Both the position numbers and the translations under genes were made by a program. From Candidatus Tenderia sp. (GTDB lineage Bacteria > Pseudomonadota > Gammaproteobacteria > Tenderiales > Tenderiaceae), in the NCBI GenBank assembly GCA_031416075.1, contig JANOSY010000034.1, forward strand, positions 1 through 17,372: a DNA stretch of 17,372 nucleotides. The letters run 5' to 3'. Numbering within the stretch: position 1 is the first letter of the stretch; every line of letters starts with the position of its first letter. This document shows positions 1 through 17,372 of the stretch, one piece after another. Below the pieces are notes generated by a model, which saw nothing but the letters and a program-made list of their open reading frames with translations, had not been told where the DNA came from and ran no database searches.

Positions 1-132
1 CATGGCATCACGGATTATGTCATTGGCTATTACAGTCAATTCAGACCCCATACCCACAATGACGGGCTGGCACCGAATGAGGCTGAGAAGCAGTATTGGA
101 TTGACTATAAAACTGTGGCCAAAAAGACTTGA
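1..132 (+). CDS. IS3-family transposase OrfB, C-terminal fragment
   Basis: Frame +1 (not in the ORF track) reads HGITDYVIGYYSQFRPHTHNDGLAPNEAEKQYWIDYKTVAKKT*, matching the IS3 OrfB tail pattern Y-I-x-x-Y-Y-x-x-x-R-P-H-x-x-x-x-G-L-x-P. Confidence 0.88.
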   Translation, partial: HGITDYVIGYYSQFRPHTHNDGLAPNEAEKQYWIDYKTVAKKT

Positions 133-140
133 CCACTACA
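1..140 (+). mobile_element. Right end of an IS3-family insertion sequence (IS911-like), truncated by the window edge
   Basis: A transposase C-terminus (1-132) overlaps a terminus ...GTGGCCAAAAAGACTTGACCACTACA that ends in CA at 140, the IS3-family 5'-TG...CA-3' end. It resembles the IS911 right end as recalled; not aligned. Confidence 0.85.
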
Positions 141-316
141 ATCCGCGACGAACACCAAGCGCACTTGGAGAAGCAGTGATGTAACGCTACATCACGTTTT
201 TAAAAACCAGCATGCCCGCAGGTGCGTGCGGACAGACTCACCCTGAAAAAGAGTATATCCGCGCAATATTGATTAAAAATCGATGTATGAATGTGATGGG
301 TTGCTGCAACGGCGAC

Positions 317-343
317 ATTCTACGATGGAAATGGGGCAGTCAA
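317..343 (-). promoter_or_regulatory. Possible sigma70-type promoter pointing leftward
   Basis: The minus strand reads TTGACT (343-338), 15 bp, TAGAAT (322-317), then GC-rich GTCGCCG. The spacer is shorter than optimal. Confidence 0.3.
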
Positions 344-419
344 TAAAAACCCGCCCATTGGCATCCATCACCATCGAAGAGATATTTTCATAACAACTCC
401 CCTGAACATCACCGGGCTC

Positions 420-482
420 GTCCAACAAACGGTTCAGATTGTGGATCGCTCCGCTCTCACAATCTAACCTTATTCGTTAGAC
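420..482. other. attC-like integron cassette recombination site (63 bp)
   Basis: GTCCAAC (420-426) fits RYYYAAC and GTTAGAC (476-482) fits GTTRRRY. The inner stem GGTT[C]AGATTGTG (431-443) pairs with CACAATCTAACC (458-469), leaving one unpaired base at 435. R-L spacers are 5 and 7 nt, with a short terminal loop. The site lies immediately after the stop codon of the 483-1265 gene. Confidence 0.82.
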
Positions 483-1265
483 CTAGGTTTGTGGCAGAAC
501 ACCAGAGGCCTCCAAGTCACGGCGAATATCCACCACTTTTTCGACAACATTTTGAGTAAAGCGCTTCTGAATAATGCCGCCGAAGTCAGAGAACATGGAC
601 GTCCCCTCCTTGAGAAGTAGCATGACGTTCCCCCGTCCGAGTCGACCACAGAACCAACCCAACTCATAGATTACATTCGGGCGAGCTTGAAGGTAGGGTT
701 CCGTTCCAGAAGTAACTTCATCATCGGGTGTAAACACGGCAATCGCGTATGAACATGCTTGGGCGTAGTGCTCGAACTTCTCTATTACGGTCTTGCATCC
801 AGCGTCAGGCTGTTGAAGTAGGACGATAGGATTAAGGCGAAACTCAGACTGGATTATGTCTTTCAACTCTCGCCATTTCGCCTCGTCGCGGCCATGGATT
901 ACAAAGATATTTTCCTTCTGACGTAACGACTCCTCAGCCTTGCGTCGAACGAGAAGTTCTGGATTGCGGCGCAAGCGCGTCAGAGAAGCGCGAACAACAC
1001 CTAGAACATTTTCTACTCCCTTAAAGGATGGCGAGCCAAGATAGCCGAATCCGTTACTGTATTCAGCCGCAATCTGTGACGAGTAGGAGTTGTGACCCAA
1101 GGCATCGTTGTATAGATCAACCAACTCTCTGGCGTATTGTCGGTAAAGAGGATCGTCTCCTTGGACAATATGGATGCCATCTCTGGTATGTCTAAAGCTA
1201 CCGAGTATCCGAGTAAGTTCCGCCTCATAGCGTTCAAATTCAGCAATGATCTGATCGGGCGTCAA
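483..1265 (-). CDS. TIR-like predicted nucleotide-binding domain protein (CAP12/Pycsar effector-type TIR) with an unassigned N-terminal domain
   Basis: The C-terminal ~140 aa carry the family motifs IFVIHGRD, TVIEKFE, AIAVFTPDD, ARPNVIYELGWFCGRLGR and SDFGG. TTG start with RBS AGGAGA at 1276-1271. Confidence 0.88.
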   Translation of the reverse strand: MTPDQIIAEFERYEAELTRILGSFRHTRDGIHIVQGDDPLYRQYARELVDLYNDALGHNSYSSQIAAEYSNGFGYLGSPSFKGVENVLGVVRASLTRLRRNPELLVRRKAEESLRQKENIFVIHGRDEAKWRELKDIIQSEFRLNPIVLLQQPDAGCKTVIEKFEHYAQACSYAIAVFTPDDEVTSGTEPYLQARPNVIYELGWFCGRLGRGNVMLLLKEGTSMFSDFGGIIQKRFTQNVVEKVVDIRRDLEASGVLPQT

Positions 1266-1477
1266 CGAGTTCTCCTAGGTCTAACATTAAATGGACCCCA
1301 ACCTGGGGCAATCAAACACCCCACTTTGGGGTATTTCCTGATCTGGAATTTATACCCTCTTCCAGAATGAATCACAAAGCAATAGTACAAACGACGTTTA
1401 AATTATTGGGTGTCATCAGGTCATGCCTTTGATAAGGACTCTTCTGTCTGGCTTGCCACCTCGACATCACTGCCCGC

Positions 1478-2338
1478 CTAAAACCAAAACTGCGCCAGCC
1501 ACACCGCCACACTACCAAACAGAAAAAATCCCGCCAGCGCGGCGAGCGCCCAGAGCCGGTAACGGCGGGTGAGTTTATGCTGTGGGTGAACCGAGAAGAT
1601 GAAGGGACGTTCACCATCAGTGGGTTTGGCGAGCAGGTGAACCTGTGGCTGCTGCGCCCGTTGCTCAAACTCTTTTTGCGCCTGAACCTCTGCCACTTTA
1701 CGCACCAGCTGCCACTCTTTTTCGTCGATCTGGCCGTCGCGGTTGCCATCAAACCGTTTCAGCAGTGCGGCTTGATCCTGCTTCCAGCTGCGAATCAGGT
1801 CGCGGGTGATGTCGGCGGCGTTGTATTGTTCTGCGGGGTTCATGGAGCGAAACTCGCCTATCACATAGAGCGGTTGCCCCAGCAGGATTAACGATTCGGT
1901 GTAGCGATAATCGCCACCCTCGCCATACCAGACCCGTTTATCTTCACCGATGACCTCGGCCCCTTCGGGATCGACCACGCAGCGGCCGGTCTTATCCTCC
2001 AGGTAGAAGAGGTTGTCGCTGATCCCTTGCCGGATGACCCGCCAGCTATCGTTATCGCCATGTGTCTGTTTCTCTTCGACTTTGAAACGCCACCAGAGGC
2101 AATACGTGGAGCTGAGCGGCGCAATAACCGGTTCGCCATCCATCAGGCGACCCATGCCCTCCAGTTCGAGATACCCTTGGTGGGCGGAGCGGACCTTGGC
2201 AGTGGCGGTATCTTCGATCAGCCGCAGGCGACGCCAGGAACGAAAGGCAAAGTAAAAGCCGACCAGCGCCAGGGAAGTCGAGGCAGCCAGTAAAAACCAA
2301 TACTGACTCTCGCCCATACCAACAGGGAAACTATCCAA
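1478..2338 (-). CDS. GIDE/BAM-like domain membrane protein with an EF-hand-like loop (LemA-associated)
   Basis: N- and C-terminal hydrophobic helices flank a soluble domain with IEDTATAKVRSAHQGYLELEG, APLSSTYCLWWRFKVE, FYLEDKTGRCVVDPEGAEV and YRYTESLI motifs. EF-hand-like DGNRDGQIDEKE. The TTG start overlaps the lemA stop. Confidence 0.75.
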   Translation of the reverse strand: MDSFPVGMGESQYWFLLAASTSLALVGFYFAFRSWRRLRLIEDTATAKVRSAHQGYLELEGMGRLMDGEPVIAPLSSTYCLWWRFKVEEKQTHGDNDSWRVIRQGISDNLFYLEDKTGRCVVDPEGAEVIGEDKRVWYGEGGDYRYTESLILLGQPLYVIGEFRSMNPAEQYNAADITRDLIRSWKQDQAALLKRFDGNRDGQIDEKEWQLVRKVAEVQAQKEFEQRAQQPQVHLLAKPTDGERPFIFSVHPQHKLTRRYRLWALAALAGFFLFGSVAVWLAQFWF

Positions 2339-2903
2339 ACAGCGCCTTTACATCAACGTCACGCTTCTCCTCATCACTGAACTCAAGCAGGTCACGCGCA
2401 GTGAAGTTGAAATGGCGCGCCAGTATGACGTCGGGAAACTGTTCAATACGGACGTTGTTGTTATTCACACTCTCGTTGTAGTACTCACGACGGTCGGCGA
2501 TGCTGTTCTCCAGCCCGGTGATACGGGTCTGGAGATGTTGAAAGGTCTGGCTCGCCTTAAGGTCGGGATAGGCCTCGGCCACGGCAAACAGGTTGCCCAA
2601 CCCTATTCGCATCTGTGTCTCTGCCGGCCCCAGCGCCGCTACGTCGCCCGCCATACGTGCCGTTGCCACTTGCGAGCGAGCCTGCATGACACGCTCCAGG
2701 GTATCCTGCTCATACTTCATATACTGTTTGCAGGTCTCTACCAGCTTGGGCAGCTCGTCGTGGCGCTGTTTGAGTAAAATATCGATGTTTGACCAAGCTT
2801 GCGAGACGTCGTGTTTCAGCCGCACCAGGTTGTTGTAGATCATGACACCGTAGACCACGACAACAACAACCAGCCCCAGAAGTATAAATATAGTCACTGC
2901 CAT
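2331..2903 (-). CDS. lemA: LemA family protein
   Basis: An N-terminal TM helix is followed by YNNLVRL...AWSNIDILLKQRHDELPKLV, AVAEAYPDLKAS, ENSIADRREYYN and QFPD motifs. Start moved to ATG 2903, which has GAGG upstream (190 aa). Confidence 0.93.
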   Translation of the reverse strand: MAVTIFILLGLVVVVVVYGVMIYNNLVRLKHDVSQAWSNIDILLKQRHDELPKLVETCKQYMKYEQDTLERVMQARSQVATARMAGDVAALGPAETQMRIGLGNLFAVAEAYPDLKASQTFQHLQTRITGLENSIADRREYYNESVNNNNVRIEQFPDVILARHFNFTARDLLEFSDEEKRDVDVKALFG

Positions 2904-3047
2904 AAACGTTGCCTCAACTGATGAAGTTTGGGTATCCCCCGTATTAATCGGGTAAACCCCGCCTATTATTAACCATTCTGTCGTCAGAGTGTTGCAGTCG
3001 TCACGCTGCGCCATCACAATAGCCGACTATTTATCCAGGAGAGCACC

Positions 3048-3575
3048 ATGAGCGTACGCAGCTTCCAGGGGATTACCCCTACCATCGCCAGCAGCGCCTA
3101 TATTGATGAGGCCTGTGTGATCATTGGCGATGTGACGATTGGCGCGGACAGCTCTATCTGGCCCACGGTGGTTATTCGTGGCGATGTGCAAAAAATCACC
3201 ATCGGTGCCCGCACCAATGTTCAGGATGGCTCGGTGCTACATGTGACGGCTGATAACCAGTTTAACCCCGGCGGTTACCCACTCACCCTCGGTGATGGCA
3301 TCACCATCGGCCATCGGGCAATTTTGCACGCCTGTACCGTTGAGGACTTTGCCCTCATCGGTATGAATGCCACTATTCTTGACGGTGCGGTCATCAGGGC
3401 CAAGGCGCTGGTAGGGGCCGGCAGCGTGGTCTCTCCTGGCAAGGTGATTGAGGGTGGTTATCTCTGGCTGGGGACACCGGCCAAAAAGATCCGCGCCCTC
3501 ACAGAGAAAGAGCTGGACTATCTTGAATACTCGGCCCAGCACTACATCGATCTTAAAAACCGATACATGCCATAA
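3048..3575 (+). CDS. Gamma-carbonic anhydrase family protein (YrdA-like)
   Basis: Hexapeptide repeats with IIGDVTIG, IRGDV, IGARTNVQDGSVLH and IGHRAILHAC motifs, including the metal-binding His residues. RBS AGGAGAG. Confidence 0.93.
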   Translation: MSVRSFQGITPTIASSAYIDEACVIIGDVTIGADSSIWPTVVIRGDVQKITIGARTNVQDGSVLHVTADNQFNPGGYPLTLGDGITIGHRAILHACTVEDFALIGMNATILDGAVIRAKALVGAGSVVSPGKVIEGGYLWLGTPAKKIRALTEKELDYLEYSAQHYIDLKNRYMP

Positions 3576-3774
3576 ACCCACCTGAACCCGCCACCGCCTC
3601 CACTCACCGCAGCCCCATTAACACAACCAGAGCCGGGGATTAATCCACCACAATACCTGACCATTTTTCTTGGTCTATAGTGATAGATGGGATGGGCCGG
3701 GGTTTCCGGCCATACGTCGGCGAGACTATCCTGGATGTTGAAGTTCTCTCTGGCGCACACAGGAGGAACCGGCA

Positions 3775-4152
3775 ATGTACACACATAATGACACCATGCA
3801 TAAGATTCAGACGGGTGAGTTGTGGCTAACCTATCTGCTTTACATCTTCTTTTTTACCGCCCCTGTTGCTGTTTTGCTCAGCGTGATCAAGGCGGTGCAG
3901 TATCGTTATCAGCTCAAACAGGGGGATCGCCCCGACACCAAAGAGTTGCAGCAGCTCGTTGACCATTATGACTGGCTCAACCGGACCGCTCTTGTCACAG
4001 CACTGCTGGTGATGATGGCACTGGGCACGCTCTTCTACTTCTTTGGCTATTTTTTTGCCGTGGCGGCACTGGTCTGGTGGGTTTACCGCATTGGACACGG
4101 GGTCATCACACTCATGGATGACCAATCACCGCTGGTGACAACGGCCACGTAA
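3775..4152 (+). CDS. Small hypothetical integral membrane protein
   Basis: RBS AGGAGG upstream. About three hydrophobic segments, with HYDWLNRT and WWVYRIGHG motifs resembling DUF4870-like membrane proteins. Confidence 0.7.
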   Translation: MYTHNDTMHKIQTGELWLTYLLYIFFFTAPVAVLLSVIKAVQYRYQLKQGDRPDTKELQQLVDHYDWLNRTALVTALLVMMALGTLFYFFGYFFAVAALVWWVYRIGHGVITLMDDQSPLVTTAT

Positions 4153-4167
4153 CGACGCCCCATCGGC

Positions 4168-5379
4168 TCACACACCACGCGGCGGCGACTCGGCCTGAGC
4201 CGCAGGTGTGGAGCGCCACAACAGCAACGCAACAACCATCAATGCCAGCTGCCCCAGGGCCAAATGGCTGGGCAGACCACTCAGCAACGGCACCACCATA
4301 CTCGCAATCGCAGCATTGCCCAGCATCTGCACAAAGCCGTGCACGGCTGAGGCACTGCCACGGTTGAGGGGAAAACAGTCCAGCGACATCACCGTCATCG
4401 CCGGCATGGCGATACCGATGCCACAGGTATAGAGCATCAACGGCGCGATGGTGGTCACCACCATCACGGGCAGCCAGAACGACTGAGCAACATTCAATAC
4501 CGCCCCTAATGCCATCAGCGTTAACGCCAGCTTGACCGTCCGTTCTGCTGACCAGCGGTGTGCCAACCGGCCACTCAGCCAGGCCCCTGAGATCATGCCC
4601 ACCACCATCGGCACAAACATAACCGCAAAGTCATCACTCTGCAGCTGCATAAAATCAAAGATCACCGTCGGTGCACCGGCAATGTAGAGAAACATGCCGC
4701 CGAAGTAGCAGGAGACAATAAAAACCAGCGATAGAAAACGGCGATGCACCAAGGCACGGCCATAGACACGGGCGACACTGGCAGGGTGAAAGGATTGCCG
4801 CAACGCCGGTGCCAATGTTTCCGGGATCGCAAATAACATCAGCAGAAAGACCAACCCGCTATAGAGCGCCAGAAAATAAAAGACGCTGTGCCAACCCCAC
4901 AGATCATGCAGCCAGCCGCCAATCACCGGCGCAATGGCCGGGGCGATGGCAAACAACATCATCACCTGGGACATAGCACGCTGAGCATCCTGTGGATTGT
5001 AGACATCACGGATCATCGCCCGCCCCGCCGCCAGCCCACCGCCCGCCGCCACCCCCTGCATCAGTCGAAAAAAGAGAAAATGGCTGTAGCTATCCGCCAG
5101 CGCGCACCCCAGTGACGCTACTATATAAAAGAGTAACGAACCGAGAATCACCCGTCGTCGCCCCAACCGGTCCGCCAGCGGCCCCAGTATCAGTGTCGAT
5201 ACGGCAAATGCCGCCAGATAGAAGGCCAGACTTTGTGACAGCAGGGCACGGCTGATCCCAAACTCCGCCTCAATCGCCGGGAACGAGGGTAGATAGGTAT
5301 CGATGGTGAAGGGGCCGATCATGGTCGTCATAGCCACAATCAACGTCAGCCCTTTGGGCGGCTTTACACTCGGAATCAA
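4168..5379 (-). CDS. Bcr/CflA-family MFS drug-efflux transporter
   Basis: GPFTIDTYLPSFP, motif A GPLADRLGRRRV, RLMQG, AMIRD and APAIAPVIGGWL...WHSVF motifs, with about 12 TM segments. Start codon approximate. Confidence 0.92.
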   Translation of the reverse strand: MIPSVKPPKGLTLIVAMTTMIGPFTIDTYLPSFPAIEAEFGISRALLSQSLAFYLAAFAVSTLILGPLADRLGRRRVILGSLLFYIVASLGCALADSYSHFLFFRLMQGVAAGGGLAAGRAMIRDVYNPQDAQRAMSQVMMLFAIAPAIAPVIGGWLHDLWGWHSVFYFLALYSGLVFLLMLFAIPETLAPALRQSFHPASVARVYGRALVHRRFLSLVFIVSCYFGGMFLYIAGAPTVIFDFMQLQSDDFAVMFVPMVVGMISGAWLSGRLAHRWSAERTVKLALTLMALGAVLNVAQSFWLPVMVVTTIAPLMLYTCGIGIAMPAMTVMSLDCFPLNRGSASAVHGFVQMLGNAAIASMVVPLLSGLPSHLALGQLALMVVALLLWRSTPAAQAESPPRGV

Positions 5380-5520
5380 TTTTGTTTCGCTTTATCTAGG
5401 CAGGTACGTCAGGGACAAGGATAAGGCCAAAGCGCCAACAAGGCGATTAATATATAAATTGTGATGATTTTGAGGCTGGATTAACCCCTACATTTCTTAT
5501 AGAATCACCGCCCTCATCAC

Positions 5521-5596
5521 GGGTGGTTAGCTCAGTTGGTAGAGCATCGCCCTTACAAGGCGAGGGTCACAGGTTCGAGCCCTGTACCACCCACCA
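5521..5596 (+). tRNA. tRNA-Val (TAC)
   Basis: 76-nt cloverleaf: acceptor GGGTGGT/ACCACCC, D-arm GCTCAGTTGGTAGAGC, anticodon arm TCGCC-CTTACAA-GGCGA (TAC at 5554-5556), T-loop GTTCGAG and encoded CCA. Upstream TAGAAT (5500-5505) is followed by a GC-rich discriminator. Confidence 0.98.
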
Positions 5597-5687
5597 TATA
5601 GACCGGTAGTTCATCAGCGTGCTGTTTTGCCCCAACGCTTCCACACGCCAGATACATCAGTGTGTAATCGCGCACAAGAGCCTTCAC

Positions 5688-6266
5688 ATGAACATCAAAC
5701 AGCAACTATCACAACGCTGCAACGCCTGTTGCGAGCTCTGCAACAGCACCGCAAACCTCGTTGTATATGAGGTTCCGCCTATCGGCGATCTCACTGCTGA
5801 CAACTGCATCATGCTCTGCAACACCTGTCAGACCCAGATCAACACCCCTGACACCGTAGACGTTAACCACTGGCGTTGCCTGAGTGGTAGCCTCTGGAGT
5901 GCCGTGCCCGCCGTGCAGGTGATGGTGTGGCGACAGCTCAAACAGCTAGCCACAGAGCACTGGGCGCAAGAGCTATTAGAGTCGCTTTATCTTGATGACC
6001 AAACCCAACAGTGGGCCGAGGCGGGCAATACTACACAACACATTGATGAAAAAACGCCCACCCTCGATAGCCATGGCACGCCATTGCACGATGGCGACAC
6101 AGTGACCATCATCAAGGACCTGGAGGTCAAAGGGGCCAACTTCACCGCCAAGCGCGGTACCGCCGTCCGCAACATCTCACTCACCGCCAATCCGGAGCAT
6201 ATTGAAGGACGGGTGAACGGCGTACGTATCGTGCTGCTCACCTGCTTTTTGAAAAAGTCGGCCTAA
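5688..6266 (+). CDS. PhnA-domain protein (long form with N-terminal CxxC motifs)
   Basis: CELC...CNTC and HWRCL...W...PAVQV motifs, plus a C-terminal PhnA domain DSHGTPLHDGDTVTIIKDLEVKGANFTAKRGTAVRNI. Start moved to ATG 5688. Confidence 0.88.
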   Translation: MNIKQQLSQRCNACCELCNSTANLVVYEVPPIGDLTADNCIMLCNTCQTQINTPDTVDVNHWRCLSGSLWSAVPAVQVMVWRQLKQLATEHWAQELLESLYLDDQTQQWAEAGNTTQHIDEKTPTLDSHGTPLHDGDTVTIIKDLEVKGANFTAKRGTAVRNISLTANPEHIEGRVNGVRIVLLTCFLKKSA

Positions 6267-6313
6267 GCGCCTACTCACAATCTCGCTAAGGCTGTGAACA
6301 GCACCTGTAAATA

Positions 6314-7084
6314 CTAATAGCTAACCCGTGCCGTCAAACCGCCATCCACCACCAGATTAGTGCCGGTCACAAATGAGGCCACCGGTGAGCAGAGAAACAG
6401 CGCCCCGTTGGCCACCTCCTCCGCCCGCCCCATCCGTCCCATCGGGTTACGCCCCAAATAGGTGTGATAAATATCCGGTGCATATTGTTGGGCGTTATCC
6501 CAAAAACCATCTTCAACAAAAATAGTCCCCGGCGAAAGGCTGTTAACACGGATAGCCTGGGGTGCCAGCCGCCGCGCCAACCCTTTGGCATAGTGAATCA
6601 AACCCGCTTTATAGGCACCGTAGGCACTCTCCATATCAGTCTCTGCCGCCGCCACGCTGGCAATCACCAGGACCGCCGCCTCACCGGACTGCTGGGCGGC
6701 GGCCTCCAGATAGGGGAGCGTCGACTCGATGGTGACAATACTCCCCATCAGATCCACCGTGTACCCCATACGCCAATCGGCCTCCGTCGCCCCCACCCCA
6801 AAGGCACTCGGGTTGGCAATCACAATATCAATACCGCCCAGCTGCGTGGCGGCACGCCCGATCCACTGGCGCAACGCATCATGGTCAGCCACATCTACCA
6901 CCTCGCCATAGACCTCCGCCCCGGCGCTGCTCAGCGAAACAACCATCTCTTTCACCTGCGCCTCATGGCGGGCGCAAAAGGCAATACTTGCCCCCTCACT
7001 GATACACTGCTCGGCAATGGCACGACCAATCCCCCGTGTTGCCCCGGTGATTAAAACCTTTTTTCCCTGTATACCCAACTCCAT
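6314..7084 (-). CDS. Short-chain dehydrogenase/reductase (SDR family)
   Basis: TGATRGIG Rossmann motif, YGAYK (YxxxK), IRVNSLSPG and FVTGTNLVVDGG. ATG 7084 with RBS AGGAG (256 aa). Confidence 0.92.
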   Translation of the reverse strand: MELGIQGKKVLITGATRGIGRAIAEQCISEGASIAFCARHEAQVKEMVVSLSSAGAEVYGEVVDVADHDALRQWIGRAATQLGGIDIVIANPSAFGVGATEADWRMGYTVDLMGSIVTIESTLPYLEAAAQQSGEAAVLVIASVAAAETDMESAYGAYKAGLIHYAKGLARRLAPQAIRVNSLSPGTIFVEDGFWDNAQQYAPDIYHTYLGRNPMGRMGRAEEVANGALFLCSPVASFVTGTNLVVDGGLTARVSY

Positions 7085-7200
7085 CACATCACTCCTGGCG
7101 GCAGTTGCCGGATCTGTTAATCTGAGCCACAACAATAAAGGCTGGGCGTAACAGTGACTATGCCCAGACGTCCTGACTCTTTGTGCGAGCGTCTTTATCC

Positions 7201-8138
7201 ATGGAACTACTTCAGGAAGCACTGCCCTCCCTTAAGATCAAAGAGGCAGCCTATACCCGTGTTGAGGCATCGGCACCGTGGGGGCTGGACTTCATCCCCT
7301 ATCACCATACAAAGTTTGGCATTGTTAGCGAAGGGGTCTGCCATATCGATCTCAAAAATGGCGAGCCACCGGTCCGGCTGGCGCGTGGCAGCTGTTACCT
7401 GTTAACACGGGGGGATGCGTTTCGGTTACGTGATGCTGCACTCAGCCACACCACGCCCTTTGAACATGCCCTGCAACATCTACAGGGGCGTCTGCTCCGC
7501 TGGGGTGGTGACGGTGACAAAACCACCATCATCGGCGGGCGGTTTGTCTTTGCCAGCAACCGCTATCCACACCTGCTTGATCTGCTGCCACCACTGATTC
7601 ATTTTACGGTGAGCGAGCAGGAACTCAGAGGACTTGTCTCGACCATCGAACTGCTCGGCAACGAGACCAGCCACCCCTCATCAGGCTCCAACATCATGGT
7701 AGACCGGCTCGCCGATCTGTTCTTCATTCAATCATTACGTGCTTACTGGCGCAGCGACGCGCAACAACAGGTGGGATGGATAGGGGCCGTTGCCGATGAA
7801 AAACTGAGCCGCACTCTGGGGCCATGCACAAACAGCCAGAGCACCCATGGACATTGGAGACATTGGCGGCCCAGGCCGGCATGTCACGGGCCGTTTTTGC
7901 CGCCCGCTTTAAAACAAAGCTGGGGATCGCCCCCATCGCCTACCTCACCCGTCACCGTCTGCAACAGGCACAGCAGCTGCTTCAACAGCCATCACAGAGC
8001 ATCGCGCAGATCTCTGCACAGGTCGGTTACAGCTCAGAGGCAGCCTTTAACAAAGCGTTCCGACGTCAGTTTGGCATGCCTCCCGGCGCATTTCGCCAGC
8101 AGTTAATCGCATCAAACCCACCGCCACAGGGGCGCTAA
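7201..8138 (+). pseudogene. AraC-family regulator (cupin + HTH), split by a 1-nt frameshift or sequencing error
   Basis: The cupin domain reads from ATG 7201 to ...GWIGAVADEKLSRTLG. The HTH (MHKQPEHPWTLETLAAQAGMSRAVFAARF...VGYSSEAAFNKAFRR) continues in another frame from 7824. One extra G in the GGGG run at 7818-7821 restores a 312-aa protein. Divergent from the SDR gene. Confidence 0.88.
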
Positions 8139-8971
8139 ACAGCGTCGTCCAAAAACGACTCACGCAGCTGCCGTATCACCGGCACACTCTCTGGTCGCAC
8201 ACCGCGCCAGAGTGCAAACGCCTCTGCCGCCTGCTCCACCAACATACCGAGACCATCCAGCGAATGCCGCGCACCATGGGCCGTCGCCCAGCGCTGGAAA
8301 GGGGTCACCGTTACGCCATACATCATGTCGTAACAGCTGGCGTTATCTGCCAACAGATCGTCAGGCAGCGGCGGCACTTCGCCGGCGAGGCTCGCCGCCG
8401 TGCCGTTAATCACCAGATCAAACTGCTGACCGCTGAGTTCATCAAAACCACAACCACTGATGCTGCCCAGATCAGCAAACAGCTGCGCCAACTCGCGTGC
8501 CTTGCTGGCGGTGCGATTCGCAATTACCACAACAGCAGGTTGCTGCGCCAGGATCGGCTCCAGCACACCGCGTACCGCACCACCCGCACCCAGTATCAAA
8601 ATACGTTTTGCCCTCAACGCAATCGAGTGGTTAACCATCAGGTCACGCACCAGACCAACGCCATCCGTCGTATCTGCCAAGGTCGAGCCATCAGCACGAA
8701 ACCAGAGTGTATTCACCGCCCCCGCCCGCCGGGCGCGCTCGGTCTGCTCCGCTGCCAGCGCCCACGCCTCTTGCTTAAAAGGAACTGTAATGTTCAATCC
8801 CTTACCACCTTCCGCACGAAACGTAGCAACAGCATCGGCAAAACCATCCGCAGTCACCAGCAGCGCCTCATAGACAAGCGACTGCCCTGTCTGCTGGGCA
8901 AACAACGTGTGGATCCTGGGAGACTTGCTGTGGGCAATAGGATTGCCCATCACCGCATAGTGATCACTCAT
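8135..8971 (-). CDS. aroE: Shikimate dehydrogenase
   Basis: [41 protein letters not shown] and [14 protein letters not shown] motifs. Start is ATG 8971 or GTG 8980. Confidence 0.96.
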
Positions 8972-8996
8972 ACGCTTCACTCATGATAAAAAAGGG

Positions 8997-9030
8997 GAAA
9001 CAGAAAACCCGACCATCCATGTGGTCGGGC
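8997..9030 (-). terminator. Intrinsic terminator after hemB
   Basis: Stem CCCGACCA (9008-9015)/TGGTCGGG (9022-9029), followed on the minus strand by TTTTCTGTTT. Confidence 0.7.
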
Positions 9031-9040
9031 TTAATCAACA

Positions 9041-10101
<1,061 letters not shown>

Positions 10102-10119
10102 ATATTTTAGTCAAATCAG

Positions 10120-11283
10120 TTACTTTTTCTTGGCTACCCGCTTTTTAGCTGGGGCTTTTTTCTTGGGTGCAACCTTCTTTTTGGCTACTGCCTTCGCCTT
10201 AGGGGCAGTGGCTTTTTTAGCAACAACCTTCTTTTTAGGGGCTGCCTTTTTCTTGGCTACTACCTTTTTCTTAGCTACTGCCACCTTCTTTTTAGGGGCT
10301 GCCTTTTTCTTGGCTACGGCCTTTTTCTTAGGTACCGCTGCTTTCTTTTTAGTTACTGCCACCTTCTTTTTAGGCGCTGCCTTTTTCTTCGCAGCTACCT
10401 TCTCCTTAGGCGCTGCCTTCTTCTTAGCGGCTACTACCTTCTTTTTGGGTGCCACTTTTGCCTTGGGTGATGCTCTTTTTTTCTTCGCTAACTTCGGCTC
10501 ATCTACTACAGCCGGAGTATTTACTGGTTCATCCATCATTGTTTCCTCTTTTGCTGCTGACACTTTTTTAGATACCGCTGCGGCAATTGCATCAACATCC
10601 AGCGATACTTTTTTGGTTCGTGGCGCTTTTTTCTTGTTTACCTTATCAAGAATCACACACATCCCATTGAATATATCGGCAATTTCACCGATGGCTTCAA
10701 CAGTCCTTAACTTGCTCTGCCCTTCAAAATAGTCCACCAGCGGCTTGGTTTGTGCCTCATATACCTTCAGGCGGTTGCCAATAGTCTCTTCACGATCATC
10801 CGCACGGTGCCGCAAATTACCACCACAACTATCGCACTGCCCTTCGAGTTTTGAGGGCGATGTATAGACATTAAATACCTGGCCACAGGATTCGCAGGTA
10901 CGGCGTCCGGTTAAACGCTGCATCAAGAGGTCAAAATCGACATCCATGTGCAGAGCCACATCCAACGGCTTACCCAGACGCTGCAACAGGATGTCCAAGG
11001 CCTGAGCCTGAGGAATGTTACGGGGGAAACCATCAAGGATAAATCCTTTGCGCGCATCCGGCTGCGCCAATCGCTCTTCAATCATTCCCAGCACGATATC
11101 ATCGGAGACTAATTGTCCGGCATCCATCGCCGCTTTGGCCTGCAAGCCCAAAGAGGATTCAGCAGCTACAGCTGCACGTAGAAGATCACCGGTAGATATC
11201 TGGGGAATGAGGTACTTCTCTGAGAGCTGTTTTCCTTGTGTACCTTTACCAGAGCCTGGAGCACCCAGGAGTACAATTCTCAT
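10120..11283 (-). CDS. adk: Adenylate kinase with four-Cys LID and C-terminal histone-H1-like extension
   Basis: P-loop GAPGSGKGTQ, ISTGDLLR, GFILDGFPR, LID CESC...CDSC and RADD. The core ends near aa 215 and is followed by a ~172-aa K/A/P/V-rich tail. ATG 11283 (387 aa). Confidence 0.95.
   Translation of the reverse strand: MRIVLLGAPGSGKGTQGKQLSEKYLIPQISTGDLLRAAVAAESSLGLQAKAAMDAGQLVSDDIVLGMIEERLAQPDARKGFILDGFPRNIPQAQALDILLQRLGKPLDVALHMDVDFDLLMQRLTGRRTCESCGQVFNVYTSPSKLEGQCDSCGGNLRHRADDREETIGNRLKVYEAQTKPLVDYFEGQSKLRTVEAIGEIADIFNGMCVILDKVNKKKAPRTKKVSLDVDAIAAAVSKKVSAAKEETMMDEPVNTPAVVDEPKLAKKKRASPKAKVAPKKKVVAAKKKAAPKEKVAAKKKAAPKKKVAVTKKKAAVPKKKAVAKKKAAPKKKVAVAKKKVVAKKKAAPKKKVVAKKATAPKAKAVAKKKVAPKKKAPAKKRVAKKK
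10123..10495 (-). repeat. Coding low-complexity repeats (KKKAAP/KKKVxA units) in the adk tail
   Basis: Repeated 6-7 aa units. An exact 35-bp duplication ACCTTCTTTTTAGGGGCTGCCTTTTTCTTGGCTAC occurs at 10226-10260 and 10283-10317. Confidence 0.9.
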
Positions 11284-11514
11284 GTTGGCTTTCTCTCTCA
11301 GTAATATTTGGTTGGATTCTGTCGGCAAAATTTTAGAATAACTTTATTCTTTTTTTACCCACACTAAGTTCAACGACAGTATGAATGTGCTAAAACTACA
11401 TCTAACGATATAACGAGTCAATCAATTCATGGAACAATTTTAGTCTCTATTTCACATTTATCCACTTCATTTGTTTGATTATCAGATCACGAGACCACAA
11501 AAAGGGGCAGACAC

Positions 11515-12777
11515 ATGGCGAAAAGGAATGCATTTTACGCACAATCGGGGGGTGTCACAGCGGTCATTAATGCCTCTGCCTGCGGTGTTATTGAGACTGC
11601 CCGCAAACACAAAAAAATCATCGGTAACGTCTATGCCGGACGCAACGGCATCATCGGCGCGCTCACAGAGGATCTGATTGATACCAGCCAGGAAAGTGCT
11701 AAGACTATCGCTGCTTTACGTCATACACCCGGTGGTGCGTTTGGCTCATGCCGCTATAAACTAAAGGGTCTTGATGAAAATCGTGCGCAGTATGAGCGCC
11801 TGGTTGAGGTCTTCAAAGCCCATAACATTGGCTATTTTTTCTATAACGGTGGTGGTGATTCACAAGACACCGCGCACAAAGTTTCACAGATTTGCGCCTC
11901 CATGGACTACCCCATCAGCTGCATCGGCATCCCTAAAACTATCGACAACGACCTGCCCATCACCGACAACTGCCCAGGTTTTGGTTCTGTGGCGAAGTAT
12001 GTAGCGGTCTCTATCCGTGAAGCGGCCTATGACGTTGCCTCTATGGCTAAAACATCCACCAAAATCTTTGTGATGGAGGTAATGGGGCGTCACGCGGGGT
12101 GGATTGCAGCGGCGGGAGGGCTTGCCGCGGAACAGAAAGGTGATGCACCGCATATTATTCTCTTCCCCGAGATCCCGTTTGATCAGGAGAAATTTCTCAA
12201 ACGCGTGGAGCAGACCGTTGCCAAGTACGACTACTGCGTCATTGTTGTCTCTGAAGGGGTCAAGGATAAAGAGGGGCGGTTTATGAGTGACTCTGGCAAC
12301 CGTGATGCATTTGGCCATGCCCAGCTCGGCGGGGTCGCCCCGGTGATTGCCAACATAATTAAGGTTAAACTCGGCCTGAAATATCACTGGGCGGTAGCCG
12401 ACTATCTACAACGCTCGGCCCGCCATATCGCCTCCAAAACCGATGTTGAACAGGCCTATGCACTGGGCAAGGCGGCGGTGGAGCTGGCGCTGCAAGGAGA
12501 GAACGCCGTGATGCCAACCATCGTCCGTCAATCAAACAAACCGTACCGCTGGACCATCGGTACGGCCAGGCTGGCGGATGTTGCCAATGTTGAAAAGATG
12601 ATGCCACGCAACTTTATCTCGCGTAATGGCTTTGAGATCACTGAGATCTGTCGCGAGTATCTATTGCCGCTGATCAAGGGTGAAGACTACCCCCCTTACA
12701 AGCATGGACTGCCACAGTATGTGCGGCTGCAAAATATCTCTGTGCCAAAGAAACTAAAAACGGCGTTCCAGACCTGA
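11515..12777 (+). CDS. pfp: 6-phosphofructokinase, probably pyrophosphate-dependent
   Basis: AQSGGVTAVIN, GGAFGSCR and EVMGRHAGW motifs. NGGGDS (Asp at the phosphoryl-donor position) and PKTIDND (Lys) are the residues associated with PPi use. Confidence 0.9.
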   Translation: MAKRNAFYAQSGGVTAVINASACGVIETARKHKKIIGNVYAGRNGIIGALTEDLIDTSQESAKTIAALRHTPGGAFGSCRYKLKGLDENRAQYERLVEVFKAHNIGYFFYNGGGDSQDTAHKVSQICASMDYPISCIGIPKTIDNDLPITDNCPGFGSVAKYVAVSIREAAYDVASMAKTSTKIFVMEVMGRHAGWIAAAGGLAAEQKGDAPHIILFPEIPFDQEKFLKRVEQTVAKYDYCVIVVSEGVKDKEGRFMSDSGNRDAFGHAQLGGVAPVIANIIKVKLGLKYHWAVADYLQRSARHIASKTDVEQAYALGKAAVELALQGENAVMPTIVRQSNKPYRWTIGTARLADVANVEKMMPRNFISRNGFEITEICREYLLPLIKGEDYPPYKHGLPQYVRLQNISVPKKLKTAFQT

Positions 12778-12797
12778 CCTCAAAACGGCCGGCAGGA

Positions 12798-12956
12798 TCA
12801 TCTTGCGCAGCGCTGCCTGATCGCTTGAATCATATCAAAGGCAGCACCACCCACCGCCGCCATCGTCAACGACACCACCAGGAAAGAGAATATGCCACCG
12901 GGAACCGGCAGGCCAATAACCCACGGGAACATAGGCAGCAGGGCCGGCATCAACAT
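12798..12956 (-). CDS. Possible small membrane protein (52 aa)
   Basis: Hydrophobic ORF MLMPALLPMFPWVIGLPVPGGIFSFLVVSLTMAAVGGAAFDMIQAIRQRCAR fills the pfp-ppa gap, with GGGGG 4 nt upstream of the ATG. No family recognised. Confidence 0.4.
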   Translation of the reverse strand: MLMPALLPMFPWVIGLPVPGGIFSFLVVSLTMAAVGGAAFDMIQAIRQRCAR

Positions 12957-13025
12957 AGAACCCCCGTTTTCGGGGCAGCAATCCACGGGGGGTGCATACC
13001 TTAATATAGATAACATAAGCGCGGA

Positions 13026-13055
13026 TTAGCACAAGCACCCGCAGCCCTATATAAT
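13026..13055 (+). promoter_or_regulatory. Possible sigma70 promoter for ppa
   Basis: Perfect TATAAT at 13050-13055, weak -35 TTAGCA at 13026-13031, and RBS GAGGA before ATG 13094. Confidence 0.4.
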
Positions 13056-13093
13056 GGCCTACTTTTTATAACCCTACGTTTGAGGAAGAGAAG

Positions 13094-13642
13094 ATGATTC
13101 TGGACAGAGTACCCTCCGGTAAAGATGCGCCTAACGATATCAATGTCATTATTGAAATCCCCGCCCACAGCGACCCAGTCAAATATGAAGTGGACAAAGA
13201 TACCGGCGCGATGTTTGTGGATCGTTTTATGGCCACTGCCATGTTCTACCCTTGCAACTACGGCTATGTGCCACACTCACTCTCTGAAGATGGCGACCCT
13301 GTTGACGTGCTGGTTGTCACCCCACACGCCCTGATCAGCGGCGCTGTCATTCGTGTGCGCCCCATTGGTGTGCTGAAGATGTCCGACGAAGGTGGTATCG
13401 ACGCAAAAATCCTGGCAGTACCGGTGAACAAACTGACCGACCTGTATGCCCACATCAACGACATTGATGACGTATCAAAATCATTGCTGAACCAGATCAG
13501 CCACTTCTTCGAACACTACAAAGATCTGGAGAAGGGCAAGTGGGTCAAGATTGAAGGATGGGGCAACAGCGCCGAAGCCAAGGCTGAGATCGTTGCCAGC
13601 ATCAACCGTTTCAACGAATCTGCCGACAAACCAAACTTCTAA
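13094..13642 (+). CDS. ppa: Soluble inorganic pyrophosphatase (family I)
   Basis: [31 protein letters not shown] and FFEHYKDLE motifs. Confidence 0.97.
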
Positions 13643-13663
13643 AACGCCCTTGTTATAGTGGTG

Positions 13664-13703
13664 AAAAAAGGGCTGCATGCATAACAGACAGCCCTTTTCT
13701 TTT
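13664..13703 (+). terminator. Intrinsic, possibly bidirectional, terminator after ppa
   Basis: AAAAGGGCTG (13666-13675) pairs with CAGCCCTTTT (13689-13698), followed by CTTTT. Confidence 0.75.
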
Positions 13704-13809
13704 ATGAACCGCAATGTTTACATCCAAACGATATCCGCCACAGTGCCATTGCACCGGACAACCTCTACCCCCTATTATCAGCCCCTCAAACCCACTGGTA
13801 TTAATGCAG

Positions 13810-14715
13810 ATGAGCGCCCACCATCACGACCACTCCAACCGCAACACCCTGTTATGGGCCGTCGCGATCACCTTTGGCTTTGCCTGTGTGGAAGCGGTCA
13901 GTGGCTGGCTCGCCAACTCACTGGCACTCATCGGCGATGCGGGACATATGCTCACCGATGCCTCAGCCCTGGGGCTGGCGGCCTTTGCCGCCTGGCTGGC
14001 AAAACGGCCACCGTCACAGCGCCACTCCTACGGCCTGGTCCGCGCTGAGATCATTGCGGCACTGGTCAACAGCGTGTTTATGATTATCGTTGTTGTCGCC
14101 ATCATCATTGCCGCCATCGAACGGCTGCAGACACCACGCGACGTCAGCGGCGTCACCGTTATGGTTGTTGCTTTCATCGGCCTGCTGGTCAATCTCGCCG
14201 TGGCCTGGGTACTGCACAGTGGTGAACAGACACTCAACATCCGTGCGGCGCTGTTACATGTCATGGGGGACCTGCTCGGCTCCGTGGCCGCACTGATCGC
14301 CGGTATTGTCATCTACTACACCGGCTGGACCACCATCGACCCCATACTGTCGCTTATCATCTGCGCCCTTATTCTGATCTTCAGCGTACGGCTATTACGG
14401 GAAGCGCTGCATATCATCATGGAGGGGGTGCCGTTTAGTCTCGAACTACCCGAGGTTGAGCAGACCATCACCGCGGTTGAGGGGGTTGAATCGGTACATG
14501 ACCTACACGTCTGGAGTGTCGCCTCCGGCACCATCGCCCTCTCTGCCCATGTTGTCATCAGGGACGCCGATCAGTGGTCGGCGCTGTTGGTACAACTGCA
14601 GACGCTACTGCACGACCGCTTTGACATACATCACACCACGCTCCAACCGGAGTTCAGCAACCCCATGGTGCAACCGGATCTGCCGCGCACAACCATTGAT
14701 ACCTTGGTACACTGA
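13810..14715 (+). CDS. Cation diffusion facilitator (CzcD/ZitB-like Zn/Co/Cd exporter)
   Basis: His-rich N-terminus [50 protein letters not shown] and HTTLQPE motifs. Start is ATG 13810 or 13804. Confidence 0.93.
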
Positions 14716-14720
14716 GCAGC

Positions 14721-15557
14721 ATGAAAACCGTTATCCGCTTCAGCAAAATGCACGGCCTCGGCAATGACTTTGTGGTCATCGATGCCGTTCGTCAGAGCAT
14801 CAACCTCAACAAAGAACAGATCCGCAACATCGCCGACCGCCACTTTGGCATCGGTTGCGATCAGTTACTGCTGGTTGAGCGCCCCACCACGCCAGAGGCC
14901 GACTTCCGCTATCGCATCTTTAACGCCGACGGCAGCGAAGTGGAGCAGTGTGGCAACGGCGCACGCTGCTTTGCCCGTTTTGTCCGCGATCAGGGACTCA
15001 CTGATAAAGAGGCGCTGACCGTCGAAACCGCCAAGGGGATCATCTATCCCCGCATCGAGGGCAACGGCGAGGTGACCGTGAACATGGGCATCCCCCGTTT
15101 CGACCCTGCGGCACTCCCCTTTATCGCTGAACAACAGCAGCCACGTTATGCACTGAATGTACTGGACCAAGAAATCACCATTGGTGCCGTCTCCATGGGC
15201 AACCCTCATGCTGTTTACCTGGTGGACGATACAGAAAGCGCCGCCGTCGCCAGCCTCGGCCCTGCTATTACCCACCACCCACACTTCAGCAACGGCGTGA
15301 ACAGTGGTTTTATGCAAATAGTGGATCGCGGCCACATCCGTCTTCGAGTCCACGAACGTGGCAGCGGTGAAACACTGGCCTGCGGCACGGGGGCCTGCGC
15401 TGCTGTGGTCGTGGGACGTCTTTGGGGCGCACTAGACGACGCCGTGCACGTCGATCTGCCTGGTGGCCAATTGCTGATACGCTGGCAGGGCGAGGGGCAA
15501 CCCGTCATGATGACCGGGCCCGCCACCCATGTATTTGAAGGAACCATTGAATTATGA
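14721..15557 (+). CDS. dapF: Diaminopimelate epimerase
   Basis: [33 protein letters not shown] and [16 protein letters not shown] motifs. Confidence 0.98.
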
Positions 15558-16324
15558 GCAGTACTCAACACCCGTCAGATACCAGTCAAGTTACAACAAC
15601 AGCAAAAAAGATAGACGATGAGGCGGTAGCGCAACACCTACTGAGCCACCCCAATTTTTTTGAACAGCACCCCGACGTGCTGGCCGAAATCAACCTGAAC
15701 CACGACTGTGGCAACGCCATCTCACTGATTGAACGGCAGATCATCGCCCTGCGTGGCCAGCATCAGAGCAGCAAACAGCAGCTCGATACACTGGTTCAAA
15801 TCGCCCGCGATAACGACCGCCTCAACGAACGGATGCACCGTCTGACCCTGGCGATACTCGATGCGGTCACCCTGAACGACATCTACATCGCCCTCGATGA
15901 GACCCTGCGTGGCGACTTTGAGGCCGACGCCGTCACCATCAAACTTTTCATTGATCCTGATGCTGCGGCCATTGAACCGGACAACGAACTGATGCATACC
16001 ATCTTTGTACCGATGAACGACCCACGTCTGGCCGAATTTAAAACCCTGCTGGGCAATGAAAAACCGAGCTGTGGACAGCTCAAACCAGAACAGCTCAAAT
16101 ATATGTTTGGTGCCACCGCCGAGAGCATCAAGTCCACCGCCGTCATCCCACTCGGCGGCGAAAGCTGCAGCAACATCGAGTGCCCCTTCCTCGGTCTGCT
16201 GGCAATCGGCAGCCGTGATGCCAACCGTTTTCAATCCTCCATGGGCACACTCTTCTTAAACAATCTTGGCGACATCATCAGCCGGTCAATCAAAAGCCAT
16301 CTACCGTTTAAAGCCAATGCCTGA
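15554..16324 (+). CDS. yigA: DUF484 / YigA family protein
   Basis: [20 protein letters not shown]...LR, ARDND and [20 protein letters not shown] motifs. Conserved position between dapF and xerC, with ATGA overlap. Confidence 0.9.
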
Positions 16325-17237
16325 CAACCACACCGTGCTGATGACACAAGCCGTTGATGACTTTCTCGACTACCTGCGCCATCAGCGCCGCGCCTCACCC
16401 CACACCCTCAGCAGTTATCAGCGCGACCTCAACAAACTGCAGGAATACTGCAATACAACCCAACTCAGCACCTGGGACAGTTTGCGTGACCACCACATCC
16501 GCGCCTTCATCGCCCGATTGCGCCGTAATACCCTCGCCCCCCGCACCATCCAACGCACCCTCTCCGCCGTGCGCTCCTTTTATAACCACCTCCAGCGTCA
16601 GGGGTTAGCCAAGATCAATCCTGCCAATGATGTCAGCGCACCAAAACAGCAGCGACCACTACCCGCACTGCTCGATGTCGACCAGGCCAGCCAGCTACTC
16701 AATATAAAGAGTGATGATCCGATGGATCTGCGTGATCAAGCGATCATGGAGCTATTCTACTCATCCGGACTGCGCCTGAGTGAGCTGGTCAGCCTCAATC
16801 TCATCAATATCGATCTTGGCGACCAGACGGTACGTGTCATCGGCAAGGGCAACAAAGAGCGCATCGTGCCTGTGGGGCGCTGTGCCGTCACCGCACTGCG
16901 GGCCTGGCTAACCGTTCGTAGCCGTTTGGTCGCTGTTGAAGAAACGGCCCTCTTCATCAACAGCCGTGGCCACCGCATCAACCAGCGCATGGTGCAACGA
17001 CGCCTGAAGGAGTGGGTCATCAAACGAGGGGTTAACAGCCAACTCCACCCACACATGCTGCGCCACTCCTTTGCCAGCCATCTGCTTGAGTCCTCCAGCG
17101 ACCTGCGCGCCGTACAGGAGCTGCTCGGCCATGCTGATATCAGCACAACGCAGATCTATACCCACGTTGATTTCCAGCGTCTGGCATCGGTCTATGACCA
17201 GGCCCACCCCCGCGCCAGAAAGAAAAAAGAGGACTAG
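16317..17237 (+). CDS. xerC: Tyrosine recombinase XerC
   Basis: RDQAIMELFYSSGLRLSEL, GKGNKERIVP, HPHMLRHSFASHLLESSSDLRAVQELLGHADISTTQIYTH and AHPRA motifs, in dapF-yigA-xerC synteny. ATG 16317 overlaps the yigA stop. Confidence 0.95.
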   Translation: MPDNHTVLMTQAVDDFLDYLRHQRRASPHTLSSYQRDLNKLQEYCNTTQLSTWDSLRDHHIRAFIARLRRNTLAPRTIQRTLSAVRSFYNHLQRQGLAKINPANDVSAPKQQRPLPALLDVDQASQLLNIKSDDPMDLRDQAIMELFYSSGLRLSELVSLNLINIDLGDQTVRVIGKGNKERIVPVGRCAVTALRAWLTVRSRLVAVEETALFINSRGHRINQRMVQRRLKEWVIKRGVNSQLHPHMLRHSFASHLLESSSDLRAVQELLGHADISTTQIYTHVDFQRLASVYDQAHPRARKKKED

Positions 17238-17372
17238 TGTACTGTAACAAATAATATACTCATACCAAGGCAGCCTTAGCACGCCCGATTTTCTCTAAAA
17301 TCGCTTCAGTTGTTTTTGTCCACACAAAGGGTTTTGGATCGGTATTGTGGACCTCAATGAATTCCATAATCT
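17235..17372 (-). mobile_element. Right end of an IS630-family insertion sequence, truncated by the window edge
   Basis: A transposase tail on the minus strand is followed ~25 bp later by ...GTACAC-TA(G). A TA target within CTAG (17234-17237) is typical of IS630. Confidence 0.8.
17260..17370 (-). CDS. IS630-family transposase, C-terminal fragment
   Basis: Not in the ORF track. The minus strand reads IMEFIEVHNTDPKPFVWTKTTEAILEKIGRAKAALV*, and HN-x-x-PKPFVWTK...IL is a characteristic IS630 C-terminus. Confidence 0.85.
   Translation of the reverse strand: MMEFIEVHNTDPKPFVWTKTTEAILEKIGRAKAALV

Follow-up and report, generated by a model that had tools for sequence, protein, structure and literature searches.

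We consider it probable that a single-gene integron cassette, inserted at a solo attI near the start of the window (the whole 17,372-nt stretch of Candidatus Tenderia sp. DNA that we analysed), encodes a self-contained TIR NADase that acts by abortive infection. The locus is one more member of a known theme, in which integron cassettes carry candidate phage-defence genes. The NADase activity, the role in defence, the trigger and the function of the N-terminal domain (N-domain) of the protein are those that we infer. The features of the locus are collected in Table 1.

Table 1. Coordinates and strands of the features at the cassette locus, numbered from the first nucleotide of the window.
Feature	Position	Strand	Remarks
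IS3-like transposase gene, 3' end	1..140	+	Start of the contig; 99-100% identity to four other contigs
Stretch past the attC	141..419		Without notable ORF; two terminator-like hairpins; about 14 nt and a 13-nt island in common with L028
attC, 63 nt	420..482	+	Top strand by covariance model; RYYYAAC and GTTRRRY boxes; inverted relative to ORF and attI
Perfect 12-bp inverted repeat, left arm	476..487		R box plus 5 nt; right arm at 1274-1285
Cassette ORF, TIR-like two-domain protein (P0001)	483..1265	-	260 aa plus stop codon; TTG start
CAP12/Pycsar-type TIR domain, residues 119-237	555..911	-	PF10137, E = 2.6e-35
N-domain, residues 1-118 (about 115 aa)	912..1265	-	Four-helix bundle plus small beta hairpin (AF2 model)
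Leader of cassette ORF, 13 nt	1266..1278	-	Holds AGGAG (1276-1272); direct sequence reading
Cassette 5' boundary core GTTAGAC	1279..1285	-	13 nt between core and TTG
attI module with putative cassette promoter, about 105 bp	1279..1386	-	Ends in GTTAGAC; directly upstream of the cassette ORF

The 5' boundary of the cassette is a core of the form GTTRRRY, with crossover after the first G, and this core also closes the attI module (1285-1279); the crossover is presumed to lie between G1285 and T1284. Similarity to the orthologous locus in genome G004 ends at position 1281, and similarity to a homologous Rhodoferax cassette (L028) begins at the core. The AGGAG motif in the leader forms a Shine-Dalgarno sequence 6 nt ahead of the TTG start, and by direct reading of the sequence the first in-frame ATG does not occur before residue 214. 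At the other end of the gene, the stop codon (485-483) abuts the 63-nt imperfect palindrome that forms the attC. The ORF list of the cassette contains no second ORF of the size of an antitoxin, and the cassette gene is the only PF10137 gene that a genome-wide profile search recovered.

The 12-bp inverted repeat is the sole perfect inverted repeat of at least 12 nt within window positions 1-2000. Because about 0.1 such pairs would be expected by chance in 2 kb (by our own estimate), the repeat alone is insufficient as evidence, and it is its position that carries the argument. Its boxes covary across three homologous cassettes, namely those of the window, L028 and L036. Past the attC, the stretch up to the transposase gene may be what is left of another cassette, cut by the IS. 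We read the translated end of the transposase gene as IS3-like, a Pfam scan of positions 1-140 having returned no match; the IS lies 280 bp from the attC, and the repeat that it forms breaks the assembly. An Rfam search of window positions 1-2000 returned three sub-threshold, chance-level rows only, none of them for the attI module or the attC.

A covariance model trained on eight independent attC sites gave its best match in the 17.4-kb window exactly at 420-482 (15.9 bits; runner-up 9.2 bits), with a modest score (E = 0.047) and on the strand opposite to the cassette gene. The site answers to the definition of an attC (an imperfect palindrome with both boxes and bulged bases), the changes in its stem relative to that of L028 are compensatory, and its sequence is unique in the genome. 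The attC family is very abundant in sediment metagenomes, in which summed contig depth reached 2296, 6991 and 1323 for bin 401-480 (runs X1, X2 and X3) and 6-45 for the neighbouring single-copy bins in the same runs. Among the 21 runs listed, none was an RNA run. Three home-made attC detectors proved crude and disagreed with one another (4, 3 and 4 of 25 loci, against 1, 0 and 0 of 268 controls; L028, L031, L033, L037, L038, L040, L043 and L048 in union), and the covariance model was used instead.

In the usual cassette the top strand of the attC is the same as that of the attI and mostly also that of the gene, but here the attC is on the plus strand and both the ORF and the attI are on the minus strand. 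The Rhodoferax locus L028 has the same inversion, whereas the controls (eight homologue loci plus L009, L017 and L018) have the same-strand arrangement. Because of this inversion, the cassette is probably locked in place and no longer excisable in the normal way.

Judged from its position in the sister genome G003, the module at 1279-1386 is the attI of the chromosomal integron of the genus, and it probably contains the cassette promoter as well. It holds two CCCCAnnnTGGGG motifs (1331-1319 and 1308-1296) together with a conserved TTGTGA (1377-1372), a 17-nt spacer and TATAAAT (1354-1348). The genome contains at least five copies of the module, all of them immediately followed by an ORF (there are further copies on contigs C12, C15, C64 and C66), and in all copies the -35/-10-like blocks are conserved and the spacers variable. 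Since a consensus promoter scan did not call the TTGTGA-17-TATAAAT block, the predicted promoter is drawn from conservation across the module copies only. Three of the four other same-genus genomes that were searched also contain the module. At locus L018 of genome G003 it occupies the place that defines an attI, lying between a divergent IntI (298-1314, minus strand; TIGR02249, 483 bits with a cut-off of 265) and the first cassette of an array and ending at the crossover GTT. Comparison with the orthologous locus in G004, the genome of another species, shows cassette turnover: the stretch from LemA through GIDE to the module is 80-84% identical, and past window position 1281 another ORF follows. 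Seven ORFs behind other attI copies (six in this genome and one in G004) gave no PADLOC match. A Tae4-type amidase toxin is encoded behind another of the attI copies.

No intact IntI was found in the genome, where the best TIGR02249 score was 86.7 bits against the cut-off of 265, and the attI is not adjoined by an intI as it is in a complete integron. An IntI remnant of 39 aa on C26 lies beside a different attI. The integrase on C82 is frameshifted and next to an IS91-type transposase gene, and in our reading it is not an integron integrase. Because the genome has no intact IntI, we classify the locus as a SALIN-type single-cassette element, with a single attC and without an integron integrase, the SALIN being described as one CDS plus one attC with no nearby integrase (Loot et al., preprint 10.1101/2022.09.11.507474). 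The genome is metagenome-assembled (99.98% complete) and the contig begins within a repeat, so an IntI could lie in an assembly gap.

The original prediction had described an orphan integron-like cassette, and this cassette is real and has no neighbouring integrase; the 12-bp repeat and both boundaries were recovered, with GTTAGAC 13 bp before the TTG and the stop codon abutting the 63-bp site. The hairpin that it had called attC-like is indeed an attC, but one that scores on the plus strand, antisense to the ORF. The further proposal of a mobile unit is doubtful here, given the lack of an intact IntI and an attC that points against both attI and gene.

PF10137 matches the C-terminal part of the protein at 121.4 bits (gathering cut-off 24.7; residues 119-237). 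The top Foldseek matches of the protein are the TIR-STING structures 9lmq and 7un8 (E = 3.6e-6), and the nucleoside 2'-deoxyribosyl-hydrolases RCL/DNPH1 are among the fold matches of lower rank. The Glu of the NVIYELG motif is E201 (codon 665-663), which we take to be the catalytic residue. It was aligned by phmmer with the corresponding motif Glu of the Cap12 chains 7un8 and 9lmq, and of the 43 alignment rows without a gap at this position, 39 have Glu. The active-site Glu of CAP12/Pycsar TIRs is given without a residue number in the available part of a recent preprint (bioRxiv 10.64898/2026.04.30.722052), and a literature search found no E84A mutant of TIR-STING. Prediction of a two-copy homodimer scored 0.40 against a mark of 0.42 and counts neither for nor against a dimer.

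For residues 1-118, Pfam returned no family and no STING, SAVED or cNMP-binding signature. In the AF2 model (pLDDT 91.9) the fold of this N-domain is generic: Foldseek found nothing at E <= 1e-3, the best VIA-align matches (Z up to 10.2) were weak ones to generic helical bundles, no cNMP-binding fold was seen by VIA-align, and neither program gave a sign of a binding site for a ligand or a phage protein. In an atlas look-up of the N-domain the best score was 0.87, for a cluster that is most likely the family of the protein itself and is therefore uninformative. The N-domain is kept together with the TIR domain in nearly all matches of a region search. We rejected the idea that it is a freely swapped module, as two of 150 listed representatives have another C-terminus (P0193 and P0260) and four of 120 from the region search lack PF10137, all four of them short; in rare relatives a kinase-like domain or a tail that spans the membrane accompanies the N-domain instead. 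A literature search on COG4271 yielded nothing relevant. The N-domain could conceivably be a sensor or an oligomeriser, as the original prediction had suggested.

All five PADLOC models of PDC-S35 match the protein (E = 1.2e-38 to 3.8e-25, PDLC05005 being the best; PADLOC has no curated cut-off for them), with an alignment that begins at residue 81 or later. Because this alignment covers residues 81-256 only, the N-domain lies outside the match. According to the available part of the Payne et al. 2024 preprint, PDC-S35 is a single-gene family among 145 predicted defence candidates and was nominated since its members are embedded in BREX, DISARM and type I RM loci.

A Pfam scan of the 19 large ORFs in the window found neither a cyclase nor STING, nor any neighbouring defence gene, and a profile search of the 99.98% complete genome found no CD-NTase (SMODS, PF18144). 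The combination that defines CBASS, a CD-NTase together with a nucleotide-sensing STING or SAVED domain, was not found, nor was that of Pycsar, an adjacent PycC cyclase together with a cNMP-binding domain. These searches agree with the earlier statements that the window contains no STING or cNMP sensor and no cyclase, that the cassette has no room for one, that the N-domain has no assignable family (none in Pfam for its 118 residues) and that the TIR-like C-terminal domain retains its Glu in NVIYELG (a PF10137 domain of CAP12/Pycsar type, E201 kept). The proposal of a candidate one-gene anti-phage system is, however, not new, because the family probably corresponds to PDC-S35, already in PADLOC, as far as the available part of its source describes it.

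We found 705 relatives of the TIR protein, the best 120 of which are 246-313 aa long, 71-93% identical and distributed over many phyla. In comparisons with four homologues, pN was 0.11-0.15 and pS 0.79-0.82 (saturated), and the family is under strong purifying selection. The gene was not found in the other four genomes of the genus, save for one 30%-identical TIR-domain match in G001. Genomic context was analysed for 25 of 32 homologue loci, with L051, L054 and L055 (broken frames) and L053, L056, L057 and L058 (partial matches) left out. A GTTRRRY core at most 45 nt upstream of the start is present at 14 of the 25 loci versus 9 of 268 control ORFs, and the attC model matches directly after the stop at seven of the 25, four of these seven being training sequences. 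At L040 the homologue is part of a complete integron, the IntI of which scores 462 bits, and at L028 an IntI remnant and an attI are present and the TIR gene is the first cassette. For a Nitrosococcus plasmid locus the attC model gave weak rows (at most 13 bits), and by eye the gene is flanked by attC-like palindromes. The homologues are found as attC-bounded single-gene cassettes in many genomes. Enterobacterial plasmids commonly carry distant homologues (1142 records).

The copies of the attI module are scattered over the genome, and an integrase that is now lost or unassembled probably filled them with different cassettes. If the cassette encodes a self-contained TIR NADase, as we think probable, the protein would idle in an inactive state until an infection-linked cue acts on its N-domain, upon which the TIR domains would form an active oligomer in the manner of TIR-STING. 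CAP12/Pycsar TIRs become NADases upon oligomerisation, according to the available part of the preprint cited above (bioRxiv 10.64898/2026.04.30.722052). Hydrolysis of NAD+ would leave the infected cell unable to support phage growth (abortive infection), and neither a second gene nor a cyclic-nucleotide signal would be needed. A larger picture is possible, and we hold it only tentatively: the N-domain might be a new, self-sufficient infection sensor that switches a CAP12-type TIR NADase without a nucleotide second messenger, the one-protein module might spread via integrons onto satellite attI-promoter modules served in trans by one integrase, and top-strand (inverted) insertion might both put the reverse-oriented gene under the cassette promoter and lock the cassette.

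The protein might alternatively be a toxic NADase used in another conflict than phage defence, either for addiction or stabilisation of cassette arrays or as a weapon against plasmids and other mobile genetic elements. Chromosomal integrons hold toxin-antitoxin cassettes that are often inverted, and the present gene is likewise antisense to its own attC; the amidase toxin behind another attI copy and the distant homologues on enterobacterial plasmids point the same way. Such a role nevertheless seems unlikely, given that the cassette lacks an antitoxin-sized partner ORF, that Pfam found no secretion or delivery domain in the protein and that, according to the available part of Payne et al. 2024, PDC-S35 members are embedded in BREX, DISARM and type I RM loci.

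It is also quite unlikely that the gene is a stranded relic, with an ORF that is intact but silent, lacks a present function and is kept since the cassette cannot be excised. The ORF is full-length, its Shine-Dalgarno sequence is good and no conserved TIR residue is missing, and the -35/-10-like blocks conserved in all module copies would argue for a working promoter, even though the consensus scan did not call it. The lack of an intact IntI, the inversion of the attC relative to the attI and the nearby IS would all be compatible with a relic, but the closest relatives among the matches listed are 93% identical, so either acquisition was recent or selection continues.

We regard it as very improbable that the TIR-like domain produces a nucleotide or NAD-derived signal, or processes nucleosides, instead of acting as a cell-killing effector. 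Some bacterial TIRs do produce signals rather than deplete NAD+ (available part of bioRxiv 10.64898/2025.12.03.692087), and the RCL/DNPH1 fold matches would suit such an enzyme. A producer of signals would, however, depend on a receiver, and the cassette brings no gene for one; moreover, PF10137 TIRs belong exclusively to the CAP12/Pycsar effector clade, according to the available part of bioRxiv 10.64898/2026.04.30.722052.

Most improbable of all is that the protein is the effector of a CBASS- or Pycsar-like signalling system whose cyclase is encoded elsewhere and whose nucleotide signal binds the N-domain: although all solved relatives by sequence (two Cap12 TIR-STING and one PycTIR) are signal-activated and the PADLOC PycTIR and CBASS TIR-effector models match the TIR part (E = 1e-16 to 4e-11), the genome has no SMODS/CD-NTase, its single PF00211 class-III cyclase, encoded on a different contig (C31), is a membrane signalling protein of the CHASE2 type, 744 aa long, the match to NCBIfam Cap12 falls far below its cut-off (49 bits versus 450), the N-domain folds as a helical bundle without STING, SAVED or cNMP-binding signature, and the homologues are attC-bounded one-gene cassettes.

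A TIR protein of this kind, if it works alone, would rank with the smallest TIR immune proteins that contain their own candidate sensor, and it would give direct access to the question of how CAP12-type TIRs are switched on in the absence of cyclic nucleotides. For integron biology, the point of the locus is that copies of an attI-promoter module are scattered on the chromosome and loaded differently in sister species. In addition, the TIR cassette is present in two unrelated integrons with an attC that runs opposite to the attI, an arrangement that standard bottom-strand recombination should not yield. Defence cassettes in integrons have reportedly been studied by Kieffer, Darracq and Getz, each in 2025.

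Among known systems, PADLOC PDC-S35 resembles the cassette gene in being a single gene whose product of about 260 aa has a PF10137-type TIR at its C-terminus (PDLC05005, E = 1.2e-38), but its match is confined to residues 81-256 and leaves the four-helix N-domain outside. With Cap12/TIR-STING of CBASS (SfSTING, PDB 7UN8; 9LMQ) the protein shares the TIR fold and the NV-x-x-E-x-G motif, and this filament-activated NADase is the model for its proposed action. Unlike Cap12, however, it has no STING domain and comes from a genome without CD-NTase; its domain order is reversed, the TIR being C-terminal here and N-terminal in Cap12, and against a cut-off of 450 bits the equivalogs of Cap12 in NCBIfam reach 49 and 41. 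PycTIR of Pycsar (PDB 8JSJ) also has a C-terminal TIR of the same Pfam family behind a sensor domain, but the protein of the window has no recognised cNMP-binding domain and no adjacent cyclase, and it matches only weakly, with E = 0.0033 for the solved chain and 40.8 bits for the PADLOC model. As an element, the locus resembles SALIN and CALIN arrangements with defence cassettes in having one CDS, one attC and no nearby integrase, and phage defence carried by integron cassettes is an established theme in the available part of the literature (cited in 10.64898/2026.03.17.712381). It differs from them in its insertion point, which is a copy of the attI module that belongs to the lineage itself and not a random attG site, and in the inversion of its attC relative to that attI.

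The genome under study (G000, Candidatus Tenderia sp.) is a metagenome-assembled genome of 3.49 Mb in 95 contigs that is 99.98% complete and holds DNA also encountered in freshwater-sediment runs; the window comprises the first 17,372 bases of its contig C34. The original prediction of an integron-like cassette encoding a TIR-like protein holds: both the cassette and the TIR protein are real, and the ORF, GTTAGAC start, palindrome and repeat arms all proved correctly placed when re-read. The other ORFs in the window are housekeeping or transport genes (including hemB, adk, pfk, ppa, dapF and xerC). The window opens with the tail of a repeated IS, which is why the contig stops 280 bp past the attC site.

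Features of the cassette locus and of related loci in G000 (window positions unless a contig is named)
Feature	Position	Strand	Remarks
3' end of IS3-like transposase gene (repeated IS)	1-140		identical on four other contigs (C78, C16, C73, C33)
Cassette ORF	483-1265	-	260 aa, TTG start
Stop codon	485-483	-	abuts 63-nt imperfect palindrome at 420-482
Perfect 12-bp inverted repeat	arms 476-487 and 1274-1285		sole perfect one of that length in first 2 kb
Cassette start GTTAGAC	1285-1279	-	followed by 13 nt including AGGAG, then TTG
attI module, ~105 bp	1279-1386		directly upstream of cassette; copies on C12, C15, C64, C66
Module copies	C12:~5560-5667; C15:1479-1583; C64:~7390-7496; C66:35225-35326		
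IntI remnant	C26:1199-1315		cassettes from remnant to contig start (C26:1-1190)

The four module copies on other contigs are 80-95% identical to window positions 1279-1386, and weaker matches occur on C36, C17 and C80. The aligned copies share a TTGTnA block, 17 variable bases and TATAAAT, as well as two CCCCAnnnTGGGG motifs whose variants occur in free combination. Each copy ends at GTT(A/G)G, with an ORF starting 10-35 nt downstream; behind the C64 module lie at least three ORFs with attC sites between them, and behind the C66 module one ORF and an attC. The module is also present in three of the four other genomes of the genus and in two of eight genomes from a second genus in the family. 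Since in the sister genome G003 (locus L018) it has a divergently transcribed integron integrase on one side (TIGR02249 score 483 bits, cut-off 265) and an array of cassettes with canonical attC sites on the other, the module is the attI region of the lineage's chromosomal integron. Its conservation across copies makes it most likely that it also carries the cassette promoter; a consensus promoter scan of the module made no call.

Within G000, a genome in which no intact IntI was found, this attI/promoter module is scattered over at least five contigs, each time with a different ORF or short cassette array directly behind it. To our knowledge, solo attI copies of this sort fall outside the usual integron, CALIN and In0 classification. 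The ORF behind the C15 copy (L006:958-1452, minus strand) encodes a Tae4-type (type VI amidase effector) protein of 164 aa (PF14113, E 7.6e-23) and is followed by a small membrane-protein-like ORF and then by REP-type palindromes in place of attC. On C64, past the third, truncated attC (locus L009, from about C64:9390), the sequence looks, by eye, like the 5' end of an attC-targeting group II intron.

The same module position can be compared between species. In G004, which represents another species of the genus, a stretch comprising LemA, GIDE and the module (locus L016) is orthologous to window positions 1281-3019 at 80-84% identity, and similarity stops at 1281, the attI/cassette junction, beyond which lies a different ORF of 214 aa. 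The solo module therefore predates the split of the two species, and a change of its cassette content came later, as integrase-mediated exchange predicts. A search for the 260-aa cassette protein (P0001) in the other four genomes of the genus gave no close match, the sole hit being a 30%-identical TIR-domain match in G001. The LemA-family gene and GIDE/EF-hand membrane-protein gene that adjoin the module (window 1478-3017, minus strand) are kept as a pair in G004, where pair and module are set apart by a REP-like insertion plus the duplicated end of a gene. That attI-promoter modules are scattered and that their cassettes turn over between species is a new point.

We examined attC orientation with a covariance model built from eight canonical attC sites, aligned and oriented by their arrays; in all eight, RNAalifold recovered the L-box helix, its bulged base lying on the 5' arm. 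True arrays score 36-77 bits on the array strand versus 14 bits on the opposite strand, so the model discriminates strands well. Its best match in the window falls at 420-482, plus strand (15.9 bits, E 0.047); from the minus strand the same stretch yields no more than a partial row of 7.1 bits. The attC sites behind attI copies of the genus share the module strand (loci L009, L017 and L018), and in eight homologue loci attC lies on the strand of the TIR gene; the window, with attC on the plus and ORF on the minus strand, is an exception. So is a Rhodoferax contig (L028) that carries the same cassette (protein 81% identical) in first-cassette position next to an IntI remnant, with attC matched on the strand opposite to the gene (18.6 bits, the top match in 83 kb). 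Differences between these two attC stems are compensatory, and the box beside the stop codon covaries with the cassette start in three homologues (window, L028 and L036). The window attC is real, though inverted. A cassette with its gene antisense to its attC may have been inserted twice in a non-canonical orientation, or the block may have moved as a whole; under either reading, attI x attC excision of the normal kind should fail. That two unrelated integrons have the inverted attC in common is also a new point.

The attC family of the window is very abundant in metagenome contigs, conserved over about 412-479 and divergent on both sides. In three sediment runs (X1, X2 and X3), window 401-480 reached a summed contig depth of about 1300-7000 versus 6-45 in neighboring single-copy bins, and this attC type had many different neighbors. 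A short conserved block is shared by several neighbors on its low-coordinate side and, taken as reverse complement, reads like an ORF start (ATG-GAA-ATA-TCT); the corresponding ORF in the window stops after seven codons.

Among 32 homologue loci from named genomes, 25 were analyzed and seven broken or partial ones were left out. Fourteen of the 25 had a GTTRRRY core no more than 45 nt upstream of the start (versus 9 of 268 control ORFs), and an attC-model match directly followed the stop codon on the gene strand in seven, four of these being training sequences; L028 has one further attC after the stop on the opposite strand. In a Nitrospiraceae MAG (L040) the TIR gene is the second cassette of a complete integron (IntI 462 bits). 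A full-length homologue on the Nitrosococcus halophilus plasmid NC_013958.1 (70.9% identical) has a gene annotated as restriction endonuclease on one side and one annotated as HNH endonuclease on the other, with attC-like palindromes on both sides by eye, for which attC-model scores are weak.

Residues 119-237 of P0001 form a CAP12/Pycsar TIR domain (Pfam, E 2.6e-35). Its top PADLOC matches are five PDC-S35 models (best E 1.2e-38), which align from residue 81 or later, followed by CBASS TIR effector and PycTIR models; against the NCBIfam Cap12 equivalogs it falls far under their cut-off. The AlphaFold model is confident (pLDDT 91.1) and its top Foldseek matches are TIR-STING structures. In the phmmer alignment, Glu201 of NVIYELG lines up with the corresponding Glu of the Cap12 motif, and Glu occupies this column in 39 of the 43 rows having a residue there. 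The N-terminal 118 residues match no Pfam family and are confidently modeled (pLDDT 91.9) as a four-helix bundle plus beta hairpin, with no Foldseek match at E<=1e-3, resemblance to generic helical bundles only, and a best VIA-align Z of 10.2, under the level meaningful for such bundles.

We found 705 relatives, of which the best 120 are 246-313 aa long and share 71-93% identity across 94-100% of the query; among the named sources are Gallionella, Methylobacter, Desulfobacterales, Geobacteraceae, Azohydromonas and Acidobacteria. In a 50%-representative set 10,117 clusters match, most through the TIR domain with other N-termini, and the N-domain occurs almost only together with this TIR. Rare relatives combine the N-domain with a membrane-spanning coiled-coil tail (P0193) or a kinase N-lobe (P0260), and others have an added N-terminal extension. 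In comparison with four homologues, the gene shows 0.11-0.15 non-synonymous differences per site and, at synonymous sites, saturated values of 0.79-0.82, indicating strong purifying selection. A distant homologue annotated 'nucleotide-binding protein' occurs in 1142 plasmid records (Klebsiella 616, Escherichia 363; about half conjugative plasmids), the records listed showing 33% identity across residues 46-232, and a TIR-like gene at 31% identity is present in three E. coli phages.

No CD-NTase was found across G000, the cassette gene is its only PF10137 gene, and its single class-III cyclase domain lies within a CHASE2 protein of 744 aa encoded on another contig. The 145 PDC systems became candidates because members lie inside BREX, DISARM or type I RM loci, and they entered PADLOC as untested predictions (10.1101/2024.01.29.577857); in the main texts searched we found no mention of the name PDC-S35. 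Standalone TIR proteins were left out of a systematic survey of TIRs (10.64898/2025.12.03.692087), CAP12/Pycsar TIRs are described as NADases activated on oligomerization (10.64898/2026.04.30.722052), and phage-defense genes in integron cassettes are established (cited in 10.64898/2026.03.17.712381). The family of P0001 is not new, and the defense role originally proposed for it is plausible and agrees with the existing candidate label. We lean, somewhat beyond even odds, toward P0001 acting as a self-contained putative NADase that would be switched on through its own N-domain as the most likely mechanism.

No protein of G000 exceeds the IntI cut-off, the best scoring 86.7 bits, at the level of XerC/XerD. 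On C26, a 39-residue N-terminal IntI remnant next to a different attI and cassettes is the mark of a second integron that has decayed. The window locus fits the SALIN category, a single attC site without integron integrase (10.1101/2022.09.11.507474). It differs from the genomic attG insertions of that work in standing at a recognizable attI copy.
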